Assembly (NCBI GenBank): GCA_964551495.1
Contig: CAZKCA010000006.1
Coordinates: forward strand, 1 to 35,920
Length of the DNA: 35,920 nt
Direction: 5' to 3'
From: an uncultured Candidatus Saccharibacteria bacterium
Lineage (GTDB): Bacteria; Patescibacteriota; Minisyncoccia; Phycocordibacterales; DATDWN01
Part shown: positions 1 to 35,920 of the stretch, piece after piece
Numbering within the stretch: position 1 is the first letter of the stretch
Layout: every line of letters starts with the position of its first letter
The notes under the pieces: generated by a model
Databases searched by the model: none
What the model was told of the DNA's origin: nothing
What the model saw: only the letters and a program-made list of their open reading frames with translations
Position numbers and translations under genes: made by a program

Positions 1-1
1 A

Positions 2-1687
2 ACAAATACTCCTCCAACAATCACTTTAGTTGGAAGCAATCCTATATCAATTACAGTAGGAACACCTTTCACAGATCCAGGAGCAACAGCTACTGATTTG
101 GAAGATGGAAATATTACAAACAAAATAGTTGTAACAGGAACAGTTTCTACTACAACCGTTGGAACTTACACTCTTACATATACAGTTACAGATAGTGGAG
201 GACTTACAGCTTCAACAACAAGAGATGTTATTGTTACAACTGGAGGTGGACCTCAATGTTTGTTACCAGATATAACTTCCCCTCTTACTGCAGAAGTACA
301 AGTTAATTCATCATTTAGTTATACTCTGACCGCTTCTTCTACTGCTACAACAACATTAAACGTTGCAACATCTACACTTCCAGTAGGTCTTACATATTCA
401 AACGGAGTAATATCTGGAACACCTACTGCTGTCGGTACATATAATATAACTTTGGAGGCTTCTAATAGCTGTGGAACAACTACAAAAACTCTGGTTCTAA
501 CAGTTAAAGAAGTTCCTCCACCTGTTTGTGTTGGTTGTGGTGGCGGTTCCGGTGGTGGAGGCGGAGGAGGTGGAGGTAATGGTCCTATAATTCAAAGCCT
601 AACAATATTTAATGAATATGTTCAAGAAATTGAACCGGGAGTGGCTATGGTTACTTGGAATACAAATCTTCCTGCAACAAGGGAGGTTGTATATGGAAAT
701 TCTTCACAAACTAATTTAGGACTAGCTCCTTTGTATGGATATACAAACAATACAGAAAAAATTTCTACACCTCTTTCTACTACTCACAGCATGGTTATAC
801 CTATAGATAGAGATAAAGTATATTACTTTAGACCAATCTCTTCTGACAATTCTAGAACTGTTGTTGGTAAAGAGTTAAATATTACTCGTGGACAAGCTCC
901 TGTGGGCGGATCATGTTTCTACTTGTATGACTTTTTGAGAAAAGATTTCAACAATAATCCTGTTGAAGTTAGAAAACTACAAGTATTTCTAAGGGATCTA
1001 GAAGGATTTACTGATTTACAAGTAACGGGAGTATATGATGATCAGACAATAGTTGCTTTGAATGCTTTTCAAGATAGATATGCTGGAGATATTTTGACAC
1101 CTTGGGGACACGAGGCTCCTACTGGGTATACATATATATTAACAAAGAAGAAAGTTAACGAGATTTATTGTCAGAGAGCTTTCCCTGTTACTCCTCTAGA
1201 ACAACAAGAAATAGATTCATTTAGGGCATTCTTAGAGAGTTTGAGAAGGGCAGGTGTTACAGTAGAAAATAATATTCCAACACCTCCATCTAGTTCTAGC
1301 CCGGTAGAGATTCAAAATCAAATAATCGGTTCTACTGCAGGAACAGAAACTGATACTACTGTTGTGGGTACATCAACAATAACTACATTAGCCGGAGTTA
1401 CTGGAACTACTCAAAATATTATTACTAATCTGACTGCTAACGTATTGCAGAGTGGAAGAAATTTATTGAATTATGTTTTGGGATGGTTTGGTTTCCCTGC
1501 TTCTAGTGTGTTAGAGAACGATTATTCATCTGGAAAATCTTGGTATATCAATTGGGTAATAGTTATAGTTATATTAGCAGTAATAGCTAGTCTATATCTA
1601 TGGTATAAGGAACATAAAAAAAATAAAGAAGAAGAAATTGAACTTAAAAAAATAGAGGAATTGAATAAAGAAATAGATTTGAAATAA
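2..1687 (+). CDS. Cell-surface protein, 5'-truncated by the window edge: Ig-like repeats, poly-Gly linker, FN3-like module, peptidoglycan-binding-like module, C-terminal TM anchor
   Basis: The frame is open from nt 2 (TNTPPTITLVGSNPISITVGTPFTDPGATATDLEDGNIT resembles an Ig-like surface repeat), so the TTG at 98 is internal. LQVFLRDLEGFTDLQVTGVYDDQTIVALNAFQDRYAGD resembles a PG_binding_1 repeat. A hydrophobic WYINWVIVIVILAVIASLYLWY segment lies near the C-terminus, and a hairpin terminator follows. Confidence 0.6.
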   Translation, partial: TNTPPTITLVGSNPISITVGTPFTDPGATATDLEDGNITNKIVVTGTVSTTTVGTYTLTYTVTDSGGLTASTTRDVIVTTGGGPQCLLPDITSPLTAEVQVNSSFSYTLTASSTATTTLNVATSTLPVGLTYSNGVISGTPTAVGTYNITLEASNSCGTTTKTLVLTVKEVPPPVCVGCGGGSGGGGGGGGGNGPIIQSLTIFNEYVQEIEPGVAMVTWNTNLPATREVVYGNSSQTNLGLAPLYGYTNNTEKISTPLSTTHSMVIPIDRDKVYYFRPISSDNSRTVVGKELNITRGQAPVGGSCFYLYDFLRKDFNNNPVEVRKLQVFLRDLEGFTDLQVTGVYDDQTIVALNAFQDRYAGDILTPWGHEAPTGYTYILTKKKVNEIYCQRAFPVTPLEQQEIDSFRAFLESLRRAGVTVENNIPTPPSSSSPVEIQNQIIGSTAGTETDTTVVGTSTITTLAGVTGTTQNIITNLTANVLQSGRNLLNYVLGWFGFPASSVLENDYSSGKSWYINWVIVIVILAVIASLYLWYKEHKKNKEEEIELKKIEELNKEIDLK

Positions 1688-1690
1688 AAA

Positions 1691-1723
1691 GAAGAACCGG
1701 CGATGTGCCGGTTCTTCTTTTTG
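1691..1723. terminator. Bidirectional intrinsic terminator between the surface-protein gene and tsaD
   Basis: GAAGAACCGGC / GCCGGTTCTTC forms an 11-bp perfect stem, flanked by an A-run on one side and a T-run on the other. Confidence 0.75.
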
Positions 1724-1795
1724 TACTTCCTAGAGGATTTTACTAAAATAAACTTTTTTGTCTATTTAAATTGTGGACAATTATTTCTGATTGTT

Positions 1796-2974
1796 TTATT
1801 TATCATCAAGTCTTAAGTTTCCTTTGGCGATTATTTCTGTTTTTGATTTAAGTATTTTTGGGTCGAGTAAATATTTTATAAACCCAGCAAAAGCTATCAT
1901 CAGAGCATTATCTCCGGTCATACCGTTTTTTGGTATTGTCATATTTAAACCAGGGAAGTCATGGGAAACCATATCAAAAAAAGATTGTTGTATGAATTCG
2001 TTCGCTACTACACCTCCAGCAATTATAAGATATTTGTAATCTTTTTGAACCAAAGCTTTTTTTGTTTTAGTTAAAAGAACTTCAGTTACCGCATCTTCAA
2101 ATTCTCTGGCTAAACTGATTTTTTTCTCAGGACTTAAGGTTCCTATATCTCTTATGTAATACAATACAGCTGTTTTGATTCCAGAAAAAGAGAAATCAAA
2201 ATCTTGAGAATTTATCATTGGTCTAGGTAGTATCACTGATCTTTCTAAAGAAGTGTTTTTTCTGGCCTCTTTAGCTAACTTAGATATCTCTGGTCCTCCC
2301 GGATAAGGTAATGCAAGCATTCTAGCTACTTTATCAAAAGCTTCTCCTACAGCATCATCTCTTGTTTGTCCTATTATTTTATATTCTCCCCATTTTTCTA
2401 TATCTATAATTTCAGTGTGTCCCCCTGATATAAGTAGAGCAAGAGCAGGGAATTCAATAGGTTTTATGTTTGTGGATTCTCCTAAAACAGAAGTTATATG
2501 TCCTTCCATGTGATTTATTGGTAACACAGGGGTATTCCAAAGTTTTGATAATGCTTTTGCAAAAGAAATACCAACCCATAAAGCTGGCTCAAGTCCTGGT
2601 CCATAAGTTACAGAAATAAAATCTACTTTTGGGTTTTCTACATTTTCAAATATTTCTCTAAAACTTTCATACAAACCCTCCTCTCTGTGGCATATCTGTT
2701 CAATTTCTTGCCATATTTCTTCGGAGTAATATATTTCTGACTCAACAAATAATTCTGCTTGGACTAGAGATTTTTTCAGAAGGGGAGCTAGGTTTTTGGC
2801 GTGTTCTCTTTTAGCTAAGTTTGGATAAACTCCTCCGTATTCAGCATGTATTGCTACTTGAGAATACAAAGCCTCACCCAAAACTTTTACTTTTGGGTTG
2901 TCTAAATCACCGGAAGCTTCTACTATACCCAAAGCTGTTTCGTCGCAAGATGTTTCAATAGATAGTATTTTCAT
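1796..2974 (-). CDS. tsaD: tRNA N6-adenosine threonylcarbamoyltransferase TsaD (Kae1/Gcp family)
   Basis: N-terminus MKILSIETSCDETALGIVE, the INHMEGHI metal motif and IIAGGVVANE near the C-terminus. At 392 aa it is somewhat longer than typical TsaD. Confidence 0.9.
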   Translation of the reverse strand: MKILSIETSCDETALGIVEASGDLDNPKVKVLGEALYSQVAIHAEYGGVYPNLAKREHAKNLAPLLKKSLVQAELFVESEIYYSEEIWQEIEQICHREEGLYESFREIFENVENPKVDFISVTYGPGLEPALWVGISFAKALSKLWNTPVLPINHMEGHITSVLGESTNIKPIEFPALALLISGGHTEIIDIEKWGEYKIIGQTRDDAVGEAFDKVARMLALPYPGGPEISKLAKEARKNTSLERSVILPRPMINSQDFDFSFSGIKTAVLYYIRDIGTLSPEKKISLAREFEDAVTEVLLTKTKKALVQKDYKYLIIAGGVVANEFIQQSFFDMVSHDFPGLNMTIPKNGMTGDNALMIAFAGFIKYLLDPKILKSKTEIIAKGNLRLDDK

Positions 2975-2976
2975 AG

Positions 2977-3050
2977 TGCGCGTTGAGGAACTCGAATCCC
3001 CGGCCTTCTCAACGTCAATGAGACGCTCTAACCAACTGAGCTAAACGCGC
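2977..3050 (-). tRNA. tRNA-Val (anticodon GAC)
   Basis: Hand-folded cloverleaf on the minus strand: GCGCGTT / AACGCGC acceptor, GCTC/GAGC D-stem, TCTCA-TTGACGT-TGAGA anticodon arm, GGGGA-TTCGAGT-TCCTC T-arm. No CCA is encoded. The tsaD ATG starts 2 nt after the discriminator. Confidence 0.9.
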
Positions 3051-3111
3051 ATTAACACTCTAAAAGTACCAGATTTCGGGTTATTTTGCTAGTGGGTATT
3101 TTCTAATATAC

Positions 3112-3140
3112 TTGCAAGATTTGCTATTTTTTGGTATAAT
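3112..3140 (+). promoter_or_regulatory. Sigma70-like promoter for ORF 3163
   Basis: TTGCAA, 17-nt spacer, TATAAT. AAGGAG RBS at 3151-3156. Confidence 0.6.
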
Positions 3141-3162
3141 ATAGAGTAGAAAGGAGTTTAGC

Positions 3163-3669
3163 ATGTCGTATTTTGCGGTAGGTTACATTCATGGAGGAGA
3201 CGTTGAGGATATGTTAACTTTTTGTGATTTGATCTCTGGAAGTAGAAAGCCGTACCACGCGTATTTTCTAGAGCAAGAACTCTTGAACATAGTACAGTTG
3301 TGGCCAGTATTTCTTCATCAGATGGAGGTTATTGATATTCTGAAGTCTAGTTACAGAAAATCTTTACGGAAACATAGGAAGTTGAAATCTATTGGACCAG
3401 TACCAAATCAAATTCGTAGCTTTGGCCCTGCTTTCAAAATGTTGAGATACAGACCGAATAATTTTAAAACCATAATTACTCTGGATATGAATAAAACACC
3501 GGCGCTTATCTCAGTTCAGGGACACTCTCAAAAAATTGTACATGAACTTGCTAAAAAGGTGGGTATAGGACCAATTTTTGAAGTTAAAGATGACAGTGTT
3601 TTACTTCCAAGTGAAATGCTGGATCTTCAATTCTCTGTTGGTAAGATTTTGCAAATTATTGGTAAGTAG
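3163..3669 (+). CDS. Hypothetical protein (168 aa), no recognisable motif
   Basis: Good promoter and AAGGAG RBS 6 nt before the ATG. Visibly higher GC than neighbouring genes. Lies between tRNA-Val and the tRNA-Glu tail elements. Confidence 0.55.
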   Translation: MSYFAVGYIHGGDVEDMLTFCDLISGSRKPYHAYFLEQELLNIVQLWPVFLHQMEVIDILKSSYRKSLRKHRKLKSIGPVPNQIRSFGPAFKMLRYRPNNFKTIITLDMNKTPALISVQGHSQKIVHELAKKVGIGPIFEVKDDSVLLPSEMLDLQFSVGKILQIIGK

Positions 3670-3819
3670 TTGGATCAACATAAAAAACACTCTTGGGATG
3701 TAAATGATTACAAAACAAGAGTAAGGATCCGCATTAATTTTTAATAGCGGAGTCAAAAAGTAACCGTGTCATATTCAAATAGGAATTATGATGCGGTTTT
3801 TGATTTATATAGCGATTGG

Positions 3820-4003
3820 TGACCTTATGGGGAATCTTCCGCGAGTAAAAATTTTCCGTCGAAAATTTTTCTCGTGTCCGCAGCTCGCGACCCGTCGTGT
3901 TCGACGGGTACCCCGCTCCGCTTTTCGATTCCTCACGAAAACCTATAACATAGGTTTTCTGTAGGGTCATGCAAAAATCGCCTTTCGGCGATTCTGCTTT
4001 GCA
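3820..4003 (-). repeat. tRNA-tail element Glu-2 (CGGAGC...GGTCGCGAG core type), ending in a degenerate third copy of the tRNA-Glu tail
   Basis: Minus-strand order is as follows. First a 15-bp perfect palindrome containing the tRNA tail (3961-3975 / 3998-4012). Then hairpin GAAAACCTATGTTATAGGTTTTC, then GAGGAATCGAA (inverted T-loop), then AAGCGGAGCGGGGTA. Then the CCCGTCG-AACA-CGACGGG hairpin, TCGCGAGCTGCGGACACGAG and the AAAAATTTTC-GACG-GAAAATTTTT hairpin. It ends in GATTCCCCATAAGGTCA (3820-3836, 2 mismatches to the tRNA-Glu tail). Confidence 0.75.
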
Positions 4004-4125
4004 TGACCCTACGGGGAATCGAACCTTACAGGATCAGTACCCCGATTGAGATATTTTATTTCGCAGGCTCATAAAATATCTCAATCGGGCTTCGATTCCC
4101 CAGACTTTTTTACTTCATAAAAATG
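4004..4125 (-). repeat. tRNA-tail element Glu-1 (long AT-hairpin type), ending in an exact 22-nt copy of the tRNA-Glu tail
   Basis: tgaccctacggggaatcgaacc occurs at 4004-4025 and inside tRNA-Glu at 4126-4147. The interior carries GGGGAATCGAAG (inverted T-loop), a 19-bp hairpin CCCGATTGAGATATTTTAT / ATAAAATATCTCAATCGGG, then GTACTGATCCTGTAA. Confidence 0.8.
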
Positions 4126-4197
4126 TGACCCTACGGGGAATCGAACCCCGATTACCGCCTTGAAAAGGCGATGTCCTAACCGTTAGACGATAGGGCC
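4126..4197 (-). tRNA. tRNA-Glu (anticodon TTC)
   Basis: GGCCCTA/TAGGGTC acceptor, TCGCC-TTTTCAA-GGCGG anticodon arm, CGGGG-TTCGATT-CCCCG T-arm. No CCA encoded. Confidence 0.9.
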
Positions 4198-4264
4198 TAC
4201 AACCGCAACATTTTAACATTTTTCTATAAAAATGCAAAAGAAATATAAGTATTACAATATGTCA

Positions 4265-4293
4265 TTGACAAATTTACTTAAATATGATAATAT
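4265..4293 (+). promoter_or_regulatory. Sigma70-like promoter for small ORF 4310
   Basis: TTGACA, 17-nt spacer, TAATAT. GGAGGG follows at 4301-4306. Confidence 0.6.
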
Positions 4294-4309
4294 TAGTGTA
4301 GGAGGGTGT

Positions 4310-4486
4310 ATGCAGGATTATACTGCTTATGCGCGTACTCAGTGTGATTATTTGTACGCACTGACTAAAGCAGGATTTTCTATCCGGGACATTCAAAAGA
4401 TGTCTCCGGAGGAACGGGTTGAGCTCGGCCGACAAGCCTTGCTCGACGAACAGTCCGCCCGCGACGGGCAAAAAAATCCGTCGTGA
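4310..4486 (+). CDS. Small hypothetical protein (58 aa from the internal ATG; the ORF track starts at 4232)
   Basis: GGAGGG RBS just upstream of the ATG at 4310, while the promoter lies inside the longer ORF. A hairpin+T-tract terminator overlaps the stop codon. GC-rich 3' half. Start and central motif (MQDYTAYAR..., MSPEERVEL) resemble ORF 7800. Confidence 0.45.
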   Translation: MQDYTAYARTQCDYLYALTKAGFSIRDIQKMSPEERVELGRQALLDEQSARDGQKNPS

Positions 4487-4594
4487 GGCGGATTTTATTT
4501 TAAAAAATAAACCCACCCAGAATCAATATCTTAACTAGTAAGCATGGGGTCGCACATTTTGTGTGGCCTTTTCTTTTCTGTTACAATTAGAAAA

Positions 4595-5206
4595 ATGAGA
4601 AACTATATTATTATTGGAGTTTTGGTTATTTTCGCTTTGGGGGTTTATTTTTTCTCAAACTCAAGTCCTATAATAAAAAACTACCCTCCAAAAAATGATA
4701 CTATTGTAGCCTTTGGGGACAGTCTGGTTAGGGGAGTTGGAGCAACAAATGGAGAAGGTTTTGTTTTCCTTTTGTCTCAGAAAATTGGAAAACCAATAAT
4801 AAACTTGGGTGTTTCTGGAGACACTACCGCAGAAGGTTTGGCTAGAATAAGCAATGTCACAAAAAGAAATCCGGGGACAGTTCTGGTGTTGCTTGGGGGT
4901 AATGATTATTTGAAAAAAGTTCCCCAAGAGGAAACATTTGAAAATTTGAGAGAGATAATAACTAAACTTCAATCAAATGGTGCTATGGTTGTTTTGCTTG
5001 GCGTGCGCGGGGGAGTTTTGTCTGATAAGTTTGGAAATGATTTTCAATCTTTAGCTAGAGAAACAGGTTCAGTTTATGTGCCAGATGTTTTGGATGGCAT
5101 AATTACAAATAGATCACTTATGTATGATACTGTTCATCCAAACGATAAAGGCTATGCTCTTATAGCAGAAAAGGTCTACGAAAGGGTAGCAAAATACATA
5201 AGGTAA
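4595..5206 (+). CDS. SGNH/GDSL-family hydrolase, membrane-anchored or secreted
   Basis: Blocks AFGDSL, GGNDY and DTVHPN, plus an N-terminal hydrophobic helix. The start is ambiguous (4544 or 4595). Confidence 0.75.
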   Translation: MRNYIIIGVLVIFALGVYFFSNSSPIIKNYPPKNDTIVAFGDSLVRGVGATNGEGFVFLLSQKIGKPIINLGVSGDTTAEGLARISNVTKRNPGTVLVLLGGNDYLKKVPQEETFENLREIITKLQSNGAMVVLLGVRGGVLSDKFGNDFQSLARETGSVYVPDVLDGIITNRSLMYDTVHPNDKGYALIAEKVYERVAKYIR

Positions 5207-6130
5207 CTACTTAGTTTTTAAGTGTATATAGATGTCTTCTAGAGCTCTTACAGCATCTCCGGATGCTATGTTGTTTTGGTGGTAAAGAGCGTCTGTGCAG
5301 TCTCCTGCGGCCCAAATACCAGGTGTTTTGGTTTGCTGGGTTCTTGGGTCTATAGGGATCTGATTTAACTCATTTAAATCTATGACATTTTTTGCAAAAT
5401 AAGTAGTAGGCAAAAGTCCAATCTCTACAAAAATTCCAGGAGTTTCTATAAAATGTTCTTCTTTTGTAATTGCATCTTCATACACTATACCTGTAACAAA
5501 TTTTTCTCCTTTTATTTCTTTTGGAACAGCATTTTTAATTATTTTAAAGTTAGGATTTTCTGAAAGTTTTGATACTGTGATTTCATCACCTTTGAGTTTG
5601 TCACTTCTGTTTAGTAGAGTAACACTTTTGCAATAAGCCAAAAGTTGAGCTGCGCTTTCCAAGGCTGCGTTGCCTCCTCCTATAACCACGACATCTTGCC
5701 CACTAAAAAGAGGACCGTCGCAAGAGGCACAATAGGTAACACCTTTGTTATCAAACTCTTTTGCTCCTGGAATGTCTAATTTTCTTCTATAACTTCCTGT
5801 GGCGATTAGTATTGTTTTTGTAGGGTAATTTGATTTATTTGTTTTAACTTCAAAACCTTCATCCTTTTTTGAAATATCTTCCACTAGTTCACCTTCTTTG
5901 ATGTCTACATATTCTCCAGAATAGGCTCTAAGGTGGGCTTCTAGACTTTTGGCCAGATCGTTACCAGAGATTTTTATTGTTCCAATCCAATTTTCTATAC
6001 CCTCAGAAACTACACTTTGACCACCAAAATCTCCAGTTATTAAAGCAGTTTTTAATTGTTTTCTGGCAGCATAAACTCCAGCTGAAACTCCGGCAGGTCC
6101 ACCACCAATAATTATAAGGTCGTATATCAT
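5207..6130 (-). CDS. trxB: Thioredoxin-disulfide reductase
   Basis: IIGGGPAG and GGGNAA dinucleotide folds, redox-active CASCDG, 307 aa. Confidence 0.9.
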   Translation of the reverse strand: MIYDLIIIGGGPAGVSAGVYAARKQLKTALITGDFGGQSVVSEGIENWIGTIKISGNDLAKSLEAHLRAYSGEYVDIKEGELVEDISKKDEGFEVKTNKSNYPTKTILIATGSYRRKLDIPGAKEFDNKGVTYCASCDGPLFSGQDVVVIGGGNAALESAAQLLAYCKSVTLLNRSDKLKGDEITVSKLSENPNFKIIKNAVPKEIKGEKFVTGIVYEDAITKEEHFIETPGIFVEIGLLPTTYFAKNVIDLNELNQIPIDPRTQQTKTPGIWAAGDCTDALYHQNNIASGDAVRALEDIYIHLKTK

Positions 6131-6202
6131 AGTGCGATAATTATAACAGAATAAGAAATATTTCCAAAAACAAGTGACAATTAAAAAAATAACAGTGAGA
6201 AG

Positions 6203-6285
6203 CGCCAGCCGGAGACACTGTCTGAGCGAAGCGAGTTTGGCGGGAGGTCAGCTTCGAGTGCTTTATTTCACAAAAACCGAGGACG
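6203..6285. repeat. GC-rich 83-nt intergenic repeat, copy A (inverted partner at 18052-18134)
   Basis: About 88% identical by hand count to the reverse complement of 18052-18134; the first 48 nt differ at 2 positions. Lies in the trxB-ftsZ spacer. Confidence 0.85.
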
Positions 6286-6311
6286 ATGAGAAATCAATTG
6301 TTTTTGAAATT

Positions 6312-7463
6312 TTACTTAATCTTTGATCTTCTTAGAAAAGCTGGTACAGATCCCCATTCATCATCTTCATCATCTGTTTTTTCTTCTTTTCTTTCTTCTA
6401 CTTGAGGTGTTGGGACAGAGTTATATATTTTACCCTTATCTTCTTCTTCTTTTTCTTCAAAACTAGGTTTCATTGGTTGGCTCTGGAAAAGAGTTTTCTT
6501 TGTAAAATTTTCTGGGAAGTTTGAAGCAATAACAGTAATTTTTACTTCTCCTTTCTTTAGTTTTTCATCTCTTACTGTTCCAAAGATTATCTTAGCGTTT
6601 GGATCAACAGACTCGGTGATTATTTTAGCTGCGTCTTGTATTTCAAACATTCCTAGATCATCTCCTCCAGCAATAGAAAATAGTAGTCCTTTTGCACCAT
6701 TTATTGAGACTTCCAAAAGAGGTGAGTTTATAGCCATTTTTGCTGCTTCTTCGGCTCTTTTTTCTCCTGTAGCAGTACCAATACCCATAAGAGCTGGTCC
6801 AGCACCTTCCATAACAGCTTTAATGTCTGCAAAGTCTATATTGATTATTCCGGGAGTTGTAATAAGGTCAGAAATACCTTCGACGGCAGATTTCAAAACA
6901 TCGTCACAAATTGCAAAGGCATTTTTTGCTGTAGTTTCTTTTGATATGGAAGAAAGTAGTCTATCGTTTGGTATAACGATTATTGCGTCTACTGCTTGGC
7001 GTAGCTCTTCTAGTCCAGATTCTGCCAATGCCATTCTCTGAGGTCCTTCAAAGAAGAATGGTTTTGTTACAACTGCCACGGTTAGGGCCCCCATTTCTTT
7101 TGAGATTTTTGCTACCACAGGAGCTGCTCCAGTACATGTTCCACCACCTAGTCCACCAGATATAAAAACCATATCTGCCCCCTTTATTGCCTCTTGGATT
7201 TCTTCTCTTGTTTCTTCTACAGCTCTTCTTCCAAGTTCGGGATTCATCCCGGCACCCAAACCTCTTGTTAGGTTTTTTCCTATATGGATTTTTTTCTTTG
7301 ATAGGGAATGATGAAGGTCCTGAGAGTCTGTGTTTACAGCAATAAAATCAACACCTCTTACTTTTGAGTTGATCATGTGGTTCAGAGCGTTTTTTCCAGA
7401 CCCTCCAATACCCAAAACTTTGATTCTTGCGAATGCTTCTACATCAGTTTTTATTTGTGGCAT
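6312..7463 (-). CDS. ftsZ: Cell division protein FtsZ
   Basis: GIGGSGKNA and the GGLGGGTCTGAAPV tubulin signature. Acidic C-terminal tail with a conserved terminal peptide. Confidence 0.95.
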   Translation of the reverse strand: MPQIKTDVEAFARIKVLGIGGSGKNALNHMINSKVRGVDFIAVNTDSQDLHHSLSKKKIHIGKNLTRGLGAGMNPELGRRAVEETREEIQEAIKGADMVFISGGLGGGTCTGAAPVVAKISKEMGALTVAVVTKPFFFEGPQRMALAESGLEELRQAVDAIIVIPNDRLLSSISKETTAKNAFAICDDVLKSAVEGISDLITTPGIINIDFADIKAVMEGAGPALMGIGTATGEKRAEEAAKMAINSPLLEVSINGAKGLLFSIAGGDDLGMFEIQDAAKIITESVDPNAKIIFGTVRDEKLKKGEVKITVIASNFPENFTKKTLFQSQPMKPSFEEKEEEDKGKIYNSVPTPQVEERKEEKTDDEDDEWGSVPAFLRRSKIK

Positions 7464-7557
7464 AATGGTATTTTGTAATTAACTGGCCAGTAAATCGAAC
7501 ATCTTTGTACTAGAAATTCCCCACTATCATAGCAGAAAAGGTCTAAAATAGAAACAA

Positions 7558-7586
7558 TTGACACTGGTTGTCTAAAGGAGTATAAT
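7558..7586 (+). promoter_or_regulatory. Consensus sigma70 promoter
   Basis: TTGACA, 17-nt spacer, TATAAT (perfect hexamers), about 200 nt upstream of the likely start at 7800. Confidence 0.65.
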
Positions 7587-7799
7587 TAAATTTAGAAAAG
7601 TGAGAATCTGCCAAGTTTTTGGCCGATTTTTGCCGTTTGTTGAAAGGAAAACAGAGAGATGCAGGAAATTTCTGGATCAGGTCCAGTTGTCCTAAACGTA
7701 GGATTCGACCCGACGAATTTCGTTGTGGCGGCGGCGCCAATCCGTCGTGGTGGCGCAAAACAAAAGAGTCACCATGGCTCTATCCACATGAGGGGTATC

Positions 7800-8099
7800 A
7801 TGCAAAATGATGCCTATGGTCGGGAGGAAACTCCAGAACAGGAGCAAGAACAGGAGCAGACTCCTGAATGGAAGATTTTGGGACTTATGTCCCCAGAAAA
7901 AGTCTTTGAACTTCTCAGTGAGCAGAAAATGACTCTCCTCACTGAAGTTCAAAAAGACATTCTGATGCAGTATGTCGCGTTTGAAGGGCGTGTCTCCGGC
8001 ATTCGTTTGCATACCGGGGATTGTCACAGAGGTGCTTGCATCGTGATGGCGCTTCGTCGCGCTATCGATTTGATTTCAGAAGAGGAGCAAGTCAACTAA
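7800..8099 (+). CDS. Small acidic hypothetical protein (about 99 aa; the ORF track starts at 7659)
   Basis: GAGGGG lies 4 nt before the ATG at 7800. The upstream 47 codons of the tracked ORF cover a GC-rich hairpin-rich leader. A strong terminator follows at 8131-8163. GC is well above the local background. Confidence 0.5.
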   Translation: MQNDAYGREETPEQEQEQEQTPEWKILGLMSPEKVFELLSEQKMTLLTEVQKDILMQYVAFEGRVSGIRLHTGDCHRGACIVMALRRAIDLISEEEQVN

Positions 8100-8130
8100 G
8101 GCTTGAAAGGGGGCCTTGGTCACAAGCTTA

Positions 8131-8163
8131 ACCGGCGCTTGAAAGGAGCGCCGGTTTTTTTAT
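8131..8163 (+). terminator. Intrinsic terminator
   Basis: ACCGGCGCT / AGCGCCGGT 9-bp stem followed by a T8 run. Confidence 0.8.
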
Positions 8164-8189
8164 TGCTTCATTTTTAAATTCAAAGGGTG

Positions 8190-9368
8190 TTAAGGTAAAA
8201 ATTGTTTTAACCACATCAAAACTTTTTTCCAAACATCAGAAGTTTTTTGTCTATTTCCCAAAGTATCTTTTCCTTCGTCAGAAAATCCTAAAACACAAAG
8301 TCCGTAAGCTACTGCCCAAGTAGAATCTTTTACTCTGCTTTTTTCCGGTAAGTTTAGCTCGGCTTTTTTTGAAGGAATTTTTAGGGCGGCTTTTGCCAAG
8401 TCTTCTATCGTTCCTATATTTCCACCTCCTCCTGTTATTATTATTCCGGCAGGTAAAAGCCCATTTCTTCCGAGTTTTTTCAAATGGTTTTCAATCAGTT
8501 CAAACATATCAGAAAGTCTAGCGTTTATTATTTCTTCCAATTTTTTCTTTGGATAGTTTTGGCTTCCCATAGATCCTATTTTTATATTCTCGGCTTCTTC
8601 CAAAGGAATTTTTAGTCCCAAAGCAATATCATTTGTAATATCGTTTGAGCCAATAGGGAAAACTTCTAGCGATATAGGAATATTATTTTCATAAACAACA
8701 ATTGAAATAGTTTCAGCTCCTATGTTGGCCAAAACACAGCCAGCAATTTTTTGTGTTTTTGTGAGAGTAACAAAACTAGCTGCGATAGGGGAAGCCATTA
8801 CGTCTATTACATAAATCCCCGCGTCATCCAAAGCTTGCATCAGATCGTTTAGATGGGGTTCTAAACAAGTAACAAAAAGAGTTTTAACTTCAAGTTTTAC
8901 ACCTTTGAGTCCCAATGGTGTTTTTGCTGGAACAGACTTTCCATCTATTTTGTATGATACAGGTATAGCATGAAGTATTTTTCTGTTTTGTATGAGAGTA
9001 GAAGGAATATCTTGTTCACACACCTCGTTTACTTTATCTATATCAAGAGAAGTTATTTCTAGATCTGCACGACTAGTCATTATTGTGCCGGTAGAGGTAA
9101 TACCAGAAAGACCAATTCCTCCTATAGAAATAAAAGCTTTTCTTATTTTTATACCGGAAGTTTTTTCGGCTTGAGATATGGCTGTTTTTATACTTGAGGT
9201 GACATCTTCTGTGTTGAGTATGTAGCCGTGTCGCATTCCTTTTGACTCAGCTATTCCAGTTCCAATGATGCGAGGAATTGATTTTCCTCCGTTTTTAATT
9301 AGTTCGGCTACTACCACTTTTACTTGGTAAGTACCAATATCTATACCAACTGTAATGTTGTGCATCAT
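8190..9368 (-). CDS. ftsA: Cell division protein FtsA (actin-like ATPase)
   Basis: VGIDIGTYQVKVVVAE phosphate-1 motif and IIITGGGGNIG adenosine motif. Located immediately upstream of ftsZ. Confidence 0.9.
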   Translation of the reverse strand: MMHNITVGIDIGTYQVKVVVAELIKNGGKSIPRIIGTGIAESKGMRHGYILNTEDVTSSIKTAISQAEKTSGIKIRKAFISIGGIGLSGITSTGTIMTSRADLEITSLDIDKVNEVCEQDIPSTLIQNRKILHAIPVSYKIDGKSVPAKTPLGLKGVKLEVKTLFVTCLEPHLNDLMQALDDAGIYVIDVMASPIAASFVTLTKTQKIAGCVLANIGAETISIVVYENNIPISLEVFPIGSNDITNDIALGLKIPLEEAENIKIGSMGSQNYPKKKLEEIINARLSDMFELIENHLKKLGRNGLLPAGIIITGGGGNIGTIEDLAKAALKIPSKKAELNLPEKSRVKDSTWAVAYGLCVLGFSDEGKDTLGNRQKTSDVWKKVLMWLKQFLP

Positions 9369-9406
9369 TTGTAATATTTGTAAGTAGAGGTTTTTAGAAG
9401 TACAAA

Positions 9407-9799
9407 CTAAATACCAAATTGCTTACGCAATTTTTCCTCTGCTTTATCCATTCTACTACCATGATCGAATCCTTTCAAATGCATCAAACCGTGGATAAAT
9501 AAAAATGCTACAAAGTTTTTGAAATTTCTTTCAAATTGCTTTGCTTCTTTTTTTGCTTTTTCTAGTGTTATAAAAATTTCACCTTCGTTTTTATTTAAAG
9601 TAAAACTTAGTATGTTTGTTGGCTTGTCTTTTCCTCTATAGGTTTTATTTAAAATTCTTGATCTTTTTTCTCCTATAAAAACCAAACTTAAATTGTAGTT
9701 TTTACCTAAAGCGGCTTCTTTTATCTTATCAAAAGGCACGCCAGAGAGCGTGCTTTTTGTTTTATTTGTGATTTCAAAATTGTTTACAATTTTTGACAT
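9407..9799 (-). CDS. ybeY: rRNA maturation endoribonuclease YbeY
   Basis: HGLMHLKGFDH zinc motif, 130 aa. Confidence 0.9.
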   Translation of the reverse strand: MSKIVNNFEITNKTKSTLSGVPFDKIKEAALGKNYNLSLVFIGEKRSRILNKTYRGKDKPTNILSFTLNKNEGEIFITLEKAKKEAKQFERNFKNFVAFLFIHGLMHLKGFDHGSRMDKAEEKLRKQFGI

Positions 9800-10041
9800 T
9801 ATTTTCTTCTACTGAAATCTACCATTTTGCCCATTTTTATCATTTCTGTTACTTCTTCTCTTCTTCTTAAAGATTTAAGAGCTTTTTTCTTTTTTACATA
9901 TTCAGAGGCTTTTCTTCCTGAGTATCTTATACTTCTGACACGAGGTAAAACACCAGAACCCTGGACTCTTTTAGTGAATCTGCGTATTAAATTAAGGTTA
10001 TTTTCATTACCTGTCTTTGTTACTTCTACATTTATTGTCAT
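9799..10041 (-). CDS. rpsU: 30S ribosomal protein S21
   Basis: Small basic protein. The LIRRFTKRVQGSGVLPRVRS...KKKKALKSLRRRE pattern is typical of S21. Confidence 0.8.
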   Translation of the reverse strand: MTINVEVTKTGNENNLNLIRRFTKRVQGSGVLPRVRSIRYSGRKASEYVKKKKALKSLRRREEVTEMIKMGKMVDFSRRK

Positions 10042-10078
10042 GGGGGATACTATAACACAGAAGATTTTTCAATTCAAG

Positions 10079-11257
10079 CTATTTGGTGGTTTTTTCTAGT
10101 TTAGTCAAAAAAGCCGGCAAATCCTTTATATCTACTGTTTCTTGTTCTCTTGTGGTTATGTTTCTAACCACTACTGTGTTATCTATAGCTTCCTTTTGTC
10201 CAACTATCAAAACATGGCTTGCGTGGTTATATTCGGCTCCAGTTAATTGTCCTGTGATTTTGTCCTTGGTTAATGAATGGTAAACAGGTATTTTGTTTCT
10301 TCTTAAAATTTCAACAATATTTAGAGCCTTTAGTTTTGCTGTATTTCCTAGTTGAACTAGATAAAAACTTGGTTTTTTTATGTTTTTTACAAGGATCTTT
10401 TTTGGGGCCTTTTTACTTTTTATTATCAGAGTACATCCTATACACGATAATTCCTTTTTTAGTCCTATTTTCTTTGCCAAGCTATTATATCTGTATCCAT
10501 AAGCAAGAAGTGTTCCTTCTTTATCTTTTTTGCTATCAAAATCTCTAATTTCAAATATGGTATGAGATGAATAAAGTTTGTTTCCGACTAATTGAGATTT
10601 TATTTTGTAAGGTATTTCAAAAGCCTCTAAGTATTCTAATGTTTCTTTAAAATAATTTTTACTAAAATCAGATAGGTAGGCGATTGACTGAGGAAGACCT
10701 TCTGGCATAGGTCCCATTTCTCTCGCTATAGAATAAATATTTTTTTTACCCTCAGATTTTATTTTTGTAGGTAGATTCGGTAGATTTTTTCTAAAATATG
10801 AGTTTAGTTCTTTTTCAAATTTAGAAACAGATTCTTTGTCGCCTATGCTGTTTATGTCTATATAGACATCTTTGTGACCAAGATCATAAAGCATAGATAG
10901 AGCTGTTTTTATACATAGAGCTTCGCTAGTATTTTTGTTTGACCCCATTATTTCAAGGCCGTATATATTTTCGTTTGGTTTTTTTCTTTGACCGCTTCCA
11001 GGAAATGGTTTTTTATAATGAATCATTATAGGTTGTTGTTCGGAGTATAAATTATTTTGGTCGTACCAATTTAAAAGAGATATTTTTTCTTCTATATCAT
11101 TGTATAGTTCATATTCTTTAAATTGTTTTGATTTTTTGTATACGTCTGGAGTTATGGTTGGAGTATTGATGATAGAAAATCCATATTGGATAGCAATTTC
11201 ACCTATTTTATCAGTCTCTGAAACCAATTCTTTATTTATTTTCTTATCTTTTTTCAT
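10079..11257 (-). CDS. Histidyl-tRNA synthetase-like (class II aaRS / HisZ-like) protein with divergent catalytic motifs
   Basis: C-terminal HGTP-type anticodon-binding domain (FYLVQLGNTAKLKALNIVEILRRNKIPV...HVLIVGQKEAIDNTVVVRNITTREQ). Positions equivalent to FRYERPQ and GGGRYD read IHYKKPF and YGYRYN. Confidence 0.55.
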   Translation of the reverse strand: MKKDKKINKELVSETDKIGEIAIQYGFSIINTPTITPDVYKKSKQFKEYELYNDIEEKISLLNWYDQNNLYSEQQPIMIHYKKPFPGSGQRKKPNENIYGLEIMGSNKNTSEALCIKTALSMLYDLGHKDVYIDINSIGDKESVSKFEKELNSYFRKNLPNLPTKIKSEGKKNIYSIAREMGPMPEGLPQSIAYLSDFSKNYFKETLEYLEAFEIPYKIKSQLVGNKLYSSHTIFEIRDFDSKKDKEGTLLAYGYRYNSLAKKIGLKKELSCIGCTLIIKSKKAPKKILVKNIKKPSFYLVQLGNTAKLKALNIVEILRRNKIPVYHSLTKDKITGQLTGAEYNHASHVLIVGQKEAIDNTVVVRNITTREQETVDIKDLPAFLTKLEKTTK

Positions 11258-11258
11258 A

Positions 11259-11894
11259 TTAGTTTATTTTTCCAGGCCAAAAACTTATTTTTTGAATAGG
11301 AAGAAGTCTAATAATAGGTTTGCCTATTATCTCTTCTTCTTTCAATGTCCCCCAAGATCTTGAGTCATAACTTTTTGGACGATTGTCTCCCATGACAAAA
11401 TATTCGTCTTTGCCAAGTATGACCGTAAAATCTGCCTGAGATTTGTTGACTATAAAAGTTTCGTCGAGTATCAAACCGTCAGGGTTTTCATCATTTATTA
11501 TTGTTATTTGAGAACCTTTCATTTTGACCGTTTCTTCAGGTAGACCTATTATTCTTTTTATTAGATTTCTTTGGCTATCTGTTTTAAAAGTTGGGTCTTT
11601 TAGATTGAAAACAATAACGTCGTTTCTTTTTAGATTTTTATTTTGGACGCTAATTTTTTCAACTATAAGATAGTCGCCAGATTCAAAAGTTGGACTCATT
11701 GATTCTCCGGAAACTACATAAGGTTCAGCGATAAAGTATCTAAAAGGTAGTACTATACCAAAGGCTATAATCGCAAATATAACAACTTCTTTTAAGATAG
11801 ATTTTAAGGTAGAAGATTTTTTTTCTTGGGGTACTATAGGAGCATTATTTTCCTCATTCATGGAGCTATTATACAGATAATGTTTTGTTGACAC
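11259..11894 (-). CDS. lepB: Signal peptidase I
   Basis: SGESMSPTF (catalytic Ser), KRIIGLPEE (Lys) and GDNRPKSYDSR boxes, with an N-terminal TM segment. Confidence 0.9.
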   Translation of the reverse strand: MSTKHYLYNSSMNEENNAPIVPQEKKSSTLKSILKEVVIFAIIAFGIVLPFRYFIAEPYVVSGESMSPTFESGDYLIVEKISVQNKNLKRNDVIVFNLKDPTFKTDSQRNLIKRIIGLPEETVKMKGSQITIINDENPDGLILDETFIVNKSQADFTVILGKDEYFVMGDNRPKSYDSRSWGTLKEEEIIGKPIIRLLPIQKISFWPGKIN

Positions 11895-11945
11895 AATAGG
11901 AGAAAGTGTAATGTAAAAAATAGTAAATAAAATCTTGTTGAGACT

Positions 11946-12030
11946 CTACATATTTGGAGACTTCGCAAGCGCGACGGCGCGAGACCGAGCAAAATTTCAG
12001 CAGAAATTTATGCGTGCTCCAAATATGTAG
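11946..12030 (+). repeat. Orphan member of the tRNA-tail element family, bounded by perfect 14-bp terminal inverted repeats
   Basis: ctacatatttggag (11946-11959) pairs with ctccaaatatgtag (12017-12030). The interior GCGC-GACG-GCGC hairpin and AAAATTTC-AGCAG-AAATTT hairpin match unit Lys-B (25706-25790). No tRNA is adjacent. Confidence 0.75.
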
Positions 12031-12084
12031 TGTTGAAAAAGAGATTTTATTCCAATTTTTCTATTTTTCATTTATAATTTGCCT

Positions 12085-12672
12085 ATGTCATACATATTTG
12101 TTGGGCTCGGAAATCCAGGAGAAGAATACGAAAATACACGTCATAATGCTGGTAGGATATTGCTTTCTTATTTTGCCAAGGAAAATGGTTTTGATTTTAC
12201 TTATGACAAAAAGATAAACTCCCAAGTTGCAAAAGGAAAAGTTGGTAAAAGTTCGGTTACACTTATTTTGCCAGATACTTTTATGAATAATTCGGGGAAA
12301 GCTTTGAAGGATGTGATCAAAAATCAGAAATCAGCAGAAAAATTATTGGTTATTTATGATGAGTTAGATCTTCCTTTTGGTAAAAATAAAATCTCTCACA
12401 ACAAATCTTCAGGAGGACACAGGGGATTGGAATCTATAATAAAATCTATAAAAACCAAAAATTTCGCAAGAATAAGGATTGGTATCTCTCCAGTGACTCC
12501 AACAGGCAAAATAAAAAAACCAGTAGGGGAAGAAAAAGTAATGAAATTTATTTTAGGAAAATTTAGTCCGGATGAATTAAAAGCTTTGAAAAAAATGTCC
12601 AAAGATATAAACGAAGCACTCGAAAATTTTGTAAACAATGGGTTAGAGATAGCGATGAATAAGTTTAATTAA
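12085..12672 (+). CDS. pth: Peptidyl-tRNA hydrolase
   Basis: IFVGLGNPGEEYENTRHNAG N-terminal signature. The ATG at 12085 is preferred over the TTG at 12079. Confidence 0.9.
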   Translation: MSYIFVGLGNPGEEYENTRHNAGRILLSYFAKENGFDFTYDKKINSQVAKGKVGKSSVTLILPDTFMNNSGKALKDVIKNQKSAEKLLVIYDELDLPFGKNKISHNKSSGGHRGLESIIKSIKTKNFARIRIGISPVTPTGKIKKPVGEEKVMKFILGKFSPDELKALKKMSKDINEALENFVNNGLEIAMNKFN

Positions 12673-12675
12673 AAA

Positions 12676-12700
12676 TAAAACCGCCAATTGGCGGTTTTAT
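12676..12700. terminator. Bidirectional intrinsic terminator between pth and rpsA
   Basis: AAAACCGCC-aatt-GGCGGTTTT with A-runs and T-runs on both sides. Confidence 0.8.
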
Positions 12701-12703
12701 TAT

Positions 12704-13852
12704 TTATTTCTCCTCTTCTTTTTTATTTGGATCTACGTAAGACAAGGTCATTTTTTGTTCTTTTGGTTCAAAGAGAGTTATCTTGAACTTGTAGTTTTTA
12801 CCAAGCTCAAGAGTATTTCTGATTTTTTCTTCACTTCCAAATTCTGAGATATGAACAAGTCCAGCCACACCTTCTTCGATAGAAGCTAATGCTCCATGTT
12901 TGTTGAATTTGATAATAACACCATCGACAATATCATCTTTCTTATATTTTTTCTCAGCTTCTCCCCAAGGGTTTTCTTTCAAAGCTTTTATAGAAAGTGA
13001 TATTTTGCCATCTTTAATTTCTATTATTTTGACTTTTATTTTCTCACCAATTCTAAATAGTAATTTTGGATTTTCCACTAATGCCCAGTCTATTTCTGAA
13101 ATATGAACAAGCCCCTCAAGTCCTTCTTCTAATTTTATAAATACTCCAAAATCAACCATTCCTGTTACTTCTCCTGTTACCACATCACCAACCTGGTATC
13201 TGTCGATAATATGATCTTTATTTTTTTGTTCTGGACTTTTTTCAGAGAAAATAAGCTTTCCTTCTTTTGGAGAAACTCCAATTATAGAAACTGCAATTTT
13301 CTGTCCAACAAGTTTTCTTAATTCCTCTAGAATTCTGTCTTTATCTCCATCTGCTACTCTTGGATAGTGTTCTGTTTTAAGTTGAGATGCAGGTAGAAAA
13401 CCAGAGATTCCTTGCCATGAAAGAAGTAGACCTCCTTTGTTTGCTTCTGAAACTGTAAGTTCGTATATTTTCTTTTCTTTTATTGCCTCTTCTGCTTCGC
13501 TCCAAATCAAAGCTTGTCTTGCTTCTTTCAGAGATATTTCAATGTAACCATCTTTGTTTGAGATACTTACAACTTTTCCAGCAACAGAGTCTCCGACATT
13601 TATCTTTTTGATAATGTCACGAGCATTTATAAATTCTCTACCATAAATAATACCTGTTCCAAATGGAGGTATATCTATGTAAACAGAAGATTTTTCAATA
13701 CCTATTACAGTACCTTCTATTACATCTTCTAATGAAGGTGGGTTAGGAATGTTAGGCAAAGCCTTACCCATAAATCCTTCTTTCTTTGATTTTGATTCAC
13801 CGTCTTCTTCGACTTGTAAATCTTTTTCTTCCAATTCTATTGTTTTAGTCAT
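12704..13852 (-). CDS. rpsA: 30S ribosomal protein S1 (four S1 domains)
   Basis: Repeated S1 OB-fold signatures (G.V.G.V....G.F(I/V)....EG(L)VHISE), 382 aa. Confidence 0.85.
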   Translation of the reverse strand: MTKTIELEEKDLQVEEDGESKSKKEGFMGKALPNIPNPPSLEDVIEGTVIGIEKSSVYIDIPPFGTGIIYGREFINARDIIKKINVGDSVAGKVVSISNKDGYIEISLKEARQALIWSEAEEAIKEKKIYELTVSEANKGGLLLSWQGISGFLPASQLKTEHYPRVADGDKDRILEELRKLVGQKIAVSIIGVSPKEGKLIFSEKSPEQKNKDHIIDRYQVGDVVTGEVTGMVDFGVFIKLEEGLEGLVHISEIDWALVENPKLLFRIGEKIKVKIIEIKDGKISLSIKALKENPWGEAEKKYKKDDIVDGVIIKFNKHGALASIEEGVAGLVHISEFGSEEKIRNTLELGKNYKFKITLFEPKEQKMTLSYVDPNKKEEEK

Positions 13853-13978
13853 TTTGTATATTGCTTCAGACGGCTTTCCTCGGAGTGCTTTCCACTTTGT
13901 GAGTGGATTAGGACTCTCTGCCTTTAAAAGGTGAGGGAAGTTTAGCGCCTGAAACTGTTAATAAATATACAGGCCTAT

Positions 13979-14006
13979 ATTATACATAATTTTAAAAGAA
14001 TGACAA
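13979..14006 (-). promoter_or_regulatory. Sigma70-like promoter for rpsA
   Basis: On the minus strand: TTGTCA, 16-nt spacer, TATAAT. This leaves a 5' leader of about 120 nt. Confidence 0.55.
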
Positions 14007-14011
14007 TCTTA

Positions 14012-14040
14012 TTGATTTTTTGGTTAACTTGTGATATAAT
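14012..14040 (+). promoter_or_regulatory. Sigma70-like promoter for the zinc-ribbon gene
   Basis: TTGATT, 17-nt spacer, TATAAT, followed by an AGGAGG RBS. Confidence 0.6.
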
Positions 14041-14060
14041 TGTATTTAGGAGGTGATATT

Positions 14061-14357
14061 TTGTCTGAATCTTCTGCAAAAAGAACCTTTTTTGATTATT
14101 ATAATAACCCTAGAAATTTCTGCCCAGTCTGCGATGATTTTAGACAAGATCTCTTTTGTACAACCTGTGGTACCCCTAACCGTAATTGTAATCAAAAAGA
14201 ATTTTTTAGAAGATTAAGTGTTAATTCTGTGGAAGAGGCTGAGTTTCTGTGTTCCGGTTCGAATGGAGATCCTGGTTGGCACACTTATGATCCGGAATTT
14301 CCAGAATCAAAGTATTGTCCAATATGTGGCTATGAAAAGGATCGGTTTAGGGTTTAA
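14061..14357 (+). CDS. Small zinc-ribbon protein (CxxC...CxxC plus a C-terminal CxxC)
   Basis: AGGAGG lies 7 nt before the TTG at 14061. Motifs CPVC...CTTC and CPIC. A long hairpin terminator follows at about 14366-14407. Confidence 0.55.
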   Translation: MSESSAKRTFFDYYNNPRNFCPVCDDFRQDLFCTTCGTPNRNCNQKEFFRRLSVNSVEEAEFLCSGSNGDPGWHTYDPEFPESKYCPICGYEKDRFRV

Positions 14358-14426
14358 TTTCTTATAAAAACCGTAAGTTCGAAACGAATTCTACGGTTTT
14401 ATTTTTTATGATATAATACATCCACT

Positions 14427-15068
14427 ATGATAATCACACACCATGGAGTAGATTTTTTTAAGGTTTCTTTTGGGGACATGACTTTGGCGGTCAATCCAAT
14501 CTCGAAAGATTCGAAATTTAAAAGTTCTCGCTTTGGGAGCGATATTACACTTATCTCTCTTATAAACTCTCCAGATCACAATGGTAGTGACAGTACTTCT
14601 AGGGGCGATAAAGAATCTTTCATTATCTCTGGTCCTGGTGAGTATGAAGTATCCGGGGTTTTTATAAAAGGTTTTGCTACTACTTCAAATTATGAAGGAA
14701 AGCAGTCTATAAATACTATTTACAAGATTACTCTTGAAGGAATGAATCTCTGTTTTCTAGGTGGAATGTCAGACGAAAAGATTCCTAAAGAAGTTACCGA
14801 AGAAATAGATGGTATAGATCTTTTGTTTGTTCCAATCGGTGGAGATGGTGTCTTGCCCGCTTCTTTGGCACACAAAATAGCTGTTCAGTTTGAACCAAAA
14901 ATAATTATTCCAAGTCACTTTGATGGAATAGGTGATGAAAAATCTCTAAAAACTTTTCTAAAAGAAGCGGGAGCCGAAAAAGCTGAAGAAGTTGATAAAT
15001 TAACACTAAAGAAAAAAGATTTGGAAGGAAAAGAAGGTGAAGTGATAATTATAAGTTCTTCTAATTAA
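14427..15068 (+). CDS. MBL-fold hydrolase-like protein (UPF0173-like) with a partly degenerate metal motif
   Basis: ITHHGVDFFKV...LAVNP and IDLLFVPIGGDGVL...IIPSHFD follow the UPF0173/Lactamase_B layout. The HxHxDH position reads INSPDHN. Confidence 0.55.
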   Translation: MIITHHGVDFFKVSFGDMTLAVNPISKDSKFKSSRFGSDITLISLINSPDHNGSDSTSRGDKESFIISGPGEYEVSGVFIKGFATTSNYEGKQSINTIYKITLEGMNLCFLGGMSDEKIPKEVTEEIDGIDLLFVPIGGDGVLPASLAHKIAVQFEPKIIIPSHFDGIGDEKSLKTFLKEAGAEKAEEVDKLTLKKKDLEGKEGEVIIISSSN

Positions 15069-15080
15069 TCAATCTTAAAT

Positions 15081-15500
15081 ATGTTTAAATATTTAGATTA
15101 TCTTAGAAAAAAACCTGATATCTATAAAAAAACTTTTGCTATAATGGTGTCCTTTTTTGTGGTGGGGGTTATGTTTGTTGTTTGGCTTTCTGTTATTTAT
15201 CCAGACATAAAAAATATAGGTCAGAAGAAAGCAAAAATAAAAGAAAACAACCCAACAGCTATCAGTGCTTTTATGGCCAATGTTTTTGAAGGTTTTGGTT
15301 CCATTCAAGAAAGTTTCGGTGAGCTTACTGGTTCTATGGATGATATAAATAATCTACTAGAAACCACTTATTATAATTCTTCTACAACAACAGAAAATTT
15401 TGTTGATCAAGGACTTTATTACGATCAAATTACATCTAGTACCACAGAAGAAGCGGTTTCTAGTTCTAGTTTAGAGAGCGATCTAGAGTCTAATTTTTAA
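15081..15500 (+). CDS. Hypothetical single-pass membrane protein
   Basis: One TM helix (FAIMVSFFVVGVMFVVWLSVIY) and a Ser/Thr-rich tail. Confidence 0.5.
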   Translation: MFKYLDYLRKKPDIYKKTFAIMVSFFVVGVMFVVWLSVIYPDIKNIGQKKAKIKENNPTAISAFMANVFEGFGSIQESFGELTGSMDDINNLLETTYYNSSTTTENFVDQGLYYDQITSSTTEEAVSSSSLESDLESNF

Positions 15501-15549
15501 TAAAATTTACTACCAAAAAAGTATTTAATATGCTATAATAGCGGTTAAT

Positions 15550-18021
15550 ATGGCCAAAAAAGACACAGAAAAATCTAGCGAAGAATTGAAGCCTGTTTTA
15601 GGTGGAAATGTCATACCTCAAGAGATTACAGATGAAATGAAGAGGTCTTTTATAGACTATGCTATGTCTGTTATTACAGATCGTGCTCTGCCAGATGTTA
15701 GAGACGGTCTAAAACCTGTTCACAGAAGAATTCTTTATTCTATGAATGAAAATGGTCTTACTATTTCTGGTAAGACTAGGAAATCTGCGACGGTGGTTGG
15801 ATCTGTGATCGGAGATTATCACCCCCATGGTGATGTGGCTGTTTATGATGCTATGGTAAAAATGGCTCAAGACTTTACCATGCGTTATCCTCTCATTATT
15901 GGTCAAGGAAACTTTGGTTCTATAGATGGTGATAACGCTGCGGCTTATAGGTATACAGAAGCAAAAATGTCCAGACTAACATCTGAAGTTCTAAGAGACA
16001 TAGAAAAAGATACCGTTGATTTTATTCCAAACTATGATGGTACCAAAAAGGAACCAAAAGTTTTGCCTACTGCTGTGCCAAATCTTTTGTTAAATGGAAC
16101 ACTTGGTATTGCTGTTGGAATGGCCACAAATATTCCTCCTCACAACTTAGGTGAAGTAATGGACGCAGTTAACCATCTTTTGGATAACCCAGAAGCTACA
16201 ACAGATGATTTGTTGCAATTTGTAAAAGGGCCAGATTTTCCAGTAGGAGGTGTCGCTTTCAATCAAAAAGATATTTCTCATGCTTACGCACATGGTAAAG
16301 GTGGTGTTGTTGTCAGAGGTGTGGCCGAGGTTGTTGAAACCAAAGCAGGACAATTTCAAATTGTCATAACCTCAATACCTTTCAGAGTAAACAAGCAGAC
16401 TTTAGTGGAAAAAATCGCCGAGCTTTTAAGAGACAAAAAACTTGAAGGTATAAAAGGTCTTCGAGATGAATCAGCTAAAGATATAAGAGTAGTGATTGAT
16501 TTGAAAGGGGGAAGTCATCCTCAAAATGTTTTGAATTTCCTATACAAACATACTCAATTAGAAGACACATTTCATTACAATATGGTTGCCTTGGTAGATG
16601 GAGTACCTCAGACGCTTTCTCTAAAAGATGTTTTGGAGGAGTTTGTAAAGCACAGGAAGGAAGTAATTAAAAGAAGAACAGAATTTGATCTAAAAAAAGC
16701 ATTAGAAAGAGAACATATTCTTTTGGGTCTTAAAAAAGCATTAGATCATATAGATAAAATAATCAAGTTGATCAGAGGCTCAAAAGATACTCCAGAAGCT
16801 CACAAAAATTTGATAAAAGAGTTTAAGTTTTCTCCTATTCAAGCAACAGCTATTTTGGAAATGAAGCTCCAAAGGCTTGCTGGTCTTGAGAGAAAGAAGA
16901 TAGAAGATGAGCTAAAAGCAGTTCAACTTTTGATAGAGGAACTAAAGTCTATTTTAGGAAGTGTTAAGAAAATTATTTCTATAATTAAAAAAGAATCAGA
17001 AGAAATAAAAGAAAAGTATGGAGATGAAAGAAGGACTAAAATAATGAAAGGTGGGGTTCAAGTTCTTTCTGTGGAAGATCTTATACCAGACGAAGAAAAT
17101 GCTTTGGTTTTGACTGCTGGTGGGTATATAAAGAGAACAAACCCAGATGAATTTAGAAAACAAAGACGAGGTGGTGTGGGTGTGGTTGATTTAGATACCA
17201 AAGAAGAAGATTTTGTCACTCACCTTTTAACCGCTTCTACTCATAATGATCTTTTATTCTTCACAAACAAGGGGAAAGCTTATCAGACCAAGATGTATGA
17301 TATTCCAGAAGGTAGAAGAGCAACAAGAGGAAAGTCTGTTATGAATTTTTTGCCACTTTCCGAAGGGGAGAAAGTTACTGCAATTTTGCCTATGCCAAAA
17401 GAAGTCAAAAAATCTGACTCTTCAATAATGATGCTTACAAAACATGGTGTGGTCAAAAAATGTAGCGCCGCTAGTTTTCATGATGTAAGAATTTCTGGAA
17501 TTATTGCAATCAAACTAGATGGTAACGATGAGCTAGTTTCAACTTCTTTTGTAAACAAAAAAGATACATTTATTGTTGTGACAGAAAAAGGTCAGGCTAT
17601 TCATTTCAAGGAATCTGATATAAGAGAAATGGGTAGAACAGCTATGGGAGTGAGGGGAATAAAACTAGGTAAAGGAGATTCTGTTATTTCTGCTGATGTT
17701 GTTCCAAATACTTGGGACAGTCCTACACTTATGGTCATTTCTGAAAATGGTTATGGTAAAAGGACAGATATAGATGAATATAAAATCCAAAATAGAGGAG
17801 GTTCTGGAATAAAAACAGCAAAAGTTACATCTAAAACAGGTAAACTTATCTCAGCTAAACTTTTTGAAAACGATGATGCAGAAGTAGTAGCAATGTCTAA
17901 AAAATCTCAAGTTATAAGAACAGATGTAAAAGAAATTCCTGTACTAGGAAGACAAACTCAGGGTGTTAGAATAATGAAACTTCGCGAAGGGGATGGAATT
18001 GCATCTCTTGTGTGTTTGTAA
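15550..18021 (+). CDS. gyrA: DNA gyrase subunit A
   Basis: [22 protein letters not shown] (active-site Tyr region) and C-terminal beta-pinwheel repeats, 823 aa. Confidence 0.95.
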
Positions 18022-18051
18022 AAAGTTTATAAATTTTCCCTAATTTCAAAA

Positions 18052-18134
18052 CGTCCTCGATTTTTATAAAACAAAGCGCTCGTCACTGACCTCTCGCCAA
18101 ACTCGCTACGCTCAGACAGTGTCTCCGGCTGGCG
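18052..18134. repeat. GC-rich 83-nt intergenic repeat, copy B (inverted partner of 6203-6285)
   Basis: Reverse complement of copy A with about 10 mismatches. Lies directly downstream of gyrA and is followed by a T-rich run. Confidence 0.85.
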
Positions 18135-18273
18135 ATCCTCGTTTTTGTTTTAGCTAAAAATCTGCGAATGTTTTTAAATTAGGGAAAATTATTGATGAAG
18201 TTTTAAAAAATCAAGGCGAATATGTGTATTTCTTTCTTTTATATTGCAAAATAAAATAGTATTATAAATACAT

Positions 18274-18801
18274 ATGTTTTCTGATCCTGAAAAAAATATT
18301 GAACAATGTGGTATTCAAGCGGGTATGGATATCGCAGATTTAGGTGCCGGTTCAGGATTTTACACTATATCTGCTGCCAAAGCACTGGCTTCTACCGGTT
18401 GTGTTTATGCTGTAGATGCCCAAAAAGAGCTCTTAACTAAGTTAAAAAATACAGCTAGTAGGGAAGGTTTGTATAATATAGAAGTTGTTTGGGGAGATAT
18501 AGAAAAAGTTGGAGGAACTCATTTGAGAGAAGGTTCTATAGATTTTGTTATGCTATGCAATGTTTTGTTTCAAATAGAAGACAGAAAAGGCACTATTCAA
18601 GAAATAAAAAGAATATTAAAACCAAATGGTAGAGTTTTGGTTGTAGACTGGTCAGATTCTTTTGGTGGTATTGGTCCAAGACCAGAAAATATTATTCAGA
18701 GAAACGTTGCCTTGGAGATTTTTGAAGCCGAAGGTTTTCATTTGGACAGAGAAATTAGAGCAGGCGCACATCATTATGGTATTATTTTGAAAAAGCTATG
18801 A
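18274..18801 (+). CDS. Class I SAM-dependent methyltransferase
   Basis: Motif I DLGAGSGFYT, LKPNGRVLVVDW post-motif, 175 aa. Confidence 0.8.
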   Translation: MFSDPEKNIEQCGIQAGMDIADLGAGSGFYTISAAKALASTGCVYAVDAQKELLTKLKNTASREGLYNIEVVWGDIEKVGGTHLREGSIDFVMLCNVLFQIEDRKGTIQEIKRILKPNGRVLVVDWSDSFGGIGPRPENIIQRNVALEIFEAEGFHLDREIRAGAHHYGIILKKL

Positions 18802-20090
18802 AAGGAATGAGTAATTTTCAAATTGGACTAATGGTTATCTTCGGCGCATCTTTAGTGATTGGTCTTTTTGTGTTTGCCACCCAAAGAAGTAGTTTTGGAG
18901 AAGATTCAGCTTCTGTTTTGATTTGGGGAACTCTTCCTCAGGAAACTTTTGATACTGTTTACAAGGCTTCTAGTATTTCAAAAAATAAAAAAGTTTTAGT
19001 TTCTTATGTCAGAAAGGATCCAGCAGATTTTGATACTGATTTCGTAGAAGCTTTGGCAGACGGTAGGGGTCCAGATGTGGTTATTTTAAGACACGATTCT
19101 GTTTATACTCATAGAAATAGAATTTTCCCGATACCATACAGGAGTTTTAGTGAAAGAAATTTCAAGGACATTTTTATTGAAAATGGTGAAATATTTTTAG
19201 GACCTGAGGGTATAGTAGCCTTTCCGTTTATAGTAGATCCTTTGGTTATGTATTGGAACAGAGATATGTTCTCAAACAATCTCGTAGTCAACCCCCCAAG
19301 ATTTTGGGATGAATTTTACCCTCTTATAGAAAAGATAACCAGAAAAGATTCTTCTGGAAATGTTATGCAGAGTGCTATTGCTTTTGGAGAGTGGAGAAAT
19401 GTCACAAATGCCAAAAGTATTGTTTCTCTTCTTTTTATTCAGGCGGGTACACCGATTGTTTCTGTAGAAGCTGGAGAATATAGATCTGTGTTGGCTTCTC
19501 AATTTGATTATCCTGTTGCTCCAGCTCAGTCTTCTTTGAATTTCTATACCCAATTTTCCAACCCAACATCTGTGAATTATAGCTGGAATAGATCACTACC
19601 TTCTTCGCAAAACTTTTTCCTTTCTTCAAATTTAGCTACTTATATTGGTTTTGCTAGTGAAATATTTTCTTTACAACAAAAAAACCCAAACCTAAACTTT
19701 GATGTAACTTATGTTCCTCAGATACGATCTGCAGAAAATAGAACAAATTTTGCCAATCTGTATGGACTTTCTGTTGTTAGGCAATCAAAAAACATAGCAG
19801 CCGCATTTTCGGTTGTTACTTCTTTGGTAGAACCAGCATCACTAAAAGCTCTAGAAACAAAAACAAACTTACCACCTGTAAGAAGAGATTTGCTTGCGGA
19901 TAAGCCAACAGACGCCTATAGATCTGTATTTTATGACTCTGCTCTGGTTAGTAGATCTTGGATAGATCCAAGTCCAACAGACACCTCAGAAATATTTAGA
20001 ACAATGGTGGAATCAGTTACATCTGGTCAAGCCAGAATATCTGAATCATTAAACAGAGCAAATAGTTCTTTGGATAATTTATTTAGATAA
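18798..20090 (+). CDS. Membrane-anchored extracellular solute-binding-protein-like protein
   Basis: N-terminal TM anchor. DPLVMYWNRDMF resembles the family-1 SBP motif. Start overlaps the methyltransferase stop (ATGA). Confidence 0.45.
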   Translation: MKGMSNFQIGLMVIFGASLVIGLFVFATQRSSFGEDSASVLIWGTLPQETFDTVYKASSISKNKKVLVSYVRKDPADFDTDFVEALADGRGPDVVILRHDSVYTHRNRIFPIPYRSFSERNFKDIFIENGEIFLGPEGIVAFPFIVDPLVMYWNRDMFSNNLVVNPPRFWDEFYPLIEKITRKDSSGNVMQSAIAFGEWRNVTNAKSIVSLLFIQAGTPIVSVEAGEYRSVLASQFDYPVAPAQSSLNFYTQFSNPTSVNYSWNRSLPSSQNFFLSSNLATYIGFASEIFSLQQKNPNLNFDVTYVPQIRSAENRTNFANLYGLSVVRQSKNIAAAFSVVTSLVEPASLKALETKTNLPPVRRDLLADKPTDAYRSVFYDSALVSRSWIDPSPTDTSEIFRTMVESVTSGQARISESLNRANSSLDNLFR

Positions 20091-20093
20091 TTT

Positions 20094-20522
20094 ATGAAAA
20101 AAACCTTAATACATTCATTAATAATTTTTAGCTTAGCTTTCTTTGCTTTAACTTCTGTATCATTTGCTCAATCAGGTATAGAAGGTAACCAGCCTCCAGC
20201 TACACCAAGCGAAACTTCTGGCTATAGAGGGGTCATCCCTAATTGTCAGGGAAACACTTGTACTTGGAATGATATTATTAAGACAATAGATTATCTTGTT
20301 GATTTGGCTATGGGTATTGCTCTTGTATTTTCTTCGGCAGTTATAGCTTTTGCTGGATTTAAATATATGTCTTCCGGAGACAATCCAGGCAAGAGAAAAG
20401 AGGCAAATACAATGCTTCAAAAAGTTGTTATTGGAATTGTTTTGGTTATGGGTGCTTGGGTAATAGTTAATTTAATATTTACAGCTTTAGGTGCAGATCA
20501 GTCCATAAGATTTGCAATATAA
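20094..20522 (+). CDS. VirB2/TrbC-like (T4SS-type) pilin-family small membrane protein, paralog 1 of 6
   Basis: Signal peptide ending FAQ, then two hydrophobic helices joined by the FKYMSSGDNPGKRKE loop. Confidence 0.55.
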   Translation: MKKTLIHSLIIFSLAFFALTSVSFAQSGIEGNQPPATPSETSGYRGVIPNCQGNTCTWNDIIKTIDYLVDLAMGIALVFSSAVIAFAGFKYMSSGDNPGKRKEANTMLQKVVIGIVLVMGAWVIVNLIFTALGADQSIRFAI

Positions 20523-20526
20523 AAAT

Positions 20527-20946
20527 ATGAAAAAAACTTTAATACATTCATTAATAATTTTTAGCCTAGCTTTCTTTGCTTTAACTTCTGTATCATTTGC
20601 TCAATCAGGTATAGAAGGTAACCAGCCTCCAGCTACACCGAGTACTCCGAGCAATAATACGAGTTATGATATAAAAATAACAAACCCTTTGAAGGTGGGG
20701 GATAAGCTTACGGACATAATAGTGGCTGTTTTAAATAATGTTGTTATGCCTATAGCAGCAGTGGCAGCTGTGCTCTATATAATCTTGGCTGGTTTCAAAT
20801 ACGTTTCTGCCAGAGGTAACCCTGCCAAGATACAGAGTGCTCATCAAAATCTATTATGGGCGCTAGTTGGAACTGGTATTTTGTTAGGTGCAGCTGGTAT
20901 TTCTAGGGTTTTACAAAATACAGTAAATCAGTTTTTAATAAATTAA
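20527..20946 (+). CDS. VirB2/TrbC-like pilin-family protein, paralog 2
   Basis: True start at MKKTLIHS. The first 120 nt are nearly identical to paralog 1. Helix-loop-helix GFKYVSARGNPAKIQ. Confidence 0.55.
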   Translation: MKKTLIHSLIIFSLAFFALTSVSFAQSGIEGNQPPATPSTPSNNTSYDIKITNPLKVGDKLTDIIVAVLNNVVMPIAAVAAVLYIILAGFKYVSARGNPAKIQSAHQNLLWALVGTGILLGAAGISRVLQNTVNQFLIN

Positions 20947-20951
20947 TATTT

Positions 20952-21341
20952 ATGAAATATTTATTAAAATTATCTATATTTTTAATACCATCTTTTACTT
21001 TAGCTTTTTCCTTAGGAGGAGATAGTACTTTTAAAAACGTTATTTTTGAAATTGTAAGTATACTAGAACTGGCTTTACCTCTTTTATTTGGGGGTGCCCT
21101 GATTATTTTCTTTTGGGGATTATCAAAATTTGTTATAAATTCTGACAATGAGACTGAATTAAAAAAAGGCAAAAACTATATGCTCTGGGGCATTTTGGCT
21201 TTGTTTATATTAATTTCTTACAGAACAATTGTTGGTTTGGTAGTCAGAGATTTGGAATTTGGTGATGGAAATACTATTCCTCAGCTTCCAACAGGAGGAA
21301 ATGTAGAGAGTGTTAATAGTAATATAAATTTTAATCCTTAA
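20952..21341 (+). CDS. VirB2/TrbC-like pilin-family protein, paralog 3
   Basis: Signal peptide; FFWGLSKFVINSDNETELKKGKNYMLWGILALFIL. Confidence 0.55.
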   Translation: MKYLLKLSIFLIPSFTLAFSLGGDSTFKNVIFEIVSILELALPLLFGGALIIFFWGLSKFVINSDNETELKKGKNYMLWGILALFILISYRTIVGLVVRDLEFGDGNTIPQLPTGGNVESVNSNINFNP

Positions 21342-21344
21342 GAT

Positions 21345-21728
21345 ATGAAAAAAATATATAAAAATATAATTATATTATTAGTATTGTTTCCAAGTTTTTC
21401 TTTTGCTGCTTTAGATGGTCTCAAAGGGCTTATGAGTGAGTCTTTGGGTTTGTTAAATCTAGGTATAAGGATTATTTTTGCATTAGCTTTAGTTTTATTT
21501 TTCTGGGGTCTTGTCCAATTTATAATGAAGTCAGGGGATGCTAAATTACGAGATGAAGGTAAAAAAAGGATGATCTGGGGTATAATCGCTTTGTTTGTAA
21601 TGGTTTCTATATACGGAATATTAAACTTTGTTGGAAGTTTAGTTGGCATAAATCCAAATTCATCTGGGTCTCTAGAAGTTTGTCCTCCTGGTACTATCAA
21701 TGCTGGAGGCACTGGTCCTTGTGATTAA
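21345..21728 (+). CDS. VirB2/TrbC-like pilin-family protein, paralog 4
   Basis: Signal peptide; FFWGLVQFIMKSGDAKLRDEGKKRMIWGIIALFVMVSIYG. Confidence 0.55.
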   Translation: MKKIYKNIIILLVLFPSFSFAALDGLKGLMSESLGLLNLGIRIIFALALVLFFWGLVQFIMKSGDAKLRDEGKKRMIWGIIALFVMVSIYGILNFVGSLVGINPNSSGSLEVCPPGTINAGGTGPCD

Positions 21729-21828
21729 TTATCCACATTTTCTTGTATTTTAGCCAAATTTATACTATAATTTGGAGGTAGTTATTCGGTCGTTAGTTTT
21801 ATTAAAATATTTTAATAATTATAAAATA

Positions 21829-22182
21829 ATGAAGAAATTTATTTACACTGCTTTGTCTTTGTCACCTATGTTGGCTTTGGCACAAGAAGGAAACCTTGGT
21901 GGAGTTGAAAGATTGGTTAGACAATTTGGAGATATCCTAAATAGTCTTGTTATTCCAATATTGTTTGCTATTGCTATCATTTACTTCTTCTGGGGTCTTG
22001 TAAAATACATCAAGTCTGCAGGAGATCCAAAGGCAGCAGCTGAGGGAAGATCTATAATGATCTGGGGTATAATAGCTCTAGTTGTTATGGTTTCTGTTTA
22101 TGGTCTTATAGCTTGGGTTCAAAGTGCTTTTGGAATCCAAGGTGGAGCTACACCTACTCTTCCTACAGTTCCAGGTCTATAA
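21829..22182 (+). CDS. VirB2/TrbC-like pilin-family protein, paralog 5
   Basis: Start at MKKFIYTALS (the track starts at 21772). FFWGLVKYIKSAGDPKAAAEGRSIMIWGIIALVVMVSVYG. Confidence 0.55.
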   Translation: MKKFIYTALSLSPMLALAQEGNLGGVERLVRQFGDILNSLVIPILFAIAIIYFFWGLVKYIKSAGDPKAAAEGRSIMIWGIIALVVMVSVYGLIAWVQSAFGIQGGATPTLPTVPGL

Positions 22183-22194
22183 TAGCAGTATTTT

Positions 22195-22470
22195 ATGATT
22201 ACCATTGCTCCTTTCTTAAATAAAGTAAACGCTTTTATAATAAACCCTCTTATATATCTTTTGTTTGTTGTATCATTTGTTTACTTTGCCTACGGAGTTT
22301 TCAAATTTCTTACTCTGGACGCTTCTGATGGGAAGAGGATAGAAGCAAGAAATGCTATTTTGTGGGGGATTGTTGGAATGGTAATTATGTTTTCTGTTTT
22401 CGGGCTTATCAGGTTTGTCTTGGACACATTTGGTATAAGTCCATCCGAAGTTAGATATATCGAACTTTAA
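22195..22470 (+). CDS. VirB2/TrbC-like pilin-family protein, paralog 6 (no signal peptide)
   Basis: FAYGVFKFLTLDASDGKRIEARNAILWGIVGMVIMFSVFG shows the same helix-loop-helix. A terminator follows. Confidence 0.5.
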   Translation: MITIAPFLNKVNAFIINPLIYLLFVVSFVYFAYGVFKFLTLDASDGKRIEARNAILWGIVGMVIMFSVFGLIRFVLDTFGISPSEVRYIEL

Positions 22471-22472
22471 TA

Positions 22473-22500
22473 AAAACCGCCTTCGGGCGGTTTTTGTTTT
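22473..22500 (+). terminator. Intrinsic terminator ending the pilin-like array
   Basis: AAACCGCC-ttcg-GGCGGTTT followed by a T-run. Confidence 0.8.
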
Positions 22501-22562
22501 GTGTAAATTTTTGCATAAAAAAACCGCGAGTCTCCCATTGTTAGGGAAAAACTCGCGGTAGT

Positions 22563-23906
22563 CTAGTAAAACTCAATCTTGTATTTTTCTTCTTTTTCGG
22601 TCATCGACCGATATCGAAGAGTTTTGATTTGCTGGTCTCGGATTTTTGCTCGGCCAGCTTTTTTGGGATCAAGTTCAATAACCTGATCCCCATTTATTTC
22701 AATCTGGGTAATTTCTTGCCCTAGACGATCGGAAGAGAAATTCCGACCATTAACCTCAATTGTTTCAGACCATTTTCCACCTGTTGGGGCGGTGATGATC
22801 AGTGTTTCCTTTGCCACTACCGGAGCGGTTGCTTCGGTAGAAGCTTTCCAGGCCGTCAGACCTGTTTGGTTATAGAGGTAGAGTGCTGCGAGGAAGTTTC
22901 CTTCCTCGGCTTCAGGATTGATATCCTTTATCTGGACATCATTTCCAAACCCGTTGACCTTGCGGTCAGGGTAGGCTGATACCTCCCTATACCATGAAGT
23001 CAGGTTGATTTGGTGTAAGCCTCGGTCGTTGCAGTTAATTCTGCCAACCAGGGCTTGCGAGCCATCGGATTCGAGATGGTTGTATTGAGACTCTCGTTCG
23101 ATGATCTTCATCATCTGTTCAAGATCCTCTTTGCTTTTGGCATGTTTGGACCAGAATTCTCTAGCCTTTTTTTCTCCCTCGGCGTTTGGGCCAGGGATAG
23201 GGCCGAGATTTCCAATTTCAGGACAGTCCGTTGGTGACGGCCGTCCAGAGGTTGCTTTTAGGTCCTCCGTGTTTGGTGGCGGATTAAGCCACGGGTCAAT
23301 CCATAGATTGAACACAAGGCCTGCCAGGGCAGCCCATATAACTGCATTACCAAACCCTGTGAGGACGTTTTCTTTTTTGCCTCGTTCCACCTTTTCTTCC
23401 CGAAGGAAGAGGTAGGCTAAGGCAATTGCCACTTGAGTAAAAACCGTCCACCAGTTTAGGATGTACTCTTTGTATCCCCACGTATCGTGGAAGAAAACAG
23501 CGAGCACTAAGTGTGTGAGCCCCAGTCCAACTAGTGGCTTCCAAACCTTTTTCCAGGTTTTAGTCAACCAGGATTCTCTATTTGGGTCTGGAGGATTTTT
23601 GATTATCTTTTTTCTCCATCTGATGAATAAAAATCCACCAATAGGGAGAAGAATTGATAGGACTAACACTGTCCACCACAACCATACTGGCATACCAGCA
23701 TCTAACTTTTGCAAGTAGACAAAGGTTTTCAGAATAGTTGTTGTTGTTAAGTAAAGGGCAATGACCACTAACACCAAAATGGTAATTGTGACCAAAGTTA
23801 TTCCAAGAGTTTTACCAATCAGACCAAGGGTCTTTTTGGTCGGTTTGACTGATGACAAGAAGTTGTCAATCAAATCGAAGGGTTTTTTTAACCAATCCCA
23901 GTTCAC
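22563..23906 (-). CDS. Polytopic membrane protein with a C-terminal lytic-transglycosylase (SLT)-like domain
   Basis: About 6 N-terminal TM helices. IIERESQYNH...DRGLHQIN...AALYLYNQTG fits the SLT E-S ... GLxQI ... Y..G pattern. GC is clearly above the window background. A minus-strand terminator lies at 22523-22559. Confidence 0.5.
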   Translation of the reverse strand: MNWDWLKKPFDLIDNFLSSVKPTKKTLGLIGKTLGITLVTITILVLVVIALYLTTTTILKTFVYLQKLDAGMPVWLWWTVLVLSILLPIGGFLFIRWRKKIIKNPPDPNRESWLTKTWKKVWKPLVGLGLTHLVLAVFFHDTWGYKEYILNWWTVFTQVAIALAYLFLREEKVERGKKENVLTGFGNAVIWAALAGLVFNLWIDPWLNPPPNTEDLKATSGRPSPTDCPEIGNLGPIPGPNAEGEKKAREFWSKHAKSKEDLEQMMKIIERESQYNHLESDGSQALVGRINCNDRGLHQINLTSWYREVSAYPDRKVNGFGNDVQIKDINPEAEEGNFLAALYLYNQTGLTAWKASTEATAPVVAKETLIITAPTGGKWSETIEVNGRNFSSDRLGQEITQIEINGDQVIELDPKKAGRAKIRDQQIKTLRYRSMTEKEEKYKIEFY

Positions 23907-25048
23907 TTCTTTCCTCCTTCTGTTGGTAGTCCGATTTGGACCCCTGTCCCTCCTGCTACGTATGTGGTTAGTTTACCTACTGCTTCTGCATTGATCTCTG
24001 CTACAACTGTAGCCGTAGCAAGTCTCAACGCTTCAGGGGCAGGCATACCACCTTTAACGTACATTTCCATAAGAGCGGATACTCTTCTTGTTTTAGCTTC
24101 AGCTATCTTCGCAATATATCCTCCTTCTCCATCAGCTTCAGCCAATTTTGCATTAGCTTTTTCTTTTGCGATGCGGGTTGCCTCTAGAGCCTCTTGCATT
24201 TTTTCAGCAGCCTTAGAGATTTCAGGGTCACTGATGTATAGGTGTTTTACTTTTACGCCAAGAGGTTTAAGTCTCAGGTTTAAGTCTTCCATTGCTTCAC
24301 CGAACTTTTCGGTGCCCAATTGTTTATCGGACTTTTCGCCTTTACCTTTATATGTTTCCCAGTCCATTTTAAGAACTTGGTTAGAAATAAAGGTTCCGAT
24401 GATATCGCTGATGGTCTGTAAAAAACCATCACTATATACTTCAAAGAAAGGTCTGGCATCCTCAACTTCAACAATTGCTGTGCTAAGGATATTGAACCGG
24501 ACCTGATCTTTGGTATCTAGTTCGTGATGATAGGTAGGTCTTGGAAACTCGGCATAGAGTCCGTATTTTTTTACTTTCGATGCTTTGAGTGCACTAGAAA
24601 GTCGGATTTTTTCTTGAGGAGTTTCTTCTGTGTCTTTTCTTACAACTCTGTCTATATAGACAGGTTTTACGTTCCTAAGATAGGGGAGCCCGATCCAGCG
24701 AACACCAAATGTCTTGATTAGCCAAGACTGTATAGATATTTCATTTCTAACTAGATTAGTTAGATTTTCAATTGTAACCTTAGTGTTAACCCTTTTGGGT
24801 TTAAGTTTACCATCTGGTCTTATCTCCTTACCTTTAACATTCCCTACATAATTGATTATAGGGCCGTTTTCCTCATTTCCGGCCACTATGGCTCGGATGA
24901 GGTTGGGTGTCTCATCCACAAACCCAAGACTTCGCCAGAAGCCCCATTTTTCAGAGGATTCCTGTTCCTCTGGTTTTCTGACTAGCAGTCCAGTGATAAC
25001 GATTATCACTGTTGCTATTAATGATAGAGAGGCAAAAAAGATTAACAT
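23903..25048 (-). CDS. Membrane-anchored protein with SPFH/band-7-like features (tentative)
   Basis: N-terminal TM and an Ala/Glu/Lys-rich C-terminal coiled region (EALEATRIAKEKANAKLAEADGEGGYIAKIAEAKTRR). 4-nt overlap with the downstream gene. High GC. Confidence 0.35.
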   Translation of the reverse strand: MLIFFASLSLIATVIIVITGLLVRKPEEQESSEKWGFWRSLGFVDETPNLIRAIVAGNEENGPIINYVGNVKGKEIRPDGKLKPKRVNTKVTIENLTNLVRNEISIQSWLIKTFGVRWIGLPYLRNVKPVYIDRVVRKDTEETPQEKIRLSSALKASKVKKYGLYAEFPRPTYHHELDTKDQVRFNILSTAIVEVEDARPFFEVYSDGFLQTISDIIGTFISNQVLKMDWETYKGKGEKSDKQLGTEKFGEAMEDLNLRLKPLGVKVKHLYISDPEISKAAEKMQEALEATRIAKEKANAKLAEADGEGGYIAKIAEAKTRRVSALMEMYVKGGMPAPEALRLATATVVAEINAEAVGKLTTYVAGGTGVQIGLPTEGGKK

Positions 25049-25128
25049 CTTTTCTCCTTTTCAAGATTGAATTTTCAAGGAACCGACTAGAGGTTTGACC
25101 CTAAAAGCCAGAACCTATTCCGTTATTA

Positions 25129-25157
25129 ATTCTATCACAAAAAGGCTAAAAAGTCAA
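25129..25157 (-). promoter_or_regulatory. Sigma70-like promoter for the GC-rich two-gene operon
   Basis: On the minus strand: TTGACT, 17-nt spacer, TAGAAT. AAGGAG RBS before the ATG at 25048. Confidence 0.55.
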
Positions 25158-25213
25158 GCTAAATTTTAATAAAAAAACAGCTCAACAAAGAGATATTTTT
25201 AATATTTTTATTA

Positions 25214-25394
25214 GTGGGCAAGGGGAGACTTGCCTCCAAATTTTCTTTCGTCGTCACTCAAGAAAATTCTAGGCGCCAGATTTCCGACAAGCTCTGTTGA
25301 GCTTGTAGACCGGAAATCTGTTCGAGTCACCTCACACAAAAATATATTTTTGCTATTGCTCCGACGAAAAAACCGGCTTTCGCCGATTTTCGTG
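25214..25394 (-). repeat. tRNA-tail element Leu-TAG (Leu type), ending in a 17-nt copy of the tRNA-Leu(TAG) tail
   Basis: gtgggcaaggggagact occurs at 25214-25230 and 25394-25410. Minus-strand order is as follows. Hairpin+U-tract, then GGTGACTCGAAC (inverted T-loop). Then a nested hairpin AGATTTCCG[GTCT ACAAGCTC-AACA-GAGCTTGT]CGGAAATCT and GGCGCCTAG. Then the AATTTTCTT-GAGTGACGACGA-AAGAAAATT hairpin, then the tail copy. Confidence 0.8.
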
Positions 25395-25476
25395 TGGGCA
25401 AGGGGAGACTCGAACTCCCAAGCCGTGAGGCACTAGTTCCTAAGACTAGCGCGTATACCAATTCCGCCACTTGCCC
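25395..25476 (-). tRNA. tRNA-Leu (anticodon TAG), class II long variable arm
   Basis: GGGCAAG/CTTGCCC acceptor, CTAGT-CTTAGGA-ACTAG anticodon arm, GGGAG-TTCGAGT-CTCCC T-arm. No CCA encoded. Confidence 0.9.
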
Positions 25477-25529
25477 AATGATTTATACTTTATAATATTT
25501 TTTTAGAAAAAGAAAGAGGGGATTTTTTT

Positions 25530-25705
25530 GAATCATGTGGTCAGGAATAAAAAAGGATTCTTCCGTGAGTAAAACTTTACTGTCCGCCTTGTTGTCGAGA
25601 CAGGTCGCAAAATTTTCTCGTGTCCGCAGCTCGCGACCAAGTCTGCTGACTTGGTACCCGCTCCGGTCTGCACATGTAAGAAAAAATCTGGAGCAGTCCA
25701 GATTT
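25530..25705 (-). repeat. tRNA-tail element unit Lys-A (distal), including its hairpin/U-tract module
   Basis: The core GACCGGAGCGGGTACCAAGTCAGCAGACTTGGTCGCGAG is shared with the Trp element. It ends ATTCCTGACC + ACATGATTC. The hairpin at 25681-25705 is identical to 26004-26028 (25 nt). Confidence 0.75.
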
Positions 25706-25815
25706 GAATCGTGTGGTCACAAATAAATTTCTGCTGAAATTTTTCGCGACCCCGGCTTGGCCCGTCGGCCTGCGCCTTGCACATGTAAACAAAAACAGCA
25801 TAACATGCTGTTTTT
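25706..25815 (-). repeat. tRNA-tail element unit Lys-B with its hairpin module
   Basis: ACATGTGCAAGGCGCAG, a GGCC-GACG-GGCC hairpin, GGGGTCGCG, an AAATTTC-AGCAG-AAATTT hairpin, then ATTTGTGACC + ACACGATTC. Preceded by the hairpin AACAGCAT-gtta-TGCTGTT plus T-run. Confidence 0.75.
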
Positions 25816-25894
25816 GAATCATGTGCACCCAGCAGGAATTTCTCCTACAATTTTCTTTCGTCGTCACTCAAGAAAATTCTAGGCGCCAGATTTT
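25816..25894 (-). repeat. tRNA-tail element unit Lys-C (truncated Leu-type unit), ending in a 19-nt exact copy of the tRNA-Lys tail
   Basis: 25819-25837 equals 26035-26053. The 45-nt block aattttctttcgtcgtcactcaagaaaattctaggcgccagattt is identical to the Leu-TAG element. Confidence 0.8.
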
Positions 25895-26029
25895 AATCTT
25901 TGTGGTCACAGATAATTTCCTCGTCGTCACTCGGAAATTTCCGCGACCCCGTCTCGCTTGTTTTGCTTGGTAGCAAAACATAGCTCCGCCTTGCACATGT
26001 ACTAAAAAATCTGGAGCAGTCCAGATTTT
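25895..26029 (-). repeat. tRNA-tail element unit Lys-D (proximal), including its hairpin/U-tract module
   Basis: The hairpin AAAATCTGGACTGCTCCAGATTTTTT follows tRNA-Lys. Then ACATGTGCAAGGCGGAGC, a GTTTTGCT-ACCA-AGCAAAAC hairpin and GCGAGACGGGGTCGCGG. Then an AATTTCC-GAGTGACGACGA-GGAAATT hairpin and ATCTGTGACC + ACAAAGATT. Confidence 0.75.
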
Positions 26030-26039
26030 ATTAGTCATG

Positions 26040-26112
26040 TGCACCCAGCAGGATTCGAACCTGCGACCATCTCCTTAAGAGGGAGTTGCTCTACCACCTG
26101 AGCTATGGATGC
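26040..26112 (-). tRNA. tRNA-Lys (anticodon CTT)
   Basis: GCATCCA/TGGGTGC acceptor, ACTCC-CTCTTAA-GGAGA anticodon arm, GCAGG-TTCGAAT-CCTGC T-arm. No CCA encoded. Confidence 0.9.
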
Positions 26113-26115
26113 GTA

Positions 26116-26263
26116 TGTGCTCGGAGTGGGAATCTCCCTCGAAATTTTTTCGTCGCCACTCAAAAATTTCTGGGCACCGGTTTGTCGACAAGCCCTGTTG
26201 GGCTCGTAGACCGACAAACCGTTCGATTCTCACGCACAAAGCTTTGCTTTGTTTCCGTGGCTG
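26116..26263 (-). repeat. tRNA-tail element Leu-TAA (Leu type), ending in a 19-nt copy of the tRNA-Leu(TAA) tail
   Basis: tgtgctcggagtgggaatc occurs at 26116-26134 and 26262-26280. Same module order as the Leu-TAG element, with compensated stem changes. The distal tail copy lies 3 nt from the 5' end of tRNA-Lys. Confidence 0.8.
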
Positions 26264-26345
26264 TGCTCGGAGTGGGAATCGAACCCACATCCCTTTCGGG
26301 ACAACATTTTAAGTGTTGCGTGTATACCAGTTCCACCATCCGAGC
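26264..26345 (-). tRNA. tRNA-Leu (anticodon TAA), class II
   Basis: GCTCGGA/TCCGAGC acceptor, CAACA-CTTAAAA-TGTTG anticodon arm, long variable arm, GTGGG-TTCGATT-CCCAC T-arm. Confidence 0.9.
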
Positions 26346-26346
26346 A

Positions 26347-26826
26347 TTAAATATTTTTACCAATATTTTTTCCTCTATGTGTAGGTTGAAGACTATGACA
26401 GTTTGGACACAAAATCCTCAAATTTTCTAGTCTATTATCGTACCTATTACCATTTACGTGGTCTAGTTCTAAAGGAATTCTACCGTCTGTCGATATTTTA
26501 GCCCAACCACATTGTTCACATTTTGGCTCTTTTAGTTTAGCTGAAAAAAGTCTTTTTTTCAACTTAAAACTCTGATATGTACTTTTTGAAACTAGAATTT
26601 TATAAAGTGGTATTATTGGATTTTCTCCAAATTTCATACCCTTATTCCATGTCATTCCAGTAAAATGAGAAGTATCTAGGTTATTTTGTTTTACGTATTT
26701 CTTAACTTGTTCGTAGTTTCCACCAGTAGGTTTCAGTCCTAAAAGTTTTATAACATTTCTAATACTTTTAGATTTTTTAACTGCCTTTATGAGCTGATCA
26801 TCTGACCATTTTCTAATTCCACCCAT
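26347..26826 (-). CDS. Free-standing HNH endonuclease (homing-endonuclease-like) with an N-terminal HTH-like domain
   Basis: CEQCGW...LELDHVNGNRYDNRLENLRILCPNCH is the zinc-bound HNH motif. The stop codon lies 1 nt from the tRNA-Leu(TAA) 5' end. Confidence 0.8.
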   Translation of the reverse strand: MGGIRKWSDDQLIKAVKKSKSIRNVIKLLGLKPTGGNYEQVKKYVKQNNLDTSHFTGMTWNKGMKFGENPIIPLYKILVSKSTYQSFKLKKRLFSAKLKEPKCEQCGWAKISTDGRIPLELDHVNGNRYDNRLENLRILCPNCHSLQPTHRGKNIGKNI

Positions 26827-26900
26827 AGGTTTATAATTATTGGTATGCGATAATTATAATATATTTAAGTGTGTATTCCAAATAGTCTTTTAAAATTTTG

Positions 26901-26972
26901 AGGCCTGAGGCGGAATCGAACCGCCGTATATTCCTTTTGCAGAGGAATGCCTTACCACTTGGCTACCAGGCC
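26901..26972 (-). tRNA. tRNA-Cys (anticodon GCA)
   Basis: GGCCTGG/TCAGGCC acceptor, TTCCT-CTGCAAA-AGGAA anticodon arm, GGCGG-TTCGATT-CCGCC T-arm. Starts 5 nt after the rbfA stop. Confidence 0.9.
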
Positions 26973-26977
26973 TTATT

Positions 26978-27301
26978 TTATTCTTGATTAGAAAGATCGT
27001 CAATTTTTTGACGGTTTTTCTCTCCTAAATCGATTTCAAAATTGATAAAAGGAATTCTACCTAATTTTGAGTTATTTTGCACATATTTTCTAAACTCGCT
27101 TCTCTTTCTTTTTGCAAATTCAAGAGCTGTTTTTTCGTATGAATCAGGGAAAACTGTGAAAAATACAGTACATCTTTTACCATCTTTAGATAAGTTTAAA
27201 TTTGTAACAGTGATAAGTGAGGATCCATTTCCTTCATATTCCAAAAATTTGGAAGCTAAATCTCTTATGACCTCAGACGCTCTTTCGCTTTTTATAGACA
27301 T
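26978..27301 (-). CDS. rbfA: Ribosome-binding factor A
   Basis: 107 aa. The RASEVIRDLASKFL...ITVTNLNLSKDGKRCTVFFTV pattern is typical of RbfA. Located immediately downstream of infB. Confidence 0.85.
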   Translation of the reverse strand: MSIKSERASEVIRDLASKFLEYEGNGSSLITVTNLNLSKDGKRCTVFFTVFPDSYEKTALEFAKRKRSEFRKYVQNNSKLGRIPFINFEIDLGEKNRQKIDDLSNQE

Positions 27302-27302
27302 A

Positions 27303-28802
27303 TTATTTTTCTACCATTACAAAATTTTCTATATAATCTCCTGGGGCTAATTCTGTTCTTGCTTCAAGCATAACTCCACATTCTTTTCCTTCTCCTACTT
27401 CATCAGTTTTTACTTTTTGAGATTCTAATCCTCTAATTTTGCCTTCACCAATTTTTTCATCTCTTCTTAAAATTTTTATCATAGATCCAACTGATAATGT
27501 TCCACTTTCTACTCTACAACCAACTATTTGCTTATCTTTTATTTTGCTAAAGGTTTTTAACACTTTTGTTCGGCCTTTTATTTCTTCTTCCAATATTTTA
27601 GGAGTTAGATTTTCCAATTTTTCTTTTAGAAATTCGCTTAGTTTGTATATTATATTGAAATTATGAATTTGAATTTCATTTCTTTCAGCTAGGGTTTTGG
27701 CAGGTGAATCTACTTTTGTGTTAAATCCTATAACTAAAGTTTTTTCATTTCCTAAAACAGCTTTTATATCATTTTCAGATATAGTTCCTACTCCAGAGTA
27801 AACTATTTCAGGTATAATTCTGTCATTGCCTAGTTTTTCTACTTCATATACAACGGCCTCCAAACTTCCAGCCGTATCAGCTTTCAAAACTATGGGTATT
27901 ATATTATCGCAAGACTTTTCTTTTATTTCTTTTTTATTTTCTTTAGCAGAAAGCTTATTCTTTTCCACGAATTCTAAAGCTTCATTTTTGGTTTCAAAAG
28001 TTTGGAATATCGCTCCAACTTCTGGCATACCATCCCAACCAATTATTTTTATTGGTTTTGAAAAACTAGCTTCATCTATTTGTTTTCCAAGATAATCCTC
28101 TATTATTCTAAGTGGAGCAAGACTTGTGCCAGAAGCTACAAACATTCCTTTTTTCATACTTCCATTTTTTATTACACAAGTAGCAGATATTCCTTTTTTG
28201 ATGTCACAGTTACTTTCTATTATCACACCAGAAGCTTTTTCATTTGGATCAGCAGACAATCCCTCCATTTCAGAAACCAAAATAATCATATCCAAAAGTT
28301 CGGATATCCCTTGTCCTGTTTTTGCTGATATAGGAACAAAAGGAACATCTCCTCCGTATCCTTCTACATAAACACCATTTTCTGCCAGACTTTGTTTTGT
28401 TCTGTCTACACTTGCTTCTGGTCTATCTATTTTATTTATAGCAACTATAAAAGGTATTTTTTCATTTTTTATAGATTTCAAAGCCTCAATTGTTTGAGGT
28501 TTTACTCCATCTTCCGCAGAAACAACAAGTATAGCAATATCAGCCACATTTGCCCCTCTTTTTCTGATACCAGAAAAGGCTTCGTGACCAGGTGTGTCTA
28601 GAAAAGTTATTTTATATTCTTTGCCAGTTTGATCCTTGTGTAAAACTTCATAAGCCGAAATATGTTGAGTGATTCCTCCTGCTTCATCTAGTGGCTTTAG
28701 ATTATTTCTAATAAAAGAAAGCAGGGTGCTTTTACCATGGTCTATATGGCCCATTATGGCAATTATTGGCGGTCGTTCTGTTTTTTGTGTATGCATGGTC
28801 AT
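27303..28802 (-). CDS. infB: Translation initiation factor IF-2 (short form lacking the N-terminal extension)
   Basis: GTPase motifs GHIDHGKST, DTPGH and NKID, plus C-terminal IF-2 domains, 499 aa. Confidence 0.9.
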   Translation of the reverse strand: MTMHTQKTERPPIIAIMGHIDHGKSTLLSFIRNNLKPLDEAGGITQHISAYEVLHKDQTGKEYKITFLDTPGHEAFSGIRKRGANVADIAILVVSAEDGVKPQTIEALKSIKNEKIPFIVAINKIDRPEASVDRTKQSLAENGVYVEGYGGDVPFVPISAKTGQGISELLDMIILVSEMEGLSADPNEKASGVIIESNCDIKKGISATCVIKNGSMKKGMFVASGTSLAPLRIIEDYLGKQIDEASFSKPIKIIGWDGMPEVGAIFQTFETKNEALEFVEKNKLSAKENKKEIKEKSCDNIIPIVLKADTAGSLEAVVYEVEKLGNDRIIPEIVYSGVGTISENDIKAVLGNEKTLVIGFNTKVDSPAKTLAERNEIQIHNFNIIYKLSEFLKEKLENLTPKILEEEIKGRTKVLKTFSKIKDKQIVGCRVESGTLSVGSMIKILRRDEKIGEGKIRGLESQKVKTDEVGEGKECGVMLEARTELAPGDYIENFVMVEK

Positions 28803-28844
28803 ATAGTTTAATTTGGTTAAACTTCATAATAGTAAAATTTTTTA

Positions 28845-29327
28845 TTATTTCGACTCTAATGTTTTCTTAGATTCTTCTACAACCTCTTTCTCTTCTTCTG
28901 TTAGTTCAAACTGACTCTTAAATTTTTCTAGAGGTTTTGAAAAGATTGATACTCTATCTCTTGAGTGGAGAGAAGATACTACTACACCATTTCCATTCTC
29001 ATTTAAAAATGAAGTTGAGAAACTTTGATTTCCACCATCTCCAGTTCCTTTAAATGGGTTAAATCTAATTGTTTTTACTGCTTGTATACTTCTCTGTAAT
29101 CTCATTTCTATATTTTTGAAGTAAGAAACTGATTTTTTTTCAAAAGTTTTCAATTGACTGATTTCATCTTTCATTGAAATAATCGTGTCTTCTAGGGATT
29201 TTCCTGATTTGCCAGACATCAATTTTTTAAGCTTTATTTCAAGACGAATAATCCATACAAATAGCAAAATGCTTATTCCACCTGCTATATAAGAGATAAG
29301 TAATGGATCTAAAGTCATCGAGGACAA
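28845..29327 (-). CDS. DUF4446-like membrane-anchored protein
   Basis: N-terminal TM, then RFNPFKGTGDGGNQSFSTSFLNENGNGVVVSSLHSRD, which matches my recollection of the DUF4446 core. Confidence 0.55.
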   Translation of the reverse strand: MSSMTLDPLLISYIAGGISILLFVWIIRLEIKLKKLMSGKSGKSLEDTIISMKDEISQLKTFEKKSVSYFKNIEMRLQRSIQAVKTIRFNPFKGTGDGGNQSFSTSFLNENGNGVVVSSLHSRDRVSIFSKPLEKFKSQFELTEEEKEVVEESKKTLESK

Positions 29328-29385
29328 TTATACATAAAAATTGACATTTTGCAAAACTTTTTGGCCATGTTAGTCTTTAGTTACA

Positions 29386-30564
29386 ATGTTTTTTAGTAAT
29401 AAAAAAGATTCCAGAAAGGTTTTTTTGGATTACGCTTCTTCTACGCCTATAGATCCTGGGGTTTTGCACAAGATGAGTCTTTATCTTGAAAGTCATTTTG
29501 CCAATCCAAGAGCTTTGTATAGTCAAGCAGAGGAAGCCAAAGAAGAAATGAAAATTGCAAAAAGTGATATTGCAAATGTTTTTTCTTGTAAGCCAGATGA
29601 AATTTATTTTACTTCTGGGGGTACTGAGTCAAACAATCTGGCTATTATGGGAGTGTTTTATGCTAATAAAGACAAAGGTTTTAAACCTCACTTTATAACG
29701 ACAGAAATAGAACACTCTTCGGTTCTAGAGGTTTTTAAAGAAATAGAAGATAGGGGTGGGGAAGTTACTTATTTGAAAGTGTCTTCAGAAGGACTGTTTT
29801 CTTTAGAAGAATTAAAAAATTCTATAAAAAAGGAAACTGTTTTAGTTTCTATTGCTTATGCAAATAATGAAATTGGAATAATTAATCCAATTAAGGAAGT
29901 TTCAAAAATTATAAAAGAATGGAAAAGAGAAAAAGAAACTAATTTTCCGTATTTCCATTGCGATGCATGTCAGGCTGTTTTGTATCTTTCTTTGGATGTT
30001 TCAAAAAATGGTTTAGACATGATGACTTTAGATGGTTTAAAAATGTATGGTCCTAGAAATTGCGGTATTTTGTATATAAAAAATGAAGTTCAAATAAAAC
30101 CTATTATGTATGGTGGAGGACATCAAAGAGGAATACGTAGTGGAACAGAAGATATTTCTTCTGTTTTGGGTATGGCATATGCCCTAGATTTGGCAGAGAA
30201 TTTAAAAGAAGAAGAATCAAAAAGACTTTTAAAAATTAGAGATTATGCAATAGGTAAAATTTTAGAAAAGTTTGAAGGAGCTTCTTTAAACGGCTCAAGG
30301 ACCCAAAGACTTCCAAACAATATAAATATTTGTTTTCCAGATAAAGATGCAGAGTTTTTAGTAGTTTCTTTGGATGTTTTTGGTATAGCGGTATCTTATT
30401 CTTCATCTTGTAATACTTTGAAAGAAGATTCTTCCTCTTTTGTTATAAAAGCTTTAGATAAAAAAGATTGTTCGGCAAGTAGCTTGAGGATTACTTTAGG
30501 CAGAGATACTCGAGTGGAAGATATTGATTATCTTGTGGAAAAACTTGAACAAATTATAAAATAA
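29386..30564 (+). CDS. Cysteine desulfurase / class V aminotransferase (NifS/IscS-like)
   Basis: FLDYASSTPIDP, TSGGTESNNLAI, HCDACQA, GLKMYGP (PLP-Lys region) and SYSSSC (catalytic Cys loop). Confidence 0.8.
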   Translation: MFFSNKKDSRKVFLDYASSTPIDPGVLHKMSLYLESHFANPRALYSQAEEAKEEMKIAKSDIANVFSCKPDEIYFTSGGTESNNLAIMGVFYANKDKGFKPHFITTEIEHSSVLEVFKEIEDRGGEVTYLKVSSEGLFSLEELKNSIKKETVLVSIAYANNEIGIINPIKEVSKIIKEWKREKETNFPYFHCDACQAVLYLSLDVSKNGLDMMTLDGLKMYGPRNCGILYIKNEVQIKPIMYGGGHQRGIRSGTEDISSVLGMAYALDLAENLKEEESKRLLKIRDYAIGKILEKFEGASLNGSRTQRLPNNINICFPDKDAEFLVVSLDVFGIAVSYSSSCNTLKEDSSSFVIKALDKKDCSASSLRITLGRDTRVEDIDYLVEKLEQIIK

Positions 30565-30604
30565 TTTATTTACTGTTTTTTGTTGAAATGATATTATTAA
30601 TTCA

Positions 30605-31417
30605 ATGAAAGAACTAAATCAAAACCAATTAATACTTCTAACTCTTCTGGTTAGCTTCGTTACTTCTATAGCTACAGGGATTATTACTGTATCTTTACTT
30701 CAAGAAGCTCCAGTAGAAGTTACTAGAAATATAAATAGAATAGTGGAAAAAACAATTGAAACAGTTACCCCTGTAGACGTTTCTTCTGGAGAAAAAGAAG
30801 TTGTAACTGTTGTTGTTAAAGAAGAAGATTTGATAATGGAGACTATTCAGAAAAATATAGATAGTATTGTTAGAATAAATGAAATAGATTTGAATAATGG
30901 AAATAAAACTTTTTATGGTATGGGAGTAGTTACTTCTAAAGAAGGTAATATAATTACGGCCAGAAAAAATATTTCATATTTATACAAATATGTGGCGACC
31001 ACAAATGATGGAAGAGAATTTATTTTAACACCAGTTGGTTTAGATCAAAATACAAACTTTGTTATATTTAAAGTAAATCTGGAAGAGGGTCAAAATTATA
31101 ATTTTACTCCTGCTAAGTTGGCTGGGAACAATCCTAGTTTAGGTCAAACAATAATAGGTTTAGGAGGTAGCTCCCAAAATATAACTGCTGTTGGTAGAGT
31201 CTCATCTTTTATAACAAGAGATTCTGGTACAGGTACATCTACGGTAAAAATAGTTTCAGGTGTTGAAAATGATATGCCTGCCGGAGGTTTAGTTGTAGGT
31301 AGTCCATTTTTTAATCTTTCAGGAGAACTTGTTGGGGTTAAAATATCCTCATTAAATTCGTCAGCATTTACTCCAGTTACTATAATAAAAGAGGAGATAT
31401 CTAAACTTTCAGAGTAG
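30605..31417 (+). CDS. Membrane-anchored trypsin-like (S1C/HtrA-like) domain protein; catalytic triad not evident
   Basis: N-terminal TM. GMGVVTSKEGNIITARKNI, NFVIFKVNL and VVGSPFFNLSGELVGV align to the His, Asp and Ser boxes, but with R, N and no GNSGG. Confidence 0.5.
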   Translation: MKELNQNQLILLTLLVSFVTSIATGIITVSLLQEAPVEVTRNINRIVEKTIETVTPVDVSSGEKEVVTVVVKEEDLIMETIQKNIDSIVRINEIDLNNGNKTFYGMGVVTSKEGNIITARKNISYLYKYVATTNDGREFILTPVGLDQNTNFVIFKVNLEEGQNYNFTPAKLAGNNPSLGQTIIGLGGSSQNITAVGRVSSFITRDSGTGTSTVKIVSGVENDMPAGGLVVGSPFFNLSGELVGVKISSLNSSAFTPVTIIKEEISKLSE

Positions 31418-31472
31418 ATTTGATTTTCAGGTTTATAAGTGGTATAGTTTACATGTAAACTAATTTTTATTT

Positions 31473-34148
31473 ATGCCACCATTTAATCAATTTACAACAA
31501 AAGCCAAAGAAGCTATTCGTAAGACACACGAATTGGCTATAGAAAGGAACCAGAACCACGTGAGTCCTTTGCATCTTCTGGTCGCTTTGGTGTTGCAAGA
31601 AGACAGTATAGTTCAGTCTATTTTGGATAGGTTAGAAGTGGACACAATACTTTTATCAGACTCTCTTTTAGATCTTATAGAAGGAAGTGATGTTGGTCAG
31701 ACTCTATCTGCTTCGTATCAAATGTATCTTACTCCAGAGTTGGCTCAAATATTGGATAATTCTTCTAAAGAAGCTGCTGCTTTGAATGACGAATTTATAT
31801 CAACCGAACACTTGTTTTTATCAATTGTTTCTATTCCATCTTCTGCAAGAGATTTACTTATAAAATTTAAAATAGAAAAAGATAAAATTCTGAAAATTTT
31901 AGAAGAGATAAAAAATACCAAAGAAGTTTTGAAAGACACACCAAAAAAGTTTAAGGCACTTTCAAAATATACAAGAAATTTAACCAAACTAGCCCTACAA
32001 AATAAATTAGACCCTGTTATTGGAAGAGATAGTGAAATATCTAGAATAATCCAAATTCTTTCAAGGAGAACAAAAAATAATCCAATCCTTATTGGAGAAG
32101 CTGGAGTTGGAAAGACTGCTATAGTCGAAGGTTTAGCCATAAGGATGTCTATGGGAGATGTTCCGGAGTCACTTAAAGATAAAGAACTAATTTCTTTGGA
32201 TCTTGGTCTACTTATTGCTGGAACAAAGTACAGAGGAGAATTTGAGGAAAGACTTAAAAATATTTTGAAGGAAATAGAAAAGTCTGATGGTAAAGTTATT
32301 TTATTTATAGATGAAATACATACTATTGTTGGAGCTGGTTCCGCTGAAGGGTCACTGGACGCTTCAAATATGCTAAAACCAGCACTTGCTAGGGGAGAGC
32401 TTAGGGCAATCGGAGCAACTACTCTAAAAGAGTATCAAAAACATATAGAAAAAGATCCTGCTTTGACTAGGAGATTTCAACCTGTATTTGTAAACGAGCC
32501 AAGTATAGAAGACGCTATTACTATTTTAAGAGGATTAAAAGAAAGATACGAATTGTATCATGGTGTCCGTATTACAGATGAAGCAATTATTTCTGCTGTA
32601 AATTTAAGTAGTAGATACATAACAGATAGATTTTTGCCAGATAAGGCGGTAGATCTTATAGATGAAGCATCTTCATATCTTAAAATTTCACTTGAAAATA
32701 TGCCTCCTGTATTAGAAGAAACTCATTCTAAAGTAGTTAAACTTGAAATAGAAAGAGAGGCTCTGAAAAAAGAAACTGATTCAAAGTCCAAAAACAGAAT
32801 TAAAGATATAGAAAAAGAGATTGCTGATCTAAAGGAAAAAACTTCTGAGATTGAATTGAAATGGAAAAATGAAAAAGAAACAGTTTCAGATATTAAAAAA
32901 ATAAAAAAAGATCTTGAAGAAATGAGAAGGGAAGCTGAGGCAGCCGAAGCCAGGGCAGATCTTTCTCGTGCAGCTGAAATTAGATATGGTAAAATCCCAG
33001 CTTTAGAAAAAGACTTAGATTCTAAAGCCAAAAGACTGAAAAAACTTCAAAGTTCAAGAAGGATTTTAAAAGAAGAAATTACAGAAAATGATATTGCTTC
33101 TATTGTTTCAAAATGGACAGGAATTCCTGTTTCTAGAATGCTTGAAGAAGAAGCTGAGAAACTTGGAAGAATGGAAGAAGTTTTGAAAGGAAGAATTGTT
33201 GGTCAAAATGAAGCGGTTTTGAAAATATCTGACACAATAAAAAGATCAAGAGCTGGTATAGCTGATCCAAATAGACCAATTGGTTCATTTATATTTCTAG
33301 GTCCTACAGGGGTTGGTAAAACAGAGCTAACAAAAGCTTTGGCAGAATTTATGTTTAACGATGATAATGCTTTGATAAGGATAGATATGTCTGAGTTTAT
33401 GGAAAAACATAGTATATCTAAACTTATTGGAGCTCCTCCTGGATATGTTGGTCACGAAGAAGGAGGAAGTATAACAGAAAAAATAAGACACAGACCTTAT
33501 TCTGTTGTTCTTTTCGACGAGGTTGAAAAAGCTCATCCAGAAGTTTTTAATGTGTTACTTCAAGTTTTGGATAATGGTAAACTGACTGATGCGAAAGGCA
33601 GGGTGGTAAACTTTAGAAACACAGTTATCATACTTACTTCAAATATTGGTTCTCAATACATAGATCGAATGGAAAAAATTGGTTTTGCGTATGATAAGAC
33701 TGACAAGGTTAATTATGAAGAAGCAAAAACAAAAGTTATGTCAGCCTTGAAAGATCATTTTAGACCAGAGTTTCTAAATAGATTGGATGAGATAATTATA
33801 TTCGATATTTTAAGCAAAGAAGCTATTGAAGAGATTGTTAAGATTCAAGTTGGAATTGTTACAAAAAGACTTGCTGAAAAAGAAATCTCACTTATTTTAT
33901 CCCCAAATGTTTACAAACATTTGGCTACCGAAGGATATAGTTCACAATACGGCGCAAGACCTTTGAAAAGACTTATACAAACAAAAATTCTTACACCAAT
34001 TGCTTCTCTTATAATTGGCAAGAAGATAATGAAAGGGGGAACGATCAATGTTGATATAAAAGGCAACGAATATATTTTTGATGTAAAGAAAGGAAGGAAG
34101 GGGTCTTTCATAAGCGATGGTTTTGTAGATAAAAATGTGCTAGCATAA
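31473..34148 (+). CDS. clpB: ATP-dependent chaperone ClpB
   Basis: Clp N-domain, two AAA+ modules ([16 protein letters not shown]) and a long coiled-coil middle domain, 891 aa. Confidence 0.95.
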
Positions 34149-34200
34149 CTAAGTTAAAAATAATGTAACATAATAAAAAATATGTTATATTGTTTTTATT

Positions 34201-34283
34201 GCGTCGGTGGTAGAGTGGTCAATTACAACAGACTGTAAATCTGTCGGCTTCGGCCTACGAAGGTTCGAATCCTTCCCGGCGCA
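34201..34283 (+). tRNA. tRNA-Tyr (anticodon GTA), class II long variable arm
   Basis: GCGTCGG/CCGGCGC acceptor, ACAGA-CTGTAAA-TCTGT anticodon arm, GAAGG-TTCGAAT-CCTTC T-arm. No CCA encoded. Confidence 0.9.
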
Positions 34284-34446
34284 CAAAATAATTCCCGTAA
34301 GGGAATTTTTTGATTGACGCCGGAAGTAAACCTCTGGGAGAGGTTTACGTTAGGATTCGAAAACCTGTGATAACTTTTTGTGCGAGTAGCAACAAAAAGT
34401 AGAACAGGTGTACCGTTCATGTAATGAAAGAATCCTTCCCGGCGCA
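34284..34446 (+). repeat. tRNA-tail element Tyr (long AT-hairpin type), ending in a 17-nt copy of the tRNA-Tyr tail
   Basis: gaatccttcccggcgca occurs at 34267-34283 and 34430-34446. The interior starts with the hairpin AATTCCC-gtaa-GGGAATT plus T-run. Next comes an inverted tail copy, TGACGCCGGAAG-[hairpin]-GTTAGGATTCGAA. Then a long hairpin AACCTGT...ACAGGT and GTACCGTTCATGTAATGAAA. Confidence 0.8.
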
Positions 34447-34450
34447 AAAT

Positions 34451-34479
34451 TTGATTTTTTAGTCTAAATATGCTATAAT
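34451..34479 (+). promoter_or_regulatory. Sigma70-like promoter for the PQ-loop-like gene
   Basis: TTGATT, 17-nt spacer, TATAAT, starting 5 nt after the distal tRNA-Tyr tail copy. AAGGGGG RBS before the GTG at 34501. Confidence 0.6.
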
Positions 34480-34500
34480 TAAGGGCAGAAAGGGGGTAGT

Positions 34501-35070
34501 GTGAATACCTACCAAATCGTGAGTACCTTAGGTGCTCTGCTTCTTTACATTCCGCTTGCTTATCAGGTATGGACAGGAAAGGTAAAACAAAATCTTGCAA
34601 CTTGGATTCTTTGGGGGATTCAGGATGCAATCGCTTGTGCAGCAATTTTTGCACAGGGTGGCAATTGGTATATTGCCGGTGCTTACACATTGGGTTGTAT
34701 TGTTATACTATCTTGCATGGTAAGATCAAAAAATCTGACATGGGGACTATTTGAAACAATTACAGCTTCTACAGTAGCGATCTGTCTGGTCGGCTGGTAC
34801 TTTTCTGGACCATATCTTGCAAATATTTTATCTGTGGTAGGTTTGGCTTTAGCCACTTTCCCACAGATAAAAGATGCTTGGAAATATCCAGAGACAATGC
34901 CTGTCGGGATTTATTTCGGGTATACCATTGTAAACTTTTTGGCTACAGCTGGTGGGAATGCTTGGACGGTAGAAGAAAGACTCTATCCAGTAGTAGCAGG
35001 GTTTTGTTGTCTTATTGTGGCGGTATTACCACTTAGAAAAGTTAAATTCATTAAGCCCCATAGCGCCTAA
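34501..35070 (+). CDS. Polytopic membrane protein, PQ-loop-like (tentative)
   Basis: About 6-7 TM helices and a LATFPQIKDAWK PQ motif. GC is above background. The hairpin terminator at 35056-35090 encloses the stop codon. Confidence 0.5.
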   Translation: MNTYQIVSTLGALLLYIPLAYQVWTGKVKQNLATWILWGIQDAIACAAIFAQGGNWYIAGAYTLGCIVILSCMVRSKNLTWGLFETITASTVAICLVGWYFSGPYLANILSVVGLALATFPQIKDAWKYPETMPVGIYFGYTIVNFLATAGGNAWTVEERLYPVVAGFCCLIVAVLPLRKVKFIKPHSA

Positions 35071-35137
35071 GCGCTGTGGGGTTTTCGTTTGACTTGTTTT
35101 ATTCTTTGGTTTAGATTTTGTCATGGAGGCAGATTTG

Positions 35138-35401
35138 ATGTCTGATTGTCAAAATCAAAATGGAACAAAGAGATTGGTTCCATTTTCGGAACTAGTCATT
35201 GGTACGAAGTTCTTTTTTGGAACATCTGTGTGTATAAAAACACAGGAAGGGTGGACTTCGCCCTTGATTCAGTTTGAAGAAGTAAAACCTGAATTGTGCA
35301 AGTTTAACATTGTTTTTCTTACCCCCAATAGGGGGACAATGGGCTGGCTTTCGCCAGATCAGTGTGTGGAGGTTATTGCTCCACACTTGGAGGGCTCTTG
35401 A
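35138..35401 (+). CDS. Hypothetical protein (87 aa from the ATG at 35138)
   Basis: GGAGG lies 8 nt upstream of the ATG at 35138 (the track starts at 35123). A hairpin+T-run terminator lies at about 35403-35436. Confidence 0.45.
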   Translation: MSDCQNQNGTKRLVPFSELVIGTKFFFGTSVCIKTQEGWTSPLIQFEEVKPELCKFNIVFLTPNRGTMGWLSPDQCVEVIAPHLEGS

Positions 35402-35500
35402 GCTTATGCTCAGAGCCTTTTTTCTTTTGTTTTGTGTCTGATTTTGAGACTTGATATCAATATTTTTTTATGTTAGACTCTAATTCACTTATATAAAATT

Positions 35501-35656
35501 ATGTCACAAGATAGATTAATACCACTTAGAAACAAGGAGTCAGGAGAAGTTTACTGGACTTCAAAAAACAAAAAGAAAGTGGAAAGAAAAATAGAATTAA
35601 AGAAGTTTAGTAAAAAGCTCAGAAAAAGAGTGGTTTTCAAAGAGACTAAAAAATAA
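35501..35656 (+). CDS. rpmG: 50S ribosomal protein L33
   Basis: 51-aa ORF below the track cutoff: MSQDRLIPLRNKESGEVYWTSKNKKKVERKIELKKFSKKLRKRVVFKETKK. The Y.T.KNK....K(I/L)ELKK(F/Y)....(R/K)..V.FKE.K pattern is typical of L33. Confidence 0.85.
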   Translation: MSQDRLIPLRNKESGEVYWTSKNKKKVERKIELKKFSKKLRKRVVFKETKK

Positions 35657-35658
35657 AA

Positions 35659-35686
35659 CAAAACCGCCAAACGGCGGTTTTGTTTT
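35659..35686 (+). terminator. Intrinsic terminator after rpmG
   Basis: AAAACCGCC-aaac-GGCGGTTTT followed by a T-run. Confidence 0.8.
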
Positions 35687-35690
35687 ATAA

Positions 35691-35830
35691 TTTGCGGGAG
35701 ATGGAGGAATCGGTCAGGAATATTTTTTTCGTCGTCACTCGAAAAATTTCCCGACCCGGACTCGCGACCAAGTCTGCTGACTTGGTACCCGCTCCGTCTT
35801 TCGATTCCAAAGATAAAACCTTTGGTTTTG
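35691..35830 (-). repeat. tRNA-tail element Trp (CGGAGC...GGTCGCGAG core type), ending in a 22-nt exact copy of the tRNA-Trp tail
   Basis: tttgcgggagatggaggaatcg occurs at 35691-35712 and 35827-35848. Minus-strand order is as follows. Hairpin CCAAAG-gttttat-CTTTGG, then GGAATCGAA (inverted T-loop) and AGACGGAGCGGGTA. Then a CCAAGTC-AGCA-GACTTGG hairpin, TCGCGAGTCCGGGTCGGG, and a hairpin with loop GAGTGACGACGA. Then ATTCCTGACC and the tail copy. Confidence 0.8.
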
Positions 35831-35901
35831 CGGGAGATGGAGGAATCGAACCCCCGACAACGGTTTTGGAGACCGTTGTTATACCACTTAACTAATCTCC
35901 C
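35831..35901 (-). tRNA. tRNA-Trp (anticodon CCA)
   Basis: GGGAGAT/ATCTCCC acceptor, ACGGT-CTCCAAA-ACCGT anticodon arm, GGGGG-TTCGATT-CCTCC T-arm, discriminator G. No CCA encoded. Confidence 0.9.
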
Positions 35902-35920
35902 AGTAAAAAGAATACTATCA

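Follow-up and report, generated by a model that had tools for sequence, protein, structure and literature searches.

Directly behind the tRNA-Glu gene of an uncultured Candidatus Saccharibacteria bacterium, positions 3820-4124 of the 35,920-nucleotide stretch of DNA that we analyzed (GCA_964551495.1, CAZKCA010000006.1:1-35920; "the window" below means this whole stretch) are a tandem stack of two miniature, gene-less elements of ~100-170 bp each. We think it probable, though well short of certain, that these are non-autonomous site-specific integrative elements that accumulate at the T-loop and belong to a family of Patescibacteria. The anatomy of the stack, the existence of the family, the presence/absence polymorphism, the strand-specific covarying structure and the antisense arms cognate to the target are matters of observation.

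Anatomy of the tRNA-Glu stack

The features of the locus, with the two units named Glu-1 and Glu-2, are as follows.

4125-4197, minus strand: tRNA-Glu(UUC), intact (ARAGORN; Rfam tRNA model, 62.9 bits)
4026-4124, minus strand: Glu-1, the younger unit, subtype B1 (sequence and fold)
4083-4101, minus strand: Glu-1 antisense arm GGGGAATCGAAGCCCGATT (inverted-repeat search)
4041-4089, minus strand: Glu-1 perfect 19-bp hairpin, P1 (inverted-repeat search)
4024-4040, minus strand: subtype-B signature hairpin GTACTGATCCTGTAAGG (motif in ~19 further copies)
4004-4025, minus strand: middle tail copy, exact 22/22, then TGC, not CCA
3961-4012, minus strand: Glu-2 left part, a palindrome around a terminator-like hairpin (inverted-repeat search)
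3937-3959, minus strand: small hairpin splitting the antisense tail, GAAAACCTAT / ATAGGTTTTC (inverted-repeat search)
3924-3936, minus strand: GTGAGGAATCGAA, antisense to the T stem and T loop and adjoining the core on its 5' side (sequence)
3833-3930, minus strand: Glu-2 structured core, CGGAGC type (covariance-model match)
3817-3836, minus strand: distal tail copy GATTCCCCATAAGGTCA plus CCA, decaying

The last 22 nt of the tRNA gene (4126-4147) form the proximal copy of the tail TGACCCTACGGGGAATCGAACC. As a first-pass annotation of the window had reported, this tail recurs exactly at 4004-4025, and a degenerate copy at 3820-3836 agrees with it at 15 of 17 positions (two mismatches). An exact 22-mer repeat within 700 nt is expected by chance at a frequency estimated as ~1e-8. 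The same annotation described two element subtypes, one nested in the other. Two subtypes delimited by tail copies are indeed present, but they stand in tandem, with the newest unit adjoining the tRNA, and nothing is nested.

The nucleotides that follow each tail copy distinguish the copies from one another. CCA is absent after the proximal and middle copies and present after the distal copy; the tRNA gene itself, read from the sequence, continues from GGGTCA into CAT and encodes no CCA. Because tRNA-Glu genes free of miniature elements (L125, L130, L140, L146 and L171) are likewise followed by CCA, the distal copy can be identified as the displaced native 3' end. The middle copy would then be the replacement tail that Glu-2 brought with it, displaced in turn when Glu-1 arrived. 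In L003, a JGI contig with 99.5% identity to the window over 2605-4130, the distal copy is exact (17/17 against the tRNA tail), so both mismatches in the window arose recently, as C>T changes. L003 and the window differ at five places, four of them within 3812-4049; the distal copy and the hairpins are drifting, while the flanking genes are not.

Any such layout raises the question of whether it is an assembly artefact, either a collapsed or a chimeric repeat, and the first-pass annotation had named a collapsed repeat, combined with a lack of empty or intermediate sites in related populations, as what would undo its reading. We regard this possibility as negligible. Over 3979-6226 the window is matched at 100% identity by the Logan contig L001 (SRR12977061), which runs through both exact tail copies, and L003 gives the same layout independently. 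Both contigs terminate inside or beside repeats, as an artefact might lead one to expect; against this, the layout is reproduced in two independent assemblies, and homologous layouts are present in many genomes. A search with the neighboring 168-aa ORF as query returned short contigs only, one of which is near-identical and agrees with the layout, while a 49%-identical homologue of this ORF is non-syntenic.

Read in tRNA sense, Glu-1 consists of a 25-nt A/T-rich spacer, an antisense T arm, a 19-bp hairpin and a small hairpin (GTACTG..CTGTAAGG), and as a single strand it has a predicted folding energy of -46.6 kcal/mol (z = -5.4 versus shuffled sequences). The antisense arm is the reverse complement of tRNA positions ~45-64 at 18 of 19 nt and forms an inverted repeat with 4135-4153. 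The two arms of P1 (4041-4059 and 4071-4089) are complementary at 19 of 19 positions, at its base the hairpin (CCCGATT/AATCGGG) is similar to the tRNA-Glu variable loop and T stem, and L003 has a 1-nt deletion within one arm. The small hairpin carries an anticodon-loop-like loop, CUGUAAG, and abuts the middle tail copy. Thus 4024-4101 has the features by which we define subtype B: an antisense T-loop, a long hairpin and a GTACYGNNCMTGTAAKG hairpin abutting a tail copy. The signature GTACYGNNCMTGTAAKG recurs in ~19 more copies at various tRNAs, including the window's Tyr element, and a core near-identical to that of Glu-1 lies behind tRNA-Ser in L063.

Glu-2 is more elaborate. In tRNA sense its left part contains TGCAAA, a terminator-like hairpin, TTTGCA and the antisense acceptor strand TGACCCTAC; next are a small hairpin, GTGAGGAATCGAA, AAG-CGGAGC, a GC hairpin, GCGAG and an A/T hairpin, after which come GATTCCCCATAAGGTCA and CCA. 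The perfect 15-bp inverted repeat attributed to this unit is real: arms 3961-3975 and 3998-4012 are complementary at 15 of 15 positions, one being made of the end of the tail plus TGCAAA and the other of TTTGCA plus the antisense acceptor strand. By our estimate, such a repeat at the observed spacing is expected by chance at ~1e-5 to 1e-4. Its loop holds the hairpin AATCGCC-TTTC-GGCGATT (3976-3993), likewise as described, with TTTT next in tRNA sense; a simple terminator scan did not flag it. The further claim that Glu-2 carries an inverted tail split by a hairpin also held, and the cognate antisense counts given below make this a feature of the family; the Tyr element has a like arrangement, GACGCCGGAAG-hairpin-GTTAGGATTCGAA. 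The predicted fold of the whole unit has an energy of -77.7 kcal/mol (z = -7.2 versus shuffled), and in the predicted folds of both Glu units the antisense arm is paired with the next tail copy.

A family of structured units behind tRNA genes and topA

The window contains many such units. A copy of the gene's own tail lies downstream of six of its eight tRNAs (Glu, Leu-UAG, Lys, Leu-UAA, Tyr and Trp), with approximately four units stacked behind tRNA-Lys. The loop motif GAGTGRCGACGA occurs five times in the window, always inside these units, against an expectation of 0.03. We built a covariance model, R1, from 65 CGGAGC-type (A1) cores, 63 from other genomes and two from the window, leaving Glu-2 out. 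In the window R1 identified eight cores, all on the tRNA strand and all behind tRNAs. Glu-2 was among them, matching full-length with 51.5 bits (cmsearch, E ~1.3e-13); its GC-rich and A/T hairpins lie at 3879-3920 and 3847-3870. Its placement is that of A1 units: a same-strand tRNA lies 5' of it, and the tail copy after it starts in the T-loop. The loop GAGTGRCGACGA is missing from its second hairpin, where GACG stands instead; since the Glu-2 homologues in L134 and L147 have the loops GAGCGACGGCGA and GCGACGGC, Glu-2 represents a loop-reduced variant lineage.

Outside the window, a scan with a degenerate 22-nt pattern, covering one genome per species, returned at least 117 loci, the great majority in Patescibacteria, with an estimated ~35 chance matches. 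In 62 loci a tRNA, of almost any isotype, preceded the motif on the same strand at a distance of 48-260 nt. We count at least 85 copies behind tRNAs of nearly every isotype in Patescibacteria, and three at the 3' end of topA. Tail copies are strongly directional: among the 125 tRNAs in the scanned loci, 41 have one downstream, versus one with a copy upstream.

The cores fall into at least three types: A1 (CGGAGC), A2 (a long GTCTAC hairpin) and B (a GTACYG..TGTAAKG hairpin), of which A1 and A2 share a second hairpin. The two subtypes proposed for the Glu stack are therefore genuine, Glu-2 being A1 by its R1 match and Glu-1, together with the Tyr element, belonging to subtype B. Unlike subtypes are also stacked in tandem in L092, L079, L113 and L035, as well as behind the window's tRNA-Lys. 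Units measure 100-220 bp across the family and come in two forms. The long form combines an antisense T-loop with a tail copy beginning in the T-loop; the short form is placed just past ..CAC and terminates in ..GACCAC. In Rfam searches of the elements only the tRNAs reached the gathering threshold, with nothing credible over the elements at E values up to 10. Pattern scans of IMG/VR for the core motifs gave no matches or chance matches in coding regions. Our literature searches found no description of such elements, which is weak evidence of novelty. The family is large and apparently undescribed, and its miniature elements pile up at tRNAs and topA across Patescibacteria.

The boundaries of the repeats are sharply placed within the tRNA. 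In 57 of 66 cases the exact repeat begins at tRNA positions 55-60, most often at position 56 where the core is A1 and at 59-60 where it is A2, and in 54 of 66 it ends 0-4 nt beyond position 72. When pairing of the distal tail with the 5' acceptor strand was tested, chance matches swamped the signal at 3-4 mismatches.

The core is both conserved in structure and specific to one strand. RNAalifold predicted 22 pairs, 17 of which are supported by compensatory changes. In all 65 cores the predicted fold of the gene-sense strand is the more stable of the two strands (mean -34.7 versus -25.6 kcal/mol), and G-U pairs number 106 in the sense and 36 in the antisense orientation. Directly 5' of the core is the antisense arm. 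There are three classes of site, namely the tRNA T-loop, the tRNA 3' end and CAC/AAAAAC in topA (the slash marking the junction), and in each of them the arm reaches across the junction by 3-5 nt. The arm is cognate to its target: 26 of 59 units contain an exact reverse complement of their own T-loop 9-mer, versus 1.3% for non-cognate 9-mers, and this holds for rare T-loop variants. In 28% of units, 8 nt or more are antisense to the final 13 nt of the unit's own tRNA; among non-cognate pairs the figure is 0.9%.

This structure could mean that the cores are functional RNAs, of the host or selfish (3' trailers, tRNA-like decoys or guide/bridge-type RNAs), with tail and arm forming a closing helix and mobility being secondary. 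The G-U-rich, strand-specific structure that is always co-oriented with the target gene would suit such RNAs, as would the strong covariation and the predicted fold of Glu-2, where the antisense segments of the tail are paired with the sense segments and enclose a multi-branched core. We nevertheless judge this reading unlikely. A terminator-like hairpin is usually found between the tRNA and the core, which argues against routine transcription of the cores and leaves the folded strand free to be RNA or DNA alike. Sequence inspection revealed no consistent promoter hexamers shared by the units, and our scan of the Glu elements flagged no promoter on the tRNA-sense strand. Furthermore, the same flanking architecture surrounds three or more core types that are unrelated to one another, the topA copies have an antisense arm of only 7-9 nt and no tRNA likeness, and there is no Rfam match.

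Occupied and empty sites, and the source of the replacement ends

The first-pass annotation had asked whether empty or intermediate sites exist. We searched metagenome contigs with the 31-nt 3' half of the window's tRNA-Glu, obtaining an unbiased sample of 46 loci. Approximately half have no downstream tail copy, and the rest have one or more units of various types. In two loci, L134 and L147, a Glu-2 homologue directly follows the tRNA without Glu-1; its left part shows no more than one difference in 48 nt, and the stem of its small hairpin has another sequence with pairing kept and the same TGTTA loop. L134 comes from a relative of the window organism: its identity to the window is 82% in the upstream flank, 100% in the tRNA and 88% in the element, while its downstream flank is unrelated. 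Thus element-free tRNA-Glu genes and a Glu-2-alone arrangement, which is the intermediate state sought, both occur in metagenomes, but an exact same-strain empty site was not found among them. The tRNA is joined directly to the CCAATCGAAACT flank only in L125 and L161, where that flank is the end of a serine recombinase gene. We saw no excised circle, which counts against integrative elements.

The three topA loci (L055, L066 and L121) are decisive for what the repeat is. At each, the 3' end of the gene carries an A1 core. Ahead of it lies GTTTTTGTG, the reverse complement of CAC/AAAAAC in the gene, and behind it the last ~20 codons appear a second time, again ending in a stop codon. Both copies yield an identical peptide, and they differ almost purely synonymously: in L121, 16 of 22 codons differ in this way, including AGA/CGT and CTA/TTG, and differences in L066 include AGT/TCA. 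This synonymous divergence indicates that both copies evolved as coding sequence before they were juxtaposed, and hence that one of them was imported; codon usage did not point to either copy as the native one. The topA case follows the logic of integrative elements that carry a replacement gene end (PMC4383910).

An imported copy excludes target-site duplication at topA. More generally, the tail copies might be long target-site duplications, made by a transposase cutting the two strands 14-80 bp apart, and direct repeats, many of them exact, do flank every unit. The length of the repeat, however, tracks the distance to the gene end (14-18 nt at tRNAs, ~60-80 nt at topA), and decay of an untranslated copy cannot give differences in up to 16 of 22 codons that leave the peptide unchanged. 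We consider this explanation highly improbable.

Another reading is spread by DNA uptake and RecA-type recombination with no dedicated recombinase, the conserved tRNA body or topA serving as left arm, the duplicated tail as right arm, and the units traveling as passengers. In its favor, an 83-nt block comprising the tail and the left part is identical between two stacked units of L092, a poor fit to independent imports and a better fit to homologous recombination within a population. In L079, the terminator after the newest tail closely resembles that after the last tail. In addition, 57 of the tail copies found are exact 12-mers, and no recombinase gene accompanies the units. As the whole explanation, RecA-type recombination seems to us rather unlikely. 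It explains neither the first duplication nor the clustering of boundaries at positions 55-60 across isotypes, nor does it explain the covarying strand-specific cores and cognate antisense arms. Homology arms of 14-18 nt, the length of the right arms, are also very short for RecA. Homologous recombination via the tRNA body and the short tail could, however, spread existing units within a population, as L092 and L079 suggest.

If the units are integrative elements, they would need help. None of them encodes a recombinase, as they are too short to contain an ORF. Among the window ORFs tested, none showed a recombinase domain, and we saw no integrase beside the stacks. A tblastn search of ~1.3 Mb of loci with an E. 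coli XerD query gave a single tyrosine-recombinase-like hit. An HNH ORF in the window was rejected as helper; no locus has a homologue of it. Clustering of ORFs did identify large serine recombinases of ~505-541 aa (Resolvase, Recombinase and Zn_ribbon_recom domains), whose genes converge on the 3' ends of tRNA-Glu, -Asn, -His and -Ser (L124, L125, L137, L157, L161, L061, L020 and L171-L175). In five of the element-free tRNA-Glu loci such a gene adjoins the tRNA. The family has more than 7000 homologues, and those with a named source are all from Patescibacteria.

Could the units be deletion scars, or non-autonomous partners, of these serine recombinase islands? The islands lie at the same tRNA 3' ends, short-form units end in ..GACCAC/A at the same ..CAC/ position, and tyrosine recombinases are nearly absent from the loci. 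In L096, moreover, a recombinase remnant lies between the tRNA and an A1 core with a tail copy, although this locus looks like a composite of two events. The complete islands in L171 and L174, however, lack both a tail copy and an A1 core at the far end, R1 found no core attributable to recombinase islands, and the left ends of the islands are unlike the left parts of the miniature units. The units themselves have no recombinase gene of their own and no ends in common with the islands. We therefore think a derivation from these islands very unlikely and, given the complete islands that have no tail copy or core at the far end, treat the large serine recombinases as a lead and not as the helper.

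Proposed integration and comparison with known systems

Probable as we hold site-specific integration to be, its steps can be proposed only in outline. Each cassette comprises a replacement 3' end of the target (at tRNAs, a stretch that begins at T-loop position 56-60 and extends 0-4 nt beyond the discriminator), usually a terminator-like hairpin, an antisense copy of the target across the junction, and a conserved core folded in the gene-sense strand only; the displaced native 3' end marks the far end. Integration would take place in the T-loop, and the tRNA data fit a crossover elsewhere within the repeat too. The tRNA would be rebuilt from the element's own tail, and the native tail would end up on the far side of the element and decay there. 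Regeneration of the target lets later elements enter at the same place, so that the newest adjoins the tRNA; Glu-2 would have entered first and Glu-1 later. Loss of both units would join ..GGGTCA to CCAATCG, and loss of Glu-1 alone would join it to TGCAAAGCAG. Movement would be catalyzed in trans by a putative recombinase. The antisense arm of a folded strand, DNA or RNA, may pair with the tail and rebuild the target duplex, acting as a mimic or a guide. A stronger version, that the units are guide-directed cassettes in which the arm is a programmable guide or splint and the core a scaffold for a recombinase, of the host or as yet unseen, acting on a folded single strand, is possible, and we offer it tentatively.

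The units behave like integrase-borne tRNA islands and the recombinase-less derivatives of these. The abstract of the Islander report describes tRNA-borne islands as having a restored target and a displaced fragment that mark their ends (PMC4383910). The Glu units likewise have direct repeats of the tRNA 3' segment at both ends and a regenerated tRNA, and they share with the islands and prophages that tyrosine integrases place in tRNA and tmRNA genes a target that is split and regenerated by the element, a displaced 3' fragment at the far end, junctions in the T-loop or at the extreme 3' end, and tandem stacks. T-loop and 3'-end sublocations of tyrosine integrases in tRNA genes were reportedly described by Williams in 2002. 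Unlike those islands, the units have 100-220 bp, no integrase inside the element and no genes. They also differ in that a related core family occupies almost every isotype and topA, and in their antisense copy of the target, which accompanies a core with covarying, strand-specific structure.

Other systems share some of these features. The CIMEs of Streptococcus ICEs and the ccr-less pseudo-SCC elements at rlmH are recombinase-less, bounded by att repeats, arranged in tandem and presumably mobilized in trans. The units resemble them in their missing recombinase, in repeats at the 3' end of a conserved gene and in tandem accumulation. However, CIMEs and pseudo-SCC elements are kilobase-sized decay products of identifiable parents, whereas no parent sharing their ends was found for the units, whose small size has itself been kept in more than 85 copies. 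CTX phage and other Xer-exploiting elements, like the attC cassettes of integrons, are small recombinase-less units that insert newest first, and their folded single strand mimics a duplex target. Insertion beside a fixed site with the newest first, conservation of structure in place of sequence, and strand bias are common to the units, for which a folded strand is proposed by analogy. In contrast to attC and CTX, no IntI gene or dif-like site was found near the units, the anchor is the tRNA T-loop, the 3' end of the target is restored, and the cores have conserved loop sequences.

MITEs and the palindromic elements derived from IS200/IS605 are miniature, non-coding, hairpin-rich and present in many copies. 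The units are all of these, with many copies per genome, but they lack short duplications of fixed length, their inverted arms are copied from a specific target, and their targets are strictly site- and orientation-specific. We rejected a MITE identity on these grounds, the arms being cognate to the host tRNA and the repeat length varying with the target from 14 to ~80 nt. Three further identities were rejected. A homing guide in the style of TnpB/omega RNA fails because the occupied allele retains the target and the nuclease would cut its own locus; in a diversity-generating retroelement the differences between copies should be adenine-specific, which they are not; and a group I or II intron is unneeded because the proximal tail is intact and requires no splicing.

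Target regeneration, a target-complementary arm and a conserved strand-specific fold are three features that are not known to occur together. If the guide reading were true, retargeting a cassette to any gene end would need only a new tail and its antisense copy, and the logic of attC, CTX or bridge RNA would have a natural counterpart free of protein genes. The choice of a specific site by a gene-less element, and its entry there, are now directly testable, and the target rule may be programmable. Cassettes of this kind yield tRNA-fragment pseudo-hits and probably break assemblies at tRNA loci. They rewrite the 3' ends and terminators of tRNA genes and topA, removing encoded CCA, and their stacks record the order of insertion, which makes them markers of strain-level history. 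If the units are active, then Patescibacteria would possess very abundant site-specific mobile cassettes of 100-200 bp, occupying six of the eight tRNAs in the window and approximately a third of the tRNAs in the loci sampled.

Insertions at topA and variants of the unit

Cores of the CGGAGC type (A1) were found at the 3′ end of topA, the gene for topoisomerase I, in three of the loci compared with the window (L055, L066 and L121). The final ~20 codons of topA are present twice in these loci, and the two copies differ almost solely at synonymous sites.

At tRNA-Lys(CUU) (window 25530-26038, minus strand), approximately four units are stacked 3′ of the tRNA. Tail remnants of the GGGTGCAC or GTGACCAC type delimit every core in this stack, within which terminator hairpins are repeated.

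Cores of the tRNA-Lys(CUU) stack, in window coordinates
25897-25998, minus strand, core
25834-25896, minus strand, partial core
25708-25784, minus strand, core
25557-25675, minus strand, core

Some units (L019, L026, L045, L085, L101, L151/L152 and L166) carry an additional small hairpin at the junction of core and tail, where it separates GA from TTCC in what remains of the T-loop, as in GA-AAGCGTACTCGCGG-TTC and GAT-GCGTGCCTGTCGTCTGCGACTGGACAC-TTCC. In several core types, a GTAC motif recurs close to the right end. In L031, L067 and L159, the GTAC(T/A)GCTCCTGTAAGG hairpin lies in a second conserved context as well (..GCAAGACCTTGA..GAAAGGTGTAC..), apparently not at tRNAs; these copies may represent a related structured motif. 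In two larger units, L087 (~0.8 kb) and L096 (~0.9 kb), cargo separates the tRNA from the core: in L087 a 73-aa ORF, which had no Pfam match, and in L096 a DUF5680 ORF together with what is left of a serine recombinase C-terminus.

Genes and gene-bearing islands beside tRNAs

Large serine recombinase genes converge into tRNA 3′ ends in L124, L125, L137, L157, L161, L061, L020 and L171-L175. The encoded proteins comprise Resolvase, Recombinase and Zn ribbon domains, and the final ~19 codons of these genes are tRNA antisense (..DPTGNRTPITALKRRCPSR). The islands are ~4 kb long and contain PemK, SocA or HTH genes. The named members of this very large recombinase family belong to Patescibacteria.

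In the window, a free-standing HNH endonuclease ORF of 159 aa (26347-26826, minus strand) occupies the gap between tRNA-Leu(UAA) and tRNA-Cys, the latter being one of the two window tRNAs lacking a tail element; a homologue of this ORF was absent from the compared loci. Elsewhere, a LAGLIDADG-like motif (..LYWAEGSK..) occurs in ORFs of 184-233 aa located directly 5′ of same-strand tRNA genes; in two cases the ORF extends over the initial 9-10 nt of the tRNA. In L174, a GIY-YIG ORF lies immediately 5′ of tRNA-Val.

LAGLIDADG-like ORFs
L011, 1139-1693
L028, 313-1014
L041, 4330-5001
L090, 3675-4346

Two neighboring ORFs at window 20094-20946 have an identical 40-aa N-terminus (MKKTLIHSLIIFSLAFFALTSVSFAQSGIEGNQPPATPS) and sit in a series of small, similar-sized ORFs with signal peptides (20000-25050). 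Adjoining the tRNA cluster, at 22-26 kb, GC content is elevated to 0.41-0.45; thus, this region may be an island.

The 3′ end of tRNA-Glu

In the JGI contig L003, the terminal 26 nt (1529-1554) are unrelated to the window; they directly follow the beginning of the proximal tail and probably reflect an assembly break at the repeat.

Native tRNA-Glu genes of this clade encode CCA (window 3817-3819; L125, L130, L140, L146 and L171). After insertion, CCA is no longer encoded in the working tRNA-Glu gene, and the cell must therefore depend on a CCA-adding enzyme for tRNA-Glu.

Follow-up and report, generated by a model that had tools for sequence, protein, structure and literature searches.

Structure of the lepB-pth element

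The genes lepB (11259-11861, minus strand) and pth (12085-12672, plus strand) lie divergently in the window, the 35,920-nt stretch of Candidatus Saccharibacteria DNA analysed here. Their spacer holds a perfect 14-bp inverted repeat, in which ctacatatttggag (11946-11959) is the exact reverse complement of ctccaaatatgtag (12017-12030), and the nearest tRNA gene is 7.7 kb off. The first-pass annotation had read this as an orphan member of a tRNA-linked family, closed by perfect terminal repeats in the manner of a MITE. It was right about the 14-bp repeat and about the distance from any tRNA. The 57-nt interior between the arms is GC-rich, against roughly 30% GC in the whole window, and contains two hairpins, GCGC-GACG-GCGC (11969-11980) and AAATTTC-AGCA-GAAATTT (11992-12009). 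The loop of the second hairpin is AGCA on a 7-bp stem, not AGCAG as first read. Folded as RNA, the 97 nt from 11940 to 12036 reach -37.9 kcal/mol against a shuffle mean of -21.7 (z -5.5), and 0 of 200 shuffles did as well.

The 14-bp repeats are not terminal, and pairing continues outward to a perfect 10-bp helix, P0, in which AATAAAATCT (11926-11935) is paired with AGATTTTATT (12042-12051) in the minimum free energy fold. The complete 126-nt hairpin (11926-12051) has a folding energy of -48.9 kcal/mol (z -6.9 against shuffles). P0 is separated from the 14-bp helix, P1, by an asymmetric internal loop with TGTTGAGACT on its 5' side (11936-11945) and TGTTGAAAAAG on its 3' side (12031-12041). Both strands of the loop carry family motifs: GTTGAG or GTCGAAG on the 5' side, found at the equivalent place in L058, L047, L003, L036, L040, L050, L100, L104 and others, and YGAGWAAG or TGAAAAAG on the 3' side. 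Inward from P0 come the conserved internal loop, then P1 (the "TIR") and finally a core built as a three-way junction. The inverted repeat is an internal helix of a 126-nt folded element, not its terminus.

The core spans 11960-12016 on the plus strand and is defined by a covariation-model match and by helix covariation, both described below. It is enclosed by the two P1 arms, 11946-11959 and 12017-12030, which pair at 14 of 14 positions. At the base of the junction are a bulged A11960 and a C11961-G12016 pair. Helix P3a (TTC 11962-11964 with GAG 11981-11983, and a GCAA bulge) carries hairpin 1 at 11969-11980. The junction strand ACCGA (11984-11988) leads into the P2 extension, where GCA (11989-11991) pairs with TGC (12011-12013) beside a bulged A12010; hairpin 2 (11992-12009) sits on this extension, and the junction strand GT (12014-12015) completes the core. 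A-rich and U-rich tracts border the 126-nt hairpin on both strands, the U-rich tract following the P0 3' arm, and a consensus terminator scan found nothing canonical at the element. An A-rich/U-rich outer helix equivalent to P0 occurs in about 17 other copies of the same subclass in other organisms; in all of them the outer helix is followed by a loop whose strands are GTTGAG-like and TGAGAAAG-like, then by a long inner helix and the core.

A structured repeat family in Patescibacteria

Searches with two core seeds placed the element in a large family. The 21-nt hairpin-1 seed matched 28 metagenome contigs, 26 of them genuine; L034 and L052 were rejected as chance matches in GC-rich coding DNA. 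The 26-nt hairpin-2 seed recovered 50 loci in GTDB genomes, with two to four matches in several genomes. These loci are titled as Patescibacteria lineages (Nomura-, Zambryski-, Taylor- and Kaiserbacteria, Paceibacterota and others) or simply as "uncultured bacterium" in 49 of 50 cases. Neither core seed matched any of 2.9 million viral contigs. The bare 18-mer AAATTTCAGCAGAAATTT was dropped as a seed after a chance match to phage coding sequence.

We trained a covariation model, R1, on 38 non-tRNA copies (alignment A1). In the window, R1 matches the lepB-pth copy at 11940-12032 on the plus strand with 103.5 bits (E 1e-23), against 13.6 bits on the minus strand. Its only other member across the window is the tRNA-linked unit Lys-B (30.3 bits, E 3e-5), which leaves a single orphan copy there. 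At E ≤ 1e-3, R1 finds 97 copies in 549 kb of related loci, about 20 of which the seeds had missed. Several contigs carry three copies, one of these contigs being just 5 kb long. Most family copies are not adjacent to tRNAs, and dozens sit in ordinary intergenic regions across many Patescibacteria. The first-pass proposal that the core can reside at non-tRNA sites is thereby borne out, and the further orphan copies for which it recommended a search are numerous.

Neighbouring copies form nine pairs: seven face head-to-head, 16-33 nt apart, and the other two are tail-to-tail. Copies of one subclass, GCGTATATTTGAATAG...CTATTCAAATAGGAGC, are almost the same at many loci within single genomes. Between lineages whose proteins are about 70% identical, core identity is at least 98%. 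Rfam 15 has no counterpart: at the gathering threshold only tRNAs pass in the window, at E ≤ 10 the orphan region returns noise and the tRNA-Lys cluster likewise no new family, and 12 related loci yield tRNA, tmRNA and RNase P RNA only. A search of the full-text literature found no description of the element family. It is best described as an unannotated, widely conserved structured repeat, new to Rfam 15 and to the literature searched.

Helix covariation and strand specificity

Pairing is maintained across the family while the paired bases change. In alignment A1, 88.4% of cells are standard pairs, compared with 68.6% in column shuffles and 27-55% with slid partners. All four helices covary, and 27 of the 32 pairs have changed on both sides. 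In P1 this holds for all 14 pairs, with three to five pair types per position among the 38 copies. Because these 14 positions vary while their pairing is kept, the "14-bp TIR" is a covarying helix rather than a conserved terminus. Arms that vary and covary between copies around a conserved interior are the reverse of a MITE, and the MITE-like label falls with them. The hairpin-2 extension covaries as well (GCA/UGC, GGA/UCC, ACA/UGU), as do the hairpin stems. The compensating change of the GACG-loop stem, GCGC/GCGC versus GGCC/GGCC, had already been noticed between the orphan and Lys-B and is matched by hairpin-1 covariation in the family alignment. Since parts of hairpins 1 and 2 were fixed by the seeds, the sampling understates variation in them; no search constraint applied to P1.

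The fold is also strand-specific. In 66 of 74 distinct copies the sense strand is the more stable of the two, by a mean of 5.3 kcal/mol (p 2e-11), and the 74 copies form 143 G-U pairs on the sense strand versus 46 on the complement. Restricting the comparison to non-tRNA copies gives the same picture, the sense strand being better in 33 of 38 (p 6e-6) with 60 versus 16 G-U pairs. With DNA energy parameters it is better in 35 of these 38. The sense strand of the lepB-pth copy is the plus strand.

Copies linked to tRNA and rplL genes

Lys-B (25708-25791, minus strand) represents the tRNA-linked subtype and shares its architecture with copies beside tRNAs in other genomes, L085 and L107 among them. 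Positions 11991-12011 of the orphan and 25743-25723 of Lys-B are identical over 21 bases (BLAST E 1e-6), the region's only significant match elsewhere in the window. Together with the R1 score, this identity substantiates the kinship of modules proposed at first pass. Lys-B lies downstream of tRNA-Lys, and the plus strand of the orphan corresponds to the tRNA-sense strand of Lys-B.

Linked copies have a characteristic layout. The end of a gene (T) and a short loop are followed by X, which is complementary to T, then by the core and finally by T', a copy of T. T' stops exactly at the stop codon or, beside tRNAs, at the 3' end of the mature molecule. At these sites 10-22 nt from the 3' end of the upstream gene recur in the 3' arm, to which the 5' arm is complementary. 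All 11 tRNA-adjacent copies have the orientation of the gene upstream and sit directly 3' of it. By sequence, copies linked to rplL directly follow its stop codon in seven genomes, and at least 4 of 4 are co-oriented; further copies follow an RNase P RNA gene. Being co-oriented with the gene upstream, linked copies are likely read as RNA.

Some linked sites are probably old. Orthologous sites at tRNA-Glu (L007), tRNA-Trp (L085) and after rplL are filled across genera and show compensatory changes, such as CCCGTCG/CGACGGG versus CCAGTCC/GGACTGG. This points to long vertical retention and function. The two subtypes have hairpin 1, hairpin 2 and the closing inverted pair in common, and their junctions differ. 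That the ends are again an inverted pair, as first supposed, is seen in the closing helix P1 of both the orphan and Lys-B. Family members are recognised by a hairpin 1 with a GC stem and G-rich tetraloop and by an AAAUUUC-AGCA-GAAAUUU hairpin 2 with a 3-bp extension and a bulged A, and the orphan has all of these. Non-tRNA copies, the orphan among them, lack the upstream T, and we therefore set them apart as a "long plain hairpin" subclass.

Genomic context of dispersed copies

Orphan-type copies ignore the direction of transcription around them. An ORF of at least 100 aa was called on both sides of 60 of 77 copies, of which 38 lie in co-directional, 12 in convergent and 10 in divergent intergenic regions. 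On general background, this split is the one expected of random intergenic placement under typical bacterial gene order. Within co-directional regions, 17 copies are sense and 21 antisense, with no orientation preference (p 0.63). Directly behind stop codons, antisense copies outnumber sense copies by 32 to 15 (p 0.02). No conserved promoter was found upstream of orphan-type copies. A strand-specific fold that disregards transcription direction and has no promoter upstream is more easily explained by recognition of single-stranded DNA than by co-transcription, and the dispersed copies are more likely to be read as single-stranded DNA than as RNA. Family cores are present in low-depth contigs of one run labelled RNA-seq, which are strand-less and possibly derived from DNA.

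The neighbours of these copies are ordinary housekeeping genes. Among the neighbouring genes examined, which came from the 36-kb window and from fragments of at most 10 kb per relative, there was no transposase, RAYT or other candidate mobilising enzyme. The window's sole nuclease-like ORF, at 26347-26826, encodes an HNH protein; it sits close to tRNA-Leu and shows no link to the element. A target-site duplication, which the first-pass annotation had suggested looking for, flanks neither the inner repeat (outside 11946/12030) nor the outer one (outside 11926/12051), and the near-identical multicopy subclass has none either. Nor do orphan-type copies carry a direct copy of the 3' arm upstream: the longest such match is 6-9 nt, where shuffled-arm controls average 1.5-5.8 nt.

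The lepB-pth locus in relatives

By its Pth protein the window falls in Candidatus Paceibacterota (Parcubacteria, CPR). All relatives recovered keep the divergent lepB-pth order, and they differ in what lies between the genes. In the relatives with 100% and 94% identical Pth (L001 and L002), the contigs begin inside the element at the equivalent of window position 11994, and the element has the same orientation; the hairpin-2 loop of L002 is ACCA versus AGCA. In the relative at 89% (L003-L006), R1 finds a 93-nt match of 63 bits in the same place on the opposite strand. Spacers at 82% and 76% (L009, L010) are AT-rich and 135-160 nt long, those at 77% and 72% (L007/8, L011/12) are 77-84 nt long, and none of them has a core. 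Similarities to the arms in the L009 and L010 spacers were not significant (z ≤ 2.2), and we rejected them as remnants. The core is absent at 72-82% Pth identity, and these relatives are too diverged to yield an exact empty site in which the junctions could be placed.

The copy in the 89% relative is inverted as a whole, asymmetric internal loop included. Reverse-complemented, it can be aligned to the window from AAATAAAATC through GAGATTT; the segment ACTTCGCAAGCGCGACGGCGCGAGAC is identical, and its hairpin 2 reads UUUUU-CAAC-AAAAA in place of the window's. The window core is only 1-2 nt away from L058, which lies at another locus in a relative's metagenome, and is strongly unlike its positional counterpart in L003 and L056. 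These sequence comparisons speak less for simple vertical descent than for replacement, conversion or independent insertion of the lepB-pth core. Depth in four metagenome runs is 10-30 times as high over the core as over its flanks, and metagenome contigs carry the same core within other perfect arms, for example CATGTGTTTTTTAGG/CCTAAAAAACACATG, or within unrelated flanks. The depths of those contigs in the hot-spring run X1 are similar to that of the contig carrying the window and suggest that its genome contains additional copies.

Comparison of the spacers of the window, L003 and L007 suggests how the element affected the promoters. Where relatives lack the element, TTGACA-N18-TATATA precedes the pth ATG by about 40 nt. 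The same TTGACA stands in the window at 11888-11893 (plus strand), where it is probably the ancestral pth -35 box; its present distance to the ATG is about 190 nt, and it overlaps the lepB -35 box on the opposite strand. The likely current pth -10 box is TATAAT at 12073-12078 (plus strand), between the element and the ATG at 12085. It agrees with the earlier placement of a candidate -10 box 43 nt downstream of the repeat, and was missed by a consensus promoter scan because its -35 box is weak. That box, probably TTCCAA at 12050-12055, overlaps the P0 3' arm. Judged from sequence, displacement of the pth promoter by the element seems a better description than regulation of pth.

Discussion

The element is best described as combining the behaviour of REP, BIME and ERIC repeats with an RNA-like architecture of conserved junction and covarying helices. 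REP, BIME and REPIN repeats of proteobacteria are mobilised by RAYT, an IS200-like HUH enzyme. Like them, the Patescibacteria element is extragenic, has no target-site duplication, occurs in either orientation and as inverted doublets, and varies in copy number among relatives. The likeness extends to strand-specific hairpin folding with G-T/G-U mismatches and to a modular mosaic of hairpins. REPs, however, are 20-40-nt palindromes with a conserved species-specific stem and a GTAG head, whereas the present element is a branched structure of 90-130 nt in which a junction of about 57 nt is conserved across class-level lineages and the stems vary. ERIC/IRU repeats, imperfect palindromes of about 127 nt in enterobacteria, come close in size (126 nt here), in intergenic placement, in using both orientations, in variable presence and in the fact that their mobilising mechanism is unknown. 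Unlike our element, ERIC copies share a common arm sequence and have neither a conserved branched core nor a tRNA-linked gene-end duplication.

Other known systems share single features. Correia/NEMIS repeats of Neisseria and RUP of pneumococcus are likewise small, non-coding, bounded by inverted repeats, found near promoters and terminators, and able to create or move promoters, but they have conserved terminal repeats and a fixed target-site duplication (TA for Correia), neither of which occurs here. Small ribozymes and riboswitch aptamers offer the conserved junction and loops, covarying helices, variable P1 and defined sense strand, and bacterial hammerhead and twister ribozymes also occur in many copies per genome and in varied contexts. 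Our element differs in having no Rfam 15 match, no constant gene association and a random orientation of orphans. Integrative elements that duplicate the 3' end of a tRNA recall the tRNA-linked copies, which are flanked by attL/attR-like direct repeats of the tRNA 3' end; here the units measure about 100 nt and have no integrase, and the orphan has neither a direct repeat nor a tRNA-derived arm.

Any explanation must account for a family whose membership, structure, strand specificity and distribution are those reported above and which is polymorphic at the lepB-pth locus. We give an even chance to a dispersed structured repeat whose single-stranded form is recognised by a trans-acting factor. 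The conserved junction would be the recognition module, and the putative factor would read the element as a single strand and spread or maintain its copies. Copy number appears to shift over time, copies being gained, lost, inverted or swapped between close relatives. The lepB-pth copy would be a passenger in a divergent promoter region, one that may have split the ancestral TTGACA from pth, which now appears to be served by the promoter between element and ATG. Where transcribed, the element could act as a barrier of A-tract, hairpin and U-tract effective in either direction.

The leading alternative, possible although we lean against it, is a conserved RNA module with a host function. It might, for example, signal processing or act as "punctuation", stabilise 3' ends or terminate transcription, serve as a decoy for a binding protein, or be a small ribozyme. 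Selection would maintain every copy, and the orphan would be transcribed on the plus strand ahead of pth. Core identity of at least 98%, conserved junction and loop nucleotides and covarying helices are equally expected of a host-essential RNA and to that extent count against a dispersed repeat. The G-U asymmetry that defines a sense strand also fits an RNA, as do the co-oriented copies right after tRNA (11 of 11) and rplL genes (at least 4 of 4), the orthologous tRNA-Glu, tRNA-Trp and rplL sites occupied across genera with compensatory changes, the copies behind an RNase P RNA gene, and the cores in the run labelled RNA-seq. The orphan-type copies fit it poorly: their orientation is unbiased (17 versus 21), behind stop codons 32 are antisense and 15 sense, and they have no conserved promoter upstream. 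At lepB-pth itself the gene order stays the same, although one close relative has the copy inverted and other relatives have none. An undescribed Patescibacteria system is a more doubtful proposition again, in which a dedicated enzyme would set a three-way-junction scaffold (RNA or single-stranded DNA) with its closing helix templated by the target. If true, insertion would follow a new, target-templated mode, or the family would be a catalytic or guide RNA of a new class; the orphans would be its dispersed form.

The remaining readings have little probability. A classical MITE, a non-autonomous cut-and-paste transposon with transposase-bound terminal repeats and a target-site duplication, would explain a small (126-nt) non-coding unit with perfect inverted repeats that is polymorphic among relatives and multicopy with near-identical arms in some genomes, as in the GCGTATATTTGAATAG... 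subclass. Yet the arms are unconserved across copies and covary, the 14-bp repeat is not terminal, direct repeats are lacking at the inner and outer helix and in the multicopy subclass, and no neighbour is transposase-like; the reading is largely refuted and very improbable. No better placed is a locus-specific regulatory palindrome for the lepB and pth promoters, whether operator, attenuator or bidirectional terminator. The position between divergent promoters, the outer arm overlapping the likely pth -35 box and the A-rich and U-rich tracts on both strands would suit it, but the same core stands at about 100 unrelated loci, the scan found no canonical terminator, and the element is inverted at 89% Pth identity and missing at 72-82%, where the genes remain divergent around 77-160-nt spacers. 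A translational switch through a 10-nt identity between a P1 arm and pth codons 2-5 (12091-12100) was discarded as chance (E 3.7 window-wide) and is absent in L003. By analogy with TIGR-Tas and IS110 bridge RNA, the variable closing helix might guide an RNA-guided enzyme, since the scaffold is conserved, the arms vary, and at tRNA and rplL sites the 3' arm copies 10-22 nt of the gene end to which the 5' arm is complementary; TIGR-Tas systems are present in Parcubacteria and have guides to both DNA strands (PMC12045711). This programmable guide-like RNA is most unlikely, because the orphan arms match nothing nearby beyond chance and pair with each other, which a guide pair does not need. Compared by description (PMC12045711), a TIGR-Tas array, with 36-nt units, box C/D-like motifs and a Nop-domain Tas gene, has no counterpart in the window, which also lacks a recombinase gene; the features of neither analogue match the element. 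Least probable of all, and scarcely credible, is an inverton whose segment between inverted repeats flips within a population to switch a promoter. The two closest lineages do carry opposite orientations at the same site, but the inversion takes in the arms and the asymmetric internal loop as well as the interior. Orientation differs between lineages rather than within one, no invertase gene is nearby, and the contigs of four metagenome runs, in which minor variants may hide, contain no strand-changing joints.

Patescibacteria genomes are very small and streamlined, yet they retain many copies of this element of about 100 nt, with a core that varies across class-level lineages about as little as a tRNA does. 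As a selfish repeat it would be of unusual design, with the interior conserved and the arms free; as a host RNA module it would be tied to tRNA and ribosomal-protein transcripts. Either answer bears on transcription organisation, RNA processing or genome change in uncultivated Patescibacteria. The element can be mistaken for a MITE or a regulatory site, and R1 provides a means of annotating it. It also breaks short-read assemblies: the contigs L001 and L002 begin inside the lepB-pth copy, as expected of an assembly break at a repeat.

The structured core at rplL and tRNA 3' ends

The three-way-junction core of this patescibacterial family also lies at the 3' end of a protein-coding gene. In seven genomes it directly follows the stop codon of rplL (loci L063, L064, L069, L070, L071, L079 and L082), always in the orientation of the gene. 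In these copies the final 12–15 nt of rplL together with the stop codon recur 3' of the core, and their complement sits 5' of it. This layout is identical to that found at tRNA 3' ends (for example L075, L096, L107 and L085).

The window holds an insertion at just such a site. Directly downstream of tRNA-Glu (4125-4197), 122 nt on the minus strand (4004-4125) form a clean insertion relative to L007, a relative with 77% Pth identity. The insertion is bounded by a perfect 22-nt direct repeat, GGTTCGATTCCCCGTAGGGTCA, that corresponds to the tRNA 3' end (4126-4147 and 4004-4025), and its first bases, GGGGAATCGAA, are the complement of the T-loop. Its cargo differs, being a long AT-rich hairpin. 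The insertion has the appearance of a tRNA-linked event that took place recently.

Family members also occur as head-to-head doublets, seven of which were found among the loci surveyed, with spacings of 16–33 nt. One such doublet, at locus L038 (2858-2949, minus strand; 2978-3070, plus strand), lies less than 80 nt downstream of the RNase P RNA gene (2414-2780), the two together spanning 2414-3070.

The lepB-pth spacer

The orphan copy lies between the divergent genes lepB and pth (11926-12051). Reading the minus strand, we identified a putative lepB promoter with a -35 box TTGTGT (11896-11891), which overlaps a perfect TTGACA on the plus strand, and a -10 box TATAAT (11873-11868). This position (11861-11896) would place the start of transcription at about the ATG (11861), so lepB is a candidate leaderless gene. 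On the pth side, 10 nt of the 5' arm of P1, the helix that closes the core, are identical to pth codons 2–5 (TACATATTTG, 12091-12100), which raised the possibility that the P1 3' arm pairs with the pth start region. We rejected this pairing: the identity is no greater than chance would give, and L003, a relative with 89% Pth identity, lacks it.

Two independent pth-bearing Logan contigs (L001 and L002) have as position 1 the same base, window position 11994, within hairpin 2 of the orphan copy. Such a shared start would be expected if this repeat causes breaks in assembly graphs.

Other repeats and an HNH reading frame

A second GC-rich repeat of ~109 nt, unrelated to the three-way-junction family, occurs in two copies that are 83% identical (6186-6294, minus strand; 18043-18151, plus strand). 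They lie just 3' of ftsZ and gyrA, respectively, each oriented as its gene. Comparison with Rfam returned only noise for both copies; the repeat is probably another structured 3' element.

A 117-nt direct repeat (20093-20209 and 20526-20642; 97% identical, 433 nt apart) is located where two neighbouring small ORFs begin, within a run of ~130–145-aa ORFs, and the equivalent run in L007 is annotated as T4SS-pilin-like. Finally, between tRNA-Leu(taa) and tRNA-Cys, a 159-aa ORF on the minus strand (26347-26826) encodes a C-terminal HNH nuclease domain; a Taylorbacteria MAG (L107) holds similar DNA covering this region and the adjoining tRNA-Leu (26262-26726, ~71% identity).

Follow-up and report, generated by a model that had tools for sequence, protein, structure and literature searches.

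Structured repeat units carrying an inverted copy of the host T-arm lie behind tRNA genes of several CPR lineages and may form a family of mobile mini-elements

Repeat units behind tRNA genes of the window

The window, meaning the whole stretch of 35,920 nucleotides analysed here (GCA_964551495.1 CAZKCA010000006.1:1-35920), comes from an uncultured Candidatus Saccharibacteria bacterium, an ultra-small member of the CPR/Patescibacteria in which most tRNA genes are trailed by modules of the kind described below. ARAGORN returned its eight tRNA genes as listed in a preliminary description of this DNA, with no tmRNA and no extra tRNA. Behind six of the eight (Glu, Leu-TAG, Lys, Leu-TAA, Tyr and Trp) stand ten clear repeat units and one remnant, non-coding, each unit about 80-190 nt long and oriented along the tRNA strand. 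Together they occupy about 4% of the window, and the earlier estimate of roughly 1.5 kb is confirmed. Eleven copies had been counted, of which ten hold up and the eleventh is only a CGGAGC...GAG remnant (25331-25363). The earlier statement that tRNA-Val and tRNA-Cys are not followed by units was also borne out, but tRNA-Cys is not trailed by nothing: an HNH homing-endonuclease-like ORF (26347..26826, minus strand; Pfam HNH/HNH_3) fills the spacer between it and tRNA-Leu-TAA, which measures 28-36 nt at loci L004, L199, L045 and L200. This ORF is another mobile occupant of a tRNA spacer, outside the unit family.

In the reading that we prefer, a full unit would begin with a replacement tRNA 3' end, trailer and terminator, continue with an inverted tRNA 3' half in which a hairpin (H1) separates an anti-acceptor from a segment X (anti-T-stem/T-loop), and close with a conserved core and the strand pairing with X. 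That strand, the tail, is a direct copy of the end of the host tRNA.

Two units follow tRNA-Glu. Glu-1 (4004..4124, minus strand), of the long-AT-hairpin or C type and with a weak hairpin, contains X at 4091-4101 (GGGGAATCGAA), an 11-nt reverse complement of T-loop and 3' T-stem, then the long AT hairpin (4041-4090), GUAC with a small GUA-loop hairpin (4026-4040), and a tail exact over 22 nt (4004-4025, identical to 4126-4147). Glu-2 (3820..4003, minus strand) is a long-form unit of type A5 that combines a palindrome of the previous tail, terminator and anti-acceptor (3961-4012) with H1 (3938-3958), X (3924-3934), the core (3836-3923) and a degenerate tail (3820-3835). The Leu-TAG unit (25214..25393, minus strand) is of type B; its terminator (25364-25393) and the remnant named above precede X (25320-25330, exact over 9 nt), a P2/P3 arm with a GUCUAC/GU internal loop (25278-25319), a P4 arm with GA/GA and a GACG loop (25233-25277), and a tail exact over 17 nt (25214-25230, identical to 25394-25410). 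The Leu-TAA unit (26113..26262, minus strand), a short form of type B, has a hairpin devoid of a U-tract (26236-26252), X (26221-26231), P2/P3 (26179-26220), P4 (26136-26178) and a tail exact over 19 nt (26116-26134, identical to 26262-26280). Only 3 nt past it, tRNA-Lys begins.

Four units, all on the minus strand, are stacked behind tRNA-Lys. Unit A (25888..26038) consists of trailer and terminator (26001-26037), an anti-end ACATGTGCA (25989-26000) complementary to the tRNA-Lys end and flank, and an A-type core (25901-25988) whose closing strands GGGGTCGCGG/CTGTGACC include G.U pairs. Unit B (25822..25887) is a 5'-truncated B-type unit, reduced to the P4 arm and a tail of about 19 nt (ATTCCTGCTGGGTGCACA), and from its sequence appears joined to unit A at the microhomology AAATCTGG. 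Unit C (25712..25821) carries a terminator (25787-25821), an anti-end (25775-25786) and a reduced A-type core with an AGCAG loop (25712-25774), and unit D (25530..25711) a terminator (25678-25711), an anti-end and an A5-like core (25536-25665) with an insertion within P4. The Tyr unit (34285..34446), a long form of type C and on the plus strand, comprises terminator (34285-34311), anti-acceptor (34316-34326), H1 (34327-34347), X (34351-34361), core (34362-34429) and a tail exact over 17 nt (34430-34446, identical to 34267-34283). The Trp unit (35691..35829, minus strand), a short form of type A1, has a hairpin (35815-35828), X (35800-35808), core (35712-35799) and a tail exact over 21-22 nt (35691-35711, identical to 35827-35847).

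Several claims of the preliminary description thus need adjustment. The short hairpin at the head of each unit stands, and the U-tract said to accompany it is missing from several units, such as Leu-TAA. The exact tail copy of 17-22 nt applies to Leu-TAG, Leu-TAA, Tyr, Trp and Glu-1, and not to Glu-2, where 8 nt are exact. In long-form units, moreover, the tRNA 3' end lies inside a long palindrome with the terminator, a feature previously missed, and a strong terminator separates tRNA and core.

Core fold, covariation and the tie to the host tRNA

The core is predicted to fold into a three-way junction closed by the helix of X with the tail, and the sequence of this helix is the T-arm segment of the tRNA gene, one strand folded in the tRNA sense. 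What had been taken for separate parts, namely a tetraloop hairpin, a GC-rich linker and an AT-stem hairpin, together make up this one junction. Its P2/P3 arm has GNNUAC/GU as internal loop and is capped by an ANCA loop, and its P4 arm is AT-rich and ends in a GACG loop; the supposed 12-nt loop of the latter is really tandem G.A/A.G pairs and 2 base pairs, followed by the GACG tetraloop. Types A and B represent a single homologous three-way-junction family, which the preliminary description overlooked. Its view that the core is common to different tRNAs is substantiated by identities of 36 nt between Lys-D and Trp and of 45 nt between Leu-TAG and Lys-B, and Lys-D matches Glu-2 over 35 nt at 94%. 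The shared motif GAGTGACGACGA occurs five times as claimed, all on the minus strand, compared with 0.66 expected, a count reached by none of 100 shuffles. Folding z-scores are -7.55 for Glu-2 and -5.98 for Leu-TAA.

The 15 copies behind the covariance model (R1) come from other CPR genomes (Saccharibacteria, Paceibacterota, Parcubacteria and Zambryskiibacteriota), and none of them is of window type. R1 recovers units of the window at full model length and in each case on the strand of the tRNA, five of them significantly: Glu-2 (3826-3935, 129 bits, E about 1e-34), Lys-D (25550-25676, 68 bits, E about 1e-16 to 1e-17), Trp (52.8 bits, E about 1e-12), Leu-TAA (37.8 bits, E about 1e-7 to 1e-8) and Leu-TAG (24.4-24.5 bits, E=0.00015 when filters are off and 0.00075 under default filters). 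Tyr (16.6 bits, E=0.03), Glu-1 (4010-4102, 15.6 bits) and Lys-A (15.4 bits, E=0.07) are weak matches, in the range of 15-17 bits and E=0.03-0.07, and Lys-B and Lys-C were not reported in this search of the window. In independent assemblies from four sources, E-values are as low as 1e-35.

Covariation is significant, with 14 of 37 pairs doubly changed and the observed values reached by 0 of 500 shuffles; 97.7% of cells in the alignment are paired, compared with 31-47% in slid controls. At L004 and L199 the U-A pair of P4 is exchanged, by covariation, for C-G. Each of the six one-sided changes within P2-P4 gives G.U on the tRNA-sense strand. A forced alignment of all types to one model leaves a weak strand asymmetry, with 23 G.U against 16 A.C. 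The motif measures 110 nt, is clearly bounded and has about 60 invariant positions; even the unpaired nucleotides of junction and loops are nearly invariant across CPR lineages. Known folds did not account for it: the hammerhead core CUGANGA/GAA/H is not matched by the junction strands CGAAAAG / GA / GGAAG, an HDV-like ribozyme is contradicted by the lack of a double pseudoknot and of covariance-model matches, and a tRNA-like or tmRNA class by the lack of an ARAGORN call and by T-loop bases paired to X, with the core in place of the loop.

Customisation to the host tRNA is verified. X matches the reverse complement of the host's own T-loop and 3' T-stem exactly over 9-11 nt in all units of the window other than those of Lys. 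With relatives included, exact complementarity over 9-12 nt is found in 21 of 22 units covering 11 tRNA isoacceptors, and X follows host variants, for example GTTCAAATCC in tRNA-Lys of L004. The tail, in the same 22 units, is a direct copy of 5-26 nt from G57/A58 onward; it often includes trailer bases, which places the duplication at the DNA level. Tails at L020, L037, L045 and L012 have no acceptor part at all, so that not every insertion can have duplicated the host end, and X at L020, L037 and L045 is perfectly complementary to the T-arm even where the tail has decayed. A same-strand tRNA lies 18-363 nt upstream of 23 of 28 covariance-model matches, and for two further matches the tRNA ahead is cut off by the end of the contig.

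Distribution, polymorphism and horizontal exchange

Further copies are numerous in relatives and in other CPR lineages. A genome scan gave 53 matches, of which 15 fall in CPR genomes (14 true copies; L050 is a chance match) and the remaining 38 are chance matches in GC-rich genomes. A metagenome scan with a 16-mer, a probe ill-suited to this use, gave at least 120 loci, almost all GC-rich noise; among the matches listed, clear copies occur only in L081 (three matches) and L092, and L141 is marginal at 21.5 bits. The same architecture recurs in independent NCBI, ENA, JGI and Logan assemblies, which settles the earlier concern about assembly artefacts. Rfam 15, whose models include hammerhead, HDV-like, twister, pistol and hatchet ribozymes, tmRNA, T-box and HEARO/omega-RNA, returned tRNAs only from the whole window at the gathering threshold, and permissive searches, which leave the Tyr and Trp units to the gathering-threshold scan, returned nothing relevant at E≤10 (25150-26360) or E≤1 (3780-4130). 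Literature searches turned up no description of these elements, and the earlier impression that they belong to no described class is upheld by the Rfam result. When the Glu-2 unit was compared by blastn with phage and plasmid collections, nothing matched. Five pattern scans of IMG/VR found no true copy: two were empty, and the 70 pattern matches of the other three were all random, none being a covariance-model match; the single C-type match there is coding sequence.

The 30 ORFs of the window encode no integrase, as stated before, nor a transposase, HUH protein, reverse transcriptase, RAYT-like (Y1 transposase) or other recombinase domain, and no recombinase was called beside the copies in L002, L004 and L199. 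An autonomous, ORF-bearing copy was not found among the copies seen. One distant relative has a serine recombinase close to its tRNA cluster. Promoter searches inside the units gave nothing above shuffles; some copies have a -35-like TTGACT in P4 and no consistent -10 partner.

Comparison of orthologous tRNA loci, proposed in the preliminary description as a check, revealed spacers empty in some relatives and filled in others, partly with other core types. The spacer between Leu-TAA and Lys measures 150, 169, 35, 33 and 763 nt in the window, L004, L199, L045 and L200, and the four values for Lys to Leu-TAG, following that order, are 562, 953, 293 and 179 nt. At tRNA-Trp, the window and L004 have an occupied site and L199 and L002 an empty one. 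Many orthologous tRNAs have no unit, and up to 4-5 tandem units stand behind one tRNA. At tRNA-Tyr the same left arm is combined with a C-type core in the window and L199 and with an A5 core in L004, and chimeric units are joined at microhomologies. Variants of the P3 stem are common to different phyla and mixed inside one genome, and core variants are distributed without regard to taxonomy. After the distal tail there stands an ancestral flank or terminator, as seen for Tyr in L004 compared with L002 and for Trp in the window compared with the empty L199 site; L011 and L199 share a homologous palindrome in the proximal trailer. The proximal hairpin of Leu-TAA in L004 resembles the hairpin of the empty L199 site, and here insertion after the terminator fits better than insertion at the T-loop. 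Among the data seen there was neither an excised or circular form nor a strictly isogenic pair of empty and filled sites; an exact match to the RbfA protein of the window led only to a contig of 1 kb.

Horizontal exchange is evident for tRNA-Tyr. Its sequence is identical over 84 of 84 positions among the window, L004 and L199 and over 61 of 61 in a Saccharibacteria contig, compared with 70 of 83 in a 97% relative, and the identical tRNA with the left arm of its element is found in different phyla, whereas other tRNAs diverge along the phylogeny. All seven genomes examined have a unit at tRNA-Tyr; a conserved function could equally well explain this.

Origin of the units and competing explanations

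On the collective evidence, the units are best understood as an undescribed family of non-autonomous mobile elements, specific to the CPR/Patescibacteria, occurring in several of their lineages and seated in the 3' half of tRNA genes, which would recombine into the segment from T-loop to 3' end, rebuild that end and leave the old one behind as the tail. To this explanation we assign an even chance of being correct. Of the two origins suggested earlier, mobile or integrative elements targeting the T-arm provide the best fit to presence/absence polymorphism, core swaps, chimeras, taxonomy-free variants and the ancestral flank. An RNA mimic of the tRNA acceptor/T-arm is the weaker suggestion, because the T-loop nucleotides are Watson-Crick paired to X and only the helix part of the tail is kept, its acceptor part often being decayed or absent. 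Small size, non-coding and hairpin-forming character, multiple copies, mosaic modules and non-autonomy are shared with MITEs and BIMEs/REP sequences. Unlike in MITEs, however, the inverted termini differ by host tRNA instead of being family-wide, and the duplicated segment, variable in length and always a tRNA tail, is no fixed-length target-site duplication; the units are also strictly tRNA-linked and fixed in orientation. Neither the window nor the loci showed a parent IS, and a RAYT was not seen. The near invariance of unpaired core nucleotides resembles a functional RNA more than a typical MITE and weighs against the mobile-element interpretation.

To proceed, the proposed insertion would have the element-borne copy of the T-loop-to-3'-end segment recombine with the same segment of the resident tRNA gene, the crossover falling at or 3' of about position 57. 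The product would then read tRNA positions 1-56, element 3' end, trailer, terminator, anti-tail, H1, X and core, followed by the old 3' end of the resident (the tail) and the old flank. As the tRNA would be left intact and remain a target, units would stack with the newest beside the tRNA. Cores would be swapped between units through recombination at X, the tail and short homologies, and tRNA-plus-element units would travel between CPR lineages with the conserved tRNA as homology anchor. A recombinase encoded in trans and acting on a folded mimic of the target might be the catalyst, by analogy with CTXphi attP(+) or integron attC; alternatively, host recombination of incoming DNA may suffice. 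The analogy would consist in a single strand that folds strand-specifically, inverted segments that rebuild a target-like duplex (here X:tail with the anti-acceptor:acceptor stem would reproduce that of the tRNA gene), and stems conserved in structure more than in sequence. It differs in the target, a tRNA T-arm and not attI or dif, and in the sequence conservation of core loops and junctions, and the attC R-box consensus RYYYAAC/GTTRRRY is not evident in the units by eye.

An unlikely alternative is a functional non-coding RNA derived from the tRNA 3' trailer, co-transcribed by read-through or in polycistronic tRNA precursors. Its X and anti-acceptor would pair with the tRNA 3' half or with the tail, and it could serve as a switch, a processing or quality-control device, or a stable sRNA, with copy-number variation reduced to ordinary duplication and loss and horizontal transfer of tRNA loci. 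The invariant junction and loop nucleotides, the covarying stems and the G.U bias of one-sided changes would all be expected of such an RNA, as would the sense strand usually being the more stable fold, the complementarity of X maintained despite tail decay, and the constant unit at tRNA-Tyr. The next tRNA moreover lies just 2-19 nt past the unit in three cases (Lys of the window, Lys of L004, Leu-TAG of L045), which leaves no room for a promoter, so that those units must be transcribed. Against this, the long form places a terminator between tRNA and core, the same position is taken by any of three interchangeable core types and by truncated chimeras, many orthologous tRNAs do without a unit, up to 4-5 units stand in tandem behind one tRNA, and the tail, with its trailer bases and decay, is relic-like; a benefit is not evident, and Rfam offers no match. 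HDV-like theta ribozymes, reported next to phage tRNAs (PMC10879173), offer a parallel in being small structured RNAs immediately 3' of a tRNA gene. They differ from the present units, which match no Rfam ribozyme model, form a nested three-way junction and not a double pseudoknot, stand behind a hairpin or terminator that sets them apart from the tRNA, and reside on CPR chromosomes instead of phage contigs.

It is improbable that the three-way junction is itself active, as a catalytic or guide RNA or as folded single-stranded DNA, reading through X and tail both strands of the TCGA region of the T-loop, which is universally conserved, and directing its own insertion or cleaving at the GGAAG|A junction of core and tail. 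Decidedly improbable are orphan guide RNAs, in the manner of bridge RNA, seekRNA or omega-RNA, that serve an RNA-guided recombinase or nuclease whose gene lies elsewhere. X (antisense) and tail (sense) would here read both strands near T-loop positions 54-65, and the junction would be a protein scaffold; the conserved scaffold with two customised segments tracking the host tRNA, the size of about 110-180 nt, the RNA-like covariation and the shared core programmable over 11 isoacceptors are suggestive of it. The guide-like segments are, however, paired with each other in the junction and much longer than in known bridge RNAs, the copies lie at the target itself and not within a transposon, Rfam omega-RNA and HEARO models give no match, and no IS110, TnpB, IscB or Cas gene, nor one for an IS110/IS1111 recombinase, occurs in the window, or for the former group beside any copy seen.

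Insertion by an integrase at a tRNA gene typically leaves direct repeats that span T-loop to 3' end, and it leads to tandem accretion. The repeats are verified here, and the units might be viewed as what larger tRNA-targeting elements (prophages, ICEs, islands) left behind after integrating and excising repeatedly, the tails being attR/attL remnants and the core leftover attP arm DNA. We regard this as very improbable. The T-loop class of tRNA integrative elements, with its integrase-less satellites and CIMEs, does share insertion in the 3' half, the replacement 3' end, the direct repeat and the tandem accretion, but the present units are 50-500 times smaller, constant in size, free of cargo and without an integrase in reach, and they have a closed covarying fold as well as the inverted target copy X, which is not a feature of att scars. 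A single core behind 11 isoacceptors cannot be explained by any one integrase specificity, and the phage, plasmid and IMG/VR collections contain no similar sequence. Chance hairpins or an assembly artefact, for which just the AT-rich, hairpin-prone intergenic background speaks, have a negligible probability given the exact repeats of 17-22 nt, the motif count above all shuffles, the E-values to 1e-35 in assemblies from four sources and the covariation controls.

Were the mobile-element explanation true, tRNA genes of several CPR lineages would be colonised by unnoticed structured mini-elements, each with a customised mirror image of its target. This would amount to a new kind of mobile DNA or a new conserved RNA fold, an unexpected load for genomes so tiny and streamlined; breaks of CPR assemblies at tRNA loci would find an explanation, and site-specific insertion programmed by target mimicry would gain a testable handle. 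If the junction were the active agent, it would constitute a protein-minimal, tRNA-programmable homing system, or a donor system for tRNA 3' halves, widespread in CPR. The free-standing homing endonuclease genes of the same genomes likewise occupy tRNA spacers, with partial tRNA duplications, whole-allele replacement and horizontal spread; unlike the units, which have no ORF and their copy on the 3' side, they carry an ORF and have the partial tRNA copy on the 5' side. Together with these resident genes, tRNA loci would be hot spots of gene exchange among CPR bacteria.

Units behind tRNA genes and the reach of the family

Reading the tRNA strand 3' of each tRNA gene and placing every module by exact string search, we find units of about 65-185 nt behind six of the eight tRNA genes in the window; these six (Glu, Leu-TAG, Lys, Leu-TAA, Tyr and Trp) are the ones that the preliminary description names. 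Its total of about 1.5 kb stands, and its eleven copies become ten clear units plus a CGGAGC...GAG remnant (25331-25363). The segment X is indeed customised to the host: outside the Lys units it always matches the T-loop and 3' T-stem exactly, as their reverse complement, over 9-11 nt; the tail copies put at 17-22 nt are exact for Leu-TAG, Leu-TAA, Tyr, Trp and Glu-1 but decayed for Glu-2. A core common to different tRNAs is likewise evident (36 nt identical between Lys-D and Trp, 45 nt between Leu-TAG and Lys-B), and GAGTGACGACGA does occur in five copies, on one strand, against 0.66 expected; the supposed 12-nt loop is really tandem G.A/A.G with 2 bp and GACG. Predicted folds are much more stable than those of shuffles (z-scores -7.6 and -6.0). 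ARAGORN and Rfam place the eight tRNA genes, and nothing else, in the window, which is chromosomal, low-GC (about 34%) DNA of a CPR/Patescibacteria genome with ftsZ/ftsA, gyrA, infB/rbfA, clpB and tsaD among its genes and an IF-2 whose named best matches are Paceibacterota, Parcubacteria, Minisyncoccia and Zambryskibacteria. The two tRNAs described as free of units are so, Val abutting tsaD and Cys being followed by an HNH endonuclease gene.

A covariance model (R1) built from 15 aligned cores of other CPR genomes was searched on the window and on relatives' loci. Its matches to window units span the full model length and lie on the tRNA strand only, scoring 129 bits for Glu-2, 68 for Lys-D, 52.8 for Trp, 37.8 for Leu-TAA and 24.5 for Leu-TAG, with weak matches (15-17 bits) for Tyr, Glu-1 and Lys-A and none reported in the window search for Lys-B and Lys-C. 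It also matches B-type and other units at five loci of relatives and other CPR genomes (L004, L012, L031, L037 and L199). Because R1 matches both, the 'CGGAGC...GCGAG' and 'GGCGCCTAG' types are one homologous family; common to them are a GAA(A/C)AG junction 3' of X, a G(G/U)NUAC / GU internal loop below helix P3, and ANCA and GACG loops, and the U-A pair of the former 12-nt loop becomes C-G in L004 and L199. The C type, with its long AT hairpin, carries the same two modules in reversed order and is seen in the window's Tyr and Glu-1 units and the L199 Tyr unit, with remnants in L011 and L037.

In the syntenic relative L004 (its IF-2 shares 78% identity; the contig is also that of NCBI MAG JBAYWK01), units follow the tRNAs Leu-CAA, Trp, Tyr, Leu-TAA, Leu-TAG and Lys, the last with at least five. 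A genome-collection scan with GCGAGNTGCGGACACGAG gave 53 matches, 15 of them in CPR genomes (8 Saccharibacteria, plus Paceibacterota, Parcubacteria, Zambryskiibacteriota and Patescibacteria) and the rest chance matches in GC-rich genomes. Fourteen of the 15 are true copies; locus L050, with neither upstream GGAGC nor tRNA nor model match, was rejected as chance. Where a tRNA was detected, GCGAGNTGCGGACACGAG lies about 100-130 nt 3' of it on the same strand in true copies. The shared layout runs from the tRNA end through a palindromic terminator, the variable hairpin H1 and X (e.g. GGAATCGAA) to the core, AAG CGGAGC GGGGUACC-hairpin-GGGUC GCGAG CUGCGGACACGAG, and on to an AT hairpin with GACG loop, ACUCGCGGAAG and the tail. 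The units are almost certainly a genuine homologous family. Phage, plasmid and IMG/VR data yielded no copies, and literature searches found no description of such elements; we regard the feature as real, undescribed and spread widely among CPR bacteria, with strong statistical support.

Fold and correspondence with the host tRNA

RNAfold predicts that a unit closes on itself, its 5' part pairing with its 3' tail around the core hairpins. The left arm takes two forms. In the long one, an anti-trailer and anti-acceptor form a near-perfect palindrome of 15-25 bp with the tRNA's acceptor 3' strand, trailer and terminator tip, and H1 and then X come next; in the short one, a single hairpin separates the tRNA end from X. 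In Lys-A, Lys-C and Lys-D the extreme 3' end and trailer (TGCACATGA / ACATGTGCA) replace the T-arm, and the cores are closed by GGGGTCGCGG/CTGTGACC, G.U pairs included. Lys-B (25822-25887) is a 5'-truncated B-type unit fused to Lys-A at 25888-25893 through an 8-nt microhomology, AAATCTGG, which occurs both in the terminator stem AAAATCTGGACTGCTCCAGATTTT and in the P2' strand of B-type units; the join is a clear illegitimate-recombination junction.

The 15 aligned cores (mean column identity 87%, more than 60 invariant columns) fold in RNAalifold into a three-way junction: P1 pairs X with the tail, P2 is CGGAGC/GCUGCG followed by an internal loop, P3 is a variable hairpin with ANCA loops, and P4 comprises CACGAG, the AT stem and the GACG loop. 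Paired cells reach 97.7% on this structure; shuffles give 85%, and sliding the partners lowers the figure to 31-47%. Both-sided changes occur in 14 of 37 pairs (64 cells), and none of 500 shuffles attains any of these measures. P1 varies among A-U, U-A, C-G and G-C in step with the T-arm of the host tRNA. Since all six one-sided changes in P2-P4 are G.U, the alignment points to the tRNA-sense strand as the one that folds, whether as RNA or ssDNA. The signal is less clear when all types are forced into one alignment (G.U 23 vs A.C 16); of 10 units, 7 fold more stably as the sense strand, and so does the Lys array (-223.5 vs -199.2 kcal/mol).

A same-strand tRNA lies 18-363 nt upstream in 23 of 28 model matches, the larger distances belonging to later units of tandem arrays; two more stand behind tRNAs truncated by contig ends, and three are Saccharibacteria copies with no detectable tRNA. 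Across 22 units surveyed from nine assemblies (11 tRNA isoacceptors, ten amino-acid identities), X is in 21 cases an exact reverse complement, 9-12 nt long and starting at T54 or G53, and the tail is a 5-26 nt direct copy starting at G57/A58. X tracks host variants (tRNA-Lys of L004 has GTTCAAATCC, its X GGATTTGAAC) and corresponds to the 3' T-stem strand by Watson-Crick complementarity rather than copying the 5' strand, as in L037, with GTAGG in the tRNA's 5' T-stem strand and GCAGG in X. Tails invariably retain the helix part, whereas the acceptor part has often decayed or is missing.

In two Saccharibacteria loci, L008 (about 4690-5000, minus strand) and L019 (about 1415-1750, minus strand), an A5 unit stands behind some 250 nt of GC-rich sequence that is not a tRNA. 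This region holds a long-range complement GAATTCCGTCAG...TGACGGAATTC and a GGTTCGAGCAAAG piece, has no Rfam match, and could represent a further structured RNA or an element type of larger size. The Saccharibacteria contig L051 likewise has no detectable tRNA upstream of its unit; its Rfam LOOT RNA (RF03000, 62.8 bits; 698-818, plus strand) bears no relation to the tRNA-tail elements.

Exchange and occupancy at tRNA loci

Orthologous tRNA spacers vary in occupancy across the window and its relatives. The Cys to Leu-TAA spacer measures 554 nt in the window (HNH gene), 28 in L004, 36 in L199, 32 in L045 and 30 in L200; Leu-TAA to Lys measures 150, 169, 35, 33 and, with a LAGLIDADG gene, 763; Lys to Leu-TAG measures 562, 953, 293 and 179, with no value for L200. 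The tRNA-Trp unit is present in the window and L004 and absent from L199 and L002. Window and L004 share the tRNA-Tyr left arm (same H1) and differ in core (C-type vs A5), the L199 Tyr unit having a C-type core as in the window; A5/C chimeras occur in L011 and L037. P3 stem variants cross phyla, L011 and L051 (Saccharibacteria) agreeing with L012 (Paceibacterota), and L019 with L031 (Zambryskiibacteriota); that of window Lys-D and Trp recurs in L034, and one MAG holds three.

The tRNA-Tyr gene is identical at 84/84 positions among the window (34201-34284), L004 (4203-4286; IF-2 78%) and L199 (3645-3728; IF-2 66%), and at 61/61 in the Saccharibacteria contig L011 (1-62), yet matches at only 70/83 in L002 (3702-3784) despite an IF-2 97% identical. 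A replacement is also seen for tRNA-Trp when the window is compared with L002/L004 (49/72), whereas tRNAs Lys, Leu-TAA and Cys diverge along the phylogeny. This discordance indicates that whole tRNA alleles were exchanged between CPR lineages, and hence that tRNA-plus-unit cassettes move horizontally.

Other occupants were seen at these loci. Free-standing homing-endonuclease genes fill tRNA spacers that are only 28-36 nt in relatives: HNH in the window (26347-26826, minus strand), LAGLIDADG in L200 (about 3100-3830) and L002 (3770-4558), and GIY-YIG in L004 (4294-4506). Two such genes lie 5' of tRNA-Tyr, each preceded by a partial 5' tRNA-Tyr copy, that of L004 split by a GC hairpin. In ENA ERZ1426827, a relative of L200 (64% IF-2), a LAGLIDADG gene comes after the post-rbfA tRNA cluster, and beyond it a large serine recombinase (Resolvase and Recombinase domains) with small phage-like ORFs; this has the look of a true integrative element occupying the same tRNA locus. 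Among close relatives, several short-read contigs (L002 and L198, also L001) stop directly after rbfA/tRNA-Cys, where the tRNA/element cluster starts, which suggests that repeated units break assemblies. A T4SS-pilin/TrbC-like cluster of 5-6 small conserved genes, adjoined by a solute-binding protein gene, lies at 20094-22470 in the window, 17441-19873 in L004 and 17148-19572 in L199; a 117-nt direct repeat of 97% identity (20093-20209 / 20526-20642) separates two window pilin genes.

Related systems and proposed insertion

By analogy, the family appears to work most like integrase-type tRNA-targeting elements and like folded-ssDNA recombination sites. It differs from the former in having neither integrase gene nor cargo; the likeness to CTXphi attP(+) and integron attC would reside in a folded unit restoring the target duplex, although attC boxes are not evident by eye. 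An RNA role is possible: co-transcription must hold for some units, given that only 3 nt separate the start of tRNA-Lys from the Leu-TAA unit, which has no U-tract terminator, and unpaired core bases are nearly invariant, as is typical of functional RNAs. The units have no ribozyme or Rfam match, no adjacent IS110 gene as for bridge RNA, and neither the family-wide TIRs nor the fixed target-site duplication of a MITE, of which they show no defining trait; with their T-loop bases paired they are not a tRNA-like structure. The sole tRNA-adjacent small RNAs to surface in the literature searches, theta HDV-like ribozymes adjoining phage tRNAs (PMC10879173), differ in fold and context.

The L004 Tyr unit has a full distal tail and then a terminator, AAAAAGAAAACCCCC...GGGGGTTTTT, which also lies 3' of the unit in L002, though tRNA-Tyr allele and unit differ there. 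The flank after the window Trp tail, ...ATAAAACAAAAC..., matches that of the empty L199 site, and L011 and L199 have homologous proximal trailer palindromes (CAAATGAAAAA...TTTTTCATTTGT). From these matches we infer that the element brings the proximal 3' end, trailer and terminator with it, and that the distal tail and flank represent the resident's old 3' end; as a counter-example, the proximal hairpin of L004 Leu-TAA resembles the one at the empty L199 site. The tail segment would be carried by a free or incoming copy, and recombination inside the T-loop-to-3'-end segment of the resident tRNA gene would give exactly the observed order, regenerating an intact tRNA that could again be a target and so build tandem stacks; in the folded unit, X/anti-acceptor and tail would restore the target's duplex sequence. 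Alternatively, tRNA (left) and tail helix strand (right) could serve as homology arms through which the host recombines imported DNA, these bacteria presumably depending on DNA uptake. No autonomous copy was found, and the 30 window ORFs include no recombinase, transposase or RT, in keeping with the earlier statement that the window has no integrase or transposase. A mobile-element mechanism is, in our estimate, an evenly balanced proposition. The units themselves most probably represent tRNA-homing mini-elements of a new kind that mimic their target and have a conserved three-way-junction core.

Follow-up and report, generated by a model that had tools for sequence, protein, structure and literature searches.

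Among the described systems that come closest to the elements reported here are the tRNA-integrating elements, prophages and islands with a tyrosine integrase (T-loop sublocation), whose classical signature is reportedly a direct repeat that starts in the T-loop and extends slightly beyond the tRNA 3' end. Like our units, they leave the tRNA intact, carry a repeat of that extent and stack. However, they are kilobases long and have an integrase and conserved att arms, whereas the units are 100–190 nt without any of these and possess a conserved folded core, a target-complementary arm and a second register (72|73) in which only the trailer is copied. IS200/IS605-type transposons, PATEs and REP/REPIN sequences with their RAYT resemble the units in being small and hairpin-rich with strand-specific structure. 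We count as further likenesses of the IS200/IS605 types the internal guide that pairs with the flank, insertion just 3' of a short target and mobilisation in trans. Their guide is a fixed tetranucleotide, whereas that of the units is 9 to >20 nt long and target-specific; in addition, the unit ends are not conserved and a long tail duplication is present. TnpA, RAYT and Y1 transposase genes were seen neither in the window nor among recurrent neighbours of the units, and the IS605-type RNAs in Rfam gave no matches. Class C group II introns are likewise structured RNAs that insert just downstream of hairpins or terminators with short junction-spanning pairings, but they are ≥600 nt, contain domains V/VI and splice, whereas the unit core is 63–90 nt, lacks V/VI and the target copy is kept. 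The small size of the units, with no Rfam intron match and no reverse transcriptase, led us to reject this class.

CTX-phi-type IMEX, whose single-stranded DNA folds into a hairpin mimicking the chromosomal site, offer an analogy only: sense and antisense target copies can form a duplex identical to the target, and tandem copies accumulate with one polarity at one site, but that site is dif, whereas the units have neither dif nor genes and their targets differ in sequence. Theta ribozymes, which are minimal HDV-like ribozymes, occur in many copies directly downstream of phage tRNAs and have been proposed to act on the tRNA 3' trailer (PMC10879173). They share with the units the character of small structured RNAs in many copies downstream of tRNA genes, but abut the tRNA (≤5 nt) and form the HDV double pseudoknot (PMC10879173), whereas the unit cores start 35–267 nt after the tRNA. 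The units, moreover, carry an arm and tail copies, reside in cellular Patescibacteria and were absent from the viral collections searched. An HDV-like or theta ribozyme was set aside, as no HDV-family match appeared at E ≤ 10 and the consensus core consists of three simply arranged helices. There was likewise no support for hammerhead, HDV, twister, pistol or hatchet ribozymes, which were also considered.

The window, a 35,920-nt stretch of DNA from an uncultured Candidatus Saccharibacteria bacterium, contains tRNA-Lys(CTT) on the minus strand (26040..26112; ARAGORN and the Rfam tRNA model, 68.2 bits), with the discriminator A73 at 26040 and CCA not encoded. Behind it on the same strand lie three units of what we call type I (D, B and A) and the 3' part of a type II unit (C). 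A first-pass annotation had described four stacked units at this place; the stacking is real, and all of the sequence features were found on the minus strand. The 5' module of unit D (25992..26039) consists of the trailer copy CATGACTAAT, a CTGC-loop hairpin (AAAATCTGGACTGCTCCAGATTTTTT, 26029-26004; its 25-nt core is exactly repeated at 25705-25681) and the arm ACATGTGCA (26000-25992), which is complementary to the tRNA-Lys end and flank and makes one long hairpin with the tRNA end. The type I core of D (25904..25991, 88-nt class) was matched by our covariance model R1 at 81.7 bits (E = 4.5e-20), contains helices P1, P2 and P3 and terminates in GTGACC. After D, the degenerate flank copy ACAAAGATTAAAATCTGG is fused to unit C (25819..25903, seen in the repeat search), of which 45 nt match 25239-25283 of the tRNA-Leu(TAG) element exactly. 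Unit C terminates in an exact 19-nt copy of the tRNA-Lys tail (25837-25819), just as had been noticed earlier; this tail plus flank, TCCTGCTGGGTGCACATGA, is an exact repeat of 26053-26035.

Unit B begins with a 5' module (25778..25818) made of the flank remainder TTCAAA, a hairpin with the loop GTTA (AAAAACAGCATGTTATGCTGTTTTT, 25815-25791) and the arm ACATGTGCA (25786-25778), followed by a core of the minimal 63-nt class of type I (25715..25777; R1, 57.4 bits, E = 1.2e-13). The 5' module of unit A (25669..25714) carries the flank copy ACACGATTC, the second CTGC-loop hairpin (25705-25681) and the arm (25677-25669). Its core (25539..25668) is a type I mosaic identified by repeat search, with a partial R1 match of 17.4 bits: it shares 36 identical nt with the tRNA-Trp element (35761-35796) and, at 94% identity (33/35), 35 nt with the second tRNA-Glu element (3858-3892). 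A remnant of a Lys tail in the T-loop register (GAATCCT) lies within the unit, which ends in ATTCCTGACC. The flank after this last unit, beginning ACATGATTCAAAAAAATCC (25500..25538, minus strand), has no hairpin. The arm ACATGTGCA occurred at these three places and nowhere else in the window, and TGACCACA closes D, B and A (GACC ends at 25904, 25715 and 25539) with one further occurrence at 17455-17448. No Pfam-matching ORF was found to overlap the array.

The second 37-nt hairpin copy proposed at 25669-25705 is present, but its partner is 25992-26028 rather than 25993-26029 and the two differ at 2 positions rather than 3. The complementarity of ACATGTGCA to the tRNA-Lys end and flank, and the flank copy after each unit, were borne out. 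The earlier description needs revising where it lets units A, B and D begin with ACATGTGCA, which is no fixed terminus of the element: the arm is target-specific, and at other tRNAs the same position carries the T-loop and tail of the tRNA concerned in reverse complement (GGAATCGAA, GACTCGAAC, AGGATTCGAA and others). Likewise, the idea of serial insertion into one site holds insofar as insertions of a definable element family are piled up behind tRNA-Lys, but not as four clean sequential insertions. Unit C is a 5'-truncated type II element and unit A is a mosaic with its closest copies at tRNA-Trp and tRNA-Glu, which indicates that recombination between copies contributed to the array.

The same organisation was seen elsewhere in the window. 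Six of its eight tRNAs are followed within 220 nt by an exact 17–22 nt copy of their own 3' tail, and the upstream control regions of 123 tRNAs in related loci contained 0 such copies; the tail copies are not due to chance. At tRNA-Lys and five other tRNAs the order in the tRNA sense was 3' tail, hairpin, tail-complementary arm, folded core and second tail copy. Type II elements lie on the minus strand behind tRNA-Leu(TAA) (26113..26261; arm GTGAGAATCGAAC at 26233-26221; exact 19-nt tail copy, 26116-26134 = 26262-26280) and tRNA-Leu(TAG) (25214..25393; arm GAGGTGACTCGAAC at 25333-25320; exact 17-nt tail copy, 25214-25230 = 25394-25410). Two elements found by repeat search follow tRNA-Glu(TTC) on the minus strand (3820..4125). 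The first (~4004-4125) is of type III and has its exact 22-nt tail copy at 4004-4025; the second, a variant of type I at 3820-4003 (R1, 32.7 bits at 3841-3923), carries a tail copy (3820-3836) that has decayed to a 15/17 match. The element behind tRNA-Tyr, on the plus strand (34284..34446), has its arm AGGATTCGAA at 34352-34361 and an exact 17-nt tail copy at 34430-34446. The type I element behind tRNA-Trp, on the minus strand (35691..35829), has the arm GGAATCGAA at 35808-35800, its core at 35712-35799 and an exact 22-nt tail copy (35691-35712 = 35827-35848). A degenerate type I unit with no adjoining tRNA was also found on the plus strand (11946..12030; R1, 21.2 bits, E = 4.6e-4), closed by a perfect 14-bp inverted repeat (CTACATATTTGGAG / CTCCAAATATGTAG). 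These are not MITEs: the arm and tail change from tRNA to tRNA along with the local target that they match, and the duplication is 2–22 nt rather than fixed.

Searching metagenomes with the type I core pattern yielded at least 120 loci, and among the matches listed 97 were low-GC and real; high-GC matches were discarded as the Walker A codons (GESGSGK) of ABC transporters. Among the matches listed, 48 of the 73 testable copies lay ≤330 nt downstream of a tRNA or tmRNA gene on the same strand, compared to a chance expectation of ~5%, and 5 of the 73 were near such a gene on the opposite strand. The targets among the listed loci covered at least 14 amino-acid specificities plus tmRNA. Tandem, truncated and nested copies were present at L014, L079, L035, L098, L075 and L083, with three full, perfectly identical 134-nt tandem units and a truncated fourth at L014 and at least two at L079. 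No viral counterpart was recovered by the type I core pattern in IMG/VR or by blastn with one unit against 50,697 phage records; the bare 17-mer CGCGAGTCCGGGTCGGG gave two chance matches in IMG/VR, both in high-GC coding DNA. With Rfam 15, the whole window returned only tRNAs at the gathering score, and 25100-26400 returned only tRNA-related and noise matches at E ≤ 10. Protein clustering across the loci among the matches listed revealed no recurrent neighbour. The HNH endonuclease ORF between tRNA-Cys and tRNA-Leu had no homologue in the other loci, and no TnpB-like gene was found in the window, several 392-aa ORFs being housekeeping genes. Full-text literature searches retrieved no description of such elements, the theta ribozymes being the sole related item. 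The array units are members of a widespread and apparently undescribed family of small non-coding elements in the ultra-small Patescibacteria.

Comparison of tRNA-Lys(CTT) loci in relatives, a check suggested by the first-pass annotation, demonstrated that unit number varies. In a Minisyncoccia MAG whose IF-2 is 55% identical (L002), a single minimal unit stands behind tRNA-Lys, and other metagenomic loci have one or two. L002 has no element behind tRNA-Trp, -Tyr, -Leu(TAA) or -Leu(TAG), all of which are occupied in the window, and its tRNA-Leu(TAA) and tRNA-Gly are separated by 3 nt; presence is lineage-specific. Near-identical pairs of filled and empty loci were not found for these elements among the loci compared.

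The type I core is built of P1 (3 bp), an internal loop GGA/GA, a P2 hairpin that varies among copies, and P3 (16 bp), which closes with GACC. In the aligned copies, 99.1% of cells were paired compared to 87.1% in shuffles (0/500 reached that value), and 168 cells carried double changes compared to 40; slid controls gave 34–50%. P1 includes an A-U/U-A swap (55:18) and P3 a C-G/G-C swap (60:14), neither of which was imposed by the search pattern, demonstrating covariation in the core. A G·U/G-C pair (43:30) is compatible with the tRNA-sense strand only. P3 is conserved across copies, but the 5' hairpin is not. Among the matches listed, 20 of 98 copies had the CTGC-loop hairpin in their 5' module, and no other tetraloop occurred in more than 2. 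The hairpin belongs together with its T-run and ACATGTGCA: they make up the apex and the distal arm of a single long palindrome, the proximal arm of which starts within the acceptor end of the tRNA, and the T-run is the mirror complement of the A-run on the other arm. The proposal that a terminator-like module travels with the element has support as regards the travelling, since the CTGC-loop hairpin recurs with the elements, but none as regards the terminator: one of the three hairpins (25705-25684) passed a simple terminator scan, and shuffles gave 1.0 ± 1.1. As the 5' palindrome has no significant strand asymmetry (G·U 41 vs 28, p = 0.10), it does not tell RNA from DNA. A CUGC/GCAG loop-loop contact was considered and dropped, there being no consistent co-occurrence.

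Two fixed registers describe where the tail copy begins, at offset –17 (R57) or –1 (N73) relative to the ARAGORN end, that is, 56|57 in the T-loop (C56/R57) or 72|73 (N72/discriminator). In the 56|57 register the copy contains the whole 17-nt tail plus 1–5 nt, and in the 72|73 register it contains the trailer only, 4 to ~20 nt. Copy length is accordingly variable (2–22 nt), whereas a classical target-site duplication is of fixed length. The junctions follow G-N-N-C (GTTC, GYGC; the unit's own end is GACC) without a fixed sequence. In a strict test, the arm paired gap-free from exactly 3 nt left of the junction in 24 of 45 copies. Copies with an exact duplication had arms matching 6–14 of the 17 tail positions, and copies with a decayed tail had arms matching 13–17. 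This indicates that insertion does not just copy the arm, the pairing of which seems to have been improved or selected afterwards. Synthesis of the tail copy from the arm was ruled out, as young tail copies equal the tRNA tail and the arm is imperfect; so was derivation from mature tRNA, as tail copies lack CCA where the gene lacks CCA and include flank bases.

We believe, at about even confidence, that the units descend from insertions, encode no protein and locate tRNA 3' ends through base pairing, and that repeated insertion together with recombination built the stacks. They would constitute a superfamily of small (~100–190 nt), gene-less elements specific for tRNA and tmRNA 3' ends in Patescibacteria. 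Each unit has an optional hairpin, often with a CUGC loop, a target-complementary arm ending exactly 3 nt left of the junction and a conserved folded core, with a copy of the target sequence right of the junction placed directly after GACC. Insertion would be harmless because the tRNA retains a complete tail, and the downstream tail copy would then be free to decay. We infer that base pairing targets tRNA ends, the arm selecting the site, and that the junction may be set, as by a ruler, by the core or by a bound factor. New units would land at the same tRNA end and resident units would swap segments by recombination, producing stacks like D-C-B-A. At least four unrelated core types follow one arm-plus-tail logic, and so the core may not determine insertion. 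A bolder version, to which we give a rather low probability, is that these are gene-less mobile nucleic acids of autonomous appearance whose conserved three-helix core, as a ribozyme or a handle for a host enzyme, cuts and joins at a fixed 3 nt from a programmable base-pairing arm, so that the unit enters a tRNA/tmRNA 3' region and supplies, or duplicates, the tail that it displaces. They would then be a new class of site-specific insertion element that is programmable by nature, possibly moving via an RNA or single-stranded circular intermediate.

Of the other readings, we regard as possible, at rather low probability, that the elements are host-useful cis RNAs co-transcribed with the tRNA, acting as a 3' processing or stability signal or as a tail mimic or decoy, maintained by selection, with arrays formed by duplication and mobility incidental or ancient. 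The strong conservation of the core, its covariation and the sense-strand G·U pairs fit such a role. Orthologous tRNA-Ile copies (L038 and L122) have compensatory changes that preserve both the 5' hairpin and P3 although their flanks have diverged completely and the downstream sequence is unalignable, which argues for a locus-level function and not parasitism alone. At several loci, including the tmRNA locus L058, the hairpin splits the arm exactly between the complements of the acceptor strand and the T-stem strand, and the arm and tail copy could form an acceptor/T minihelix (L058, the L013 group and L099). In the young tRNA-Trp copy, however, nothing could pair with the acceptor portion of its tail copy, and the minihelix could not form. 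The elements are missing behind the same tRNAs in the relative, the downstream tail copy decays freely, and truncated, nested and orphan copies exist. A terminator-like hairpin also often stands between tRNA and core, where it would limit co-transcription. A cis RNA role is compatible with an insertional origin.

A conserved scaffold followed directly, at a fixed junction, by 17–22 nt identical to nearby DNA, together with the strand-specific fold of that scaffold, would suit guide-RNA genes of the TnpB omega RNA or type V crRNA kind, with which an unlinked RNA-guided nuclease, transposase or repressor addresses tRNA genes. We find this unlikely. No TnpB, IscB, Cas or IS110 gene was present in the window or recurrent in the 97 loci among the matches listed, and no Rfam match to omega-RNA/HEARO-type families appeared even at E ≤ 10. 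The 5' arm would occlude the guide, the guide itself is decayed in many copies and just 4–7 nt in minimal ones, and the target would lie ~100 nt away in cis. A TnpB/IscB omega RNA or crRNA proper was rejected, with only the scaffold-plus-3'-tail layout shared, no effector gene and no Rfam match.

It is similarly improbable that the window array grew from one resident unit by local tandem duplication, slippage or unequal crossing-over. Identical tandem units do occur elsewhere (L014, L079), and D and A have a near-identical hairpin and arm in common, but D (88-nt), B (63-nt), A (mosaic) and C (type II) belong to different subtypes. In the repeat search, furthermore, the closest copies of the units were at other tRNA loci (45/45, 36/36 and 33/35 nt) and not in neighbouring units.

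The exact T-loop-to-3'-end direct repeats at six window tRNAs could in principle be decayed attL/attR scars of prophages or genomic islands, which we consider very unlikely. The repeats are only ~100–220 nt apart, at least 90 loci share one folded core, copies in the end register duplicate trailer sequence only, and the target-complementary arm has no counterpart in att sites. Neither an integrase, in the window or among recurrent neighbours, nor kilobase cargo was found, leaving the flanking tRNA-3' repeat as the one feature of an integrase-borne tRNA-integrating element that is present.

An assembly artefact is hardly credible: there are 25–45 nt exact repeats in the region, and an independent short-read Logan contig (L001), the only contig of 1.8 kb returned for the window's Band-7 protein and 100% identical to window 23453-25283, breaks exactly at the 45-nt repeat shared with unit C (SRR12977061 also contains identical sequence), but the units differ in sequence from each other and so are not a collapsed or expanded repeat, unique sequence borders the shared stretches on either side in every unit, the order is biologically coherent (a Lys tail closes the unit behind tRNA-Lys and a Leu tail the tRNA-Leu unit), and similar stacks occur in many independent assemblies.

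If the insertion reading is correct, most tRNA genes of Patescibacteria, whose minimal genomes are regarded as poor in mobile DNA, host a dense population of protein-less structured elements. With their target-matching arm and fixed cutting register, these would be a new kind of tRNA-targeting mobile DNA. They would offer a concrete case, open to testing, in which base pairing directs insertion although no enzyme gene is linked, and this bears on programmable insertion tools. They would also explain the recurrent assembly breaks and the "extra tRNA fragments" in genomes of the Patescibacteria radiation. Should the elements instead be host-useful RNAs, they would still be a large uncatalogued class of structured RNA, with at least 90 examples and strong covariation.

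Read on the minus strand, tRNA-Lys(CTT) (26112-26040) was followed first by a long hairpin (left arm from the acceptor end TGCACATGACTAA..., apex AAAATCTGGA-CTGC-TCCAGATTTT, right arm ending ACATGTGCA), then by the core of unit D (25991-25904), a degenerate flank copy fused to unit C (between the unit D core and 25819), another hairpin leading through ACATGTGCA into unit B (core 25777-25715), and finally a repeat of the initial hairpin, again with ACATGTGCA, ahead of unit A (25668-25539), after which the flank ACATGATTCAAAAAAATCC closed the array. This is the order of units and hairpins that the first-pass annotation had given, and the 19-nt tRNA-Lys tail copy it reported is exact. The 37-nt hairpin duplicate it described is real, but its register was off by one base, with two mismatches rather than three. 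The ACATGTGCA with which it began units A, B and D is not an element terminus: in these units the sequence is an arm complementary to the end of tRNA-Lys and the adjoining flank, a target-matching function indicated by the units at other tRNAs, which hold complements of their own tRNA's T-arm at that place. ORFs crossing the array had no Pfam match. A contig from an independent Logan assembly (L001, SRR12977061) matched window 23453-25283 at 100% identity and stopped exactly at a 45-nt stretch that unit C has in common with the tRNA-Leu(TAG) element; such repeats therefore break short-read assemblies.

Segments of 120-190 nt also lay behind tRNA-Leu(TAA), tRNA-Leu(TAG), tRNA-Glu (two units), tRNA-Tyr and tRNA-Trp, each terminated by an exact 17-22 nt copy of its own tRNA 3' tail; among the window tRNAs, only tRNA-Val and tRNA-Cys had no tail-copy segment. 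Toward the 5' side of each segment was an arm, the reverse complement of the T-loop and T-stem of its own tRNA (GGAATCGAA at tRNA-Trp, GTGAGAATCGAAC at tRNA-Leu(TAA), GAGGTGACTCGAAC at tRNA-Leu(TAG), GGGGAATCGAA at tRNA-Glu and AGGATTCGAA at tRNA-Tyr), and RNAfold paired these arms with the T-loop and tail of that tRNA. Core sequence distinguished four types: type I comprises the tRNA-Trp unit, Lys D, B and A, and the second of the Glu units; type II covers Lys C and the elements at both tRNA-Leu genes, marked by GGTCTACRAGCYCAACAGRGCTTGTCG and a GAGTGRCGACGAAA loop; type III takes in the tRNA-Tyr element and the first of the Glu units, its Glu and metagenome copies ending ...GTACTGANNCTGTAAGKTTC; and type IV was found only at the tRNA-Gly locus of L002, a Minisyncoccia MAG. 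A covariance model of the type I core (R1) scored 81.7 bits for D, 78.3 for Trp, 57.4 for B and 32.7 for the second Glu unit, with weaker matches to part of A (17.4 bits) and to an orphan at 11968-12019 (21.2 bits); eight unrelated control loci gave no match. The orphan, a degenerate type I unit at 11946-12030 on the plus strand, is intergenic and distant from every tRNA. A perfect inverted repeat of 14 bp closes it, and at the base of its P3 GGTC/GACC has become GAGC/GCTC, still paired. Elsewhere in the window, a 117-nt direct repeat (20093-20209 vs 20526-20642, 97% identity) corresponds to the N-terminal signal/hydrophobic region shared by two neighbouring ORFs for small secreted or pilin-like proteins (20094-20522 and 20512-20946).

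Among the matches listed there were 74 distinct type I cores, in 63-nt and ~88-nt classes. The core folds as P1 (GAC/GUC), a GGA/GA internal loop, a variable P2 hairpin, a CG or GG linker and P3, a 16-bp helix (GGUCG...UGACC) that terminates the unit. Paired cells reached 99.1%, versus 87.1 ± 0.5% in shuffles (0/500 reached the observed value); double-change cells numbered 168 versus 40, and slid controls of the core structure were 34-50% paired. Positions that the search pattern left free included a P1 A-U/U-A swap (55:18, one break), a C-G/G-C swap at P3 position 6 (60:14, no break), G-C/A-U at P3 position 8 (45:26) and all apical pairs. At one P3 pair, 43 copies have G.U and 30 have G-C, a mix that fits only folding of the tRNA-sense strand, whether RNA or single-stranded DNA. 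Two pairs below it, the invariant G.U is set by the search pattern and hence gives no independent evidence. The motif GA-GC(GC)-GACG-(GC)GC-GA occurred at both the P2 apex of minimal cores and the P3 apex of long cores (e.g. window 35712-35799, in the core alignment A1), its GACG-loop hairpin flanked by possible tandem G.A pairs; this recurrence suggests a repeated protein-binding site.

The type I search of metagenome contigs (pattern GCGAGWCSGGGTCGSGRAAN{12,42}STGACC) gave at least 120 loci, a sample biased to one core subtype because the pattern derives from the window; the taxonomy of these loci was judged from composition. Matches at >58% G+C were discarded as chance hits to Walker A codons. 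IMG/VR and GenBank phages yielded no hits. At least 97 low-GC loci (543 kb) among the matches listed contained real units. Where these matches had enough upstream sequence, a same-strand tRNA or tmRNA ended 35-267 nt upstream of 48 of the 73 distinct units, compared to a chance expectation of ~5% and an opposite-strand gene in 5 of 73. The tRNAs with units among the matches listed were Arg, Ser, Tyr, Thr, Ile, Val, Glu, Ala, Lys, Leu, Trp, Asp, Cys and Gln. Independently of the core pattern, 23 of the 123 tRNAs in this set had a 12-mer or longer of their own tail repeated within 300 nt downstream, and 29 had a 9-mer or longer of their T-arm complement there; the 300 nt upstream of the same tRNAs contained neither (0 and 0). 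The elements are specific for tRNA and tmRNA 3' ends and insertional in origin. At L058 3103-3668 (minus strand), a type I unit lies directly behind tmRNA, and the encoded CCA too has its complement in the arm. This arm is split by a CTGC-loop hairpin, flanked by a 3-nt GTG repeat, into an acceptor strand plus CCA complement and a T-arm complement. Three units (L052, L117 and L131) had no nearby tRNA and shared a motif, CCRTMCCYGAAMGATGYAG, conserved on both flanks, for which Rfam held no matching family; it may be another kind of target.

The tail copy started directly after GACC, at one of two positions of the upstream gene. In the T-loop register it started at R57 (the C56/R57 boundary of the T-loop) and comprised the 17-nt tail plus 1-5 flank bases; in the end register it started at N73 and comprised 4 to ~20 nt of discriminator and trailer. 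Unit A contains GAATCCT, a remnant of a T-loop-register Lys tail, ahead of its type I end. To pass a strict test, an arm had to pair without gaps over 6 bp or more, counted from its final base ahead of the core, with the pairing beginning precisely 3 nt to the left of either start point. The test was passed by 24 of 45 non-redundant units among the matches listed (14 T-loop, 10 end register), and most failures had an internal GA/AG mismatch in the arm or a shifted ARAGORN end. This indicates that the arm spans the junction and that, in both registers, the distance between junction and conserved, strand-specific core is constant. With flank bases present and no CCA added, the tail copies stem from the gene or a precursor; mature tRNA was rejected as their source.

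Where the tail copy was identical (16-17 of 17), the arm matched just 6-14 of 17 tail positions; where the downstream tail had decayed (3-14 of 17), the arm agreed with the functional tail at 13-17 of 17, in many cases forming perfect palindromes of 18-24 bp. Two related tRNA-Val loci (L044 and L093) had nearly identical cores, one with its downstream tail intact and one decayed. Together these indicate that the downstream copy is not under selection and decays, while complementarity of the arm to the tRNA tail is kept or improved.

The end-register 'hairpin + T-run + ACATGTGCA' belongs to a single long palindrome from the acceptor end, forming its apex and right arm, and the strand bias of the 5' palindrome was not significant. 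The first-pass annotation had proposed a terminator-like hairpin travelling with the element. In a terminator scan, one of three window hairpins passed, not above shuffles. A hairpin does accompany the elements: among the matches listed, 20 of 98 units had a perfect CTGC-loop hairpin of at least 5 bp in the 5' module, compared to at most 2 of 98 for any other tetraloop, and almost every remaining CTGC hairpin in the 97 loci lay just 5' of the T-arm complement of some other unit type. We therefore regard a hairpin with this loop as a hallmark of the elements, in support of part of that proposal.

The window (~35% G+C) encodes FtsZ, FtsA, TsaD, IF-2, RbfA, S1, gyrase and ClpB. Its only close genome match via IF-2 was L002 (Patescibacteria; 55% identity), which carries a compact form of the window's tRNA cluster, with tRNA-Leu(TAA) and tRNA-Gly 3 nt apart. 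Between tRNA-Lys and tRNA-Leu(TAG), L002 has exactly one minimal type I unit (GGGCGC/ACAAGTG-cggag-CACTTGTGCG-AGACGGAGC...CCTGACC/ACAAGT; 67 bits with R1), giving the unit-number variation at tRNA-Lys for which the first-pass annotation had wanted relatives compared. Behind Trp, Tyr, Leu(TAA) and Leu(TAG), L002 has no elements, which shows that most of the window copies are lineage-specific gains. Downstream of tRNA-Gly(CCC) (11918-11990), at ~11790-11917 on the minus strand, L002 carries the fourth core type with the same arm/tail logic: AGAATCGAAC, a T-loop complement, 4 nt after the tRNA, ~85 nt of hairpins and an exact 15-nt Gly-tail copy. In the window, a 159-aa ORF (26347-26826, minus strand; Pfam HNH and HNH_3) fills the space between tRNA-Cys and tRNA-Leu(TAA), which in L002 is 34 nt. 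Given that short spacing it looks like a free-standing homing-endonuclease insertion; no tail duplication surrounds it, and the other 97 loci held no homologue.

The first of the rival explanations is a host-useful cis RNA. It is compatible with an insertional origin and is favored by compensatory changes in orthologous copies, as at the tRNA-Ile loci L038 and L122, where hairpin and P3 show paired changes and the flanks are unalignable. The units could also be guide-RNA genes serving an unlinked effector; the elements have no linked protein. Under local duplication alone, stacks would arise in place; as evidence for movement and recombination, unit C is identical to the tRNA-Leu(TAG) element over 45/45 nt and unit A to the tRNA-Trp element over 36/36 nt, and unit A matches the second tRNA-Glu unit at 33/35 nt. 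As att scars, the copies would be left by ordinary integrative elements, and tRNA-integrating islands do share the tail duplication. Mis-assembly would make the stacks artifacts. IS200/IS605-type elements and class C group II introns resemble the family in base-paired site choice and hairpins, and theta ribozymes in being structured RNAs behind tRNAs, but in each membership test with a clear outcome the family lacked a defining feature of the known system. Since Rfam 15 has no model for the elements and we found no description in the literature, within incomplete coverage, we regard the family as apparently undescribed and the mechanism outlined below as a proposal.

Further arrangements that speak for movement and recombination included identical tandem units with the last truncated (L014), two-unit arrays (L079, L035, L030, L059 and L098), 5'-truncated units (L083) and a type I unit nested in a type III unit (L075). 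In L075, left-arm and right-flank sequences share only ~2-6 nt, which hints that a unit brings its own left arm. L051, L096 and L115 (e.g. L115 369-515 and 3947) hold alternative arrangements of a ~3.6-kb segment beside a 543-aa serine recombinase, with the crossover at an AC dinucleotide immediately adjoining a type I unit; the segment looks invertible. Of two otherwise 97%-identical contigs, one has an extra 545-nt cassette (L024 3482-4026 vs L045 3918-3951) just downstream of a type I unit, bordered by imperfect ~25-nt direct repeats (..AACTATATGRRAGAATAAAAAA..).

For insertion at tRNA 3' ends, we give roughly even chances to the following overall picture. The arm would pick the insertion site by base pairing, the conserved T-arm offering a route between tRNAs and the end register requiring only the acceptor end and trailer, and the core, or a protein bound on it, would measure the junction. 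The intermediate would be RNA or single-stranded DNA. Either [tail-hairpin-arm-core] would enter at 56/57 or 72/73, by integrase or CTX-phi-like logic, or [hairpin-arm-core] would enter after the tRNA with the paired segment duplicated. The tRNA would remain whole because its full tail stays upstream, and stacks would be built by repeated hits and recombination between copies.

Follow-up and report, generated by a model that had tools for sequence, protein, structure and literature searches.

The tail of the tRNA-Leu(TAA) gene in the window (i.e., the whole stretch of 35,920 nucleotides analysed here) is one copy of an apparently undescribed family of modular, hairpin-rich non-coding elements, which measure about 100-180 nt and carry copies of the end of their tRNA. 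Selection acts on these elements as a folded single strand, RNA or ssDNA, in agreement with the proposal of the initial annotation: the covariation scores of the Leu-type and CGGAGC-type elements were matched by none of 500 shuffles. As the best explanation, we favour a non-autonomous, site-specific mobile element that is recognised as a folded single strand, a reading to which we give about an even chance of being correct.

The window has a GC content of about 35% and carries genes including TsaD, FtsZ, FtsA, GyrA, ClpB, a short IF2, YbeY and RbfA. This composition, together with the genomes in which related elements occur, suggests a CPR/Patescibacteria-like organism with a small genome. ARAGORN finds eight tRNA genes in it, six of which carry an element (Trp, Leu-TAA, Lys, Leu-TAG, Glu and Tyr). 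Behind each of these six, and in the same orientation, lie 110-560 nt of non-coding DNA rich in hairpins; the number of copies per tRNA ranges from 0 to 4.

The two tRNA-Leu elements and their relatives

The copies share a common layout, T1 - X - T' - hairpin core - T2, in which T1 is the 3' end of the intact tRNA, X is a hairpin, T' is an inverted copy of the 3' end of the same tRNA and T2 is a direct copy of it. Hairpins thus stand at both ends of the element, X or Xh on the left and P3/P4 abutting the right junction. The tips of the hairpins are conserved asymmetric loops (GAGUGNCGACGA, ACUGCU and C-ANNA-G).

The tRNA-Leu(TAA) gene lies at 26263-26345 on the minus strand (ARAGORN; Rfam tRNA, 60 bits) and its tail, on the same strand, at 26116-26262. 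T1 (26262-26280, GATTCCCACTCCGAGCACA) consists of the last 18 nt of the tRNA plus one flanking base. The left arm (26221-26262), delimited from the sequence, combines a small hairpin, ACAAAGC-AAA-GCTTTGT, which is not followed by a U run (26236-26252), with T' (26221-26237, GTGCGTGAG-AATCGAAC). In the latter, the acceptor 3' strand and T-loop of the tRNA are repeated in inverted and degenerate form; GAATCGAA is the reverse complement of the T-loop TTCGATTC. The core starts with a 10-bp outer stem, a GTCT internal loop and an 8-bp inner hairpin with the loop C-AACA-G (26178-26221). In the tRNA sense, the outer stem reads CGGTTTGTCG/CGACAAACCG (26212-26221 and 26178-26187) and the inner hairpin ACGAGCCC-AACA-GGGCTTGT (26188-26207). 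The core continues with the P3/P4 hairpin (26136-26174), made of a CCC-A-G / C-GA-GGG base, a 9-bp AT stem and a 12-nt tip (GAGUGGCGACGA, 26150-26161). T2 (26116-26134) copies the tRNA 3' end from T-loop position 57 to the discriminator plus CA and is identical to T1 at 19 of 19 positions; the gene for tRNA-Lys begins 3 nt past it.

The element behind tRNA-Leu(TAG) (25214-25393, minus strand), with which this tail was compared, was delimited by ARAGORN, by its sequence and by a covariance model match of 44.9 bits. Its modules follow the same order, with T1 at 25394-25410 within the tRNA (25394-25476), a terminator-like hairpin with a U run at 25367-25390, T' at 25320-25337, the outer stem and inner hairpin at 25277-25320, P3/P4 at 25232-25274 and T2 at 25214-25230. 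The outer stem is CAGATTTCCG/CGGAAATCTG in the tRNA sense (25311-25320 and 25277-25286) and the inner hairpin ACAAGCTC-AACA-GAGCTTGT (25287-25306).

The initial annotation had claimed that differences between the two elements are compensated module for module, and this description is accurate throughout. All the quoted sequences are present. In the outer stem, 4 of 9 pairs differ, all four with compensation; the AT stem, around the loop GAGTG(A/G)CGACGA, likewise has 4 of 9 pairs changed and 4 of 4 compensated. The inner AACA hairpin has one compensated pair, together with a G.T pair found on the tRNA-sense strand only. Differences between the two elements are compensated in every case. The related tetraloop hairpin that had been reported for the CGGAGC type of core was also found, as CCAAGTC-AGCA-GACTTGG in the tails of tRNA-Trp (35761-35796) and tRNA-Lys (25630-25665) and as the variant CCCGTCG-AACA-CGACGGG in the tail of tRNA-Glu (3884-3920).

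Further copies were collected from other genomes. A strict Leu-type pattern applied to GTDB genomes gave four chance matches and two real ones, the latter in genomes labelled Saccharibacteria (L123) and Paceibacterota (L127). A pattern for the AT-stem hairpin, in which part of the AT stem was held fixed, returned at least 120 loci in a metagenome scan, nearly all of them real elements. A covariance model (CM R1) built from CGGAGC-type copies only found at least 139 copies in 640 kb of metagenome loci and recovers both tRNA-Leu elements, at 51.6 bits for Leu-TAA and 44.9 bits for Leu-TAG. Because its alignment places the Leu outer stem on helix P2a and the inner hairpin on P2, the Leu and CGGAGC types are homologous.

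Covariation was measured in 11 distinct Leu-type copies and in 65 CGGAGC-type copies from other genomes. All three helices are kept in 11 of 11 Leu-type copies, with three or four pair types at several positions, and 97.6% of cells are paired, compared to 87.9% in shuffles and 34-57% with slid partners. Changes on both sides occur in 10 pairs (4.5 in shuffles) and the covariation score is 0.278 versus 0.095, a value reached in 0 of 500 shuffles. With a refined four-helix structure, the 65 CGGAGC-type copies have 92.7% of cells paired versus 73.8%, 443 double-change cells versus 143, and a covariation score of 0.536 versus 0.195, which was again reached in 0 of 500 shuffles. RNAalifold places compensatory changes at 22 of the 30 pairs of the 65 cores. 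Neither of these larger alignments shows the uncompensated changes that would have spoken against selection on structure.

The 36 covariance model matches that lack the search pattern contain more covariation; within the 12-nt tip, for instance, U-A is exchanged for C-G. On account of this exchange, the tip is best read as a tandem G.A, then two base pairs capped by a GNCG tetraloop. For the 12-nt loop motif, five occurrences were counted in the window, compared to 0.03 expected.

Strand of the fold

Folding energy alone picks no strand, since the antisense strands fold almost equally well. Compared to shuffled sequences, the elements fold much more stably: the z-scores of the sense strand are -6.1 for the Leu-TAA element, -6.5 for the 100-nt core of Leu-TAG and -4.0 for the Trp element, and those of the antisense strand are -5.2, -6.1 and -4.5, respectively. 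Wobble pairs are more informative, because a G.U pair on one strand is an A.C mismatch on the other. In the P3/P4 helices of the 65 CGGAGC-type copies, 102 cells hold G.U or U.G and only 4 hold A.C or C.A, and a single G.U pair is kept in 57 of the 65 copies; the G.T pair of the inner hairpin is present in 9 of 11 Leu-type copies. In the P1/P2a/P2 helices, there is no strand bias (23 G.U versus 20 A.C). The slight preference for the tRNA strand that had been noted in the initial annotation is consequently confirmed, and much stronger than suspected, for P3/P4, while it does not extend to P1/P2a/P2. The bias in P3/P4 indicates that, at least in the hairpin at the right junction, selection acts on the tRNA-sense strand as the folded one. 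Such a folded strand would be compatible with RNA as well as with ssDNA, between which sequence alone cannot decide.

These data bear on a simple explanation of the hairpins, namely that they are plain duplex DNA palindromes after tRNA genes, acting as bidirectional intrinsic terminators or as binding sites for a dimeric protein. The similar folding energy of both strands, the likeness of the X hairpins to terminators and the unbiased wobble of P1/P2 are what it predicts. However, the G.U pairs of P3/P4 would be mismatches on the other strand or irrelevant in a duplex, the conserved loops at the hairpin tips are asymmetric, the core hairpins (outer and inner stem, P3/P4) are not trailed by U runs, and the duplications of tRNA ends are left unexplained. 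This explanation is already disfavoured by the strand test and we consider it very improbable.

Copies of tRNA ends and their decay

A hairpin with a U run, resembling a terminator, stands at the X position between the tRNA and the core in 41 of the 64 copies that directly follow a tRNA; the U run is present in Leu-TAG and absent in Leu-TAA. T' is often split by a hairpin with an ACUGCU loop at the junction of the acceptor and T-stem. The inserts from T1 to T2 measure about 100-160 nt and fall into two classes. In class i, T2 extends from T-loop position 56/57 to the discriminator plus CA, covers about 17-22 nt and is often perfect. In class ii, the repeat is limited to ...CACA and some trailer sequence; these copies are preceded by ...GCAC(A) and terminate in GACCACA. 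Direct T1/T2 repeats of about 17-22 nt are found in the window behind tRNA-Trp, Leu-TAA, Leu-TAG, Glu, Lys and Tyr and at many loci elsewhere.

The other tails of the window illustrate how these modules are combined. The element behind tRNA-Trp (35691-35829, minus strand; 103 bits) is of the CGGAGC type, with its core at 35712-35808, T2 at 35691-35711 and T1 at 35827-35847; T2 and T1 are identical at 21 of 21 positions and a canonical terminator comes after T2. The tail of tRNA-Lys(CTT) (25500-26038, minus strand) is an array of at least three cores of the CGGAGC or short type (25897-26002, 25708-25788 and 25532-25679), together with a Leu-type P4 fragment (25844-25883) and an internal copy of the tRNA-Lys 3' end (25819-25837). 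The tail of tRNA-Glu (3820-4124, minus strand) contains two tandem elements, Glu-1, with a core of a different type, and Glu-2, of the CGGAGC type (3833-3934). Its copies of the tRNA end lie at 4126-4142 (inside the tRNA), 4004-4020 (perfect) and 3820-3836 (two mismatches), so that decay is greater in the distal copy. On the plus strand, the element of tRNA-Tyr (34285-34446), recognised from its sequence, has a third type of core and is composed of a terminator, inverted copies of the acceptor strand and T-loop, a long hairpin, a UGUAA hairpin and T2 (34430-34446). Identical core segments of 36 and 45 nt are common to different tails of the window. A further family member lies away from any tRNA (11916-12060, plus strand; 19.7 bits, E = 0.005), in a divergent promoter region, where a minimal core (about 11960-12016) is enclosed by the arms of a 44-nt imperfect inverted repeat.

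T' forms about 22 Watson-Crick pairs per element with the tRNA end and is specific to the neighbouring tRNA, with a mean score of 9.0 for cognate and 5.5 for non-cognate pairings. Of 24 informative positions at which T1 and T2 disagree, T' is complementary to T1 at 23 and to T2 at none; among the 23 changes in T2 that fall where T' and T1 match, 18 would break the pairing with T' and 5 would leave a wobble pair. Mismatches between T and T' have no wobble bias, as is expected of footprints and not of maintained RNA helices. RNAalifold proposes a closing helix between T' and T2, but this helix is not maintained, as the changes in T2 are uncompensated. T' thus follows T1, while T2 decays like a relic. 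An integration that replaces the 3' end of the tRNA and displaces the original one leaves such a pattern. The duplications of tRNA ends thus point to an origin as mobile DNA.

Direct repeats of tRNA 3' ends that start in the T-loop are reportedly, following Williams in 2002, the classic signature of tyrosine-integrase islands. The elements could consequently be attachment-site scars, i.e., attL/attR remnants of integrase islands or prophages, in which the hairpins are binding sites of the integrase or of accessory proteins. Serial repeats have a precedent in Dehalococcoides, where one report attributes serial direct repeats behind ssrA to successive island integrations (PMC3146451). However, compact size and module order are the same in all copies, random deletion would not leave covarying strand-specific hairpins, and no locus was found with a larger version carrying genes between T1 and T2. 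Furthermore, the element gave no match in INPHARED (50,697 phage records) or PLSDB (72,556 plasmids), and in IMG/VR (2.9 million viral contigs) there were either no matches or only chance matches in coding DNA. Scars are therefore an improbable explanation.

Mobile DNA or host RNA as possible explanations, and known systems

According to the preferred reading, the element would enter tRNA or tmRNA genes, in class i at the T-loop and in class ii at the extreme 3' end, and supply a replacement 3' end (T1), often with a terminator, such that the tRNA stays intact while the displaced original end persists as T2. An enzyme encoded elsewhere would recognise the single-stranded element in its conserved fold, and in this strand the T1-X-T' hairpin may restore the target site as a duplex. 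Selection on the fold during propagation of the family would then be what the compensatory changes between the two tRNA-Leu elements reflect.

The distribution of the family agrees with such a movement in several respects. Among the 139 matches of the covariance model, 95 are preceded by a tRNA on the same strand at no more than 800 nt, and 19 are located at the edges of contigs. Of the other 25, several come after tmRNA genes, two of which were confirmed by ARAGORN (L209 and L218); a nearby tRNA on the opposite strand was seen for one match only. Elements are associated with 17 anticodon classes. Rare copies lie outside tRNA transcription units: one follows the 5' end of a tRNA-Ala gene in antisense, a sequence mimicking the 3' strand of an acceptor (L168), and another sits after the end of a coding sequence (L143). 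Insertion at such mimics argues for mobile DNA and for targeting at the DNA level. Tandem arrays are common, with examples in the Lys and Glu tails of the window and at three other loci (L128, L167 and L181), and so are hybrid combinations of modules (for example L190 and L231). Occupancy is patchy, as a locus with the same adjacency of an HNH gene and tRNA-Leu(TAA) and the same order of Lys(CTT) then Leu(TAG) as the window (L134) has no element behind its tRNA-Leu(TAG); the HNH gene adjoining tRNA-Leu(TAA) recurs in this locus only. Modules are also replaced between close relatives: two loci (L197 and L235) have the tRNA and core in common, but where L235 has its X hairpin, L197 has an additional complete element. 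Arrays, patchy occupancy and module replacement all favour mobile DNA, as does the terminator ahead of the core in most first-position copies.

No ORF can be placed within the element, nor is it linked to any protein family, since the 1,075 flanking ORFs cluster into housekeeping families only, which again favours a mobile element that carries no gene. On the other hand, no transposase or recombinase was found in the window and none recurs in 795 kb of flanks, which argues against this reading. No excised form, circle junction or empty site in a near-identical strain was seen; Logan contigs from the same population break inside the repeats, and short contigs of that population, identified by exact protein matches, end in or just beside them.

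The main alternative is a structured non-coding RNA co-transcribed with the tRNA, with a function for the host in pre-tRNA 3' processing, in operon punctuation or as the RNA partner of a protein. The hairpins, G.U pairs and tandem G.A would then be RNA features and the tRNA-end copies relics of the spread of the gene. Strong covariation, sense-strand wobble pairs, including the G.U pair kept in most CGGAGC-type copies, and strict co-orientation with tRNAs are in line with this alternative. In addition, at least four copies lie within operons, between two same-strand tRNAs and 4-25 nt from the next one, and have X hairpins without a U run; given this position and the lack of a U run, they are almost certainly transcribed. 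Both these transcribed copies and the near-invariant G.U and tandem G.A, which are typical of functional RNA, count against the mobile reading. The unpaired motifs GAAAG, CGGAG/CGAG and the GNCG tip are kept between genomes labelled Saccharibacteria and Paceibacterota, as would be expected of a host RNA.

The core is conserved like the tRNA itself whereas the flanks diverge, with identities of 104/106 for the core versus about 83% for the flanks in L197/L235, 100/100 versus 90-93% in L171/L185, and 98% versus 75-79% in L196/L164. Such conservation fits a host-selected function and recent homing equally well; in the latter case, a single active lineage would have reached the same site in each of the two genomes. 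More difficult for the mobile reading are cores of the same subtype whose T' and T2 are matched to many different tRNAs, as this matching needs either specialised lineages combined with gene conversion or a copying of the target sequence at insertion, which would be a new mechanism.

Several observations do not agree with a host RNA. A terminator-like hairpin and U run would often end transcription ahead of the core, only some tRNAs are occupied, and not always the same ones in genomes with a common local gene order, and the copy number per tRNA is variable. Furthermore, some copies lie at other places (the antisense of a tRNA 5' end, the end of a coding sequence, a divergent promoter region), and the closing helix between T' and T2 is not maintained. 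No Rfam family matches either: Rfam 15 at the gathering threshold returned only the eight tRNAs of the window, and at a permissive E-value the segment 25000-26400 produced chance matches alone, all of them below the threshold. Inspection by eye found no motif of a hammerhead or other small-ribozyme core. Taken together, we view a host RNA as possible but rather unlikely.

A more specific form of the mobile reading, which we regard as speculative and doubtful in its details, is a protein-less mini-element moving as a folded single strand, in which the T1-X-T' hairpin mimics the double-stranded 3' end of the target tRNA. It would be integrated by a recombinase or transposase encoded elsewhere, possibly a housekeeping enzyme of the host, and could be retargeted to any tRNA, either because target-matched copies are made at insertion or by means of a long base-pairing guide.

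A literature search in full text found no description of the element family, but several known systems share part of its features. By analogy, the element may work most like the integrative elements that target tRNA and tmRNA genes, with which it has gene regeneration and the displaced 3' end in common: these insert into the 3' part of the gene, which is regenerated, leave a displaced direct copy of the 3' end downstream and form arrays by serial integration. However, islands of the tyrosine-integrase type encode their integrase, while the element described here, of 110-180 nt, is without any gene and 100-fold smaller, and in addition has an inverted copy of the target and covarying strand-specific hairpins.

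The ends of IS200/IS605 elements, PATE-type MITEs and REP/RAYT systems are likewise non-coding, hairpin-based and strand-specific and do not have classical terminal inverted repeats. IS200/IS605 and its derivatives insert beside a short fixed target and reach high copy numbers and tandem clusters, as seen here, and the pairing of guide and cleavage site in IS608 parallels the internal complement to the flank. The sequences at the borders of class ii copies, ...GCAC(A) and GACCACA, are suggestive of a fixed target of four or five nucleotides, while class i copies have long target copies in its place. This complement is 5-27 nt long and tRNA-specific here, compared to 4 nt in IS608; moreover, the long direct copy of the target sets the element apart from IS200/IS605, and no Y1 HUH transposase was seen. 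To our knowledge, its hairpins share no sequence with known IS or REP ends.

In integron attC sites and CTX-phi attP, structure also prevails over sequence, one strand is active and arrays build up at a fixed site. There, an imperfect hairpin rebuilds a duplex recombination site, to which T1-X-T' could be analogous in structure only. These systems target attI or dif through IntI or Xer, whereas the present element targets tRNA genes and has the additional conserved hairpins P2 and P3/P4. We know of no enzyme that would match it.

Classical MITEs are similarly short, non-autonomous, multi-copy, structure-rich and intergenic. However, the present element has no short fixed target-site duplication, and its location and orientation are tied to tRNA genes. 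It is not a classical MITE because its inverted repeats are not constant within the family: they copy the local tRNA end and differ again in the copy at 11916-12060.

Three other candidates were rejected. TIGR arrays, which are Tas-associated, consist of alternating 8-12-nt repeats and 9-nt spacers with an adjoining Nop-domain gene (PMC12045711); units of 100-180 nt do not fit this arrangement and no Nop-domain gene was found in the window. Both unit size and architecture are unfitting for an IS110 bridge RNA. In a primer-binding site of the retroviral type, T' would be expected to pair with a mature tRNA, but it complements the genomic discriminator plus CA and not a CCA-ended molecule.

Genomes of the CPR/Patescibacteria are tiny and usually considered poor in mobile DNA. 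If the mobile reading is true, they carry a dense and widespread family of tRNA-homing mini-elements, which are invisible to gene-based annotation and break short-read assemblies, and whose choice of target is apparently written in a complementarity to the tRNA end of up to about 25 nt. If the elements are instead a host RNA, tRNA transcripts of a major bacterial radiation would carry a structured RNA of a new and widespread class. Under either reading, the elements form a family with clear covariation support that is absent from Rfam 15.

Third core type and exchange of modules

A third type of element core is found in the tails of tRNA-Glu (window 4021-4124, minus strand) and tRNA-Tyr (window 34285-34446, plus strand), as well as in L123, a locus outside the window (about 3820-3905). 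It comprises, in order, a long hairpin, the motif GGTGTAC and a hairpin with a UGUAA loop, and is flanked by the inverted (T′) and direct (T2) copies of the tRNA end by the same logic as the other core types. The outside loci L190 and L231 contain hybrids of this core with the P3/P4 hairpin, the core hairpin adjoining the right junction.

The loci L197 (1090-1440) and L235 (4560-4830), also outside the window, have tRNA-Ile in common. Their cores are identical at 104 of 106 positions, with an identity of about 83% in the flanks, and L197 carries a whole extra short element where L235 has the X hairpin.

Other repeats and neighboring genes

One copy of the family, matched by the covariance model at 19.7 bits (window 11916-12060, plus strand), has no adjacent tRNA gene. 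It has the divergently oriented genes lepB and pth on either side, and a 44-nt imperfect inverted repeat brackets its minimal core.

A separate 109-nt repeat is present in two copies of opposite orientation, one after trxB (6186-6294) and the other after gyrA (18043-18151), which are 83% complementary to each other. The second copy has on its own flanks an inverted repeat of 34 nt (18032-18065 and 18157-18190), and the 109-nt repeat may represent another hairpin-flanked family. A 117-nt direct repeat (20093-20209 and 20526-20642, 97% identity) corresponds to the shared 5′ parts (the signal-peptide region) of two neighboring small membrane-protein ORFs, which are followed by several similar small hydrophobic ORFs (20952-22182).

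An HNH endonuclease ORF (Pfam HNH_3/HNH; 26347-26826, minus strand) is located between tRNA-Cys and tRNA-Leu(TAA). In the outside locus L134 (3275-3805), tRNA-Leu(TAA) is likewise abutted by a homologue, 63% identical in amino-acid sequence. Because the gene is absent from all loci other than the window and L134, it is not the general partner of the elements.

tRNA 3′ ends and target recognition

CCA is encoded in none of the eight tRNA genes of the window; most of them have CA after the discriminator base, and the repeated T block takes in this CA. In the outside locus L168, an element (2298-2398, plus strand) lies behind the antisense strand of a tRNA-Ala 5′ end, which there mimics an acceptor 3′ strand, the sequence reading ...ACGGGCCC up to the junction and AAA after it. 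This copy suggests that recognition of the target works at the level of DNA, or of a hairpin, and not via tRNA transcription.

Follow-up and report, generated by a model that had tools for sequence, protein, structure and literature searches.

A folded single-stranded DNA can serve as a recombination site, as does attP(+) of CTX phage, whose integrated form consists of the site, a short spacer, the inverted site, the rest of the element and the site again. tRNA-like structures and minihelices are known from the tRNA-like domain of tmRNA, from viral TLS and from mascRNA. Among integrons, folded single-stranded attC sites are more stable on one strand than on the other (PMC5027507). Genomic islands and prophages with tyrosine integrases split the 3′ part of tRNA and tmRNA genes and restore the gene (Islander; PMC4383910). 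Cis-mobilizable elements (CIMEs) are decayed ICEs or IMEs that retain attL and attR, and tandem accretion has been reported for integrative elements (PMC5704250).

We have analysed a stretch of 35,920 nucleotides (the window) in which a tRNA-Tyr gene is followed by an element of ~160 nt. With moderate confidence, we read this element (~34267-34429) as a miniature, non-coding, non-autonomous, site-specific integrative element residing in the T-loop between C56 and G57. It belongs to a family of elements of ~110-220 nt that is common in Patescibacteria (CPR bacteria). A full-text literature search found no description of such elements, and the family of miniature mobile elements is apparently new to the literature.

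The tRNA-Tyr element and its folding

The locus comprises the following features.

34201-34283/4, plus strand: tRNA-Tyr (GTA), intact, with no encoded CCA (ARAGORN; Rfam tRNA, 60.3 bits)
34264-34270, plus strand: T-loop TTCGAAT of tRNA-Tyr; the discriminator A is 34283
34266..34267, plus strand: probable insertion point, T-loop C56/G57 (TTC/GAAT), from the repeat boundaries and the family-wide junction
34267-34283, plus strand: tail copy 1 (G57 to A73), within the working tRNA-Tyr; exact 17-nt repeat
34284-34314, plus strand: trailer with terminator-like hairpin AATTCCC-gtaa-GGGAATT (34290-34307), then a T-run
34315-34326, plus strand: inverted copy part 1, TGACGCCGGAAG, imperfectly complementary to the acceptor 3′ strand
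34327-34348, plus strand: small hairpin dividing the inverted copy (arms 34326-35 and 34339-48)
34349-34361, plus strand: inverted copy part 2, GTTAGGATTCGAA
34362/3-34409, plus strand: long body hairpin P2, subtype B, with covariation at the helix base
34410-34429, plus strand: subtype-B signature, GUACCG and then the small hairpin TTCA-TGTAA-TGAA
34430-34446, plus strand: tail copy 2 of tRNA-Tyr, read as the displaced original 3′ fragment (attR-like)
34451-34479, plus strand: promoter-like site TTGATT-17-TATAAT for the ORF at 34501-35070; native flank, outside the element

An earlier, sequence-only reading had reported that 34430-34446 is identical to the 3′ end of tRNA-Tyr up to the discriminator. 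This is correct: the direct repeat GAATCCTTCCCGGCGCA occurs at 34267-34283 and 34430-34446 and is exact over 17 nt, where recurrence of a given 17-mer within 450 nt has a chance expectation of ~3e-8. The hairpins, the T-run and the split inverted copy also lie in the order and at the positions that it gave. Part 1 of the inverted copy pairs with the acceptor 3′ strand with one bulge per side, and 21 nt of the small hairpin (TAAACCTCTGGGAGAGGTTTA) are identical in the relative L125. In part 2, positions 34352-61 are a 10/10 complement of the T-loop plus T-stem of tRNA-Tyr (34264-73), so that the inverted copy spans the insertion point. The motif GTACCGTTCATGTAA is located at 34410-24, and the UAC and the loop GUA of the subtype-B signature are invariant in the family. 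No ORF lies within the 163-nt insert. The promoter noted 5 nt past the tail copy is present, but it lies outside the element. It is kept in the relative L120, which has no element here; the window and L120 become homologous again at 34448, directly after tail copy 2.

When 34313-34446 is folded alone, the structure of lowest energy is the closed one (−51.9 kcal/mol, z = −6.59; 0/200 shuffles fold as well), with a closing helix that contains bulges and one inserted hairpin. The proposal that inverted and direct copies can close the element into a junction thus holds for the isolated element, and the closing helix is maintained in homologous elements through compensatory changes; part 1 of the inverted copy is kept in the orthologues L125, L130 and L138. 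The Tyr subtype is paired at 92% compared with 61% in shuffles, and its covariation score of 0.819 (0.223 for shuffles) was attained by 0/500 shuffles. The full tRNA-plus-element transcript behaves differently. There the genuine tail is favoured over the tail copy as partner of the inverted copy (−99.3 vs −92.8 kcal/mol), and the segment AGGATTCGAA pairs with the real tail with p ~0.98 and with the tail copy with p ~0.02. The inverted segments had both been matched to the tail copy; the AGGATTC-type pair of 7 nt stands, but AGGATTCGAA fits the tRNA's own tail better, with 10/10 matches at 34264-73 and only 7 nt paired in the tail copy.

These pairings bear on the purpose originally suggested for the element, a tRNA-like minihelix ending at the discriminator. 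An acceptor/T-like helix of this kind might be processed by RNase P, RNase Z or a CCA-adding enzyme to give a small RNA ending at 34446, in which the small hairpin would occupy the place of the D and anticodon arms. The isolated fold (z = −6.6) is as such a model predicts, and the tail copies in the window are perfect to the discriminator. We nevertheless regard it as very improbable. Besides the preference of the inverted copy for the genuine tail in the full transcript, the bases of the T-loop are paired rather than looped, and conservation across the family does not extend to the acceptor part: among 23 subtype-B elements the acceptor half of the tail copy is intact in 9 and at most 5/8 identical in 11, so about half have decayed, and members with an A1 body retain merely ~4 nt of 'tail'. 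The inverted copy complements the intact target, that is, the sequence across the left edge of the repeat, in 49/56 elements. Its complementarity extends to the genomic trailer, and to CCA only at genes that encode it. Finally, members behind the protein genes topA and rpsI repeat the ends of coding sequences and have no tRNA-like end. The resemblance to tRNA is best attributed to where the element inserted.

Several further candidates were discarded. A retroelement-like primer-binding site for mature tRNA does not fit complementarity that runs into the genomic trailer and includes CCA only where it is encoded. A degenerate duplicated tRNA as the source of the 5′ strand of the helix fails in that the segment is a true reverse complement (AGG-ATTCGAA) and has C where the tRNA 5′ strand has a wobble T. 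A kissing contact of the CUGC loop of the terminator with the CAGCAG loop of P2 was inconsistent across the examples inspected. Rfam 15 covariance models recovered only tRNAs at gathering score, and nothing relevant up to E = 10 in the Leu/Lys cluster and the Tyr elements; inspection by eye revealed no hammerhead, twister or HDV-like core.

Family members in the window and across Patescibacteria

An exact tail copy of 14-22 nt follows 100-220 nt downstream of 6/8 tRNAs in the window. The other members are these.

3819-4003, minus strand: Glu-2, with an A-type body and GACGG loop, in tandem with Glu-1
4026-4147, minus strand: Glu-1, subtype B, behind tRNA-Glu; tail copy 4004-4025
25214-25410, minus strand: subtype A member behind tRNA-Leu(TAG); tail copy 25214-25230
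25823-26053, minus strand: composite member behind tRNA-Lys, with both an A1 body and a partial A body; tail copy 25823-25837
26117-26280, minus strand: subtype A member behind tRNA-Leu(TAA); tail copy 26117-26134
35694-35848, minus strand: member behind tRNA-Trp; tail copy 35694-35712, then the native terminator

The tRNA-Glu gene thus carries two elements in tandem, the second of which ends in a third tail copy (3819-3836) with 2 mismatches. Its body is identical at 80/90 positions to the body behind tRNA-Tyr in L125, and the window's two B bodies are just 57% alike. The window has two matches to the motif GTACYGNTNNTGTAA where 0.18 would be expected, and both lie within the Tyr and Glu elements. 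The suggestion that a GTAC(C/T)G/TGTAA motif links the Tyr element with Glu-1 proved sound: it marks a real subtype (GTACYG..TGTAA), represented by more than 20 elements that follow tRNAs for Trp, Tyr, Arg, Leu, Lys, Ser, Glu and Gly.

Across the family the layout is a gene end, a hairpin or terminator, an inverted copy of the target, a structured body and a second copy of the gene end. The bodies are of 55-130 nt and several unrelated types, and their hairpins and loops are conserved over many candidate phyla. A junction ..TTC/GA(A/T)TC.. recurs family-wide, its position in the T-loop being the left edge of the direct repeat. The repeat ranges from ~11 to ~70 nt or more, in every case runs to the end of the gene, and so is not a fixed target-site duplication of the kind a transposase would make; the copies also appear to differ in ancestry, and that explanation was set aside. 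The inverted arms follow each target's own T-stem sequence.

Presence of the element is patchy. In an unbiased sample of tRNAs (n = 156, made up of the 8 in the window and of those that lie close to clpB in relatives), a tail copy of at least 11 nt was found at 26/156 and an inverted copy of at least 9 nt at 36/156 (17-23%). The survey of related tRNA-Tyr loci that had been proposed shows the element recurring, but at only ~12-16 of ~62 clpB-linked loci, with ~46-50 lacking it. In L123, tRNA-Trp is an empty site and directly joins the same terminator that trails the window's Trp tail copy; for the window's exact tRNA-Tyr allele and flank, no empty site was found among the loci retrieved. Bodies are swapped, as between the window and L125 (ClpB 87% identical), where the left part is common, including the 21-nt identical hairpin, and the bodies differ. 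Tandem arrays occur in L041, L087, L067 and L119 as well as at the window's tRNA-Glu.

The same family is found behind topA (4 genomes) and rpsI, with the end of the coding sequence duplicated. Differences between the two copies of the coding-sequence end are mostly synonymous (15 synonymous vs 1 non-synonymous in L082, 6 vs 2 in L037 and 5 vs 1 in L119), as would fit copies that each evolved as a functional gene end in a separate genome. The L082 inverted copy agrees with the upstream of the two copies and not with the downstream one. These comparisons fit a different ancestry of the copies at protein-gene targets. A synonymous bias could also arise by duplication in place followed by replacement of the working gene through homologous recombination.

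Duplication in place has also to be considered for the elements as a whole. Template-switching at the palindromic terminator and at the self-complementary T-loop TTCGAA, followed by drift, would account for an inverted copy that terminates exactly at TTCGAA, and the trailer and terminator are duplicated as well in some cases. Among 355 tRNAs, however, there is no body-less inverted/direct junction, the shortest body being 54 nt; many genes and genomes share conserved body families; and the gene-end copies are biased to synonymous differences. We see only the slimmest chance that local duplication is the explanation. A variant in which a template-switch palindrome later received a body was rejected on the same lack of body-less intermediates among the 355 tRNAs.

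Body structure is selected on one strand only: the sense strand is 7 kcal/mol more stable in 54/56 bodies and has an excess of G-U pairs (98 vs 41). Elements are always co-oriented with the preceding gene, and some lie within polycistronic tRNA stretches; the tail copy behind tRNA-Leu(TAA) ends 4 nt before tRNA-Lys, so this element is probably co-transcribed with tRNA-Lys. Such features would suit a host cis-acting RNA module in the 3′ trailers of tRNAs and some mRNAs. Transcribed with the gene, it would control termination, 3′ processing (for instance through an RNase III-type stem) or transcript separation by means of its hairpins and alternative pairings; the inverted copy would have two alternative partners, the real tail (through the terminator) and the tail copy, the latter acting as an 'anti-anti-tail' that releases the real tRNA. 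The strict co-orientation, the Leu(TAA)-Lys arrangement, the sense-strand structure with its excess of G-U pairs, the strong covariation, the similar energies of the competing pairings and the conservation of the family over many Patescibacteria all agree with this. Strand asymmetry was dropped as proof of RNA because single-stranded attC DNA has the same bias. Most orthologous tRNA-Tyr loci do without the element, unrelated body types interchange at one locus, about half of the subtype-B elements have a decayed tail copy, and the Tyr copy sits behind a terminator and has no promoter-like site of its own; a processing module also leaves the mainly synonymous differences in the coding-sequence ends unexplained. 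On balance we think a host RNA module unlikely.

Proposed site-specific integration and possible pairing-guided mobility

In the integrative-element model that we favour, the element would have inserted in the tRNA-Tyr gene between C56 and G57 and supplied a replacement gene end, tail copy 1 (34267-83). With a replacement tail carried by the element, the tRNA stays intact. The original tail would have been displaced downstream as 34430-46. That tail copy 1 is the element-borne one is proposed by analogy with topA and rpsI, whose inverted copies agree with the upstream gene end. The element would also deliver a terminator, the inverted copy of the target site split by the small hairpin, and the body (P2 plus the GUACYG/UGUAA hairpin). 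In a single-stranded form, pairing of the inverted copy with the tail would close the body into a three-way junction and thereby recreate a duplex image of the target site. Insertion would then proceed by site-specific recombination, the folded inverted-copy/tail helix serving as the recombination site in the manner of integron attC or CTX-phage attP, with an enzyme working in trans and a circular or single-stranded intermediate.

Some observations sit less easily with this model. No recombinase, transposase or reverse transcriptase occurs among the scanned ORFs of the 36-kb window: in 28 ORFs compared with Pfam there was no integrase, transposase or RT domain, and the ORFs are housekeeping genes or have no Pfam match. 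Since the inverted copy follows the T-stem of each target, a classical integrase model needs either specialised lineages or a templated copy. Co-orientation, polycistronic positions and conserved hairpins and loops are explained at least as well by a role at the RNA level.

Other mobile DNA was considered and rejected. Four ORFs of 392 aa are not insertion sequences; they encode TsaD, FtsA, a HisRS-like protein and an aminotransferase, and their equal length is coincidental. The subtype-A motif pattern had 0 matches in 2.9 million IMG/VR viral contigs, and an origin from a phage or satellite was rejected on this ground.

A bolder reading, unlikely though worth stating, is that these elements constitute a new class of gene-less mobile DNA that chooses its sites by nucleic-acid pairing, with the inverted copy as a programmable guide reading T-loops, topA and rpsI across the insertion point. 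The folded body would be catalytic or recruiting, as RNA or as single-stranded DNA, and the cost of insertion would be repaid by the replacement gene end delivered. As a rival mechanism to the integrative model, RNA-mediated or nucleic-acid-guided mobility would have the body act as a catalytic or guide RNA or as a folded strand, with insertion through an RNA or cDNA intermediate or by a guide-dependent recombinase. It draws on the complementarity of the inverted copy to the intact target across the insertion point, which varies with the target and extends to topA and rpsI, on the RNA-like bodies (covarying stems, G-U bias, invariant short loops) and on the lack of a recombinase in cis. We consider it rather unlikely: even with E values as high as 10, Rfam gave no ribozyme, intron or guide-RNA match, no gene for a reverse transcriptase or an IS110/TnpB-like protein lies near the elements, several unrelated body types would all need one activity, and guide-directed insertion alone would not produce the foreign-looking gene ends in the repeats.

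If the integrative model is right, integrative mobile DNA can be reduced to ~150 non-coding bases. What such an element still carries is a terminator and a folded module, together with an inverted image of its target and a new end for the gene. The hosts have among the smallest bacterial genomes known, and occupation of 6/8 tRNA genes in the window and of 17-23% of tRNAs in the sample of relatives is unexpected in genomes considered streamlined. The model would point to a trans-acting recombination or guide-based system in Patescibacteria, and would explain assembly breaks and odd 'partial tRNA' matches in these genomes. The displaced fragments would be natural markers of gene flow, because they would come from other lineages, and the elements would offer compact, sequence-addressable integration sites as testable tools for organisms that now have none.

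Comparison with known systems

MITE, REP and Correia-type repeats (PMC3184786) are similarly small, non-coding, multi-copy, hairpin-forming and intergenic, need factors in trans and are co-transcribed with their neighbours. Here, in contrast, the inverted repeats copy each target rather than the element, orientation to the gene is fixed, and the flanking repeat is ~11-70 nt with copies possibly of different ancestry, so that the element-specific terminal inverted repeats and fixed target-site duplication of a MITE are lacking. With tRNA-like structures the elements share a helix whose 3′ strand is the acceptor/T 3′ strand and can end at the discriminator; they differ in that the T-loop is paired, the 3′ half is not conserved and members at protein genes have no such end, and no acceptor-type 3′ end is conserved over the family.

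CIMEs resemble the elements in having att-like flanking repeats and no recombination genes, and in lying in tandem with others at one gene end. The attL/attR-type repeats without genes are present here, but CIMEs arise by decay and have no conserved structure themselves, whereas the interior in our family is conserved and structured and holds no gene remnants of a decayed ICE or IME.

The islands catalogued by Islander resemble the elements in what happens to the target. In them, too, the direct repeat represents a regenerated target plus a displaced 3′ fragment reaching from the loop to the gene end, the 3′ ends of protein genes are possible targets, and accretion occurs in tandem. An intact target with a displaced 3′ fragment is found at 6/8 tRNAs and at topA and rpsI. 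Unlike these islands, which span kilobases, the elements are ~110-220 nt and contain no integrase gene or other ORF; inside them lie an inverted copy of the target and a folded body that is conserved, covaries and is specific to one strand; and they occupy a large share of one genome's tRNA genes (6/8 in the window).

The folded form resembles integron attC (PMC5027507), likewise a bulged, imperfect inverted repeat whose terminal structure varies and is sometimes branched, in which only one strand folds well with an excess of G:T, structure is kept while sequence varies, and the cassette has no recombinase. Strand-asymmetric folding with unpaired features is found here too. The element arms ..ATTCGAA(C) and (G)TTCGAAT are one mismatch from the RYYYAAC and GTTRRRY consensus quoted in PMC5027507, and the T-loop GTTCGAA fits the GTTRRRY core only with a mismatch, with the repeat usually starting at G57 and not after the G of GTT. 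Further differences are that both an integron platform (intI, attI) and a cassette ORF are missing, that the elements are scattered behind tRNA genes, topA and rpsI in housekeeping regions instead of forming an array, and that the target is the interior of a gene that needs repair. For CTX phage the correspondence is one of layout: the order of its integrated form is the order of parts in the Tyr element.

The tRNA-Tyr element and its fold

The window has a G+C content of 35.5% and holds eight tRNA genes. Behind tRNA-Tyr, the hairpins, inverted segments, 17-nt tail copy and promoter-like site described in a sequence-only reading were all found:

34201–34283, plus strand: tRNA-Tyr, one of the eight tRNA genes; its final 17 nt, GAATCCTTCCCGGCGCA, run from T-loop G57 to the discriminator and are repeated exactly at 34430–34446
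34290–34307, plus strand: terminator-like hairpin and T-run, between the tRNA-Tyr tail and the tail copy
34315–34326, plus strand: inverted segment TGACGCCGGAAG, 3′ of the terminator-like hairpin
34326–34348, plus strand: 10-bp hairpin, between TGACGCCGGAAG and GTTAGGATTCGAA
34349–34361, plus strand: inverted segment GTTAGGATTCGAA, 5′ of the long hairpin
34363–34409, plus strand: long hairpin, between GTTAGGATTCGAA and GTACCGTTCATGTAATGAAA
last part before the tail copy, plus strand: GTACCGTTCATGTAATGAAA, 3′ of the long hairpin
from 5 nt past the tail copy, plus strand: TTGATT-17-TATAAT, promoter-like by sequence

The closed fold proposed for 34313–34446 was reproduced when this RNA was folded in isolation (−51.9 kcal/mol, z = −6.6). 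When the full transcript (34201–34446) is folded, however, the partner of the inverted copy is the genuine tail (p ~0.98) rather than the tail copy (p ~0.02), at −99.3 kcal/mol compared with −92.8 for tRNA, terminator and closed element. The inverted and direct tail copies can close the element, but AGGATTCGAA matches the tail copy over 7 nt only, against 10/10 for the genuine T-loop/T-stem. In the predicted minimum-energy fold of the full transcript the 5′ acceptor strand of the tRNA pairs with the downstream tail copy, and the element would resemble a giant T-arm insertion in a long pre-tRNA.

A family of elements behind gene ends

The tRNA-Tyr tail copy is a genuine observation, with a wider scope than was visible to the first reading. 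Six of the eight window tRNAs have an exact copy of their own tail (14–22 nt) 100–220 nt downstream, and tRNA-Glu is followed by two tandem elements and a third, slightly decayed tail. All share one layout: tail, hairpin or terminator, imperfect inverted tail copy, structured body and tail again, the inverted copy frequently being split by a small hairpin. There are at least three body types. Type A has a hairpin with a GAGTGRCGACGA cap or related GACG loop (5 window matches, 0.03 expected); type A1 has the same body with the repeat reduced to ~4 nt; in type B a long hairpin is followed by GUACYG and then a small hairpin, whose loop is UGUAA or AGUAG, and the type includes both the Tyr element and Glu-1, one of the tandem pair, as the shared subtype proposed for them implied. 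No Rfam family corresponds to these elements, and our literature search found no description of them.

Scanning one genome per species for the type-A motif gave at least 118 loci. Among the matches listed, nearly all are Patescibacteria MAGs (labelled Nomura-, Zambryski-, Taylor-, Vogel-, Kaiser- and Lloydbacteria, Paceibacterota and 'Saccharibacteria'), the motif nearly always lies 80–150 nt 3′ of a tRNA and shares its strand, and the tail copy commonly begins at a constant offset past it. The closest relatives of the window ClpB are Paceibacteria/Parcubacteria proteins. An unbiased sample of 156 tRNAs, from clpB neighbourhoods of relatives and the window, has a tail copy of ≥11 nt in 26 cases and an inverted copy of ≥9 nt in 36.

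Several loci are unusual. A 5.5-kb 'Nitrospira' contig with a typical A1 element behind tRNA-Ile (L047, JBEBJM010000042.1) is probably a mis-binned Patescibacteria contig. At L024, L033, L042 and L068, elements with Ser-like tail copies follow a conserved ..TTCGAACTTTGTCCAA.A.ACACCGCA.. recognised by neither ARAGORN nor Rfam, which may be a tRNA with an intron or of unusual form, or else a different RNA gene. At L045 no host tRNA was detected for the element, and ~0.8 kb 5′ of it lies a group I intron (3604–3885, minus strand; Rfam 71.9 bits). At L086 (700–1000) a B body stands 5′ of tRNA-Glu beside a truncated tRNA-like 5′ copy, flanked by a ~45-nt direct repeat of upstream spacer and first tRNA bases; this may reflect tandem duplication or insertion in opposite polarity.

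The type-B alignment (20 elements, eight tRNA identities) has GGAxTCGAA, UAC.G and GUA invariant, and RNAalifold returns three helices: the T-loop/T-stem part of the inverted copy/tail copy pairing, the P2 base and the small hairpin. Compensatory changes occur in 12 of 14 pairs; once the small hairpin is given a closing G-C pair, 92% of cells are paired compared with 60.7% in shuffles, and covariation scores 0.819 (against 0.223), a level that 0/500 shuffles reach. A slid-partner control gave at most 51% paired. The type-B structure is real, and the inverted tail copy, whose loss in homologues would have counted against the first reading, is thus kept in them. The invariant UAC 5′ of the small hairpin (34410–34424; alignment columns 77–79, 87–89) complements the loop GUA, a possible 3-bp pseudoknot whose invariant triplets give no covariation signal.

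Protein genes are targets too. In four genomes an A1 body immediately follows the DNA topoisomerase I gene (in L119 two, in tandem), and in one further genome the ribosomal protein S9 gene is followed by one, with identical layout: CDS end, hairpin, inverted copy, body, CDS end again. The inverted copy here spans the insertion point (GTTTTTGTG for CACAAAAAC).

These topA and rpsI members, which have no tRNA-like end, argue against the earlier idea of a tRNA-mimicking minihelix, as does the preference of the inverted copy for the genuine tail. Furthermore, the acceptor half of type-B tail copies is fully intact in only 9/23 and at most 5/8 identical in 11/23, and the inverted copy is also complementary to the genomic trailer, not to CCA. 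In 49/56 elements complementarity passes the left repeat edge, which makes the inverted copy an image of the intact target; the count has a construction bias, inverted copies having been defined by matching the real tail. A mechanism of the guide or ribozyme type would account for such tracking of each target, though we give it little chance.

Empty sites, exchange of bodies and ancestry of the copies

Among ~62 relatives with a clpB-adjacent tRNA-Tyr, only ~12–16 have an element there. L120, 88.5% identical in nucleotides to the window over 7.3 kb, is without the window's Tyr element, and homology restarts at 34448, immediately past the tail copy. The terminator found past the tRNA-Trp tail copy in the window directly adjoins tRNA-Trp in L123. 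L125 (ClpB 87%) and the window have a common terminator, inverted copy and identical 21-nt hairpin, yet their tRNA-Tyr bodies differ (A in L125, B in the window); the L125 body matches that of Glu-2, the other tandem element, at 80/90 positions. The window Tyr body is 75–76% identical to bodies at tRNA-Glu (L067) and tRNA-Leu (L095), and only 57% to Glu-1. The tRNA-Lys element (25838–26053, minus strand) is a composite of a complete A1 body and an A-body 3′ half, ~44 nt of which recur unchanged in the tRNA-Leu(TAG) element; this is evidence that elements have recombined with each other within one genome.

Endonuclease genes occur nearby. An HNH ORF (26347–26826, minus strand; 159 aa) between tRNA-Cys and tRNA-Leu(TAA) is probably a free-standing homing endonuclease within the tRNA cluster. 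In the close relatives L120 (7330–8280) and L123 (6702–7659), which have a different allele of tRNA-Tyr, a LAGLIDADG gene separates this tRNA from clpB; 5′ of the endonuclease gene L120 has a window-type tRNA-Tyr D-arm remnant, GGTAGAGCAGTCAATTGCAA, which suggests that an endonuclease and tRNA cassette replaced the resident gene. LAGLIDADG genes also stand behind tRNA-Leu(CAA) in L120 and L122. Elsewhere in the window, a run of three or more, possibly five, small paralogous ORFs (20094–22182, plus strand) includes three that, when scanned, matched the T4SS pilin/TrbC family, and a short IF-2 (27303–28802, minus strand; 499 aa) fits a reduced Patescibacteria genome. Four 392-aa ORFs (1796–2974, 8190–9368, 10079–11257, 29386–30564), considered as a repeat, are unrelated proteins (TsaD, FtsA, HisRS-like and one with a class-V aminotransferase orthologue in L120) of coincidentally equal length.

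The topA end copies of L082 agree at 50/69 nt, with 15 synonymous codon differences and 1 non-synonymous; the counts are 6 and 2 in L037 and 5 and 1 in L119, and the rpsI copies read AAG CGC TAA and AAA CGA TAA. A duplicate made in place and then unused would lose its protein sequence; most likely each copy evolved in a separate genome, as the end of a working gene. Template-switching duplication in place is very improbable, as no body-less intermediates were found among 355 tRNAs. For L082 it is the upstream topA copy that the inverted copy matches, which suggests that upstream copy, hairpin, inverted copy and body move as a unit.

A host RNA function that acts in tRNA trailers, on termination or processing, would fit the co-orientation of elements with their gene, the likely co-transcription at Leu-TAA/Lys and the wide conservation of the family, but leaves patchiness, body swapping, tail decay and the synonymous-biased duplicates unexplained, and we consider it unlikely. 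The sense strand folds ~7 kcal/mol better in 54/56 bodies, with 98 G-U pairs compared with 41, which means that selection on the structure acts in a single strand. The same bias is seen in folded single-stranded attC sites (PMC5027507) and thus cannot separate RNA from DNA.

A proposed insertion mechanism and known systems

In the integration scheme we favour, the Tyr element (~34267–34429) would have inserted between C56 and G57 of the T-loop. Across the family the junction is TTC/GA(A/T)TC (slash, insertion point), and the rpsI site, GGTC/GAAG, is similar. The element would bring a new tail and terminator, with which tRNA-Tyr survives insertion, and push the old tail (34430–34446) downstream to abut the native promoter of the next gene. 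Repeats range from ~11 to more than 57 nt and always reach the gene end, which rules out a fixed target-site duplication. Tandem arrays are found at L041, L087, L067 (B then A), L119 and the window tRNA-Glu; repeated integration at one gene end yields such arrays (PMC5704250).

Once single-stranded or excised, the element would pair its inverted copy with its own tail, closing the body into a three-way junction and recreating a duplex image of the target. By analogy, this helix may be the recombination site of an enzyme acting in trans. The window ORFs scanned with Pfam were housekeeping genes or had no match, and the type-A motif had no match in viral contigs. The family is most suitably classed with tRNA-gene-integrating elements, as a new variant that is miniature and non-coding. 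CTX phage uses a folded attP; both this site and the integron attC have the arrangement proposed here, and the folded site of the element is reminiscent of them.
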